Virus genome (UHGV): UHGV-0297898
Strand: one strand, 5' to 3'
Source of the DNA: a virus
Length of the DNA stretch: 12,053 nucleotides
Below, in pieces: positions 1-12,053 of the stretch. The position numbers were made by a program, and so were the translations under genes. Within the stretch, counting starts at the first letter, position 1; each line of letters begins with the position of its first letter. The notes beneath the pieces are model-generated. The model was not told the origin of the DNA. It was given only the letters and a program-made list of their open reading frames with translations, and made no database searches.

Positions 1-170
1 ACAATGTATTTCGACACCACATGCGCCAGAAGTCTGACGGACTCATCCTGATTCATCTGGTAGGGATACCCCAGCTCGCGGACATCCTTCCCGGTGGGTT
101 CATCAAACTCCAGTACGGAGAGTGTCTCGCCATGAGCGATAATCGGTTTCTTTAACTCAAGCTCTTTCAT
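1..170 (-). CDS. Phage tail assembly chaperone, N-terminal part (runs off window start)
   Basis: Minus-strand ATG at 170..168 overlaps the tail tube stop (TAATG). Translation MKELELKKPIIAHGETLSVLEFDEPTGKDVRELGYPYQMNQDESVRLLAHVVSKYI remains open to position 1. Position directly after the tube gene and the L.L..PI..GE.L..L.F.EPT..D pattern fit tail assembly chaperones. No start-containing ORF in the track because it is truncated by the window edge. Confidence 0.45.
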   Translation of the reverse strand, partial: MKELELKKPIIAHGETLSVLEFDEPTGKDVRELGYPYQMNQDESVRLLAHVVSKYI

Positions 171-526
171 TACTGGTAATCCCCTTCTTCACCGTGGAAC
201 TCAAGATCAACCGTGCCTTCTTCGGCATTATGGTTCGCTTCGCCGTGCAGCCAGGCGGACGACAATACATAGACCTGACCGTTCGCCAGCTCGGCAGTGA
301 TGGTCATCTCATCAGACGAGGTGATTTTGCTCACCGGAAAATTCTTCGGCACCTTGAAGGTCCCTTTGACATAAGGCGCACGGTGAGTTTCCTTGCGGTC
401 CACTGAACCGTCCAGGCCGATGATGTCATCATTGACCGTCCTGTTCATGGGCACCTCAATGCCGCCGGTCAGCGATAGCTGCTGACCGTCAATTTTGAAA
501 TAACAGGTTCCCCCGATACGGGCCAT
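170..526 (-). CDS. Phage tail tube protein (contractile-tail type)
   Basis: 118-aa ORF, ATG at 526..524, immediately downstream of the sheath gene with 1-nt stop/start overlap (TAATG). Size and position are typical of a myovirus tube protein. Family assignment is from recall of Mu/P2-type tube proteins. Confidence 0.75.
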   Translation of the reverse strand: MARIGGTCYFKIDGQQLSLTGGIEVPMNRTVNDDIIGLDGSVDRKETHRAPYVKGTFKVPKNFPVSKITSSDEMTITAELANGQVYVLSSAWLHGEANHNAEEGTVDLEFHGEEGDYQ

Positions 527-2019
527 TATGCAGACTCCTCTGAATACTGAAGACGGAACTGGTTAACCACGGCAAAGACACGCAACTGGTTAACATAGTC
601 AGGCGGGAACAGCGTGTTCAGGCGGTTCGGATCGCTGGCATCACGCTCCACAACCAGGTACTGCTTAAACAGTTCGTAGTTTTCCACGATCCCCGCACGC
701 TCAAGCTGACGGTAGGTTGTCAGCAGTTCCCCTTTGATCACCGCCGGGGTGACAATCGCCTGACCGGGACCAAAGCGGGTACCGTCGCTGGCAAGCTTGT
801 GACGCCCGTACTTACTGGTAATGACGGATTTCAGTTTGCGCAGTACATACGCACTGGTATACAGCGTCTCGCTGTCGAGATAGCTGTTATCCGCAACCCC
901 GTAAGCGTTTTTCCTGTACGTGGTGACATCACGCTGAATGCGCAGTACCCCGCTTTCGACATACGCCGTTGCCACGCCATGAGACAGCAGGGTCTGTTGT
1001 TCGGTCATCGTGAACCGTTTCCCCTTCGGCGCAGGCAGCATACCCACCAGCTCACCGGTCTGCGTGGGACGTGCCGGATCGTTGCGGATAAACACCGCTG
1101 CGCGGGCGGTACGGCTTGCCGCCAGCTCATCGGCAGGCGTCTGGGTGTCTTTTTCGTACCCCGCCAGGGTAATGTGCTGCTGGTTAAACTGGTCACCTGC
1201 GGTCACCAGTTCTGACAGCGTGCCGATCTTTGCCGTATACACATGACCATACAGCTGACGCGCATAGCTCCAGCGACCGCTGGTATCGTTCATCTCGGTC
1301 ACCAGCGTGTTAACGGAGGCCGTGTCGTTGAACGGCAGGCCGATATAATCAAACGGCTCATCCGCCATTGCAGCCACCGCGCCGGTGAGAACCGGAGCAC
1401 CCGTTCCGGCGGTACCCGTCGCCACGGCAATCTGTACGCCCGCTGGCAGCACTTCGCCCCCACCAAAGCCGTAGTAATTGAGGCTGACAGGAATTTCATT
1501 CCCGCAAAGCCCCTTATGACGCGCGGTCAGTGTGACCACGCCAGCCGAAGATGAGGCCGTAAACGGCAGGGCCGGAACGGCATTGATGGCATCCTGGATA
1601 CTGCTGGCAATCGTCGCAACGTTATCGCCGTTGGTCACCGGTGCCTGCACGCGGGTACGTCCCACATAAACATTCACCGTGCCGCTTTCGGTTGCTTCCC
1701 CGGTCACCGTCAGCGTAACCGTTGCCGCCGCGCCTGTGGCTTCCGGAACGGCAATCACATACAGCTCACCAAACGGGTCGGTCTGGCGATAAGCCTCGAC
1801 CATACGCGCCAGCTGACTTCCCGCACCACAAATCTGGCGTGCATAGTCTGCCGATGGCATCAGCACCAGACTGTTGGCAACAATCTCTGCACCGTTATTG
1901 GCATGACCAATCAGCAGCGATGCTCCGCTGTCCTGTGCAGTATTCGCCGCCGAGTTATCCATTTCCGCATAAAAAATCGGAACCAGCGTATTTGACGGAA
2001 TGGTGTTAAAGCTCGTCAT
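526..2019 (-). CDS. Phage tail sheath protein
   Basis: 497-aa ORF, ATG at 2019..2017 preceded by AGGTG Shine-Dalgarno at about 7 nt. Length and sequence character fit contractile-tail sheath proteins of Mu-like tails; followed directly by the tube gene. Confidence 0.8.
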   Translation of the reverse strand: MTSFNTIPSNTLVPIFYAEMDNSAANTAQDSGASLLIGHANNGAEIVANSLVLMPSADYARQICGAGSQLARMVEAYRQTDPFGELYVIAVPEATGAAATVTLTVTGEATESGTVNVYVGRTRVQAPVTNGDNVATIASSIQDAINAVPALPFTASSSAGVVTLTARHKGLCGNEIPVSLNYYGFGGGEVLPAGVQIAVATGTAGTGAPVLTGAVAAMADEPFDYIGLPFNDTASVNTLVTEMNDTSGRWSYARQLYGHVYTAKIGTLSELVTAGDQFNQQHITLAGYEKDTQTPADELAASRTARAAVFIRNDPARPTQTGELVGMLPAPKGKRFTMTEQQTLLSHGVATAYVESGVLRIQRDVTTYRKNAYGVADNSYLDSETLYTSAYVLRKLKSVITSKYGRHKLASDGTRFGPGQAIVTPAVIKGELLTTYRQLERAGIVENYELFKQYLVVERDASDPNRLNTLFPPDYVNQLRVFAVVNQFRLQYSEESA

Positions 2020-2173
2020 CGGTATTCACCTTTTCATTCACGCGCCGGATATCACCCGCTGCTTCACGGCGCAGCCAGTAGTTGTTCTCGTCAACATTTC
2101 GCCCTTCGGTGGGCAAAAGGTCACCGCGGGCAGGGTCAGGCACTGACCGCCCTTTAACAGGTTTCACAAACAT
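2006..2173 (-). CDS. Small hypothetical ORF (55 aa) in the gap before the sheath gene
   Basis: Hand translation from ATG at 2173..2171: MFVKPVKGRSVPDPARGDLLPTEGRNVDENNYWLRREAAGDIRRVNEKVNTDDEL, stop TAA at 2008..2006. Starts 8 nt after the stop of the upstream 186-aa gene and overlaps the sheath start by 14 nt. No strong SD; not in the ORF track (below its length cutoff). Could be a real small virion-assembly gene or just the spacer. Confidence 0.25.
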   Translation of the reverse strand: MFVKPVKGRSVPDPARGDLLPTEGRNVDENNYWLRREAAGDIRRVNEKVNTDDEL

Positions 2174-2181
2174 GAAGATTC

Positions 2182-2742
2182 TCAGGAAGGAAGGGTTATT
2201 TCGGTGTGATGTTCGATATCGCCGTCAGGCCCGTTACCGGGATCGAGATAATCAACATCAATCGCCAGCGTTTGCAGTTCATCCAGACTGTTCAGATCAT
2301 CCTGCTGGCGGGTATCGTCTTCAGTCAGCTCGCTGATGACCGAAAAATCGAACTGATAAATCAGCTCATGACGATTCAGATCCAGCAGCGTGCCGCCGTC
2401 ATAGGTAATCGGGTTACCGCACGCCTCCGGGTTCCAGCCCAGCAGAGCCTTAAAGAGCATCTGCCGGACATCGTCCACCACATCATACGAGGCAAACTGA
2501 CCGCGCTCATCACGCCCGTTACTCAGTATGACAACCACGGAGAAACCCTCTTTCAGCTCCTGCCAGTAGTCGGTCTGGCTTTTGTTTTCTCCCGGAGAAT
2601 CATCACCCGGTACAACATATGCCGCAGGGAGTTTCAGCTTTCCGACCTCCGGCAGATTTTTGAACTGGGCCGCGCCTGCAACCCGGTATTCAAAATACGG
2701 ACAGCGGGCACGCAGTGCAGCAATAACAGGCGTCAGTTTCAT
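2182..2742 (-). CDS. Putative neck / tail-terminator (tail completion) protein
   Basis: 186-aa ORF, ATG at 2742..2740 overlapping the stop of the gp10-like gene (ATGA). Position between neck genes and sheath. Central region resembles the tail-terminator fold (compare lambda gpU region ...YLTGAEYTGEELDSDTWQAELHIEVF with ...YVVPGDDSPGENKSQTDYWQELKEGFSVVVIL). Acidic C-terminal tail. Function call is tentative. Confidence 0.5.
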   Translation of the reverse strand: MKLTPVIAALRARCPYFEYRVAGAAQFKNLPEVGKLKLPAAYVVPGDDSPGENKSQTDYWQELKEGFSVVVILSNGRDERGQFASYDVVDDVRQMLFKALLGWNPEACGNPITYDGGTLLDLNRHELIYQFDFSVISELTEDDTRQQDDLNSLDELQTLAIDVDYLDPGNGPDGDIEHHTEITLPS

Positions 2743-3245
2743 CTGTGTCGTCGCTCCGGCTTCAGTGATTTACGCAATTCCCGCGCCAGAAAATAGCGTG
2801 TCCAGCTGCGGTTCTTTTCAAGCGTTTCCACCATGAAGTTATTACGTGGAGCCAGTCGCCAGCCGCTGCCACCGGATGCACCACGATGATGGCTGCGACG
2901 ACGCTTTGCCCCTCGCCTCACGCCATAGAACAAAAAAGCCGGATAAAAATCACCGGTGATACGGCGGTTTCCCTCTCCATTACGCTGGTTAGGGGCTATA
3001 CGTGCCATAAAACCAGGGCGATGTTTACTGGCTCTGGGTACCATGTAACCAATCGAACGAGCCAGGCGTCCGGTCTGATAACCGGGGTTTTCACCCGGTG
3101 CCGACCGCGCACGGCGCATCACCAGCCGACGGGCATCACGCATATGACGCTGACCAATCGTGACAAACGCCCGCCGGACACGGGCGCGGTTAAAGCGCAT
3201 CTCCGCGGGCTGCTGAAAATCAACGTGCAAAAAGGAAGTCGTCAT
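2739..3245 (-). CDS. HK97 gp10-family virion protein (tail-completion / neck)
   Basis: 168-aa basic protein, ATG at 3245..3243 with strong GGAGG SD 5 nt upstream. Contains ...ARIAPNQRNGEGNRRITGDFYPAFLFYGVRRG..., typical of the HK97-gp10-like family. Overlaps the preceding gene's 3' end by 26 nt. Confidence 0.6.
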   Translation of the reverse strand: MTTSFLHVDFQQPAEMRFNRARVRRAFVTIGQRHMRDARRLVMRRARSAPGENPGYQTGRLARSIGYMVPRASKHRPGFMARIAPNQRNGEGNRRITGDFYPAFLFYGVRRGAKRRRSHHRGASGGSGWRLAPRNNFMVETLEKNRSWTRYFLARELRKSLKPERRHR

Positions 3246-3630
3246 TGTTGCCTCCGTGACTCTGCCTACATTCGCCCAGCTCCGTACACTCCAGCAGCAG
3301 AAAGCGCCGCGCCCCGTTCAGATCGCGCTGACGTTTCACCCGGTACACACTGTCACCGCAGACCACCTCATAATCAGCGGTGATCCCCCGGCGGTAACGA
3401 ATGGTGATGTAATGGGTGATGGCGTCCCCGGTCTGCGCGGTTTCCTGCCAGGTGGTGGCACTGGTCTGGATAACCTTCGCCCATGTCCGGAACGTAACCG
3501 GGTATTGAGGCTCCACGCCAAAGTTATCCGCGGGCATATCCACCCGCAGGCGGATCAGGACGCGTTTATTCAGTTCACCGGGGTCCGGCAGAATGTAGGT
3601 TGCGCTGGTCTGCGCCTGACGAATTTTCAT
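3220..3630 (-). CDS. Head closure / head-tail adaptor protein (HK97 gp7-like)
   Basis: 136-aa ORF, ATG at 3630..3628 overlapping the connector stop (ATGA). Sequence (MKIRQAQTSATYILPDPGELNKRVLIRLR...RFLLLECTELGE) and position after the gp6-like connector fit the head-tail joining family. Confidence 0.6.
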   Translation of the reverse strand: MKIRQAQTSATYILPDPGELNKRVLIRLRVDMPADNFGVEPQYPVTFRTWAKVIQTSATTWQETAQTGDAITHYITIRYRRGITADYEVVCGDSVYRVKRQRDLNGARRFLLLECTELGECRQSHGGNNDDFLFAR

Positions 3631-3950
3631 TGCGGAAAGTACCTGTACGGGCCGACAAGCCAGCCAAAACTCTGCGGCATGTCGAGTTTCTCCACTTCCG
3701 TAACCGACGAGCGGTTTTCGTAAAAATGGCTGATAAGCATCAGCATCCCCAGACGAATATCATCCGGCAGGTGCAGCCCGTCCGGATCGCTGTCCGGAAT
3801 GGTTTCATCCGGTGCATAGAGCTTCCGGTTCAGATACGTTTCCGTCCGCTTTTGTGCCGCATAGGCCAGCAGTTGCAGATGGCGGTCATCAGCATCGAAA
3901 TCCTCATCCAGCCGGAGTTGGGCTTTAATCTCTTCCATTGTCAGAAGCAT
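3627..3950 (-). CDS. Head-tail connector protein (HK97 gp6-like)
   Basis: 107-aa ORF, ATG at 3950..3948, 2 nt after the stop of the upstream 66-aa ORF. N-terminus MLLTMEEIKAQLRLDEDFDADDRHLQLLAYAA is characteristic of gp6-like connector / DNA-packaging proteins. Confidence 0.65.
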   Translation of the reverse strand: MLLTMEEIKAQLRLDEDFDADDRHLQLLAYAAQKRTETYLNRKLYAPDETIPDSDPDGLHLPDDIRLGMLMLISHFYENRSSVTEVEKLDMPQSFGWLVGPYRYFPQ

Positions 3951-3952
3951 AC

Positions 3953-4153
3953 TCAGCCCTCTTTACTGGTCGTGGCTTTTTTCTCTTTTGTCGCTTTACT
4001 GCTTTTTGCACTGGTTCCGCGCTCTGCTAACCCGGCCTGAAGTGCAACCTCCTGCACCCGGGCAGGAAGCGCCCCGTCGTCATACTCACCGGCCCGAATG
4101 ACCTCAACACGCATACCGTCCGGTGACCATTTCAGATCTTGTTTCAGGATCAT
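3953..4153 (-). CDS. Hypothetical small protein (66 aa) with Lys/Ser/Thr-rich C-terminus
   Basis: ATG at 4153..4151; sits between major capsid and connector genes; tightly packed with the downstream gene (TGAgtATG). No recognisable family. C-terminal tail SAKSSKATKEKKATTSKEG is low-complexity and basic. Confidence 0.4.
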   Translation of the reverse strand: MILKQDLKWSPDGMRVEVIRAGEYDDGALPARVQEVALQAGLAERGTSAKSSKATKEKKATTSKEG

Positions 4154-4172
4154 GATTCTTCACCCATCAGAA

Positions 4173-4196
4173 CAGGGGCGCGGTTCCGCGCCCCTG
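4173..4196 (-). terminator. Perfect 10-bp GC-rich hairpin just downstream of the major capsid gene (possible partial terminator or RNA stability element)
   Basis: Plus strand CAGGGGCGCG-gttc-CGCGCCCCTG (10 bp stem at 4173-4182 / 4187-4196, 4-nt loop) lies 6 nt after the capsid stop at 4202. On the transcribed strand it is followed by TTCTGAT, only a weak U-tract. Confidence 0.4.
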
Positions 4197-4201
4197 AGTG
4201 A

Positions 4202-5407
4202 TTACGCCACTGCAATCTTCAGCAGTTTGATGGCCTGCGAATCGACCAGCATGCCGCCGGTGCGTTTGGTGGTATAAAAACCGACAAACGGTTTATTGGT
4301 GTACGGGTCACGCAGAATGCGGGTGCCGATACGGTCAACGATGGTGTAACCCCGTTTGAAGTTACCAAATGCAATGGCTTTCGCATCAGCGGCGATATCC
4401 GGCATCTGTTCGTTTTCAGCGATACCGTAACCCGCCAGAGAGGACGGCTGCCCCAGTTCCAGCCCCGGACGCCACAGATAGTTACCCTCGGTGTCTTTCA
4501 GCAGACGGATGGCAAACAGGCTGTTGTTGTTCATCATGAACTTCGCGCCAGTGCGGTGTGCCTTTCGCAGCGTGTAAATCAGTTTGATAATGGCGTCTGC
4601 GGTCACCGCAGTCGCGTCGCCGGATACAATATGCTGAAGTTTGCCGAACGCCCGGACCTTATCGGTTTCATCCGTGGATTCATACGCCAGGAACCCTTTC
4701 GGCTTCTTGGTACCATCGCCGGTGGTAAAGGCAATTTCTTCCTGTTCGGCAAATTCGGTTGCCAGCTCGCTGTTGATCCAGGCCTCCACGTTGAAAAAGG
4801 CATCATCCAGCATTTTCTGGGTGGCCTGCGGGTTACCGTAGATTTCCCCCATGAAAGGTTCAATCAGCCCCAGTTTTGAGGTGGCAGTTTGGGAGCGCGC
4901 GTCAGTCTCGCCAACCCATCCGGAAGCCGTGCCGCCCAGATTCACCAGTTTTTTGTAGTCGGAACCACCAACGGTGATCACCGTGGCTTCCTGACGCATC
5001 ACCACTTCATCTTTCAGCAGGTTAAGAATGTTGCGATCCAGTTCTTCCGGCACGGCGTAGCCACCGTCTTCATCGGTGCCCACCTGCAATGCCTTACGCT
5101 CCAGATCGCGCAGACCGTCTTCACGGCCTTTACGCAGGAAGCCCACAAACGCCTCTTTATGCTCGGTGGCCAGTTTATTTTGCGCACCACCTGCCGGACG
5201 TTTCAGCTCAAGCAGCTCTTTTTCAAGATCGCTTTTGAGGTTTTCCAGCTCGCTGAGTTTCCCGTTCAGGGTTTCCACCTGCCCGGCAAGTTTGCCTTTT
5301 TCCTGCTCAATCGCATCCACGCGCTTGTCGTTCTTTGCTTTGAAGTCGTCAAACTTCTGCTGCAGCTCCTGCGCGACCTGTTCGACATCTTTAATATCAA
5401 CCGCCAT
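4202..5407 (-). CDS. Major capsid protein, HK97 fold, with N-terminal coiled-coil scaffolding (delta) domain
   Basis: 401-aa ORF, ATG at 5407..5405 with AGGAG SD 7 nt upstream. N-terminal about 100 aa is strongly coiled-coil (…KLSELENLKSDLEKELLELK…) as in HK97 gp5 delta domain, followed by a capsid-like body. Located directly after the prohead protease. Confidence 0.9.
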   Translation of the reverse strand: MAVDIKDVEQVAQELQQKFDDFKAKNDKRVDAIEQEKGKLAGQVETLNGKLSELENLKSDLEKELLELKRPAGGAQNKLATEHKEAFVGFLRKGREDGLRDLERKALQVGTDEDGGYAVPEELDRNILNLLKDEVVMRQEATVITVGGSDYKKLVNLGGTASGWVGETDARSQTATSKLGLIEPFMGEIYGNPQATQKMLDDAFFNVEAWINSELATEFAEQEEIAFTTGDGTKKPKGFLAYESTDETDKVRAFGKLQHIVSGDATAVTADAIIKLIYTLRKAHRTGAKFMMNNNSLFAIRLLKDTEGNYLWRPGLELGQPSSLAGYGIAENEQMPDIAADAKAIAFGNFKRGYTIVDRIGTRILRDPYTNKPFVGFYTTKRTGGMLVDSQAIKLLKIAVA

Positions 5408-5421
5408 CGTATTTCTCCTGA

Positions 5422-6057
5422 TTAGAAGTTCAGATTTTTCAGTGCATTCAGTGCAGAGCCCACATCCTCAGCGTCGCGCAGGGACAGTGCGCCATAGCCC
5501 CCGGCCATGAATGTCGACCTCTGGGAAGTCAGTCTGGTGACGTTTCCGTCTAACGACGAGGCGCGGATCAGCGACGTCAAGAACGCGCTGGCCCGCGGGG
5601 AAATCCCCGAACAGAAAAAAATCGAAAGAGTCCTGCGTGATGTCGGACTCTCCCGTTCTTTCAGCAGAAAGGCTTCTTTCGTCTGGTCGTATTCCCAGTC
5701 CTTCAGGACGTACCCAATAGAAAGGCCGGTTAACGAACCGGCCTTCATGTGTGCATGTGCGCGTTTTGCCAGAGGATCATCATCAATGAGCAACCGCCCC
5801 CTGACGTAAAGCCCGACATCGTCTTCCTTCATTTCGGTGTAAACACCGATGGGCTCATCCATGCGGTGCTGCCAGAGCAGCGCAGGTAACGCTTTTCTGT
5901 CACTCCACGCCCGCAGGGAAGCAGCAAATGCCCCGGACATCACCACATCATCGTGGCTGTCCTTTACACCAAAGACGGAGCCATACCCTTCAAACTCACC
6001 GGAGTCACTGACAGATTTCAGACTCAGCGGTACATCAAGACGTTGTTTCGTCTGCAT
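5422..6057 (-). CDS. Prohead (head maturation) protease, HK97 family, with C-terminal region disrupted by a local inversion
   Basis: Catalytic-domain sequence …GEFEGYGSVFGVKDSHDDVVMSGAF…ALPALLWQHRMDEPIGVYTEMKEDDVGLYVRG…GLSIGYVLKDWEYDQTKEAFLLKE is typical of the family. Preferred start is ATG at 6057..6055 (AGAAGGA SD 8 nt upstream), not the track's ATG at 6093 which has no SD and overlaps the portal gene by 59 nt. After LLKE the minus-strand frame reads 48 residues of low-complexity sequence (RESPTSRRTLSIFFCSGISPRASAFLTSLIRASSLDGNVTRLTSQRST) before resuming a plausible C-terminus; the expected motif is on the opposite strand (see feature 5512..5656). Confidence 0.7.
   Translation of the reverse strand: MQTKQRLDVPLSLKSVSDSGEFEGYGSVFGVKDSHDDVVMSGAFAASLRAWSDRKALPALLWQHRMDEPIGVYTEMKEDDVGLYVRGRLLIDDDPLAKRAHAHMKAGSLTGLSIGYVLKDWEYDQTKEAFLLKERESPTSRRTLSIFFCSGISPRASAFLTSLIRASSLDGNVTRLTSQRSTFMAGGYGALSLRDAEDVGSALNALKNLNF
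5512..5656 (+). other. Inverted segment inside the protease gene: plus strand encodes the conserved protease C-terminal motif
   Basis: Plus-strand translation across this segment is (N)VDLWEVSLVTFPSNDEARISDVKNALARGEIPEQKKIERVLRDVGLSR, the canonical L.EVSLV..P.N.EA.I C-terminal strand of HK97-family prohead proteases, while all flanking protease sequence is on the minus strand. Re-inverting 5512..5656 (or 5513..5655) gives a continuous minus-strand ORF …AFLLK(D/E)VDLWEVSLVTFPSNDEARISDVK…GLSRFMAGGYGALSLRDAEDV…. Boundaries are approximate to within a few nt. Confidence 0.6.
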
Positions 6058-7276
6058 TGGCGTTATCCTTCTGCTTACCGGCTTTACTGCCATCGGAGGG
6101 TTTCGTGGTCATGTTCATCGGTGTGAGATAGACATCCCCACCGGGACGCGGATTCATATCTTCCAGGTCGCGGCAGTCATTGGGAGAGTAAATTCCCCAG
6201 TTAATCCCGGTGGCGTAGGCTTCAAAACGGGACTTCATATCCCCGCGCAGTAACGCCCCGGCGTTAAATTTGGCGTAATAAACGCCCTGCTTACTTTTTC
6301 GTACCAGTCCGGTGTTGATCCGCTGTTCGATGCGGGTCAGATACGGCACCAGTGAATAGTTGATAAATCCGAGCCCCAGTTCTTCGATATTGTTGAAGGT
6401 GGCGCGATCGGTGTTCTGCACCATGTGCAACGGTACCCGGAACAGACGACAGATTTCTTCAAGCTGAAACTTGCGGGTTTCCAGGAACTGGCTGTCCTCG
6501 GCGTTCAGCGCCATCGACTTCCAGTCCAGCCCCATCTCAAGGATCATCGGGCGGTGAGCATTGCCAAGCCCGGTGTGACGCTCCTCAAAATCTTTCTTCA
6601 GGCGCTCATAAGCCTGATCTGACAGCGTCTGCTCTGTACGCAACACACCCGACGTCACCGCACCATTGCTGAACAGTCTGGCCCCGTGCTCTTCAGTCGC
6701 TGCCGCCAGCGATATTGCCTCGCGGGCATAGGCGACGGGATTCAGCCCCACCAGTCCGTCCAGCGTCAGCGTGCGCACATGCCAGATATCCTCCTGGCTC
6801 AGCACATCCGTGGAGCCGTCCGGGAATGTGACCTGATAGACCGGCTCCCAGCTACTGTTAAGCTTCGGTACCACACAGCCGGGATCGACGGGCAGCAGTT
6901 CAGCCACTTCGCCAAATGCTTTCACTTTGTAGGCGTAAAAGTTTCCCCGCAGGCACAGACAGGTGACCACCAGCTCCCAGAACTCCTGCGGCGTCATATA
7001 GCCATTGGGATGCGTGGAGATCAGCTTATGCAGACGTTCGCCGGTGGCCCTCTGTTTCAGGCTGCCGTTCAGGTGATACAGATTGCAGGGCAACATCCCG
7101 ACCGACTCTGCCAGCACCCTGACGCAGGAAAAAACCGCCGTCAGTCGCATGGCCCGCTGGCTGCTGATCTGCTTTCCGGTATAGGTGTCATATGACAGCC
7201 CGATAGCATCCGCCAGCTCTGCTGGCGTGGTCACCGGCGCGTCACTTTTTCGTTGAAATAATCCCGAAAAGAACAC
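6035..7276 (-). CDS. Portal protein, HK97 family
   Basis: 413-aa ORF. Start is GTG at 7276..7274 with strong GGAGG SD 6 nt upstream; its G overlaps the TAG stop of the upstream small ORF (TAGTG). Length and content (…EEICRLFRVPLHMVQNTDRATF…) fit HK97-type portals; positioned between terminase and protease. Confidence 0.85.
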   Translation of the reverse strand: MFFSGLFQRKSDAPVTTPAELADAIGLSYDTYTGKQISSQRAMRLTAVFSCVRVLAESVGMLPCNLYHLNGSLKQRATGERLHKLISTHPNGYMTPQEFWELVVTCLCLRGNFYAYKVKAFGEVAELLPVDPGCVVPKLNSSWEPVYQVTFPDGSTDVLSQEDIWHVRTLTLDGLVGLNPVAYAREAISLAAATEEHGARLFSNGAVTSGVLRTEQTLSDQAYERLKKDFEERHTGLGNAHRPMILEMGLDWKSMALNAEDSQFLETRKFQLEEICRLFRVPLHMVQNTDRATFNNIEELGLGFINYSLVPYLTRIEQRINTGLVRKSKQGVYYAKFNAGALLRGDMKSRFEAYATGINWGIYSPNDCRDLEDMNPRPGGDVYLTPMNMTTKPSDGSKAGKQKDNANADETTS

Positions 7277-7458
7277 TATTTACCTCCGCCGACAGACGAC
7301 TGTGTACGGTCAAGATATCGCGCCACCAGCCACGACCAGAACAGGCACAACGCCCCGGCAACAACAAACCCCGCCGGGGGATAAATCAGCCAGGCACCAT
7401 ACGCCAGCAAAAGCGCCCCCAGCACGCCCACCAGAGGCGCGAGAATCAGCATGATCAT
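7276..7458 (-). CDS. Small predicted membrane protein (60 aa, two hydrophobic helices)
   Basis: ATG at 7458..7456 with GAGGT SD about 5 nt upstream, 11 nt after the terL stop. Sequence [60 protein letters not shown] is almost entirely hydrophobic. Exactly fills the gap between terL and portal with coupled stop/start. Confidence 0.45.
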
Positions 7459-7469
7459 AATTACCTCAG

Positions 7470-9203
7470 TTAAAGCGAGCGGATCCCATAGGACTCAATG
7501 TGGTCAGACAACGTGTCTTCTTTCTCGTACAGCATGGCTCTGCCAACCGCCATAATCAGCGCAACTGCACCATCGATTTTGTTTTCCGCCTGCTCTTTAA
7601 CGGGCTTCACCACATCATCGTTACCCGGAATGGTTTTGCCGACCACGTTGCCGATACACCAGGTCATGATGGGATTGCCATCATGATGAAAGCGCCCCGA
7701 TTCAATTGCCGCTTCCAGCTCTTTCATCGGGTCGGACATGTTGGTGTAGTTCTGAATGATAGTGATGGGGTTCAGGTCTTCATCAGCAAGGTCATGTGAC
7801 AACCCGGTCGCCCCGAAGGGGTCGATGGGTGACTCACTGACCGGGCTGATTTTGTTCGCCGCTTTGGCCTCCTCGAGGATGTAGCGATAATCCACCTCCG
7901 CACCATCGGTAACGGTCAGAACGCCCATTTCCACCCATTTCTGAAAGCGTTCGGCTGTCCGTCGATCTTCATTTTTCTCGACGCTGTACACCGTGTCATA
8001 CGGTACCCAGAAACGCGGGGCCACACTGTAGTAATGCGTTTTACCGTCAATCTCGCGGGTATAAAGTCGCGCCATGCTGTTCATATCCAGCTTACGCGCC
8101 AGGTCAAAGGCCAGAATGCACGGCTGCCCCTCGAACTGCTCAAGGGTCAGTGATTTATCCTCGCAGCTCTGCCAGCTCACCAGGTTGAAATACGCCGAAC
8201 GCGCCGACACCCAGATATTGAGGTGTTTTGTTTTAAAGACGTTTGCCAGACGGGCGTTATTTTTCGCACGCTGCTGCTGACTTAACAAAAATTCGCGATA
8301 AACCGACACGCCAATATTTGGATTGGCTTTTTCCAGCACCTGCGGGTCGGTCCAGTCGTCACCTTCATCAACGGTATAGATGATCCCGAACAGTTCATCG
8401 TTAGGCACCGAGCCGTTGAGCATCTCGATGACTTCCCGCCGTTTGTCGTAGCACGGCCCCTCAATGTTGTACCCGGCGGTAGTGATAGCCCACATCAGTG
8501 GCTGACGTCGCGCCCCCATCCCGGTAAGCATCGTGGTGTAAAGCGCATCTGTGGCGTGCTCGTGATATTCATCCACCACCGCACAGTGGGGTGATGAACC
8601 ATCACCGGGGTTACAGATCAGCGGTTCAAAACGCGCACCATCCTCCGGACGGTTCATGTTTGAGGCGTTAACCTCAATCCCGAACGCTTCCGTCAGCATG
8701 GGTGTGCGTTTACACATCAGTCTTGCCGGACGAAAGACTTCCCATGCCTGTTTCTCCGTCGTGGCACCGGAATACACTTCCGCGCCGAACTCGTTATCAC
8801 AGGCAAAACAATACAGGGCGACACCGGCAGAGATTGCCGATTTGCCGTTCTTACGGGGGATTTCGGTATACACCTCACGGAAGCGGCGCAGCCGGGAGCC
8901 TTTATTGACCCAGCCAAACGCGCAGCAGATCACAAAGAGCTGCCACGGCTCCAGCGTGATGGGCATCCTCTTAAATGCCCACTCACCCTTGGTGTGCGGC
9001 AACAGCTGAATAAATTTCGCGGCCCGTTCAGCCAGGTCCTTGTCGAAGCGGTAACGAAACGACTTACTTTTTTCCTCCATTAGGTCATCAAGATGGCGCT
9101 GGCAGGCCTGAATCACAAACTGGCAGGCCACAATCTTTCCGCGCACGACATCACGGGCATACTGATTGGCAGCATTTACGTTGGGGTAAGATTTCCGGCT
9201 CAT
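7470..9203 (-). CDS. Terminase large subunit
   Basis: 577-aa ORF, ATG at 9203..9201 overlapping the terS stop (ATGA). Contains Walker A-like PRKNGKS and Walker B-like CAVVDEYHE motifs in the N-terminal ATPase region; followed by the portal gene. Confidence 0.9.
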
Positions 9204-9694
9204 GATTCGATGATTTTCAGAAACGGGTTAGTGGCTTTCTTCTGCCCCGCCAGGCCAATCAGACGCTGGCGGCTGCTGGGGTCGAGTCCGAGCATTGCCC
9301 CCGTACTGCTCATCTCGGACTCCTGTTCTTTTTTGGCGGTCAGCTCCGGATTTTTGACCATACCGCCCATTGCACCGGTGATGGTGTTGCCCTGTCTGGC
9401 AATATTTTTCACGGCACGTCGCCAGAACTCGTAGGCCACGCACCACCGCTCAAGCACCGCGAGGTCAGTCACGCACAGCAGGCCCTGACCGCAGAGTTCT
9501 TTAGTTGTCAGTTGCCACATGATCGTAGCGAGAGGGAGATCTTCTTCAGCGAACCACTCCGGTGGCTCAACACCTTTGATGGGCGTAAAAACAGGTTCAT
9601 CTTTATTCAGGGCTCGCTTGCCGGGGTTTCCGGCCAGCGCCTTGCGCGCCGTTGGCTTGGGGCGACGCCCGGAACGCCCCGCCGTTCCAGCCAT
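9200..9694 (-). CDS. Terminase small subunit (P27-family-like)
   Basis: Preferred start is ATG at 9694..9692 (AGGAG SD 8 nt upstream), giving 164 aa beginning [36 protein letters not shown]. The track's start at 9703 is a GTG that lies inside the SD. Basic N-terminus and position upstream of terL fit terS. Confidence 0.8.
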
Positions 9695-9730
9695 ATGCGG
9701 CACTCCTGGTTAAATTTCATTTTTCGCGGG

Positions 9731-9800
9731 TATAAAAAAACGATGGGGCGGGCAGTCCGGAAGACGTCAGGCCGCAGGGATTTGACCCGCCCCTCCCCTC
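9731..9800. other. Candidate cos / terminase recognition region: A-tract plus GC-rich 8-bp inverted repeat
   Basis: GGGGCGGG (9745-9752) and CCCGCCCC (9786-9793) form an inverted repeat separated by 33 nt that contains a GACGTC palindrome; an A7 tract lies at 9734-9740. Located in the 125-bp HNH-terS intergenic space, where cos sits in HK97-like phages. The start GGGGCGGGCAG loosely resembles GC-rich lambdoid cohesive ends. Placement is positional inference only. Confidence 0.3.
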
Positions 9801-9819
9801 AGGAAGTTGAGAATCATTA

Positions 9820-10170
9820 TCACTTCAACCGTTCACGGGCCGTCTTCGCCTTATGACACGGCCAGCACAGACTCTGCAGATTACAGTCGGCATCAGTGCC
9901 GCCATGCGCTTTAGGGATGATGTGGTCAACGGTTTTCGCTTCACGCACCACACCGGCACGCAGACATAACTGACATAAACCTTTGTCACGTTTCAGTACA
10001 CGTTCACGGATAGCATCCCATTTCGAACCGTAGCCGCGCTGATGACGGGATTGTCCTGGCTTGTATTGCTTCCAGCCTTCGCTTTTGTGGCTTTCGCAGT
10101 AGCCTGACGGGTCAGTAGTGGTATGGCGGCAGCCGCGAACGCGGCAGGATTTTGGGATTCGTGGTGGCAT
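9820..10170 (-). CDS. HNH endonuclease (terminase-associated)
   Basis: 116-aa ORF, ATG at 10170..10168. Cys-rich N-terminus (CRVRGCRH…CESH) and C-terminal HNH motif DHIIPKAHGGTDADCNLQSLCWPCHKAK. Lies immediately upstream of terS, the arrangement of HNH-dependent cos-packaging phages. Confidence 0.85.
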   Translation of the reverse strand: MPPRIPKSCRVRGCRHTTTDPSGYCESHKSEGWKQYKPGQSRHQRGYGSKWDAIRERVLKRDKGLCQLCLRAGVVREAKTVDHIIPKAHGGTDADCNLQSLCWPCHKAKTARERLK

Positions 10171-10195
10171 TGAAGAAAACTCTTTGTAATAAGCA

Positions 10196-10218
10196 TAAAA
10201 ACCCCATATTGAATGGGG
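10196..10218 (-). terminator. Rho-independent terminator-like hairpin downstream of the moron ORF
   Basis: On the minus strand: CCCCAT-tcaat-ATGGGG followed by TTTTTAT (plus-strand stem 10202-10207 / 10213-10218, A-tract 10196-10201). Sits about 10 nt after the stop of the 168-aa ORF and just upstream of the HNH start. Confidence 0.45.
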
Positions 10219-10227
10219 CTTGATGAA

Positions 10228-10734
10228 TTACTGTCCTAAAGCACTTTTTGCCAATATTGAAGCAATTGAAGCAAACGTCGGATTTTCCAATAGCTTTTGC
10301 CAAAGGCTTTTAACCTCTGGATCATTGCAATGCTCTATAGCATCATGTAGTTGTTGAATGGTTATATTCTTTGTGATCGAATTATCATTACCGGCTTGAA
10401 AATCACCACCAGCATTAATAGCACCGTTAAACGTCAAATGGGTCGTAATCTGCTTCGGCTTCTCTTTTACATCCAATGCCTTCACTATCAATACCGCCAA
10501 ATGTGAGTAGCCAGGGCAACCAACCTCGAGACTAATTTGCACCTCGTAATCAAGCACTTCAAATAGTCTTTCCCTGTCGACCATTTTTTGCACAATGATA
10601 TCGCCGATATTAAATGGGCATAAGTCACTTTCAATAGGAATATACAATCGGCCTTTAGATGAGTCACGTTGACCATAATAGGTGGATGAATTAAAGGTAA
10701 AAGTATCTGGATAGAAAAATTGATCTGGTCTCAT
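10228..10734 (-). CDS. Hypothetical protein (168 aa) encoded in an AT-rich moron island; function unknown
   Basis: ATG at 10734..10732 with weak AAGGGA SD. Protein MRPDQFFYPDTFTFNSSTYYGQRDSSKGRLYIPIESDLCPFNIGDIIVQKMVDRERLFEVLDYEVQ… has no signal peptide or TM segment and no motif I can assign. The gene and its flanks are visibly AT-rich compared with surrounding phage genes, and it has its own promoter-like and terminator elements. Confidence 0.6.
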   Translation of the reverse strand: MRPDQFFYPDTFTFNSSTYYGQRDSSKGRLYIPIESDLCPFNIGDIIVQKMVDRERLFEVLDYEVQISLEVGCPGYSHLAVLIVKALDVKEKPKQITTHLTFNGAINAGGDFQAGNDNSITKNITIQQLHDAIEHCNDPEVKSLWQKLLENPTFASIASILAKSALGQ

Positions 10735-10819
10735 AATAGTCCCTTTTGTGTTTTGTGGATATCTCCATTAATTAGACTATTACTTTATCTCTTTTCCCAA
10801 ATACATACATTCAAAATTA

Positions 10820-10860
10820 AGAGCATTATCACAGATAATTTCGAAGCGATATTGCAATGC
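10820..10860 (-). promoter_or_regulatory. Candidate sigma70 extended -10 promoter for the moron ORF
   Basis: Minus strand reads TGTGATAAT (plus 10825-10833), an extended -10 element, about 90 nt upstream of the moron ATG in a 200-bp AT-rich spacer. A TTGCAA at 10852-10857 is too far (21 nt) to be a canonical -35, so this would act as an extended -10 promoter. Pattern-based only. Confidence 0.3.
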
Positions 10861-10938
10861 CTACCCATGACCTGTATTCAACGAATACGTATCAGAGGAA
10901 TACCTTGTTCGTTATCTACATGACGATAAAAATATACA

Positions 10939-11187
10939 TCAATTTTGATTATCAATGATTCTGATATCTGACTTATCCCTATTACATTGAGCCAACGCGG
11001 ATAACAAACTTACATTCAAATCAAGACTTGCACCATACGTCAGTGGGTTGGGTATAAACGGTACAGGTGTATCAGAAGTCAAGCTGACTGGTAGTGGAGT
11101 CTTCGGAATGCTCACGTAAACTGTTCGCGTACTTCCACAACCGGTCAGCAGCGGCAGCAGGCACAGGGCGTACAGCACAATCATCAT
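10939..11187 (-). CDS. Rz1-like outer-membrane lipoprotein (o-spanin)
   Basis: Internal ATG-ATG at 11187..11182 within the track's longer ORF gives MMIVLYALCLLPLLTGC…, a lipoprotein signal with lipobox LTGC. Mature part is proline-rich (PKTPLPVSLTSDTPVPFIPNPL), typical of Rz1. Starts inside the Rz gene in the +1 frame and runs 133 nt past the Rz stop (overlapped rather than embedded). Confidence 0.6.
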   Translation of the reverse strand: MMIVLYALCLLPLLTGCGSTRTVYVSIPKTPLPVSLTSDTPVPFIPNPLTYGASLDLNVSLLSALAQCNRDKSDIRIIDNQN

Positions 11188-11464
11188 CCGCAACAGCCAC
11201 TTTGATATCAGCCTGGGTTCTCTGTGACTCCAGTGCGATCTGCTGTTTTGCATGCTGGTTAGCCTCCAGAACTGTATTGACGATTTGCAGTGATTGCAGG
11301 ACGTTATTGGTAATAGCGGTTGCCGATTCGGCATTTTGTACAGCCTCATCAGCACGTTTCTTTTCGCGCTGGTATTTGCTGTGGTAGTGGTTAGCTGACC
11401 AGACGAGAGAACCGAATAAAGTCAGGAGGAAAGCAGAAATAACCAGCTTATAGCGAAGTTTCAT
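11072..11464 (-). CDS. Rz-like inner-membrane spanin (i-spanin)
   Basis: Preferred start is ATG at 11464..11462 (MKLRYKLVISAFLLTLFGSLVW…), giving 130 aa; the track's start at 11497 is a TTG. One N-terminal TM helix followed by a charged, coiled-coil-like periplasmic domain; located directly after the endolysin gene. Confidence 0.7.
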   Translation of the reverse strand: MKLRYKLVISAFLLTLFGSLVWSANHYHSKYQREKKRADEAVQNAESATAITNNVLQSLQIVNTVLEANQHAKQQIALESQRTQADIKVAVADDDCAVRPVPAAAADRLWKYANSLREHSEDSTTSQLDF

Positions 11465-11924
11465 TAACCACCCCGCCAGCTTCTTTGAATTTGGCAATCA
11501 GACTATCGATCTTGTGTTCATACTGACCGTAGCCAGCACCGGGCAATGAAGCCCAAATATTGCTGCAACGGTCGATTGCCTGACGAATATTGCCACGGTC
11601 AATCATCGGTAAAGCGCCACGCTCTTTAATCTGCTGCAGAGCTACAGCGTCCTGGCTTTCTGGAGAAAAATCTTTCAGGCCAAGCTGTTTACGGTAAGCA
11701 TCCCACCAGCGTGAAAGAAGCTGGTAACGTCCGGCGGCTGTTGACTTGAGTTTCGGGTTTAGCGTGACAAGTTTGCGAGGGTGATCGGAGTAATCAGTGA
11801 AGAGTTCACCACCGACAATAACGTCATAACCGTGGTTACGTGTCGGTTGTCGTCCGTTATCCGTTCCTTCTGACCAAGCCACCATATCAAGGAAAGCTTT
11901 ACGCTGGGAATTTAGTACCTGCAT
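11448..11924 (-). CDS. R: Endolysin, lambda R-type lytic transglycosylase
   Basis: 158-aa ORF, ATG at 11924..11922. Near-identical over most of its length to phage lambda R as I recall it (…QRKAFLDM.AWSEGTDNGRQ.TRNHGYDVIVGGELFTDYSDHPRKLVTLNPKLKST.AGRYQLLSRWWDAYRKQLGLKDFSP…), differing mainly at the extreme N- and C-termini. Confidence 0.9.
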   Translation of the reverse strand: MQVLNSQRKAFLDMVAWSEGTDNGRQPTRNHGYDVIVGGELFTDYSDHPRKLVTLNPKLKSTAAGRYQLLSRWWDAYRKQLGLKDFSPESQDAVALQQIKERGALPMIDRGNIRQAIDRCSNIWASLPGAGYGQYEHKIDSLIAKFKEAGGVVNETSL

Positions 11925-11927
11925 AAA

Positions 11928-12053
11928 TTACTCCTTAGAGCCACCAAATTTGTTACCGATTACTCGCATTGCAGCCCCACGAATAGCATCGACACCGATC
12001 AGCCCCACCCCACCACCAATGGCAACAGATAGTGATTTAGGCCATCCGACATA
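11928..12053 (-). CDS. Putative holin, C-terminal 41 codons (gene continues beyond window end)
   Basis: Hand translation of the minus strand from the window edge: …YVGWPKSLSVAIGGGVGLIGVDAIRGAAMRVIGNKFGGSKE, stop TAA at 11930..11928, 3 nt before the endolysin ATG. Gly-rich hydrophobic segment followed by a short basic tail and the position immediately upstream of the endolysin fit a holin. Not lambda S-like. Confidence 0.45.
   Translation of the reverse strand, partial: YVGWPKSLSVAIGGGVGLIGVDAIRGAAMRVIGNKFGGSKE

Follow-up and report, generated by a model that had tools for sequence, protein, structure and literature searches.

The 12,053 bp of viral DNA analysed here (the window) place HK97-type head genes beside a contractile tail and a lambda-type endolysin, and raise the question of what kind of phage they come from and, with one head gene rearranged, whether this copy could make particles. 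Very probably the window is late-operon DNA of a temperate, SfV-like myovirus of the SfII/SfI/SfIV type, integrated in E. coli; no finding speaks against this identification. The late-gene block is of a well-known kind and is unusual only in a flipped piece of the protease gene; the mosaic of HK97-type head, Mu-type contractile tail and lambda-type lysis genes has already been published.

Relatives and gene order

At the DNA level the window is 97.5%, 97.3%, 97.1% and 96.9% identical to SfII, SfI, SfIV and SfV, respectively, and five complete E. coli genomes contain prophages that match it at 99.97% identity over 12 kb. At least 80% of the window is carried by 812 of 5,426 complete E. coli genomes (about 15%). 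These values bear out the SfV-like assignment made in the earlier note, except that the portal-protease-capsid block is of the SfII/SfI/SfIV/ST64B type and not SfV's own. Because the SfV lineage of these genes differs, with no DNA similarity there, the true type relatives, judged by sequence, are SfII, SfI and SfIV rather than SfV. Electron microscopy shows all four phages to be myoviruses, they have a common cos site, and a split in head modules between SfV and SfI/SfII/SfIV has been described (PMC3851460).

Gene families were assigned with Pfam, PHROGs and NCBIfam profiles (Table 1). All genes are on the minus strand, co-directional as previously noted, and run from a partial holin gene through the lambda-R-type endolysin, Rz/Rz1, a low-GC gene, HNH, cos, terS, terL, a 60-aa membrane ORF, portal, S78 protease, delta-domain capsid and neck genes to a Mu gp38-like ORF, the 497-aa sheath, the 118-aa tube and a partial tail assembly gene. 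The stop/start overlaps listed earlier are also present, with ATGA at terS/terL, adaptor/head closure and Neck1/terminator, TAATG at sheath/tube and tube/assembly protein, and TAGTG at the 60-aa ORF and portal; they suggest translational coupling of the overlapping genes. In the annotation of a reference E. coli prophage, Q lies upstream of the window, and the tape measure and a Mu-N-like gene lie downstream.

Table 1. Features of the window, in order of the minus strand.
Feature	Coordinates	Strand	Basis
Holin gene, C-terminal 41 codons, cut by window edge	11928..12053	-	97.6% to SfV S
Endolysin, lambda R type, 158 aa	11448..11924	-	lambda lysozyme 1AM7, E = 7e-97
Rz-like spanin, 130 aa	11072..11464	-	78% to SfV Rz; weak DUF2570 match; relatives' annotation
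Rz1-like lipoprotein spanin, 82 aa	10939..11187	-	77% to SfV Rz1; LysC/Rz1 in E. coli prophage
Low-GC (about 40%) inserted gene, 168 aa, phrog_5789 (unknown function)	10228..10734	-	GC dip
HNH endonuclease, 116 aa, packaging accessory adjoining cos	9820..10170	-	PF01844, E = 5e-15
cos region (virion genome ends)	9745..9762	-	SfV record ends abut at window 9761/9762
Small terminase subunit, P27 family, 164 aa	9200..9694	-	PF05119, TIGR01558; 99.4% to SfV terS
Large terminase subunit, 577 aa	7470..9203	-	PF03354 + PF20441
YmfR-like membrane protein ORF, 60 aa	7276..7458	-	phrog_502 (membrane protein); ymfR in E. coli prophage annotation
Portal protein, 413 aa, GTG start	6035..7276	-	PF04860 (360 bits), TIGR01537 portal_HK97
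Prohead serine protease gene (S78), disrupted, 211 aa from annotated ATG	5422..6057	-	Peptidase_S78 PF04586
Inverted segment, 142 bp, 15 nt of reference lost at junctions	5514..5655	.	BLAST vs relatives
Major capsid protein, 401 aa	4202..5407	-	TIGR01554, 387 bits, full length; PF05065 from residue 115
ORF, 66 aa, unknown function	3953..4153	-	phrog_1020
Head-tail adaptor Ad1 (HK97 gp6-like), 107 aa	3627..3950	-	PF05135, phrog_40; 62% to SfV orf6
Head closure protein Hc1 (gp7 position), 136 aa	3220..3630	-	PF05521, phrog_25
Neck1/tail-completion protein (HK97 gp10 position), 168 aa	2739..3245	-	phrog_879; 98% to SfV orf8
Tail terminator, 186 aa	2182..2742	-	PF23840; 98% to SfV orf9
DUF2635 protein, Mu gp38-like, 55 aa	2006..2173	-	39% to Mu gp38, E = 4e-12
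Contractile tail sheath, 497 aa	526..2019	-	PF04984 / PF17481 / PF17482
Tail tube protein, 118 aa	170..526	-	PF10618, E = 2e-33; 100% to SfV tube
Tail assembly protein, first 56 codons, cut by window edge	1..170	-	96% to SfV orf13

Lysis and packaging genes

The holin is named as a lambda-family holin in the annotation of an identical E. coli prophage. The Rz1-like gene is embedded in and overlaps Rz, and LLTGC in its product reads directly as a lipobox. Between Rz1 and HNH is the low-GC gene, which is present in Escherichia phage 689R6 and absent from SfV; its product has no match in Pfam, NCBIfam or PADLOC and none by fold search, and a terminator-like hairpin (10221-10199) lies directly past its stop codon.

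The HNH protein is 93% identical to SfV orf53, and its HK97 homologue, GP74, has a role in cos cleavage (PMC9410871). The cos site lies between HNH and terS, where the 67 nt next to the SfV end junction are identical in the window and SfV, and the motif TGCCCGCCCC is 1 nt off the cos site annotated in phiP27. TerL matches the HK97 TerL structure 6Z6D (E = 1e-24) and is 97% identical to its SfV counterpart save for the last 20 aa (30% identity there); it carries a rare change, G197C.

Head, neck and tail genes

Every packaging and head gene that the earlier note had placed in an HK97 pattern is present, and the portal, capsid and protease fit HK97-family models, in agreement with the head lineage it proposed. 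The portal shows 32% identity with HK97 gp3 and 28% with its SfV counterpart, and the YmfR-like ORF is found also in SfII, ST64B and phiP27. The N-terminal delta (scaffold) domain of the capsid occupies codons 1-105 (window 5093-5407), and K105/A106 aligns with HK97 K103/S104; the HK97 crosslink residues K169, N356 and E363 are not kept in the aligned window capsid. There is no scaffold gene, as the gap between protease and capsid is only 14 nt. The 66-aa ORF is in SfII and ST64B and is absent from the SfV annotation.

A neck resembling gp6, gp7 and gp10 can be recognized from the families in Table 1, but Neck1 has no Pfam match and no BLASTP match to an HK97 gp10-family protein. The proposed myovirus tail is borne out by the three Pfam domains of the sheath and the one of the tube, and both proteins match those of contractile tails: the sheath is 98% identical to that of SfV and 36% to Mu gpL (full length, 499 columns, E = 6e-88), and the tube is that of SfV. 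The window sheath carries a private change, A434T. Relatives of the DUF2635 protein contain PF10948, and the tail assembly protein is so annotated in the identical E. coli prophage.

An inversion within the protease gene

The protease belongs to the S78 family but is not intact here, and the rearrangement had been overlooked in the earlier reading. In BLAST comparisons with L001, SfII, ST64B, phiP27 and L139 (a sister contig from an ENA metagenome), the usual sequence stands reverse-complemented at window 5514-5655, and the inversion is evident against four independent relatives. The altered reading frame is open, but residues 135-186 (52 residues) are swapped for 47 unrelated ones in the catalytic domain; the exchange takes out half a core beta-strand and some three helices. 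The C-terminal 30 residues are still in frame, and the residues aligned to HK97 gp4 His65 and Ser114 (the catalytic His and Ser) are kept. The Peptidase_S78 match ends at profile position 124 of 165 (78 bits), whereas an intact gene spans positions 6-158 (111 bits), and the missing positions 133-158 turn up on the plus strand. An AlphaFold model of an intact homologue, which matches the T4 prohead protease 5JBL (E = 1e-6), has residues 129-143 in a core strand. If the sequence is faithful, then, judging by the family profile and the model, the protease is probably inactive; assembly would get no further than the uncleaved prohead, and no infectious particles could come from this prophage copy. 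No repeat or microhomology of more than 1 nt is present at the breakpoints that would point to a mechanism for the inversion.

Two explanations of the rearrangement compete, a very recent mutation that inactivates the gene and an artefact of the sequence. We put the chance of an assembly, sequencing or data-handling artefact, imposed on a real prophage with an intact and functional late operon, only a little short of even. Of the complete E. coli genomes with this stretch, 1,045 in number, none has the rearranged form, neither junction has an exact match in the genome, viral or metagenome collections searched, and the altered protein was not found among 15 billion proteins; the normal junction is in at least 120 viral contigs and the normal arrangement in all 128 relatives retrieved. 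The closest lineage-mate, L139, is the only contig with the window's rare alleles (at 4889, 8615 and 12030), yet its protease gene is normal. The inverted piece (a strand-flipped match of 143 bp) and its flanks are 100% identical to the reference and the piece therefore shows no age, and the breakpoints offer no recombination substrate. However, a clean 142-bp inversion with a 15-nt loss is atypical for assembler error, and the window's lineage alleles are genuine, as they occur in the independent contig L139. The same protease gene is also independently damaged in other public assemblies, which makes it quite plausible that defective copies are real.

It is very improbable that the region is a domesticated host element, either a gene transfer agent (GTA) or a tailocin, rather than a phage late operon. 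The capsid's best solved-structure match is the Rhodobacter GTA capsid 6TB9 and the region is common across E. coli chromosomes, but the former reflects only shared HK97-family ancestry, as the TIGR01554 score indicates. A tailocin is excluded by the presence of head genes; the cos site, terS, HNH and full lysis cassette are all kept; and SfII, SfI and SfIV (97-98% identical) were induced, plaque-purified and imaged. Least probable of all, and effectively refuted, is a programmed, reversible invertase-type switch that would turn the protease on and off, and virion production with it: the bare fact of an inverted segment with an open reading frame speaks for it, but the segment lacks flanking inverted repeats (the longest nearby repeat is unrelated to the breakpoints), there is no invertase gene in the window or, in the reference prophage, in the 3 kb flanking it on each side, the 15-nt loss makes precise reversal impossible, and a single orientation is seen in the 128 relatives and 1,045 genomes.

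Proposed working of the operon

Read as the late operon of a temperate myovirus, and by analogy with annotated relatives, a Q-antiterminated transcript would run right to left through the window, first expressing holin, endolysin and Rz/Rz1 for lysis and then the low-GC gene. The packaging set would come next, with HNH, TerS and TerL cutting cos. The portal would presumably nucleate an HK97-like shell of capsid protein, for which the capsid's own delta domain would serve as scaffold; the S78 protease, packaged within the shell, would remove this domain at a predicted cut after K105, enabling DNA packaging (for the HK97 prohead pathway see PMC12749128). A Mu-type contractile tail, built of the gp38-like protein, sheath and tube, would then attach to the head through the adaptor, head closure, Neck1 and terminator proteins.

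Comparison with known phages

Lysis genes are in the same S-R-Rz/Rz1 order as in lambda, and the window endolysin keeps the residue aligned to lambda Glu19. It is close to lambda R rather than nearly identical as had been claimed (91.6% identity to 1AM7, with 13 substitutions in 154 aligned residues, and unlike termini), and is 94% identical to SfV R; Rz/Rz1 are only 77-78% identical even to the SfV pair.

HK97 has the same order of terS, terL, portal, protease, capsid, gp6, gp7, gp10 position and terminator, with HNH adjoining cos. HK97 gp4 is 41% identical to the window protease over 103 aa, and both capsids have a delta domain with an aligned cleavage site. In contrast, protein identity is otherwise only 25-32%, there is no DNA similarity, the window terS is P27-type, unlike that of the HK97 module, and the HK97 tail is of the lambda-like siphovirus type rather than contractile.

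The Mu tail module (gp37, gp38, L, M) has the window's order of terminator, gp38-like protein, sheath and tube, and Mu-like tape measure, N and baseplate genes come next in the window's relatives. There is no DNA similarity to Mu, however, the tube has no BLASTP match to gpM at E < 0.1, and in its head, its pac/headful packaging and its transposition biology Mu is unrelated to this phage.

SfV (NC_003444) shares the architecture of an HK97-type head with a Mu-type tail, with DNA identities of 88% in the lysis cassette, 91% in HNH, 97% in terS and most of terL, and 95% in the neck and tail genes. It has no DNA similarity over window 3952-7530, where the capsids are 26% identical and the proteases have no BLASTP match, and no ymfR-like gene is annotated. 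SfII (NC_021857), SfI, SfIV and Escherichia phage vB_EcoM-689R6 (ON470584; 99.8% DNA identity) have the same order and content from terS to tube, carry a portal-protease-capsid block of the same lineage and share the cos region, and differ in having an intact 216-aa protease in place of the inverted and shortened gene.

An in-frame inversion within the prohead protease gene

The only unusual element of this region is a private, in-frame micro-inversion within the S78-family prohead protease gene (5422–6057, minus strand), which bears on whether this prophage copy is functional. The best matches to the window align in two pieces. In a BLAST comparison with L001, a prophage in a complete E. coli genome that serves as the reference arrangement, window positions 1–5513 and 5656–12053 are colinear and 5514–5656 matches the opposite strand at 100% identity. 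Base by base, a stretch that spans 157 nt in the reference has become 142 nt of its own reverse complement, with the loss of one base at one junction and 13–14 at the other (net 15 nt, with a junction ambiguity of 1 nt). Comparisons with SfII, ST64B, phiP27, and L139, a sister contig from a metagenome (ENA ERZ27272630 k141_78311), show an identical flip, breakpoints included. The earlier note had rightly listed a protease among the head genes, having missed the inversion (5514–5655) and the resulting incompleteness of the domain.

Because 15 is a multiple of three and the antisense frame used is free of stop codons, the protease ORF stays open, encoding 211 aa from the annotated start rather than the normal 216 aa, with residues 135–186 (52 residues, IDLWEVSLVTFPSNDEARISDVKNALARGEIPEQKKIERVLRDVGLSRTQAKA) swapped for 47 unrelated residues. 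Two of the three antisense frames of the inverted segment are open, and among comparable antisense windows in the head and tail genes 14–65% are open, depending on frame; an open frame through the inverted segment is not remarkable.

Predicted consequences for the protease

The intact protease covers positions 6–158 of the 165-position Peptidase_S78 profile with a score of 111 bits, whereas the match of the window version stops at position 124 as a consequence of the inversion; its score of 78 bits is still above the family cut-off of 21. Profile positions 133–158 reappear in a spurious plus-strand ORF (5507–5809), in which the displaced motif 'DLWEVSLVTFPSNDEARISDVK' is located. The window protease is 41% identical to HK97 gp4 over 103 residues; the residues aligned to gp4 His65 and Ser114 are kept, and a conserved L-x-E-V/I-S-x-V-T-F-P motif is lost.

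No solved structure for the protease was found by sequence search. The AlphaFold model of a homologue that is intact (pLDDT above 80 for most of the domain) has a long core strand at residues 129–143 and helices at residues 147–161, 168–177, and 182–190; in a fold search this model matches the T4 prohead protease gp21 (5JBL, E = 1e-6) over the whole 164-residue target, followed by herpesvirus proteases. Placed on this model, the lesion takes half of a core strand, together with about three helices, out of the catalytic domain, and from that loss we infer that the window protease is probably inactive. In HK97, DNA packaging must wait until the protease has cleared the delta domain from Prohead 1 (PMC12749128). 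An inactive protease would be predicted to arrest assembly of this phage at uncleaved proheads.

Origin of the rearrangement

Of the 1,045 complete E. coli genomes in which the stretch occurs, not one has the rearrangement, and all 128 related loci that were fetched have the normal arrangement. Neither junction has an exact match in GTDB species-representative genomes, IMG/VR, or JGI metagenomes; the normal junction, used as a control, matches at least 120 IMG/VR contigs. The altered protease, in either of two start variants, is absent from 15 billion proteins, and the protein collection likewise lacks the A434T sheath.

Leaving the rearrangement aside, only four bases distinguish the window from its best E. 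coli match, and the window alleles at three of these (720, 4889, and 8615) were seen in none of 38–110 relatives. The exact G197C TerL occurs once in the protein collection, on L139 (14,319 bp), which shares the window alleles at 4889, 8615, and 12030 and is thus a true lineage-mate. L139 encodes a normal 216-aa protease with a 157-nt segment identical to the reference, so that the rearrangement is either younger than the lineage markers or an artefact. There are two coincidences concerning L139: it ends at window position 721, one base from the private SNP at 720, and it carries a private SNP of its own at window position 5511, 3 nt from the inversion breakpoint.

Other independent lesions of the same gene occur in rare public assemblies (protease homologues P0070, P0072, P0144, P0071, P0081, and P0073). 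In some the gene is fused to the capsid or head-closure gene; the others are in-frame deletions of 13 aa and 38 aa and a compensated double frameshift. Such sequences may reflect either prophage decay or misassembly, and their existence means that defective protease copies may be real. As to how a real lesion could arise, neither an exhaustive search near the breakpoints nor a repeat search on the reference found bracketing inverted repeats of 7 nt or longer, and microhomology at the breakpoints is limited to 1 nt, which excludes an invertase switch and recombination between inverted repeats; a classical quasipalindrome template switch is rejected on the same grounds. The breakpoint sequences leave no clear mutational mechanism for the inversion. 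We regard biological mutation and artefact as about equally probable origins of the rearrangement.

Implications for the prophage

For annotation, the value of this case is that a small in-frame inversion leaves an ORF that scores as 'HK97 family prohead protease' and is probably non-functional, so gene-content tools would call the prophage intact. If the lesion is real, the intact sister contig dates the event as recent, and the window would offer a dated example of an otherwise perfect prophage grounded by one illegitimate rearrangement. That it shows prophage domestication at its very first inactivating step, within a gut population of E. coli, is a reading to which we give slightly less than even credence, and which is far more likely than one in which the rearrangement is real and the chimeric protease acts as a dominant-negative subunit, being co-packaged into the proheads of related superinfecting or co-resident phages, blocking their maturation and so providing an exclusion function. 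In the chimera the region of the catalytic His and Ser is indeed retained, as are the last 30 residues, in frame, and the C-terminal part of HK97 gp4 reportedly targets the protease into the assembling prohead; we nonetheless consider an exclusion function highly improbable.

Gene organization

All long ORFs of the window are on the minus strand, and each gene assignment is backed by Pfam, PHROGs, and NCBIfam. In the direction of transcription (12053 to 1) the order is holin, endolysin, Rz/Rz1, low-GC ORF, HNH, cos gap, terS, and terL; then the 60-aa membrane ORF, portal, S78 protease, capsid, 66-aa ORF, adaptor, head closure, and Neck1; and finally tail terminator, DUF2635 protein, sheath, tube, and tail assembly protein. 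The stop/start overlaps quoted in the earlier note were all found when the junctions were read (ATGA three times, TAATG twice, and TAGTG once). GC content is 53–59% across the window except for a dip to ~40% at 10.0–11.5 kb. An Rfam scan of the window returned no RNA family, and promoter-like and terminator-like sites number about as many as in shuffled sequence.

Features of the window, its segments of similarity to SfV DNA, and its base differences from the best E. coli match
Feature	Coordinates	Size	Strand	Remark
Holin		C-terminal 41 codons inside window	minus
Endolysin	11448–11924	158 aa	minus
Rz			minus	Rz1 embedded
Low-GC ORF	10228–10734	168 aa	minus
HNH endonuclease			minus	PF01844
HNH–terS gap		125 nt		contains cos
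cos	9745–9762
60-aa membrane ORF	7276–7458	60 aa	minus	YmfR-like
Capsid protein	4202–5407	401 aa	minus
66-aa ORF	3953–4153	66 aa	minus	phrog_1020
DUF2635 protein		55 aa	minus
Sheath		497 aa	minus
Tube		118 aa	minus
Tail assembly protein		first 56 codons inside window	minus
Lysis genes	10980–12053			88% to SfV DNA
Low-GC gene and flanks	10171–10979			absent from SfV
HNH	9762–10170			91% to SfV DNA
terS and most of terL	7531–9761			97% to SfV DNA
terL 3' end, 60-aa ORF, portal, protease, capsid, 66-aa ORF	3952–7530			no SfV DNA similarity
Adaptor to tube	1–3951			95% to SfV DNA
Base difference	720			sheath A434T
Base difference	4889			capsid gene, synonymous
Base difference	8615			terL G197C
Base difference	12030			holin gene, synonymous; less rare than the other three

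Two small ORFs accompany the head genes. The 60-aa ORF is wedged between terL and the portal gene, whose start it overlaps (TAGTG), and within it is a strong GC-rich hairpin (7440–7413), labelled a putative terminator in the SfII record; the ORF is kept in SfII, ST64B, and phiP27, and no such gene is annotated in SfV. The 66-aa ORF, between the capsid and adaptor genes, encodes a protein with a Lys/Ser/Thr-rich C-terminus. It is found in SfII and ST64B and is unannotated in SfV and phiP27, and it thus travels with the SfII-type head module.

The HK97-type head module

The order terS, terL, portal, protease, capsid, gp6-like adaptor, gp7-position gene, gp10-position gene, and terminator matches the HK97 record, and the neck genes fall in the PHROG classes Ad1, Hc1, and Neck1. 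The portal scores 259.6 bits with the TIGR01537 portal_HK97 equivalog, for which the cut-off is 112, and is 32% identical to HK97 gp3; the capsid protein matches TIGR01554 major_cap_HK97 at full length (387 bits, residues 6–398) and is ~26% identical to HK97 gp5. TerS is placed in the P27 family by an NCBIfam equivalog, and TerL matches the HK97 TerL crystal structure 6Z6D. The best solved-structure relative of the capsid is that of the Rhodobacter GTA (6TB9), not HK97. We considered the G197C substitution as potentially damaging to TerL and rejected it, as it aligns to a non-conserved Ala in 6Z6D and there is no evidence of damage.

The capsid protein is of the HK97 type with its delta (scaffold) domain fused at the N-terminus: 114 residues precede the Pfam capsid domain (PF05065, from residue 115), and the 14 nt between the protease and capsid genes hold no scaffold gene. 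The HK97 delta-domain cleavage site, between K103 and S104, aligns with K105 and A106, which is the predicted cut site. The HK97 crosslink residues are not kept in a five-sequence MAFFT alignment (~26% identity), in which K169 aligns with R171 and the segment holding N356 and E363 is missing from the window capsid. This makes chain-mail crosslinking doubtful, and we tentatively suggest, at this level of alignment identity, that this HK97-family capsid may not form such crosslinks.

Tail and lysis genes

The contractile tail proposed in the earlier note is borne out by the sheath, which has three sheath Pfam domains and is 36% identical to Mu gpL over its full length (499 columns, E = 6e-88). 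Immediately upstream, with a 14-nt overlap, is the DUF2635 gene, whose product is 39% identical to Mu gp38 (E = 4e-12), and directly after the sheath gene is that for the tube, which matches PF10618 Tail_tube (115 bits) and phrog_185. The tube has no BLASTP match to Mu gpM at E < 0.1; the ST64B record notes gpM similarity. Mu-like tape measure, N (DNA circularization), and baseplate genes are located beyond the window, downstream in L001 and SfV.

The endolysin shares 91.6% identity with lambda R (PDB 1AM7; 13 mismatches in 154 residues, E = 7e-97), and the E of its AWSEGT motif aligns with lambda Glu19, the catalytic residue. Despite this identity it matched no Pfam-A or NCBIfam family at the thresholds used, which is a gap in profile coverage and not a biological oddity.

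The low-GC gene between Rz1 and HNH

The 168-aa gene (~40% GC) lies between Rz1 and HNH, and a terminator-like hairpin (10221–10199) follows right after its stop codon. Its product is a member of phrog_5789, a family without an annotated function, and Pfam, NCBIfam, and PADLOC all return nothing for it; 22 homologue clusters are found in Escherichia, Serratia, and metagenomes. Another prophage carries the gene in this position behind a different lysis cassette, and in Serratia a homologue adjoins a primase gene, and these differing neighbours indicate that it moves independently. In its AlphaFold model a disordered linker joins an N-terminal beta domain, predicted with confidence, to helices at the C-terminus; a search with Foldseek against the PDB gave no significant fold match, and nothing beyond a generic small beta-barrel with helices emerged.

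Mosaic boundaries and relationships to other phages

By protein comparison the window TerS, TerL, Neck1, terminator, sheath, and tube are 97–100% identical to those of SfV, the head closure protein is 99% identical to SfV orf7 over the 98 aa annotated in SfV, and the DUF2635 protein is 94% identical to SfV orf10. In contrast, the portal and capsid are 28% and ~26% identical to their SfV counterparts, and the protease has no BLASTP match to that of SfV.

The left boundary of the divergent head module is within terL, SfV-like similarity stopping ~60 nt before the stop codon (7470–7530). TerL residues 1–557 are 97.8% identical to SfV, whereas the last 20 residues are 30% identical to SfV, identical in SfII and ST64B, and match at 19 of 20 positions in phiP27, so the TerL C-terminal tail co-segregates with the portal gene. 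In lambda the C-terminus of TerL (gpA) docks on the portal, and by analogy a tail that travels with the portal would fit such a docking role.

The ends of SfV virion DNA meet at 9761/9762, so that cos falls in the gap from HNH to terS; counted from the left end of SfV, the first 67 nt match the window exactly, and the motif at the window cos is one base off the cos site annotated in phiP27. The HNH gene is next to cos and the terminase genes, as in the HK97 module, and the HK97 HNH protein GP74 promotes cleavage of cos by TerL (PMC9410871).

At the nucleotide level the best phage match is Escherichia phage vB_EcoM-689R6 (99.8%, megablast against phage genomes), followed over the aligned parts by SfII (97.5%), SfI (97.3%), SfIV (97.1%), and SfV (96.9%); the late-region identity to SfII, SfI, and SfIV (97.1–97.5%) spans ~9.8 kb, with synteny. 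The Sf phages are serotype-converting, with gtrABC O-antigen glucosylation genes beside int/att, a location beyond both the window and the flanks that were fetched. Among the complete E. coli genomes searched, a 99.97% match is present in five chromosomes, and at least 80% of the window is present in 812 of 5,426, or about one in seven. The best E. coli match has a Q antiterminator gene ahead of the region and tape measure and Mu-N-like genes after it. The earlier observation of a mosaic late region is therefore confirmed and its interpretation supported: the SfV-like assignment is correct, as both these identities and the SfIV genome paper (PMC3851460) show. The region is a known and very common SfII-type prophage late operon without novelty; the combination of HK97-type head, Mu-type tail, and lambda-type lysis genes has been textbook material since publication of the SfV genome and brings no new biology. 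SfI, SfII, SfIV, and SfV are myoviruses by electron microscopy with identical cos sites and terminases; SfI, SfII, and SfIV have portals, proteases, and capsids that are more than 90% alike and very unlike those of SfV, all being of the HK97 family (PMC3851460).

Follow-up and report, generated by a model that had tools for sequence, protein, structure and literature searches.

The prohead protease gene in the late region of virus genome UHGV-0297898 raises the question why a segment of about 145 bp is encoded on the strand opposite to the remainder of the gene, while the open reading frame (ORF) of the gene nevertheless runs through it. The arrangement could reflect a reversible switch, a natural variant of the protease family, damage to a resident prophage, or an artefact. 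A sequence-only reading of the same DNA had narrowed the choice to a defective prophage or recent rearrangement on the one hand and an assembly artefact on the other, and this is still the choice after comparison with public genome, metagenome and protein collections. The locus probably records one inversion-plus-deletion event, unprogrammed and independent of homology, that struck the protease gene of an E. coli prophage of the SfI/SfII/ST64B type which is otherwise intact. The lesion is almost certainly inactivating, or else a sequencing artefact; it is not a genetic switch. Here we describe the rearrangement, its effect on the protein and its likely origin. Throughout, 'the window' is the whole stretch of DNA that was analysed (12,053 nt).

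Genomic context and features

The window corresponds to the late region of an E. coli prophage of the SfI/SfII/ST64B type, and every substantial ORF in it lies on the minus strand. Read from the lysis side, the late operon comprises the lysis genes, an HNH endonuclease, the small and large terminase, a small YmfR-like gene and the portal, followed by the prohead protease, the major capsid protein, head-tail connectors, the tail terminator, the tail sheath and the tail tube. The protease gene has the portal gene on one side and the major capsid gene on the other, as in a head-morphogenesis module, and all three lie on the minus strand; the portal gene runs into it with its 3' end, and the major capsid protein is the substrate of the protease. 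The features of the region, with the two junctions of the rearrangement designated J1 and J2, are as follows.

4202..5407, minus strand: major capsid protein gene (401 aa), intact, with one synonymous SNP at 4889
5422..6057, minus strand: HK97-family (Peptidase_S78) prohead protease gene, rearranged; 211 aa from the start annotated in intact relatives
Extending to 6093, minus strand: longest ORF of the rearranged protease, 223 aa
5422..5513, minus strand: unchanged 3' end of the protease gene, in frame; encodes FMAGGYGALSLRDAEDVGSALNALKNLNF and the stop codon
5513..5514: junction J1; flank ...CCATGAATG joined to TCGACCTC..., microhomology 0
5514..5656, plus strand in the ancestral coding sense: inverted block of 142/143 nt (T at 5656 ambiguous); the plus strand encodes (I)DLWEVSLVTFPSNDEARISDVKNALARGEIPEQKKIERVLRDVGLSR
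5514..5656, minus strand: the same block as read within the gene; 48 unrelated residues, RESPTS...TSQRST
5655..5657: junction J2; ...GGACTCTCCCG(T) joined to (T)TCTTTCAGC, with one ambiguous T (1 nt)
5657..6057, minus strand: unchanged 5' part of the protease gene, residues 1-134 (MQTKQ...AFLLKE); colinear with and identical to the reference
6035..7276, minus strand: portal protein gene, intact

Relationship to sequenced genomes

A query of 801 nt around the protease finding matched 1,102 records from E. coli and 19 from phages, the phages including SfI, SfII, SfIV, ST64B, phi467 and vB_EcoM-689R6. All of these align in two pieces with a query coverage of 82%, spanning 816 nt as against the 801 nt of the query. 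In none of the 1,102 E. coli or 19 phage records was the inverted arrangement found, and intact homologues with the same strand arrangement, whose existence the sequence-only reading had named as evidence against itself, are absent from them.

Apart from the lesion, the window agrees over its full 12,053 nt, at ~100% identity, with five complete chromosomes of E. coli (22AR0747, WR3-3, WR14-2, MSB1_6C and S1-JOR-02-A), in each of which the matching stretch measures 12,068 nt, i.e., 15 nt more than the window. In 22AR0747 the intact protease allele is located at NZ_CP195459.1 3032531-3033181. Outside the lesion the comparison with complete genomes revealed four substitutions and no indels, and the freedom from indels therefore indicates a high consensus quality. 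The substitutions are listed below.

720, C>T: tail sheath A434T
4889, C>T: capsid gene, synonymous
8615, C>A: TerL G197C
12030, A>T: within the holin gene

Neither a 30-mer spanning J1 nor a 34-mer spanning J2 occurred in the collections of genomes, metagenomes and viral contigs; the intact junction, which served as positive control for the k-mer search, was present in at least 120 viral contigs. Exact-protein look-up of the rearranged protein in its 223-aa and 211-aa forms (two start codons) found neither on record, and the tail-sheath variant A434T is not on record either.

The closest relative is a metagenome contig (L007; ENA ERZ27272630 k141_78311) that was found via the rare TerL variant G197C. 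It has three of the four rare SNPs of the window (4889, 8615 and 12030), differs at only two other positions, and encodes an intact protease of 216 aa. The contig ends exactly at window position 721, beside the private SNP of the window at 720, which suggests strain mixtures in such metagenome samples. Judged by these distances, the lesion would postdate the split of sequences about two SNPs apart in 11 kb, or would have arisen in the test tube or the computer.

Structure of the rearrangement

BLAST comparison of the window with the intact prophage yields three blocks. Positions 1-5513 and 5656-10172 are colinear with the reference, and positions 5514-5656 match its opposite strand at 100% identity (143/143). 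With E. coli WR3-3 as the reference, the window can be rebuilt exactly, except for the four SNPs, as ref[1..5513] + rc(ref[5527..5669]) + ref[5672..]; a rebuild with rc(5528..5669) + ref[5671..] is equivalent, one T being assignable to either side. The event thus consists of an inversion of 142/143 nt (window 5514-5656) and a net loss of 15 nt. The ancestral bases lost are 13-14 nt at J1, on the capsid-gene side (CTTTGGCCTGGGT[A], the codons for TQAKA), and 1-2 nt at J2, on the portal-gene side. J1 has no microhomology and J2 has 1 nt of it; the corresponding sequences of the intact allele are GGCCATGAATGCTTTGGCC and GAGGTCGATTTCTTTC. The join at J1 forms a new GTCGAC (SalI) site, which was considered as a sign of engineering and rejected as a coincidence, given that the other junction has no such site and that 15 nt were lost.

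BLAST and the exact rebuild bear out the claim that the protease segment is inverted relative to all intact homologues, and mapping of the breakpoints against the closest intact prophage copies, as had been proposed, resolved both the inversion and the 15-nt loss. The breakpoints given earlier (5512..5656) described the inversion 2 nt away from the true ones (5513|5514 and 5655/5656|5657), and the loss had been missed. It had also been stated that flipping 5512..5656 restores a continuous, family-typical protein. The result is indeed continuous, at 211 aa, but it has E134D and I135V at one junction and no TQAKA at the other. When the true block, 5514-5656, is flipped, the losses of 1-2 nt and 13-14 nt at the two junctions shift the frame and bring in stops.

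Inverted repeats bracketing the breakpoints were searched for with a seed of 6 and a minimum length of 7, and none was found in the reference (5513/5527 and 5669/5671) or in the window (5514/5656), in agreement with the earlier view that a site-specific switch is unlikely. The nearest inverted repeat is 8 nt long (TGGGTACG/CGTACCCA), with its right arm 55 nt past the right breakpoint. A 7-bp hairpin (AGAGTCC/GGACTCT) is located 4 nt inside the left inner breakpoint, and CTTTC/GAAAG quasi-palindromes occur just right of J2. A mechanism based on the 8-nt repeat, the hairpin or the quasi-palindromes was dropped, as none of them is aligned with the junctions.

Open reading frame across the inversion

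The minus-strand ORF is open through the inverted block over 48 replaced codons, as had been noticed from the sequence. It is open because the net loss is 15 nt and the antisense frame happens to be free of stops. The '223-aa protease' described before corresponds to the longest ORF, whereas the annotated product measures 216 aa in the intact gene and 211 aa here. An equivalent event (delete 1, invert 142, delete 14) was simulated at every position of 18 reference genes, with the following results.

Whole set of 18 genes, every position: ORF open in 29% of simulated placements
Same codon phase as the real event: ORF open in 15% of simulated placements
Within the protease gene: ORF open in 33% of simulated placements

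Long antisense ORFs are common throughout the window. The prior for a net loss divisible by three is one in three, and the combined coincidence is roughly 5-10%. The open frame is unremarkable; it implies no selection and needs no selective explanation.

An inversion that lies wholly within a gene and leaves the frame open in both orientations carries the 'recoding' signature of intragenic invertons (Chanin et al., bioRxiv 10.1101/2023.03.11.532203), with which the window shares an inversion inside a coding sequence that recodes without introducing a stop. Under this explanation a site-specific recombinase would reversibly flip the segment and thereby recode or silence the protease, as in Bacteroides genes. 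What defines an inverton, however, is a pair of inverted repeats that an invertase recognises, together with a conservative exchange (bioRxiv 10.1101/2023.03.11.532203). The window shows no sign of an invertase site, and no repeat pair brackets the breakpoints in either orientation; bases were lost at both junctions, and the loss of 15 nt makes an exact reversal impossible. Relatives show a single orientation, the canonical one, and this holds for the 1,102 records from E. coli and the 19 from phages as well as for at least 120 viral contigs; an open frame arises by chance in 15-33% of such events. A programmed inverton is very improbable and is effectively refuted.

Effect on the protease

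The intact product of 216 aa, counted from the annotated start, reads ...KEAFLLKE-IDLWEVSLVTFPSNDEARISDVKNALARGEIPEQKKIERVLRDVGLSR-TQAKA-FMAGGYG.... In the rearranged protease, residues 135-187 of the 216 are replaced by 48 antisense-coded residues (RESPTSRRTLSIFFCSGISPRASAFLTSLIRASSLDGNVTRLTSQRST); the frame is kept, and the final 29 residues are back in frame. The Pfam profile Peptidase_S78 (PF04586) matches the intact protein with 111 bits over profile positions 6-158. The window protein scores 78 bits (E = 1.2e-21, cut-off 21 bits) over positions 6-124 of 165 only. Coverage of the whole domain, including the C-terminal L-W-E-V-S strand, is not reached by the window protein, and the missing part is found on the opposite strand, where the translation of the plus-strand ORF 5507-5809 matches Peptidase_S78 positions 133-158 (E = 0.0025). 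The sequence-only reading had assigned the conserved C-terminal strand of the protease to the plus strand and had suggested the comparison with the profile; the similarity it predicted is there.

Alignments with 23-25 homologues show two sets of invariant columns within the replaced stretch, the first comprising L137, W138, E139, V140, S141, V143, T144, F145, N148, D149, E150, A151 and R152, and the second E172-L175, R176, D177, G179, L180 and S181. The putative catalytic residues His64 (LWQH) and Ser113 (GLSIGY) are likewise invariant in the 23-25 homologues; they are located in the unchanged 5' part (5657..6057) and are retained in the window protein. We take them to be the counterparts of His65 and Ser114 of HK97 gp4. 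Duda and colleagues are said to have assigned, in 2013, a targeting role to the C-terminal tail of HK97 gp4. Phage prohead proteases have a third conserved catalytic residue downstream of the Ser, and their C-terminal regions target them into the prohead, as in SPN3US gp245 (PMC7411985). In the present protease that third residue may fall within the lost stretch, with E139 as one candidate.

The structural consequences were assessed on the AlphaFold model of an intact homologue (P0003), whose confidence is moderate, with a mean pLDDT of 72 and values of ~60 or lower in the C-terminal tail. In this model the last core strand comprises residues 129-143 and is followed by helices 148-161, 168-177, 182-194 and 204-212. 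A fold search with the model returned T4 gp21 as the best solved match (PDB 5JBL, E = 2.2e-7, TM 0.63 normalised to target), with herpesvirus proteases next, weakly; a sequence search of the PDB with the protease had given nothing useful. Projected onto the model, the lesion is predicted to remove the second half of the last core beta-strand (129-143, with the invariant LWEVS), the helices 148-161 and 168-177, and half of helix 182-194, in total two of the four tail helices and half of a third. The loss of a core strand that had been proposed from the sequence is thereby supported for the second half of that strand, by the S78 match as well as by the model.

As the helical tail would, if it acts like that of HK97 gp4, bring the protease into the procapsid, and as part of a strand and several helices are lost, the protein is expected to be misfolded and/or not encapsidated. 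The scaffolding domain of the capsid protein would then stay uncleaved, and the prophage would be unable to make infectious heads. On the strength of the profile matches and the model, we strongly infer a loss of function.

It would be a different matter if some HK97-family protease genes naturally had this strand arrangement or this C-terminal sequence. All homologues retrieved, however, have IDLWEVS...GLSRTQAKAFMAG on the gene's own strand, and no support for a family variant was found among them. The inverted peptide, i.e., the 48-residue replacement, is without homologue among 5.8 billion protein clusters, and the S78 profile match is truncated in the window protein. A family variant is extremely improbable and is refuted. 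To judge from sequence and model, the window protease appears to be a broken member of the family and not a functional variant.

Origin of the lesion

The preferred interpretation, an unprogrammed inversion-plus-deletion, most likely describes a one-off lesion that stems from one complex replication or repair error rather than from two separate mutations. In a switch-and-return template switch with the point order 1-3-2-4, synthesis would leave the template at reference position 5513 (point 1), resume on the complementary strand at 5669 (point 2), copy back to 5527/5528 (point 3) and return at 5671/5672 (point 4). The bases between points 1 and 3 (13-14 nt) and between points 2 and 4 (1-2 nt) would never be copied, so that such a switch would explain the inversion and both junctional losses in one step. 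Alternatively, breakage at two sites, trimming of the ends and re-ligation of the flipped fragment could give the same product, but E. coli is not known to have classical NHEJ (Ku/LigD).

In-place inversions are included in the four-point template-switch model of Loytynoja and Goldman (PMC5453318), and a single switch followed by a single return accounts for the changed stretch of the window, as the reverse complement of the reference sequence next to it. Homology that could prime a template switch was not seen at the junctions, where microhomology is 0/1 nt and flanking inverted repeats are absent. The near-zero junction microhomology counts against template switching and against known E. coli end joining alike, being unusual for both.

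A more specific version holds that the lesion is a genuine in-vivo event, either a double template switch that took place in one step and without homology, or a flip mediated by a topoisomerase or by breakage, and that it was caught in a natural E. coli prophage very soon after it happened. We regard this version as tentative and rather unlikely. If true, it would provide a bacterial example, at the scale of 143 nt, of a class of in-place inversions that has so far been catalogued mainly in primate genomes, and it would mean that such events can silently kill genes and yet leave an annotatable ORF.

A serious rival explanation, though the less likely one, is that the inversion and the 15-nt loss were introduced during library preparation, assembly, consensus polishing or later sequence handling, and that the organism carries an intact gene. 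The allele has no counterpart in more than 1,100 near-identical copies or in any collection scanned, the gene is intact in the nearest relative, the junctions are blunt and homology-free in a manner that is atypical of E. coli recombination and matches no known pathway of E. coli, and that nearest relative is a metagenome assembly whose end beside the private SNP at 720 suggests mixed strains. On the other hand, the remaining 12 kb are clean, with 4 substitutions and 0 indels relative to complete genomes, so the consensus is not noisy, and no repeat at the junctions could have misled an assembler. De Bruijn assemblers emit junction k-mers only if these are present in the reads. A chimera would, moreover, need two strand switches within 143 nt and would have to beat the true path, and a simple computational flip would not delete 13-14 nt and 1-2 nt at the ends.

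Comparison with known systems

The rearrangement resembles the lesions of prophage decay in that one disruptive change affects an essential late gene while the prophage is otherwise complete. It differs from them in being a small in-place inversion with an open ORF; none of the other copies shows an inversion. Damaged public copies of the same protease gene include a 67-aa tandem duplication (P0001) and a 13-aa deletion (P0004/P0006), frameshifted copies are P0018 (25 members), P0024, P0113 and P0118, and fusions of the protease to other prophage DNA, following deletions, are found in P0015, P0026, P0027, P0030 and P0043. With so many independently damaged copies in public data, decay of the protease in resident prophages is evidently routine, and only the type of the lesion is unusual here.

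P0026 breaks within 1 nt of an inner breakpoint of the window. A fragile site or IS target was considered on this account and set aside, since one such coincidence is expected by chance (estimate ~0.5, from about ten independent lesions and four breakpoints); in the P0026 contig the protease gene is joined to a tail-fibre gene, which represents a deletion or rearrangement and not an IS.

Short template-switch mutations (Ripley quasipalindromes; the four-point model, PMC5453318) share with the window the replacement, in one event, of a stretch by a nearby reverse complement. The 1-3-2-4 order of the four-point model (PMC5453318) yields an in-place inversion that loses the bases separating point 1 from point 3 and point 2 from point 4, as in the window. 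Classical bacterial template switches, however, need a pre-existing, near-perfect inverted repeat and involve tens of bases, whereas in the window 143 nt would have been copied without a flanking inverted repeat and with a microhomology of at most 1 nt.

The likeness to the HK97 gp4 and T4 gp21 proteases (PF04586; 5JBL) lies in the position of the gene between portal and capsid genes and in the N-terminal 134 residues, which match S78, and the model of the intact homologue matches T4 gp21. In contrast to these proteases, the copy in the window is without S78 positions 125-158 and without most of the helical C-terminal tail.

Significance

The feature is an ordinary non-programmed inactivating rearrangement, of the known kind of prophage decay, or an artefact, and is of low general interest. 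Should reads confirm the lesion, it would be a clean natural case, from E. coli, of a small inversion that arose independently of homology and lost bases at its junctions. Its practical side concerns annotation. Because the ORF in the window is open, automatic annotation would flag no pseudogene; as the score of 78 bits lies well above the cut-off of 21, the gene would be reported by pipelines as an intact 'HK97 family phage prohead protease', and tools that estimate prophage completeness would score the prophage as intact. A check of profile coverage, beyond the score, would catch such cases. For the biology of the prophage the lesion carries little weight, as one more route by which a resident prophage loses capsid building.

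Damaged copies of the protease gene

Among homologues of the HK97-family prohead protease gene located at window 5422-6057 (minus strand), the search of public databases turned up many copies that were damaged independently of one another, several of which carry the plain source name 'HK97 family phage prohead protease'. The homologues concerned are as follows:

P0001, P0004, P0006, P0015, P0018, P0021/22, P0024, P0026, P0027, P0030, P0043, P0113, P0118

The types of damage include a tandem duplication of 67 aa (P0001, E. coli, NCBI), a 13-aa deletion, fusions with other prophage genes, and frameshifts, one of them in a cluster of 25 members, where the site is apparently the A7 run GAACAGAAAAAAATCG. 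The homologue P0010 from Salmonella enterica has 215 aa and includes, at residues ~120-145, the deviating stretch KTGNTTGERSLSAERNRPLGSQSGD, which resembles a frameshift with the reading frame restored about 25 codons downstream. This stretch stands in place of the conserved last strand, i.e., the same strand that is hit in the protease of the window.

The gene of P0026 is broken after ...GGACTCTCCCGTA, at most 1 nt from the inner breakpoint of the window, and beyond the break runs into a tail-fibre (gp53-like) gene. The position is:

L008 3540-3546 (contig carrying the P0026 gene, Logan ERR4843250_67): P0026 break, equal to 5527/5528 of the intact reference copy and to window 5655/5656

Given about ten lesions and four breakpoints, a match this close would turn up by chance with roughly even odds; alternatively, a local fragile site may lie behind it.

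Gene start and inversion junction

In all relatives, the annotated start (MQTKQ...) corresponds to window 6057; the longest protease ORF (223 aa) has its start at window 6093, 12 codons further upstream. Counted from the annotated start, the gene shares 23 nt with the 3' end of the portal gene (6035-7276).

The junction 5513|5514 of the inversion makes a GTCGAC (SalI/HincII) site at window 5513-5518, where the intact gene has GGTCGAT, without the site; this was judged a coincidence. The inversion also makes a new ORF:

5507-5809, plus strand: ORF of 100 aa

It takes its ATG from the flank, continues with the displaced protease segment (MNVDLWEVSLVTFPSNDEARISDVK...) and then reads antisense to the N-terminal part of the protease gene. 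As neither a promoter nor a ribosome-binding site can be recognised for this ORF, it is probably not expressed.

Private substitutions and mosaic structure

The closest relative, the MEGAHIT metagenome contig L007, stops at window 721, exactly one base from the private SNP that the window has at position 720; the resulting tail sheath variant, A434T, gave no record when looked up. Co-existing strains differing at 720 would create a graph branch and thereby produce this contig end. A rare, non-synonymous substitution at window 8615 (codon 197 of the terminase large subunit TerL, GGT>TGT, Gly197Cys), positioned in the ATPase domain, is common to the window and L007 only and is missing from the five complete genomes that otherwise match the window.

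Window 10172-10964, which separates the HNH endonuclease gene from the lysis genes, has no match in E. coli 2014C-3338. This unmatched stretch includes:

10228-10734: hypothetical gene, 168 aa

Past window 10964, the lysis region shows only 86% identity to that of E. coli 2014C-3338. A mosaic boundary of this kind is typical for this prophage family.

Follow-up and report, generated by a model that had tools for sequence, protein, structure and literature searches.

Between the genes for the terminase large subunit (terL) and the portal protein of virus genome UHGV-0297898 lies a short open reading frame whose product would be almost entirely hydrophobic (GRAVY = 1.22). This raises the question of whether the frame is a gene at all and, if so, what a small membrane protein is doing in a head-assembly operon. 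To address it, we analyzed the whole stretch of 12,053 nucleotides, here called the window, together with related loci from other phages and prophages; the features of the junction are collected in Table 1.

Table 1. Features at and around the terL-portal junction, in order of transcription, with positions in the window.
Feature	Position	Strand	Basis or detail
Terminase large subunit gene (terL)	7470..9203	minus	Pfam TerL_ATPase and TerL_nuclease
Shine-Dalgarno GAGG of ymfR	7464..7467	minus	5 nt 5' of the ATG; read from the sequence
ymfR-family ORF	7276..7458	minus	60 codons plus TAG stop; translation read
Predicted transmembrane (TM) helix 1, residues ~1-25	7384..7458	minus	Kyte-Doolittle windows up to 2.67; AlphaFold2 helix 2-25
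Predicted tight periplasmic turn, Y26-P-P-A-G30	7369..7383	minus	Alignments A1, A2 and A5
Predicted TM helix 2, residues ~28-48	7315..7377	minus	Alignment, AlphaFold2 and hydrophobicity
Basic cytoplasmic C-terminal tail, residues 47-60	7279..7320	minus	Variable except for the terminal Gly-Gly
Portal Shine-Dalgarno GGAGG	7283..7287	minus	Embedded in the last ymfR codons; read from the sequence
TAGTG, one-base overlap (shared G) of ymfR stop and portal GTG start	7274..7278	minus	Read from the sequence
Portal protein gene	6035..7276	minus	PF04860, Pfam E = 1.1e-107

The first-pass annotation of this DNA had described a hydrophobic ORF of 60 amino acids that fills the gap between the two genes, has a good Shine-Dalgarno sequence and shares a base with the portal start, and our reading bears out each of these points. 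The TAA stop codon of terL lies at 7472-7470, leaving a gap of 11 nt to the ATG of the small ORF (7458-7456), whose TAG stop (7278-7276) has its G in common with the portal start codon GTG (7276-7274). These signals are shared with relatives: the GAGG is kept at the equivalent site in loci of other genera, and the one-base overlap recurs as TAATG or TGATG in Mangrovibacter, Klebsiella, Serratia, Citrobacter and Scandinavium loci. At the equivalent of the portal Shine-Dalgarno site, all homologous loci have GGAGG, GGGGG or GGNGG. The two C-terminal glycines of the product, G58 and G59, are invariant in alignment A1 because the portal Shine-Dalgarno sequence is embedded in their codons. Judging from this stop/start overlap, translation of the portal gene is coupled to that of the small ORF.

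The same annotation had called the gene unexpected and unusual, which turned out not to be the case. Its product has the same sequence as RefSeq WP_000605606.1 ("protein YmfR"), which is encoded by an e14 prophage gene of Escherichia coli K-12. RefSeq records that match window positions 7230-7500 at 100% identity annotate WP_000605606.1 (ymfR), the same protein occurs in the K-12-type e14 remnant, and ymfR is present in approximately a quarter of the complete E. coli genomes (1372 of 5426). YmfR matched phrog_502 ("membrane protein") with an E value of 2.5e-28, residues 1-55 aligning with profile positions 3-57 of 58, and the 39 diverse members of alignment A2 all match this profile as well (39/39). 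A family profile was matched by 376 representative clusters, nearly all of them proteins of 45-100 residues, and the turn motif described below retrieved, on its own, at least 578 IMG/VR contigs. Relatives within phrog_502 come from phages of Proteobacteria and Actinobacteria (mycobacteriophages Omega and Klein), while the sister families phrog_7105 and phrog_1142 belong to SfV-like phages and Clostridium phages, respectively. The position is likewise the same in phages of several bacterial phyla. In e14, as here, ymfR stands between terminase (aaaE) and portal (beeE) genes, although terL and the portal gene are decayed remnants there and full-length in the present prophage. Other members directly 5' of a portal gene are SfII_03, ST64B Sb3, phiP27 L37 ("putative integral membrane protein"), phi644-2 gp3, and mycobacteriophage Klein gp11 and Omega gp12, all of which have been annotated by hydrophobicity only. 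ymfR is a named and widely annotated gene of a large phage family. Some records leave the homologue unannotated (SfIV, SfV), and others mislabel it "head-tail joining protein W." In the literature, we found no paper naming "phrog_502" and, among the 12 papers that mention ymfR in the literature searched, no functional study of YmfR; on small membrane proteins between terminase and portal genes, there were general remarks only, in which inserts at the junction are called unusual.

We also considered whether the frame could be a chance opening in a GC-rich spacer. It is short, an antisense ORF of 50 codons runs through it (7302-7454, plus strand), and searches of Pfam and NCBIfam yielded only sub-threshold noise for the small ORF, Pfam being empty for 39 relatives too. 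Against a chance frame stand the many clusters of similar length that match the family profile, the conservation of length, start signals and stop overlap, and a divergence dominated by synonymous changes. An uninterrupted ORF is present in 18 of the 19 enterobacterial loci; the remaining copy, L014, is frameshifted by the loss of one C in a C5 run, which may be an error of sequencing or a sign that this Shigella prophage is decaying. In comparisons with other genera, the region encoding the two-helix core had a pN of 0.16-0.24 versus a pS of 0.45-0.73, while pN was about equal to pS in the C-terminal tail, and the glycine and aromatic positions of the helical core were invariant in alignment A1. 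These comparisons indicate that the core is under purifying selection and that the tail is nearly neutral. As far as comparative data go, the chance-frame reading is refuted, and we give it practically no weight. The small ORF is a genuine gene and is very probably translated, in keeping with the original judgment that translation was very likely. A hairpin of 12 pairs, followed by a weak T tail, does lie inside ymfR (7440-7413), and a putative rho-independent terminator has been annotated within SfII_03; this hairpin is not kept in phiP27 or in other genera, and we therefore regard it as incidental.

Two TM helices had been predicted for the product, and both hydrophobicity and structure modeling agree. 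YmfR has hydrophobic stretches at residues ~1-25 and ~28-48 with the turn YPPAG between them, and an AlphaFold2 model built from the broad small-protein alignment A4 has helices at residues 2-25 and 27-56 (mean pLDDT 79.5). P8, G11, G14 and G21 are invariant columns of the first helix (alignment A1), and G35, C38 and W41-S42-W43 are conserved in the second. The turn follows the family signature WL(I/V)YxPAG(F/Y) and is nearly uncharged across the family. YmfR has the build of the family: a protein of ~50-70 residues in which a WLxYxPAG turn joins two predicted TM helices. Across 44 family members, the number of lysines and arginines averages 2.8 in the tail versus 0.1 in the loop. We infer that YmfR inserts in the membrane, and its predicted form is an inner-membrane helical hairpin with both ends in the cytoplasm and the five-residue turn in the periplasm. 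A Foldseek search of the PDB with the AlphaFold2 model yielded nothing significant, its sole match being a hairpin of a V-ATPase subunit at E = 8.6. A profile search of 177,635 distinct PDB chain sequences came back empty, and the family is therefore unmatched in any solved phage particle.

Packaging modules had been assumed to go straight from terL to portal, a rule that fails for the present clade and also for lambda, which has gene W at this place. Related phages keep the small ORF where it is, a check that the first-pass annotation had proposed for related prophages: the portal gene follows it in 78 of 79 IMG/VR loci, and terL precedes it in 71 of 76. A PF04860 portal gene adjoins it in all 19 enterobacterial loci and in all five distant metagenomic members, and a portal gene is also its neighbor in Burkholderia phi644-2, Vibrio K322, Ralstonia phages and Mycobacterium phages Klein and Omega. 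In the window, too, ymfR is placed between terL and a PF04860 portal gene, whose start it overlaps. Mosaic phages allow the two neighbors to be told apart. In these, identity falls to 35-37% for terL, compared to 72-82% for the portal and 52-66% for the small ORF; conversely, SfV has a terL that is 97% identical, a portal that is only 27% identical and a small ORF from another subfamily. The rank partial correlation of the small ORF with the portal given terL was 0.30, while that with terL given the portal was 0.02. By these sequence comparisons, the small ORF is co-inherited with the portal gene in mosaic phages, and not with terL.

The linkage is not universal. The gene is missing from mEp234 (HK97-like), Pseudomonas vB_Pae_U2, Xanthomonas phiL7, Bacillus Negev_SA and NatCom_11578, all of which have the same portal type, and a ymfR-family gene is therefore not generally required. 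Portals of this type are annotated in 2059 phage records, and an N-terminal portal motif, MFFxxLFxK/R, was noted. In mEp234, terL is coupled directly to the portal gene. The terL-portal junction also hosts other small genes, including lambda W, phrog_829 in Moraxella Mcat6 and an Stx2a phage, and ORFs 3-5 of SPP1 (PMC6316719). Lambda gpW resembles YmfR in having its gene between A and B, in its length of 68 amino acids and in its overlapping start and stop codons, but it is soluble and charged whereas YmfR is hydrophobic, and BLASTP produced no alignment of the two at E <= 100. The "W" label carried by some YmfR homologues is a positional mis-annotation.

These data bear on whether the ORF might be mainly a device for translational coupling, with re-initiation at the portal start setting the dose of portal relative to terL and the peptide being secondary. 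Such a device would explain why the overlap and the internal portal Shine-Dalgarno sequence are kept in every lineage examined, and it would sit well with a C-terminal Gly-Gly dictated by that sequence and with a neutrally evolving tail. A pure spacer, however, would not be expected to hold invariant Gly, Trp and Pro residues in a two-helix sequence from Enterobacteria to mycobacteriophages, nor to have a core pN well below pS, and phages such as mEp234 couple terL straight to the portal with no such ORF. We consider this explanation unlikely.

Three functions had been suggested for the protein: a holin or antiholin, a superinfection-exclusion factor, and a small toxin. None of them found support. 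Class II holins or pinholins (such as S21) are small proteins with two TM helices, both termini in the cytoplasm and a basic C-terminal tail, and YmfR is like them in size, in predicted topology and in its basic tail. It differs from them in lacking a place in the lysis cassette, a match to a holin family and a conserved dual start. Pfam held no holin match for the ORF or for 39 relatives, and the holin-type feature that YmfR does have, two TM helices with a charged cytoplasmic C terminus, is present by prediction only. In the dual-start-like motif M1-I-M3, the second methionine is unconserved and no charged residue separates the two. The lysozyme and Rz/Rz1 genes occupy window positions 10939-11924, ~4 kb from ymfR, and in the near-identical prophage L042 the lysozyme gene is preceded by a lambda-family holin gene. 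The ymfR family stays at its position even in phages whose lysis genes have moved; in Cluster J mycobacteriophages, the lysis cassette is distant and has its own two-TM holin (PMC3706429). As for an exclusion factor, a scan found no promoter-like site upstream of ymfR, the gene has no terminator of its own, its GC content (0.60 versus 0.54 and 0.56 in the flanking genes) and GC3 (0.69 versus 0.65 and 0.68) are like those of its neighbors, and PADLOC gave no match for four family members. As for a toxin, an ASKA ymfR clone was recovered growing at 0.1 mM IPTG in a published screen, with no lethality observed (PMC10299036).

A broader version of these proposals deserves more weight, namely that YmfR is a late, membrane-active accessory protein unrelated to the portal, acting in lysis timing, in blocking re-injection by siblings or in loss of membrane potential, and inherited with the head module at a junction that tolerates inserts. 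The conserved part of the protein is, after all, a membrane hairpin whose small-residue motifs (G11, G14, G21, G30 and G35) are typical of helix packing or oligomerization, and its resemblance to pinholins in size and topology points the same way. The PHROG category of phrog_502 is "moron, auxiliary metabolic gene and host takeover," unrelated small genes do occupy the junction in other phages, and the gene is dispensable in some lineages. However, the observations just described (no holin-family match, a complete lysis cassette elsewhere, a constant position despite moving lysis genes, no promoter, distinct GC or PADLOC match of its own, and a viable induced clone) weigh against an accessory role as well, and there is no periplasmic domain in YmfR that could block a receptor. 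We regard this as a serious possibility, while leaning away from it.

Expression and virion data are also available for relatives. In K-12 under SOS conditions, ymfR RNA rises along with that of other e14 genes (PMC10012262), which, together with the absence of a promoter of its own and the neighbor-like GC, suggests late expression linked to induction. Mass spectrometry of Omega virions identified 17 proteins, including the portal, and the YmfR homologue is not on the list (PMC3706429); this absence counts weakly because mass spectrometry easily misses small hydrophobic proteins. To that extent, the list speaks against YmfR being a minor virion or ejection protein that travels in the capsid or the portal channel and enters the inner membrane of the recipient to help DNA in. 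Its gene does lie among structural genes beside the portal, and the product is hydrophobic enough for membrane insertion. Nonetheless, a nearly all-TM protein would first need to be pulled out of the membrane of the producing cell, and the family is absent from the PDB chains searched, making such a role very unlikely.

Our preferred reading, which we hold tentatively, is that YmfR may be an inner-membrane factor, not a part of the virion, through which portal synthesis or the start of procapsid assembly is coupled to the membrane. A role in assembly is favored by the near-obligate synteny, translational coupling and co-inheritance with the portal gene, by selection on the core, and by the probable late expression; independence from lysis, absence from the Omega virion list and precedents in T4 and SPP1 point in the same direction. 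In this model, YmfR would be made late from the head-assembly operon, its translation coupled one-to-one with that of the portal protein. As it inserts co-translationally, YmfR would draw both its polycistronic mRNA and the ribosome re-initiating on it to the inner membrane, where YmfR, an oligomer of it packed through Gly zippers, or both would provide a site for formation of the portal ring, so that procapsid assembly would be nucleated once, at the membrane. YmfR would then correspond in function to T4 gp40 and to PRD1 P20 and P22. The gene for gp40 is not known to be adjacent to the T4 portal gene, and we propose analogy of function only, with no claim of membership. In T4, assembly of the portal initiator takes place at the inner membrane and involves gp40 and YidC; gp40, which is outside the listed components of the mature head, is a phage helper that this initiator needs in order to form there (PMC9958956), and the proposed likeness to YmfR lies in this. 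The small PRD1 membrane proteins P20 and P22 bring the packaging machinery to a unique vertex (PMC5850374), but they are virion components, PRD1 has an internal membrane and it comes from another virus lineage, and here too the analogy is purely functional. In SPP1, procapsid precursors are found at the membrane in a portal-dependent manner, by a mechanism that the authors describe as unknown (PMC13212656).

Several points count against an assembly role. Tight linkage alone could explain both the synteny and the co-inheritance, and there are phages with the same portal and no such gene, as well as the frameshifted L014 copy. In addition, the nearly neutral tail is the only cytoplasmic part of YmfR, which therefore offers no obvious conserved surface to a cytoplasmic portal.

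From Enterobacteria to mycobacteriophages, the YmfR family keeps both its place and its coupling to the portal gene, and a small membrane protein that is co-translated with the portal is a candidate for attaching the portal or procapsid to the membrane, which is an open question (PMC13212656). A still bolder and more doubtful extension is that the hairpins of phrog_502, phrog_7105 and phrog_1142 might be a membrane receptor so far missing from the picture, holding either the portal or the ribosome that translates it at the inner membrane and so nucleating a single portal-initiated procapsid in a large share of the HK97-type phages of Gram-negative and Gram-positive hosts. If this were true, the family would offer a molecular handle on the membrane-associated state of assembly seen in T4 and SPP1. 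If YmfR has no role in assembly, it would still be a membrane protein, conserved and made late, in many of the temperate phages that infect pathogens, among them the Shigella Sf phages, Salmonella ST64B, the Stx phage P27 and phages of Burkholderia pseudomallei.

The first-pass annotation had described a small ORF with two transmembrane (TM) segments between the large terminase (terL) and portal genes, carrying a Shine-Dalgarno (SD) sequence and a TAGTG junction; this description proved accurate, with only the strand left unstated, and the interpretation offered with it was borne out in part. The terL TAA stop is followed by CTGAGGTAATT and then by the ATG of the ORF, with GAGG 5 nt upstream of that ATG. 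At the other end, the TAG stop and the portal GTG have one G in common, and the GGAGG of the portal gene is embedded in the last codons of the ORF. A terminator-like hairpin also lies within the ORF and is annotated in the record of phage SfII as a putative rho-independent terminator. Its fold is not kept in phiP27 or the other genera compared, and the hairpin is therefore probably incidental.

Features of the window discussed in the text
Feature	Coordinates	Strand	Remark
Gene order		minus throughout	lysozyme and Rz/Rz1, HNH endonuclease, small terminase, large terminase, portal, prohead protease, major capsid protein, etc.
Variable slot	10185-10972		between Rz/Rz1 genes and HNH gene
168-codon ORF	10734..10228	minus	function not assigned; inside 10185-10972
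Large terminase	9203..7470	minus	TAA stop at 7472-7470
terL C-terminal tail	about 7470-7551		last ~27 residues
Region searched by megablast	7230-7500
ymfR ORF	ATG 7458 to TAG 7276	minus	60 codons; sole ORF between terL and portal
Hairpin within ymfR	7413-7440	minus	12 pairs, then TTTTG
Portal	7276..6035	minus
Portal start compared	7247-7276
Prohead protease ORF	6093..5422	minus
ORF with conserved protease stretch	5507..5809	plus
Inverted segment	5514-5656		143 bp, within protease gene

Although the ORF had been called unexpected, it is an already known object, YmfR of family phrog_502. By megablast, the region was matched in 1372 of 5426 complete E. coli genomes, which annotate it as 'ymfR: protein YmfR' between 'terminase large subunit' and 'phage portal protein'. 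The same protein, WP_000605606.1, is common to the 100%-identical prophage of E. coli J31 (L042) and the K-12-type e14 remnant, which contains ymfJ, ymfK, ymfT, ymfL, a truncated terminase, ymfR, a truncated portal, ymfQ, ycfK, tfaP and tfaE; published lists give the e14 gene order as aaaE, ymfR, beeE (PMC12956098, PMC11541549). YmfR is 92-100% identical in phages vB_EcoM-689R6, SfII (SfII_03), SfI, SfIV, ST64B (Sb3), 118970_sal3 and phiP27 (L37), where it is named 'putative integral membrane protein', 'membrane protein' or 'hypothetical protein'. Pfam and NCBIfam hold no model for YmfR, and in PHROGs it matches phrog_502 ('membrane protein') over its full length (E = 2.5e-28). Homologues in ON470584.1, ON470603.1, ON470580.1 and PQ793804.1 are labeled 'head-tail joining protein W', a wrong name carried over from lambda by position and unsupported by sequence: lambda gpW occupies the same gene slot, but it is charged and soluble, with no detectable similarity to YmfR.

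Several observations establish ymfR as a real coding gene under selection. Of 19 loci compared, two come from phages and 17 from genomes of Escherichia, Shigella, Edwardsiella, Mangrovibacter, Klebsiella, Scandinavium, Serratia and Citrobacter; 18 of the 19 carry an intact ORF of 59-64 codons. The sole disrupted copy, the second one in Shigella flexneri SFBU0723 (L014, 4001-4216), is one C short in a CCCCC run (codons 27-28), so that its frame extends to 71 codons and across the portal start; the lost C reflects either sequencing error or decay. In comparisons with other genera, pN is 0.16-0.24 and pS 0.45-0.73 for the two-helix core, while in the C-terminal tail the two are about equal. Residues P8, G11, G14, L18, G21, W23, Y26, P27, G30, G35, C38, L39, W41, S42 and G58-G59 are invariant in 30 enterobacterial members, the last pair because both encode the portal SD sequence. 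The ORF evolves faster than the portal at the same loci (52-66% versus 72-83% identity). A HMMER family profile run against 1.84 billion representatives found 376 clusters at E <= 0.001, nearly all of them 45-100-residue proteins matched across both helices, which is at odds with an artefact of hydrophobic composition.

The predicted topology bears out the two TM segments. YmfR has a GRAVY of 1.22, with YPPAG dividing two hydrophobic stretches, and AlphaFold2, given a 44-sequence alignment, modeled two helices (2-25 and 27-56; mean pLDDT 79.5). Mean Lys+Arg content across 44 members is 2.8 in the tail, 0.6 at the N-terminus and 0.1 in the inter-helix turn, so by the positive-inside rule both ends are predicted to be cytoplasmic, with about 5 residues periplasmic. 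Both helices carry conserved small residues, suggestive of tight packing and possibly oligomerization.

The most conserved property of the family is its gene position. Every enterobacterial locus has terL upstream and portal downstream. Among five distant metagenomic members (27-43% identical), a PF04860 portal follows immediately in all five and TerL (PF03354/PF20441) precedes three, the upstream gene of the other two carrying no recorded Pfam assignment; in one of the five contigs the protease is S49 rather than S78. The motif WL[VIA]YxPAG[FY] alone occurs in at least 578 IMG/VR contigs, and among 80 retrieved, 79 of which had enough sequence for the downstream check, portal lies directly downstream in 78/79 and terL upstream in 71/76. 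Among phages sampled widely across this portal type, the ORF was present in Burkholderia phi644-2 (as 'membrane protein'), Vibrio K322, Escherichia phage Evi, Ralstonia YO168_1, the mycobacteriophages Klein (gp11, 'membrane protein') and Omega (gp12), and, without annotation, SfV. In PHROG scans the Klein and Omega proteins match phrog_502 (E about 2e-17), and the SfV, Evi and Ralstonia type matches phrog_7105, a sister family with cross-hits to phrog_502. In Clostridium phage phiSM101, an unannotated 59-codon two-TM ORF (2214-2393) of phrog_1142 lies within the 190-nt terL-portal 'gap'; Omega gp12 also matches phrog_1142 (4.8e-5), which ties this ORF to the YmfR superfamily. Such a gene is not universal with this portal type: mEp234 (HK97-like), Pseudomonas vB_Pae_U2, Xanthomonas phiL7, Bacillus Negev_SA and one gut phage either leave no space for it or lack an ORF of this kind. 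The slot is filled by an unrelated soluble small ORF, phrog_829 (62-73 aa), in Moraxella Mcat6 (L031, 2213-2401) and Stx2a_WGPS2 (L038, 2114-2335), so at least three unrelated families of small genes (YmfR-like, phrog_829 and lambda W) are found at this junction. In all lineages compared for it, the stop and start still overlap by one base (TAGTG, TAATG or TGATG) after a G-rich SD; that the ORF is purely a coupling device is nonetheless improbable in our estimation.

Phage SfV (U82619.2) carries an unannotated 53-codon two-TM ORF at 2289-2450 (MKSLIADVIGLAGFGLLTCGVYLQFGMAPALILSGALLLVGALAMARRGTRAA), its ATG overlapping the terL stop (ATGA). This ORF is overlapped in a different frame by the SfV portal gene as annotated, whose start (GTG 2392) has probably been placed about 50-60 nt too far upstream.

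Comparisons of neighboring genes show that the small ORF travels with the portal. Klebsiella and Serratia loci have another terL type (35-37% identity), yet retain the portal (72-82%) and the small ORF (52-66%). Conversely, SfV has a 97% identical terL, a portal of only 27% identity and a small ORF of phrog_7105 type (29% identity in the alignment). The break point lies ~80 nt before the terL end, such that the last ~27 TerL residues differ wholly and the swapped block comprises the terL C-terminal tail, small ORF and portal. This would fit a terL C-terminus that contacts the portal, an idea that comes from lambda gpA. Over 84 loci, whose pairs are non-independent and carry no attached probability, the rank partial correlation of small ORF with portal identity given terL was 0.30, and with terL given portal 0.02.

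Nearly all portals that follow a YmfR-like ORF begin with an aromatic/basic motif (MFFSGLFQRK, MFFSRQLL, MFLSKLL, MSLFTRIF, MGLFSRLR and similar) in a small sample compared without statistics (the window, L012, L015, L021-L029, L040 and L043). The motif, similar to an amphipathic membrane-targeting sequence, is lacking in the portals of mEp234, PaeU2 and phiL7, and some portals that no YmfR-like ORF precedes (NatCom_11578, Mcat6) carry it too.

None of the functions first suggested for the ORF gained support. As regards a holin or antiholin, neither the ORF nor its relatives matched any Pfam holin family, M1-I-M3 is not a conserved dual start, and the lysis cassette is complete and 4 kb away, with a lambda-family holin, GH24 lysozyme and Rz- and Rz1-like genes in L042. 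In Cluster J mycobacteriophages, too, gp12 stays next to the portal, and the lysis cassette, which has a two-TM holin of its own, is located far away (PMC3706429). Against a moron-like superinfection-exclusion gene, we found no promoter-like site upstream, GC and GC3 resemble those of the neighbors, PADLOC gave no match, and the hairpin annotated in SfII is not conserved. In K-12 under SOS-inducing conditions, ymfR RNA rises along with the rest of e14 (log2 fold change 4.52; PMC10012262), which fits read-through from an induced prophage, not constitutive lysogen expression. An IPTG-induced ASKA ymfR clone was among those recovered as growing in a screen (PMC10299036), weak evidence against a toxin.

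Two other features of the window stand apart from ymfR. The slot between the Rz/Rz1 and HNH genes has no counterpart in the otherwise 99%-identical L042, which carries a different hypothetical gene there in opposite orientation; it is a variable, moron-like slot. Within the protease gene, a 143-bp segment runs in the opposite orientation to its counterpart in close relatives (100% identity to L042 and 98.6% to SfII), with no flanking inverted repeats found. Along the 165-position Pfam S78 profile, the match of the protease ORF stops after position 124, and the conserved stretch 'LWEVSLVTFPSNDEARI' reads on the plus strand. The inversion represents either a disrupted protease, in which case the prophage is defective, or an artefact of assembly.

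Gene order, coupling and co-inheritance lead us to propose, tentatively, that YmfR may be an inner-membrane factor that is linked to the portal in function but is not part of the virion. As the YmfR hairpin inserts co-translationally, the mRNA and the re-initiating ribosome would be drawn to the membrane, and synthesis of the portal and nucleation of its ring would then take place there. The proposal resembles T4, in which the gp20 initiator forms at the inner membrane together with gp40 and YidC (PMC9958956), and fits SPP1, in which cryo-ET showed that open procapsid precursors associate with the membrane in dependence on the portal, by a molecular mechanism its authors call 'presently unknown' (PMC13212656). 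Mass spectrometry of Omega virions listed 17 proteins, including portal gp13 and lacking gp12 (PMC3706429); this speaks weakly against a virion or ejection protein, such peptides being hard to detect, and we consider that role very improbable. Counting against the portal-linked reading are the neutral YmfR tail and the HK97-like relatives without the gene; in addition, the synteny could result from linkage alone. The main alternative, possible if doubtful, is that YmfR is a membrane-active accessory protein made late and unconnected with the portal. As stated, the ymfR finding is of modest interest; it would become of greater interest only if portal assembly in these phages were indeed tied to the membrane through YmfR.

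Follow-up and report, generated by a model that had tools for sequence, protein, structure and literature searches.

A very probable cos site of the SfV/SfI type in the HNH–terS spacer of an SfV-like Escherichia coli prophage, with a putative TerS box and a conserved upstream G-box

For the Shigella phage SfI, the virion ends have been mapped by run-off reads directed outward from the HNH and terS genes of virion DNA, which were compared with the prophage and revealed "a 10 nucleotide (5'-TGCCCGCCCC-3') gap", i.e., ten bases absent from both reads (PMC3636060). The SfI GenBank record terminates on exactly TGCCCGCCCC, and the record of the Stx2e phage phiP27 annotates CGCCCGCCCC, identical in nine of ten bases, as "cos-site" at the same place. 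Evidence for SfV and phiP27 is second-hand, comprising GenBank features and the SfI paper; the SfIV paper attributes a common cos site and discrete ends to SfI, SfII, SfIV, and SfV. The cos site of this group is thus already known, and ordinary. In HK97, the end is a 10-nt 3' overhang and the TerS site extends from +15 to +29, where one G is read together with an A-tract, the latter through DNA shape (PMC11331095). The HK97 overhang is given as 12 nt 3' in PMC9410871; the 10-nt value fits the alignment with SfI and phiE125 described below. It is also known that the HNH protein gp74 stimulates HK97 cos cleavage (PMC11331095, PMC9410871).

We analyzed a stretch of 12,053 nucleotides from the virus genome UHGV-0297898, hereafter the window, in which all packaging genes and the spacer of interest are located on the minus strand (the gene strand). 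The gene order is HNH, terS, terL, and portal, with an HNH–cos–terS arrangement as found around HK97 gp74. The HNH endonuclease gene (9820–10170; 116 aa; PF01844, E 5e-15) lies at the right end of the genome; its product, an accessory nuclease of packaging, matched PDB chain 5h0m_A (deposited as "HNH endonuclease"; E 2e-11). The P27-family terS gene (9200–9694; 164 aa; PF05119 Terminase_4, E 2e-21) starts with an ATG at 9694 behind the Shine–Dalgarno sequence AGGAG (9703–9707), which agrees with the SfV and SfI annotations, and its product is 99–100% identical to TerS of SfIV and of E. coli phage 689R6. In E. coli genomes with this region, PGAP calls the first of these genes "HNH endonuclease" and the second "phage terminase small subunit P27 family". 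The HK97-type terL gene (7470–9203; 577 aa; PF03354 and PF20441) encodes a protein that matched the HK97 TerL structure 6z6d_A by phmmer (E 1.4e-24, query residues 112–556), and the portal gene occupies 6035–7276.

A blastn search of positions 9600–9950 (351 bp) against phage records matched 86 records. Among them were E. coli phages 720R4 and SKA5 (97–98%), and further matches included the Shigella serotype-converting phages SfII, SfI, SfV, and SfIV, Salmonella phage ST64B, and phiP27. Furthermore, the region was present in 1123 of 5426 complete E. coli genomes, nearly always on the chromosome. Genes annotated nearby in E. coli genomes comprise a lysis cassette of the lambdoid kind, protease and capsid genes of the HK97 family, and those of a sheathed tail, and we therefore assign the host element to the SfV-like E. 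coli prophages.

The spacer of 125 bp (9695–9819) is bounded by the HNH stop codon (9820–9822) and the terS ATG. All elements that a sequence-only reading had described lie where that reading placed them. These are the GC-only arms GGGGCGGG (9745–9752) and CCCGCCCC (9786–9793), which form a perfect 8-bp inverted repeat with 33 nt between them, a GACGTC palindrome in this core (9763–9768), and an A7 tract (9734–9740), corresponding to T7 on the gene strand. The hexamer TCCGGA (9756–9761) overlaps the conserved GAC described below. Read on the gene strand, the spacer is ...GAGGGGAGGGGCGGGTCAAATCCCTGCGGCCTGACGTCTTCCGGAC TGCCCGCCCC ATCGTTTTTTTATACCCGCGAAAAATGAAATTTAACCAGGAGTGCCGCAT ATG, with the ten bases that concern us here standing in the context GGAC TGCCCGCCCC ATCG.

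These ten bases (9754 to 9745 on the minus strand) are identical to both the SfI gap and the end of the SfI record. They conform to the pattern (T/C)GCCCGCCCC that marks the SfV/SfI/phiP27 type in the spacer upstream of terS, with a P27-family terS directly downstream and an HNH gene directly upstream. SfI, SfV, SfII, SfIV, and phiP27 are 89–98% identical to the window over the aligning parts of the 351-bp query, and they share the 10-nt end (CGCCCGCCCC in phiP27), a G-rich box, the T-run, a ACCCGCGAAA box, and the HNH–cos–terS order. Nothing substantive separates the window from the SfI group apart from single bases, e.g., A at +1 where SfI has G, and the window represents the integrated prophage copy, in which cos is uncut. 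Beyond this group, the records of HK97, phiE125, and EPP-1 close with 10 nt that align without gaps with these ten bases, and the linear records of HK97, phiE125, SfI, and EPP-1 all finish in the same alignment column and restart with (G/A/C)(T/C)... We are therefore highly confident that an SfV/SfI-like prophage has its cos site at 9720–9798 (minus strand), with the 10-nt end TGCCCGCCCC, a proposed G-box subsite, and a candidate TerS box, the inverted repeat being incidental. Thus, the claim that this spacer holds cos and the virion termini is borne out by homology to the physically mapped SfI ends, by the phiP27 cos annotation, and by the shared record-end column, and the comparison with related HK97-like cos sites that had been suggested as a check places the cut, without gaps, at the HK97 record end. 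The cut lies at one repeat arm and not in the 33-nt core; the arm at 9745–9752 (the right arm in gene-strand orientation) sits within the cohesive 10-mer. The interval given by the sequence-only reading, 9731–9800, leaves out the greater part of the likely TerS box at 9720–9731.

Since the ten bases are missing from both SfI run-off reads, both 5' ends should be recessed, from which we infer 3' overhangs as in HK97; this is our interpretation of the "gap", as the SfI paper is silent on polarity (PMC3636060). The overhang length of 10 nt is backed by SfI, and the presumed 3' polarity would follow from the SfI gap and from the 3' overhang of HK97. The predicted nicks fall between 9745 and 9744 on the minus strand and between 9754 and 9755 on the plus strand, and 3' overhangs of 10 nt would result. 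Virion DNA would accordingly carry the HNH gene at its right end and terS at its left end, although this particular prophage could be defective. A full-text literature search for the cohesive-end strings returned unrelated papers only.

GenBank record ends in the SfV family are inconsistent with the mapped cohesive end. The SfV record (U82619.2) opens with TCCGGAC..., 7 nt ahead of the 10-mer and 17 nt ahead of the cut as mapped, the SfII record (KC736978.1) begins right after the HNH stop codon, and the ST64B record (AY055382.1) finishes right before terS. Record termini are therefore unreliable evidence of physical ends in this family.

To describe conservation around the cut, we aligned 47 distinct spacers, of which 40 are variants from loci with 99–100% identical TerS, the others being phiP27, a Klebsiella phage, Burkholderia phiBtTUL1a, Pseudomonas VW-6S, Moraxella Mcat31, Psychrobacter Psymv2, and the joined ends of HK97. 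Microvariation was followed in 80 loci with 99–100% identical TerS, and distant relatives were collected by tblastn against phage records. Apart from a single one-base gap in VW-6S, the alignment is ungapped from the G-box to past the cut. On the gene strand, the conserved blocks follow one another as G-box, a variable spacer of fixed length, GAC, the 10-nt C-rich end, a T-rich run, and (A/G)(C/A)CCGCGAAA at +14. Directly 5' of the cohesive end, the A and C of GAC (9755–9757) are invariant in all 47 sequences, HK97 included, and its G occurs in at least 90% of them; the one exception within the alignment is Mcat31, and outside it phi467 and EPP-1 read TAC. The variable spacer (9758–9778) keeps its length and loses its sequence, which differs in phiP27, Klebsiella, and HK97. 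Here, GACGTC is replaced by GCGCGC, GCGCAC, or similar strings even among close relatives with identical TerS, so that the palindrome to which attention had been drawn is not conserved. A T-rich run is found at the T7 position (+5 to +11 after the cut) in all relatives, and T7 may have a role in bending or TerS binding.

The G-box, GGGGAGGGGCGGGTCAAATC (9779–9798, corresponding to −54 to −35 from the gene-strand cut), is ungapped in 47 of 47 aligned sequences and holds the repeat arm at 9786–9793. It is common to HK97-type cos phages of Escherichia/Shigella, Klebsiella, Edwardsiella, Pseudomonas (D3, VW-6S), Burkholderia, Moraxella, and Psychrobacter. The distance between the end of its G-run and the cut is 40–42 nt in six lineages (window, SfI, EPP-1, D3, HK97, and phiE125), which is about four helical turns. 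We propose that the G-box is a second conserved cos subsite, in a position like that of lambda cosQ, and it could be the HK97-type counterpart of cosQ with a function in termination or second-strand nicking. A literature search for a cosQ-like site in HK97 returned only citations to lambda work.

The block downstream of the cut behaves differently from the G-box. At +14 to +25, the window carries the candidate, cosB-like TerS box ACCCGCGAAAAA (9720–9731), and a near-identical box recurs at the same offset in phiP27, the Klebsiella phage, phiE125/phiBtTUL1a, VW-6S, Mcat31, and EPP-1, with TerS identities down to 46–51%. Thus phiE125, whose TerS is 51% identical, retains GCCCGCGAAATT at this offset, whereas phi467 and 733R5, whose TerS is only 24% identical, have the unrelated box CGCCGCAGGTTNGAAAACTTTTTTTT at the same position. 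In these two phages, HNH is 73% identical, the G-box is retained despite the different terS, and the core, (T/G)AC-CGCCGCC, is similar. In this comparison, the downstream box follows terS, and the G-box and the cut site do not. ACCCGCGAAAAA is hence the likeliest TerS site, putative as it is. The window TerS showed no detectable similarity to HK97 gp1 (BLASTP E 7.1) and no match in the PDB at E ≤ 1, though HK97 small-terminase structures have been published; the TerS site can therefore not be transferred by homology, and the analogy with HK97 concerns position only. Since the G-box is independent of the terS family, its reader would be TerL, the HNH protein, or the portal–motor complex. That it is a distinct, essential, and previously undescribed cos subsite read by one of these, with the +14 to +25 box being swapped together with terS as the determinant of TerS specificity, is a tentative idea that we regard as rather doubtful. 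A limited literature search found no prior description of either the G-box or the terS-linked box, and the wide conservation of the G-box is the sole point that is possibly undescribed. The 8-mer TCGCGGGT within the TerS box (9723–9730) also occurs beside lambda cosN (lambda 12–19), in the opposite orientation relative to the small-terminase gene; this is probably a chance match (estimated at about 1 in 10) and was dropped.

How much meaning the inverted repeat itself carries was judged by shuffling the spacer 2000 times with its dinucleotide content preserved. Inverted repeats of at least 8 bp without a mismatch arose in 10.9% of the shuffled sequences and a GC-only version in 0.4%, and the repeat taken alone is therefore only mildly unusual; the weight lies instead in each arm falling into its own, separately conserved block. 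The rarity of the GC-only version would agree with arms that are inverted copies of one protein-binding motif, at which a dimeric terminase or HNH complex loops out the 33-bp core. Both arms are kept perfectly in phiP27, and every lineage has a G-rich upstream block and a C-rich cohesive end, as such a motif would predict. Pairing between the arms, however, is not maintained. Seven close relatives, in which the TerS protein is at least 99% identical, have the arm GGGGGAGG opposite an essentially unchanged CCCGCCCC (CTCGCCCC in one of the seven), which leaves 5–6 of 8 pairs, and in HK97, Psymv2, Mcat31, VW-6S, Burkholderia, and Klebsiella only 3–4 of 8 positions form Watson–Crick pairs. No compensatory changes between the arms were found among the relatives compared, and the covariation score of the arms (0.059, against a shuffled mean of 0.055) was reached by 137 of 500 shuffles. 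Moreover, the conserved G-box reaches past its arm, with GGGGA upstream and TCAAA downstream, and the cohesive end has no mirror image of these extensions. A looping two-arm motif is hence improbable, and the inverted repeat, which had been put forward as part of the signal, is incidental: a C-rich cohesive end and a G-rich box that happen to be complementary in this lineage.

The same two arms could instead form a GC stem which, together with the T-run, acts where the HNH/lysis transcript ends, as an intrinsic terminator or a regulatory RNA hairpin, in place of or besides a packaging signal. On the gene strand, GGGGCGGG...CCCGCCCC is indeed followed by T7 after 4 nt, the minimum-free-energy fold pairs both arms, and the SfIV paper mentions predicted rho-independent terminators somewhere in the SfIV genome. 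The loop of such a hairpin would, however, measure 33 nt and its U-run would be offset by 4 nt, while an intrinsic terminator has a stable short-loop GC hairpin with an immediate U-run that is kept in relatives; here, the GGGGGAGG relatives and the distant relatives that lack the pairing still have the T-run. The folded region was no more stable than shuffled sequence (RNA z −0.27, DNA z −0.58), the terminator scan did not call the cos repeat, and Rfam gave no match. Lambdoid late transcription must, in addition, run from the lysis genes into the head genes, which counts against a terminator at this position. With scan, folding, covariation, and Rfam all negative, the possibility that the element simply acts as a transcription terminator, which had been named as a refutation of cos, is very improbable. 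A hairpin between the 168-aa ORF upstream and the HNH gene (10199–10221, minus strand; AAGCCCCATTCAATATGGGGTTT followed by TTATGC) is the better candidate terminator. Headful (pac) packaging, with the spacer being merely intergenic, has nothing specific in its favor and is the least probable of these alternatives and hardly conceivable: TerL is of the HK97 type, the HNH–terS–terL arrangement is typical of cos phages, and phages with matching TerS and cos sequences are shown or reported to have discrete ends.

With the spacer read as a cos site, its relation to HK97 can be specified. HK97 shares with the window a homologous TerL, an HNH gene at the right end (gp74 in the HK97 record) and terS at the left, and a cos that aligns with an equivalent cut, and it has an ungapped G-run followed by (A)TCAAATC, GAC, the 10-nt C-rich end CGCCGCCAAA, an AT-rich stretch, and ACCCG. 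In HK97, ACCCG is situated 4 nt farther from the cut and is followed by T7 instead of GCGAAAAA, the distance from the HNH stop codon to the cut is 319 bp as compared to 75 bp in the window, and the two arms are not complementary. As the window TerS has no detectable similarity to HK97 gp1, the window is filed under the P27-terS branch and is not an HK97 cos in the strict sense. Two further phages, which differ from the window in host and tail type, show how far the blocks extend. Burkholderia phage phiE125 reads CGCCCGCTTC and then GTCGAATTTTCACGCCCGCGAAATT. Its record finishes 42 nt beyond the G-run and that of Pseudomonas phage D3 40 nt beyond it, at or near the shared alignment position, while the predicted cut in the window lies at 41 nt. 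D3 has an identical GGGGCGGGTCAAA G-box, while its end, …GACACCGCGCCCCCA, and the downstream region differ; its TerS is shorter (127 aa by annotated coordinates). The 13-mer GGGGCGGGTCAAA at the D3 right end is identical to window positions 9781–9793 within otherwise unrelated surroundings.

The resemblance to lambda is of another kind. The lambda site (cosQ–cosN–cosB) likewise has a staggered cut beside the small-terminase gene, a terminase-binding region downstream, a further element upstream, and a GC-rich end. Its overhang, GGGCGGCGACCT, is however a 12-nt 5' extension as compared to a presumed 10-nt 3' extension in the window, it has no HNH partner, and its G-rich strand has the opposite orientation relative to terS, reading away from terS in the window. 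Pfam searches of the window terminases at E ≤ 0.001 returned only Terminase_4 and TerL_ATPase/TerL_nuclease models. These are, to our knowledge, not families of lambda Nu1 and gpA. With terminases presumably outside the Nu1/gpA families, and with a cohesive block of 10 nt in place of a 12-nt 5' overhang, the window is not a member of the lambda family, and lambda cos is an analogue. The earlier suggestion that GGGGCGGGCAG resembles lambdoid cohesive ends is nearly right insofar as the cohesive end reads GGGGCGGGCA on its complementary strand; the likeness to lambda GGGCGGCGACCT is compositional only.

Taken together with what is known from SfI and HK97, these blocks would fit the following course of events. 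During lytic growth, the concatemer would be cut at this cos. TerS would bind to a site directly downstream of the cut, for which the T7 tract together with the ACCCGCGAAAAA box (about +5 to +25) is the most likely candidate, and would position TerL. TerL and the HNH protein would then place one nick in each strand, flanking TGCCCGCCCC with a stagger of 10 nt, and generate virion DNA with complementary 10-nt 3' overhangs. The G-box, 40–42 bp upstream, would serve as a terS-independent subsite, probably in cleavage or termination.

The main use of this assignment lies in annotation, as it sets the virion ends for a prophage type present in about one-fifth of complete E. coli genomes. PGAP leaves the virion ends of SfV-like prophages unmarked, and several GenBank records (SfV, SfII, and ST64B) are not linearized at their true ends. 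In addition, the three-part map of an HK97/P27-type cos, comprising the G-box, GAC with the 10-nt end, and a terS-specific box, could guide cos-plasmid or transduction experiments as well as structural work on HK97. The cos element described here is not new in kind, with the G-box and the terS-linked box as minor additional observations.

Regarding the surroundings of the site, a 168-aa ORF (10228–10734, minus strand) lies between the Rz/Rz1 lysis genes and HNH; PGAP names it hypothetical (WP_021519683.1), and it had no Pfam match. Between terL and portal, a 60-aa ORF (7276–7458, minus strand) corresponds to PGAP "protein YmfR", which ties the module to the packaging region of the e14-type prophage. 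In the 80 loci with 99–100% identical TerS, the spacer is nearly invariant from TTCCGGAC to the ATG (9695–9757), whereas its HNH-proximal part (9758–9822) occurs in several unrelated versions, beginning with TGATAAT..., TAAGAACCAG..., or GAGAATTAATGTCATC... This difference between the two sides places a boundary of recombination or mosaicism beside the HNH gene, at the cut or a short way upstream of it.

What the first reader, a model, noticed from the sequence alone, without database searches (positions are those of the whole stretch)
10180..10940. AT-rich moron island with a 168-aa orphan protein inserted between the lysis cassette and the HNH-terminase genes
Composition drops sharply here (by eye roughly 35-40% GC against well over 50% in flanking phage genes; not computed). 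The island is a self-contained unit on the same strand as the late operon: an extended -10 promoter-like element, one ORF, and a terminator hairpin with U-tract. This is the classic signature of a horizontally acquired moron. The protein has no signal peptide, TM segment or motif I can assign, and the lysis-to-packaging junction is a known site for accessory genes in lambdoid phages. It is the best candidate here for an undescribed accessory function (for example superinfection exclusion or anti-phage defence, or a host-fitness factor).
Basis: partly seen in the sequence, partly recalled or inferred. Interest (0 to 1): 0.7.

Follow-up and report, generated by a model that had tools for sequence, protein, structure and literature searches.

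The report
AT-rich prophage moron, RHIM-like protein
A foreign, AT-rich single-gene cassette sits in a swap-prone slot between the lysis and DNA-packaging genes of an E. coli prophage. Its uncharacterised protein has a conserved stretch that resembles the self-assembly motifs of cell-death signalling, which makes it a testable candidate for a new phage-versus-phage defence.

Summary
Window 10176-10950 is an AT-rich island: the ORF has GC 0.39 and GC3 0.35, against GC3 0.54-0.68 in the packaging genes. It holds one minus-strand ORF (10228-10734, 168 aa), a terminator hairpin with a T-run, and an extended -10-like TGTGATAAT.

The window is 100% identical to the SfV-like Escherichia phage vB_EcoM-689R6. 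The Rz1/HNH junction is a cargo hotspot: 1256 of 5426 complete E. coli genomes match the flanks, but only 29 carry this island. Related phages have nothing there or unrelated AT-rich genes.

The protein is not an orphan. It belongs to PHROG 5789 (function unknown), a small family that, in every locus I inspected where the neighbouring genes were informative, lies in a prophage or a capsid-encoding satellite. There are no Pfam, NCBIfam or PADLOC matches.

New finding: the family is modular. It has an interchangeable N-terminal domain (here a confident beta-barrel), an N/Q/G-rich motif with invariant Q-x-G-x-x-N, and a three-helix C-terminal module. The motif resembles RHIM and HET-s amyloid-signalling motifs, but only below threshold.

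My best reading is a lysogen-expressed defence or exclusion protein that acts by triggered self-assembly. The moron status is solid. The function and the mechanism are inferred.

The parts
10176..10950 (.). AT-rich island (moron cassette). It is bounded by the 3' end of Rz1 and the start of the HNH gene.
   Evidence: GC profile and per-gene GC and GC3. In the alignment with phage 720R4, homology breaks near the Rz1 stop codon and resumes a few bases before the HNH ATG.
10825..10833 (-). Extended -10-like element TGTGATAAT, a candidate moron promoter. It is a consensus match only.
   Evidence: Single occurrence in the window; 15 of 200 shuffles contain it. No canonical -35 at 16-18 nt.
10740..10745 (-). 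Shine-Dalgarno-like AAGGGA, 5 nt upstream of the ATG.
   Evidence: Read directly from the sequence.
10228..10734 (-). ORF of 168 aa, a PHROG 5789 family member of unknown function.
   Evidence: Full-length homologues at 49-73% identity.
10465..10734 (-). N-terminal beta-barrel domain (aa 1-90), the variable module of the family.
10354..10431 (-). Conserved N/Q/G-rich motif FNGAINAGGDFQAGNDNSITKNITIQ (aa 102-127). Q113, G115 and N118 are invariant. It is RHIM-like.
   Evidence: Invariant columns. Motif table. Pfam RHIM and HET-S sub-threshold hits in relatives. Modelled as disordered.
10231..10359 (-). C-terminal three-helix module (aa 126-168). It ends in an Ala/Ser/Gly-rich hydrophobic helix (TFASIASILAKSALGQ).
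10194..10221 (-). Intrinsic-terminator-like hairpin (AAGCCCCAT-TCAAT-ATGGGGTTT) with a T-run.
9820..10170 (-). HNH endonuclease gene, the downstream boundary of the cargo slot.
   Evidence: Pfam HNH, E 5.2e-15.
10939..11150 (-). Rz1/LysC o-spanin coding region (approximate start), the upstream boundary of the cargo slot.
   Evidence: Pfam LysC, E 6e-15, on aa 69-136 of ORF 10939-11355. RefSeq annotation lysC.

Best explanation
The island is a horizontally acquired single-gene cassette (a moron). It occupies a cargo slot between Rz/Rz1 and the HNH-terminase genes of an SfV-like E. coli prophage.

It encodes a cytoplasmic 168-aa protein of a small modular family. In every locus I inspected where the neighbouring genes were informative, the family gene lies in a phage or a phage satellite. 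The protein has three parts: (i) an N-terminal beta-barrel, which other family members replace with unrelated small domains; (ii) an invariant Q-x-G-x-x-N motif rich in N, Q, G, S and T; and (iii) a three-helix C-terminal module ending in an Ala/Gly/Ser-rich hydrophobic helix.

Proposed mechanism. The gene is expressed from the prophage. The N-domain acts as a sensor for a cue from an incoming or competing phage. The central motif, disordered in the resting monomer, then drives cooperative RHIM- or HET-s-like (cross-beta) self-assembly. That assembly activates or concentrates the C-terminal helical module, which blocks the infection or kills the cell (abortive infection or exclusion).

Shown: cassette anatomy, foreign composition, variable presence at a hotspot, family modularity, and the MGE setting of the inspected loci. 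Inferred: expression in the lysogen, the defence role, the sensor role of the N-domain, and amyloid-like assembly.

My confidence by step: moron, about 0.9; inter-phage competition or defence role, about 0.5; motif-driven self-assembly, about 0.25.
For: Foreign composition, with its own terminator and a promoter-like element.

Hotspot with alternative cargo: 29 of the 1256 E. coli genomes that share the flanks carry the island. At least seven other occupancy states were seen.

The family occurs in many MGE settings:
- after the lysis cassette in four different lambdoid or HK97-like prophages (window);
- on the opposite strand between structural or replication genes;
- beside the Abi gene BstA at a prophage edge;
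- in integrase-AlpA-primase elements, three of them truncated by a contig end, and between primase and capsid genes of such elements in two complete loci (L042, L046).

The cassette is AT-rich relative to its flanks in most of ten loci and has its own terminator-like hairpin with a T-run in most of them.

Modularity: about 25 of the 77 profile hits match only the C-terminal half; those whose sequences were fetched carry unrelated N-domains such as a Zn-ribbon, wHTH/DUF2513-like domains and other barrels.

The motif is the most conserved part of the family. Q, G and N are invariant in independent MAFFT alignments. Across 91 motif segments the composition is 55% N/Q/S/T/G, 29% aliphatic, 7% charged and 0.6% Pro. 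AF2 nevertheless leaves it unstructured with both 21- and 47-sequence alignments.

Of 24,736 Pfam models, RHIM is the one that most family members hit (10 of 59, best E 0.0015), and HET-S hits 3 of 59.

hhalign of the motif profile against RHIM sequences recalled from memory aligns the cores in register (probability 74.6%, P 2.7e-5).

Precedent: Bab/Agp, an amyloid-signalling Abi system in E. coli prophage hotspots (bioRxiv 10.1101/2024.11.07.622273). The G-phi-Q-phi-G core is shared by RHIM, PP and BASS3 (bioRxiv 10.1101/2020.01.06.895854).
Against: There is no experimental or expression evidence.

The window protein itself gets no Pfam RHIM hit and has the deviant core F-Q-A-G. All RHIM and HET-S scores that I saw individually are below the gathering scores: 10-16 bits against 20, and 16.4 against 24.3. 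After allowing for the choice of the best of 59 related proteins, the best E-value is only marginal.

The motif profile found nothing among all PDB chains at E <= 10.

The motif is internal, and no second copy exists in the 43-kb prophage. Known amyloid-signalling pairs differ on both points.

There is no PADLOC match for the window protein and no consistent match for the family.

The promoter is a consensus match only. The gene could be expressed mainly by late-operon read-through.
Confidence: 0.4

Rival explanations
1. Counter-defence decoy. The phage carries a RHIM- or BASS-like motif to cap or poison a host amyloid-signalling defence such as Bab/Agp, as herpesvirus RHIM proteins block necroptosis. 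On this view the N- and C-modules serve only for stability or targeting.
For: The motif resembles RHIM. [quoted passage not shown] The gene is phage-borne and lies downstream of the late lysis genes on the same strand.
Against: I could not compare the motif with BASS11 because the Bab sequence was not obtainable. The cassette has moron features (its own terminator, AT-rich, opposite-strand copies), which fit expression in the lysogen better than an early anti-defence gene. The conserved C-module combined with swapped N-domains looks like a sensor-effector design, not a minimal decoy. The family is also carried by satellites.
Confidence: 0.1
2. Lysogenic-conversion or host-fitness factor unrelated to phages, for example a stress, metabolic or regulatory adaptor expressed from the prophage.
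Against: The protein has no signal peptide or TM segment, so it is not a surface factor. The PilZ motifs RxxxR and D/NxSxxG are absent. In every inspected locus with informative neighbours the family gene lies in a phage or satellite, including satellites whose accessory slots typically hold anti-phage genes (established knowledge; contexts).
Confidence: 0.12
3. Late lysis or egress accessory protein, for example a lysis-timing or membrane-associated helper, co-transcribed with the holin-endolysin-spanin cassette.
For: It lies immediately downstream of Rz/Rz1 on the same strand in the window and in three other phage types. It has a hydrophobic Ala/Gly-rich C-terminal helix.
Against: It is absent from most close relatives, which have the same lysis genes. 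Homologues sit far from lysis genes and on the opposite strand in other elements, and in satellites where no lysis cassette was seen within the fetched flanks. It has no TM segment and no similarity to holins, antiholins or spanins.
Confidence: 0.07
4. Selfish or near-neutral hitch-hiker, for example an addiction-type toxin or a decaying remnant, with no benefit to phage or host.
For: It is rare (29 of 5426 genomes). It has no recognisable catalytic domain. Truncated copies exist (P0003 at 118 aa, P0020, P0022).
Against: The full-length architecture is conserved down to about 25% identity across Escherichia, Serratia, Klebsiella, Pluralibacter, Vibrio and Pokkaliibacter. The motif has invariant residues. 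No adjacent antitoxin-like partner is conserved.
Confidence: 0.1

Closest known systems
Morons of lambdoid and HK97-like phages (established knowledge: Hendrix-lab definition; examples are lambda bor beside the lysis genes and HK97 gp15)
   Same: A foreign-composition single gene between two conserved late genes, with its own terminator and a promoter-like element, variably present among close relatives.
   Different: The cargo protein is unrelated to any described moron product. Transcription from its own promoter has not been shown.
Bab/Agp amyloid-signalling abortive infection system of E. coli (BASS11; bioRxiv 10.1101/2024.11.07.622273)
   Same: Encoded in an E. coli prophage region. It is a small protein that combines a short helical module containing a hydrophobic helix with a Gly- and Asn-containing beta-motif that is disordered until triggered.
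   Different: [quoted passage not shown] Here there is one protein, the motif is internal, the hydrophobic helix is C-terminal, the sensor would be the N-domain of the same chain, and there is no TPR-GreA/B-PIN partner. No homology was shown.
RHIM (PF12721), fungal PP and bacterial BASS3 motifs
   Same: The core phi-Q-phi-G-x-x-N has the same spacing, and its Q, G and N are the three invariant residues of the family. RHIM is the most recurrent Pfam hit.
   Different: All scores I saw individually are below the gathering score, and the window protein gets no hit. The Gly just before the core (G-phi-Q-phi-G) is usually displaced by 2-3 residues. The window subfamily has Ala at the second hydrophobic position (FQAG).
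HET-S/HET-s of Podospora (HeLo pore-forming domain plus an amyloid motif)
   Same: The proposed logic is the same: a folded module coupled to a short beta-solenoid-type motif whose templated folding switches on an effector helix. The Pfam HET-S repeat model hits 3 of 59 relatives.
BstA (KilA-N + BstA_C), a single-protein prophage abortive-infection system
   Same: A single-gene prophage accessory locus. One family member lies two genes from a BstA gene at a prophage edge.
   Different: There is no sequence or domain similarity. BstA is larger and has a DNA-binding KilA-N domain.
Phage head-tail adaptor, neck or stopper proteins (for example PDB 2kz4, 8vhx_F)
   Different: Identity is 12-13%. 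There is no sequence similarity to the window's own head-tail proteins. The gene is outside the head-tail module, and it has an extra motif and helical module.

Membership tests
Moron (autonomous accessory cassette in a phage late region) | Base composition distinct from the flanking phage genes | tested here: met
   ORF GC 0.389 and GC3 0.349, against GC3 0.54-0.68 in the packaging genes. Homologues are AT-rich relative to their flanks in most of ten loci.
Moron (autonomous accessory cassette in a phage late region) | Present in some phages and absent at the same position in close relatives | tested here: met
   Absent in 720R4, SfV and SfIV; other cargo in SKA5, sal3 and E. coli prophages. 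29 of the 1256 genomes that share the flanks carry it.
Moron (autonomous accessory cassette in a phage late region) | Own terminator | tested here: met
   Hairpin with T-run at 10221-10194. A comparable hairpin with a T-run follows most of the ten homologues examined.
Moron (autonomous accessory cassette in a phage late region) | Own promoter, active in the lysogen | tested here: inconclusive
   TGTGATAAT at 10825-10833 is a consensus match only (15 of 200 shuffles), and there is no canonical -35. Opposite-strand copies in other phages imply autonomous transcription there. Expression cannot be tested with these tools.
RHIM (Pfam PF12721) | Score at or above the Pfam gathering score (20 bits) | tested here: not met
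   No hit for the window protein. 10 of 59 relatives hit below threshold; the individual scores I saw were 10.4-15.6 bits.
RHIM (Pfam PF12721) | Core phi-Q-phi-G followed by N at +5 from Q | tested here: met
   F112-Q113-A114-G115-N116-D117-N118. Q, G and N are invariant in A1 and A4. Ala at the second phi position is atypical.
RHIM (Pfam PF12721) | Forms cross-beta fibrils or hetero-amyloid | not testable with these tools
   Only indirect evidence: the composition is 55% N/Q/S/T/G and 0.6% Pro, and the motif is disordered in AF2 monomer models.
Two-component amyloid signalling (BASS: Bell or Bab effector plus NLR or TGP sensor) | The same motif on the products of two adjacent genes | tested here: not met
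   Six-frame scans of the window and of the 43-kb prophage record find the motif once only. No partner is conserved in other loci.
Two-component amyloid signalling (BASS: Bell or Bab effector plus NLR or TGP sensor) | Motif at a protein terminus, next to a Bell/HeLo-type helical effector with an N-terminal hydrophobic helix | tested here: not met
PilZ c-di-GMP receptor | RxxxR and (D/N)xSxxG motifs on the barrel | tested here: not met
Phage head-tail adaptor or stopper | Sequence homology and a position in the head-tail joining module | tested here: not met
Catalogued anti-phage defence systems (PADLOC-DB v2.0.0) | Match to a system protein model | tested here: not met
   No match for the window protein. 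Among 59 relatives, three single-member hits to three different models (best: PDC-S53, E 1.9e-4).
Holin, antiholin or spanin lysis proteins | TM segments or a lipobox, and family similarity | tested here: not met
   The highest KD19 is 1.25 and lies in the barrel. Pfam and PHROG give no lysis family.

The most novel reading that the evidence does not exclude
PHROG 5789 proteins are single-chain, amyloid-switched immune effectors carried by temperate phages and capsid-encoding satellites. A swappable N-terminal sensor recognises a component of an invading phage. In this protein the sensor is a barrel that resembles head-tail adaptors, so it might dock on assembling portal or neck rings. Clustering of the sensor then nucleates a RHIM- or HET-s-like cross-beta assembly of the central motif, and that assembly releases the C-terminal helices to kill or arrest the cell. 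This would be a one-protein bacterial counterpart of RIPK/RHIM and HET-S signalling, with a plug-in sensor platform.
Probability: 0.2. Interest if true: 0.85.

Novelty: new variant of a known kind. Interest (0 to 1): 0.6.

Why it matters
The cassette itself is an ordinary kind of thing: a moron in a cargo hotspot. Its cargo, however, belongs to a family that appears in no defence catalogue, in no Pfam or NCBIfam model, and in none of the papers found in the searchable library.

The family's design is a swappable small N-domain, an invariant N/Q/G-rich motif and a conserved helical tail. It is spread over prophages and satellites of several gammaproteobacterial genera. This design is what one expects of a sensor-effector immune protein.

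If the RHIM-like motif really drives assembly, functional-amyloid signalling in bacteria would extend from two-gene NLR- or TGP-linked systems to a minimal one-gene format. It would also give an easily engineered system, only 168 aa long, for studying triggered amyloid switches.

Even if the amyloid idea fails, the Rz1/HNH slot in SfV-like and HK97-like E. coli prophages is documented here as a productive place to mine accessory genes.

Tried and rejected
1. The 4708-aa 'relative' P0025, with 13 matched stretches, is a spurious repeat match to an adhesin-like protein (FGTDTFEY repeats against DTFTF). I discarded it.
2. PilZ/c-di-GMP receptor: only a fold-level resemblance and the motifs are absent. 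Rejected.
3. Structural head-tail protein or a duplicate of the phage's own adaptor: no sequence similarity. The window's adaptor-region ORFs have no PDB relatives.
4. TM or tail-anchored membrane protein: the C-terminal helix is not TM-grade in this subfamily. It is borderline in distant members (mean KD17 1.65; 10 of 54 reach KD19 >= 1.6).
5. Transposon-like insertion: no flanking repeats beyond a single 13-nt pair.
6. cos site inside the island: the SfV genome end maps to about 9762, outside the island.
7. Searches that gave nothing:
   - The motif-only protein search was either too short or returned only family members.
   - The afdb50 library was unavailable.
   - BFVD Foldseek gave one hit at E 5e-5 with TM 0.36 and no name.
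   - The PDB sequence searches with the single protein and with profiles A3 and A6 gave nothing significant.
   - The literature search for phrog_5789 gave nothing.
8. I could not obtain the Bab or BASS11 sequences, so similarity to BASS11 is untested. From the residue numbers given in the paper (I87-G88-S89-V90 ... D99-N100), the register would be compatible with IGS(I/V)..G.....G(N/D)N. That is only a lead.
Treat it as a lead, not a test.
Full report
OBSERVATION

The described feature is real. Sliding-window GC falls from 0.55-0.59 (9601-10050) to 0.33-0.40 across 10201-11100, then returns to 0.51. Per gene, the 168-aa ORF (10228-10734, minus strand) has GC 0.389 and GC3 0.349, and the 204-nt spacer upstream has GC 0.324. 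The HNH, TerS, TerL and portal genes have GC3 0.54-0.68, and the lysis genes have GC of about 0.49.

All phage genes in the window are on the minus strand. In transcription order they are: endolysin (11448-11924), Rz (11072-11497) with embedded Rz1/LysC (ending at about 10939), the island, HNH (9820-10170), TerS (9200-9703) and TerL (7470-9203).

The ORF has a Shine-Dalgarno-like AAGGGA 5 nt before its ATG. It is followed by a 9-bp hairpin and a T-run at 10221-10194.

It is a consensus match only. 15 of 200 shuffles of the window contain the 9-mer, no -35 lies at a canonical distance, and the promoter scan shows no enrichment.

WHERE THE WINDOW COMES FROM, AND THE SLOT

The region is 100% identical to Escherichia phage vB_EcoM-689R6 (ON470584), an SfV-like temperate phage integrated next to icd.

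In the closest relatives the flanks are conserved but the island is not. Phage 720R4 goes from Rz1 to HNH through a short unrelated spacer. SfV and SfIV also lack the island. SKA5 has an unrelated 106-aa ORF, and Salmonella phage 118970_sal3 has two other small ORFs.

Among 5426 complete E. coli genomes, 1256 match the flanking genes but only 29 carry the island, all at 98.9% identity or more.

Sampling genomes in which both flanks match shows further cargo in the slot:
- a DUF2513 protein plus a 64-aa ORF;
- a 111-aa plus a 189-aa pair on the opposite strand;
- a 184-aa protein;
- a 113-aa protein;
- a GrlR-family regulator;
- or nothing.

The six cargo ORFs in this list whose sequence I extracted have GC 0.35-0.46; the two phage cargos have GC 0.32-0.39.

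The island has no flanking repeats. The SfV genome end (cos) maps outside it, at about 9762. The junction is therefore a recombinational cargo hotspot, and this island is one rare occupant.

THE PROTEIN IS NOT AN ORPHAN

It has no Pfam, NCBIfam or PADLOC match. It matches PHROG 5789 (function unknown) at E 1.2e-79.

A search of 5.8 billion proteins gave 22 clusters of close relatives (49-73% identity, full length, 165-171 aa), some from Escherichia and Serratia. A profile search of 1.84 billion cluster representatives gave 77 hits. All 59 that I aligned match PHROG 5789.

In every locus I inspected where the neighbouring genes were informative, the family gene lies in a mobile element:
- after the lysis cassette in three further lambdoid or HK97-like prophages;
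- on the opposite strand between injection and primase genes of a Serratia prophage;
- on the opposite strand between portal and large terminase in a BPP-1-like element;
- at a prophage edge two genes from the abortive-infection gene BstA;
- in integrase-AlpA-primase elements of E. coli and Klebsiella, truncated there by a contig end;
- on the opposite strand between the primase and the capsid-protease-portal genes of complete elements that look like capsid-encoding satellites, in Pluralibacter and a metagenome (L042, L046).

In most of the ten loci examined the gene is AT-rich relative to its flanks (0.35-0.43 against 0.49-0.56). Most of them have their own GC-rich hairpin and T-run. No neighbouring gene is conserved across the loci, so this is a one-gene unit.

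ARCHITECTURE

AlphaFold2 with the 21-sequence alignment gives a confident six-stranded beta-barrel for aa 1-90 (pLDDT 76-92). The stretch at aa 91-118 is unstructured (pLDDT below 50), and helices follow from aa 126 to 165.

Modelling aa 90-168 alone with 47 sequences keeps the motif region unstructured (pLDDT 47-52). It gives three helices, with pLDDT 75-89 over most of them.

The last helix (TFASIASILAKSALGQ) is rich in Ala, Ser and Gly but is not TM-grade in this subfamily. In distant members it is more hydrophobic, for example STVASIVGAGASALLGLL. Their mean KD17 is 1.65, and 10 of 54 reach the 19-residue TM threshold.

MODULARITY

About 25 of the 77 profile hits match only the C-terminal half of the profile. 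Those whose sequences I fetched carry unrelated N-terminal domains of similar size: a Zn-ribbon (P0053), winged-helix or DUF2513-like domains (P0056, P0062, P0066, P0071, P0096), other small barrels (P0052, P0075, P0084), and longer extensions.

The constant part is: x-F-N-I-G-S-I-S-G-x-Q-V-Q-V-G-N-x-N-x-Q-x-x-N-I-T-I-Q, then ELVEKVAxSxDPEAKSLLKKLLEN, then STVASIIGAGASALLGLL.

The window subfamily has the variant FNGAINAGGDFQAGNDNSITKNITIQ. A variable small N-domain on a conserved C-terminal module is the design of a sensor-effector protein.

THE MOTIF

Q113, G115 and N118 are invariant in the close family. The equivalent positions are the only invariant columns in a 43-sequence alignment of distant members.

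Across 91 distinct motif segments the composition is 55% N/Q/S/T/G, 29% aliphatic, 7% charged and 0.6% Pro. Aliphatic and polar positions alternate, with Gly at turn positions. It is the most conserved part of the family, yet AF2 leaves it disordered.

I scanned 59 members against all 24,736 Pfam models. The model that most members hit is RHIM (10 of 59, best E 0.0015). The HET-S amyloid-repeat model hits 3 of 59. The hits lie exactly on the motif.

The core phi-Q-phi-G-x-x-N has the spacing of the RHIM core. Dyrka et al. state that RHIM, PP and BASS3 share G-phi-Q-phi-G.

There are cautions:
- Every score I saw individually is below the gathering score: 10-16 bits against 20 for RHIM, and 16.4 against 24.3 for HET-S.
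- The window protein itself gets no hit and has Ala in the core (FQAG).
- The members are related to each other, so the 10 hits amount to one observation.
- The best E-value is marginal after allowing for the choice among 59 proteins.
- The motif profile finds nothing among all PDB chains.
I treat this as a lead.

The motif occurs only once in the 43-kb prophage and is internal. The two-gene, terminal-motif rule of known amyloid signalling is therefore not met.

MECHANISM

A precedent exists in the same biological setting. Bab/Agp is an abortive-infection system in E. coli prophage hotspots. In it, a sensor converts the amyloid motif of a small helical effector that has a hydrophobic helix, and the effector then damages the membrane (bioRxiv 10.1101/2024.11.07.622273).

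By analogy I propose a one-chain version. The N-domain senses a phage cue. The central motif assembles cooperatively. The C-terminal helices execute. I hold this at about 0.25 for the assembly step, about 0.5 for a role in inter-phage competition or defence, and about 0.9 for the moron status.

The rivals are listed separately with the results that would refute each: a RHIM-like counter-defence decoy, a host-fitness factor, a lysis accessory protein, and a selfish hitch-hiker.

COMPARISON AND NOVELTY

As a genomic feature this is a new occupant of a known kind of site. As a protein it belongs to no described family of defence, lysis or structural proteins. It fails the membership tests for RHIM (by score), for two-component BASS systems, for PilZ and for head-tail adaptors. 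It resembles amyloid-controlled effectors in logic but not in architecture.

I found no paper on the family in the searchable library. That does not exclude a description elsewhere.

WHAT LED NOWHERE

- A giant adhesin 'hit' was spurious.
- The motif-only database search was uninformative.
- The afdb50 library was unavailable.
- The Bab sequence could not be obtained, so BASS11 similarity is untested.

Noticed in passing
window ~9762 (between HNH 9820-10170 and TerS 9200-9703): The linear genome end of phage SfV maps here: the match stops at query position 63 of 9700-11500 and continues at the other end of the SfV record. The cos site therefore probably lies between the HNH and TerS genes, outside the island.
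   Followed up: partly
window 11448-11924 (ON470584.1 20920-21396): The GenBank record labels this CDS 'terminase small subunit'. RefSeq annotates the identical sequence as a glycoside hydrolase family 24 protein, and it sits between the holin and Rz genes, so it is likely a mislabelled endolysin.
   Followed up: partly
L044 (ON470584.1) 28-1517, 25329-26138, 35567-37278, 37404-43469: The 'phage' record is a prophage with host flanks (icd, mnmA, hflD). It carries other likely cargo: a DNA invertase plus a McrA-like enzyme at one end, a KilA-N protein, and a DUF262 protein plus a 216-aa ORF beside the integrase.
   Followed up: no
L021 986-1387 (E. coli BS15R-A, same Rz1/HNH slot): A 133-aa DUF2513 protein without the RHIM-like motif occupies the slot. 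In four distant family members, weak sub-threshold DUF2513 hits fall on N-domains fused to the RHIM-like C-module. This suggests domains are shuffled among cargo genes of this kind.
   Followed up: partly
L042 4025-4630 and 4645-5157 (Pluralibacter gergoviae): In a satellite-like element (integrase, AntA/ANT, D5-type primase, then capsid, protease, portal), a 201-aa ORF with an N-terminal TM helix ends 15 nt before the family gene. It may be a partner in that lineage only.
   Followed up: partly
L015-L017, L045 (E. coli and Klebsiella contig ends): In several draft assemblies the family gene is cut off by a contig end inside integrase-AlpA-primase elements. NCBI therefore lists many 'partial' C-terminal fragments of 70-94 aa. 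Assemblies seem to break repeatedly at this locus.
   Followed up: no
alignment A3 (one unidentified member): One of 59 family members hits the PADLOC candidate single-gene system PDC-S53 at E 1.9e-4. I did not identify which member or which domain.
   Followed up: no
E. coli genomes H71 and H72 (NZ_CP016358, NZ_CP193494), same slot: A GrlR-family regulatory protein is annotated between HNH and Rz1/LysC in some strains, including an O121 strain. A virulence-regulator homologue is thus another cargo of this hotspot.
   Followed up: no
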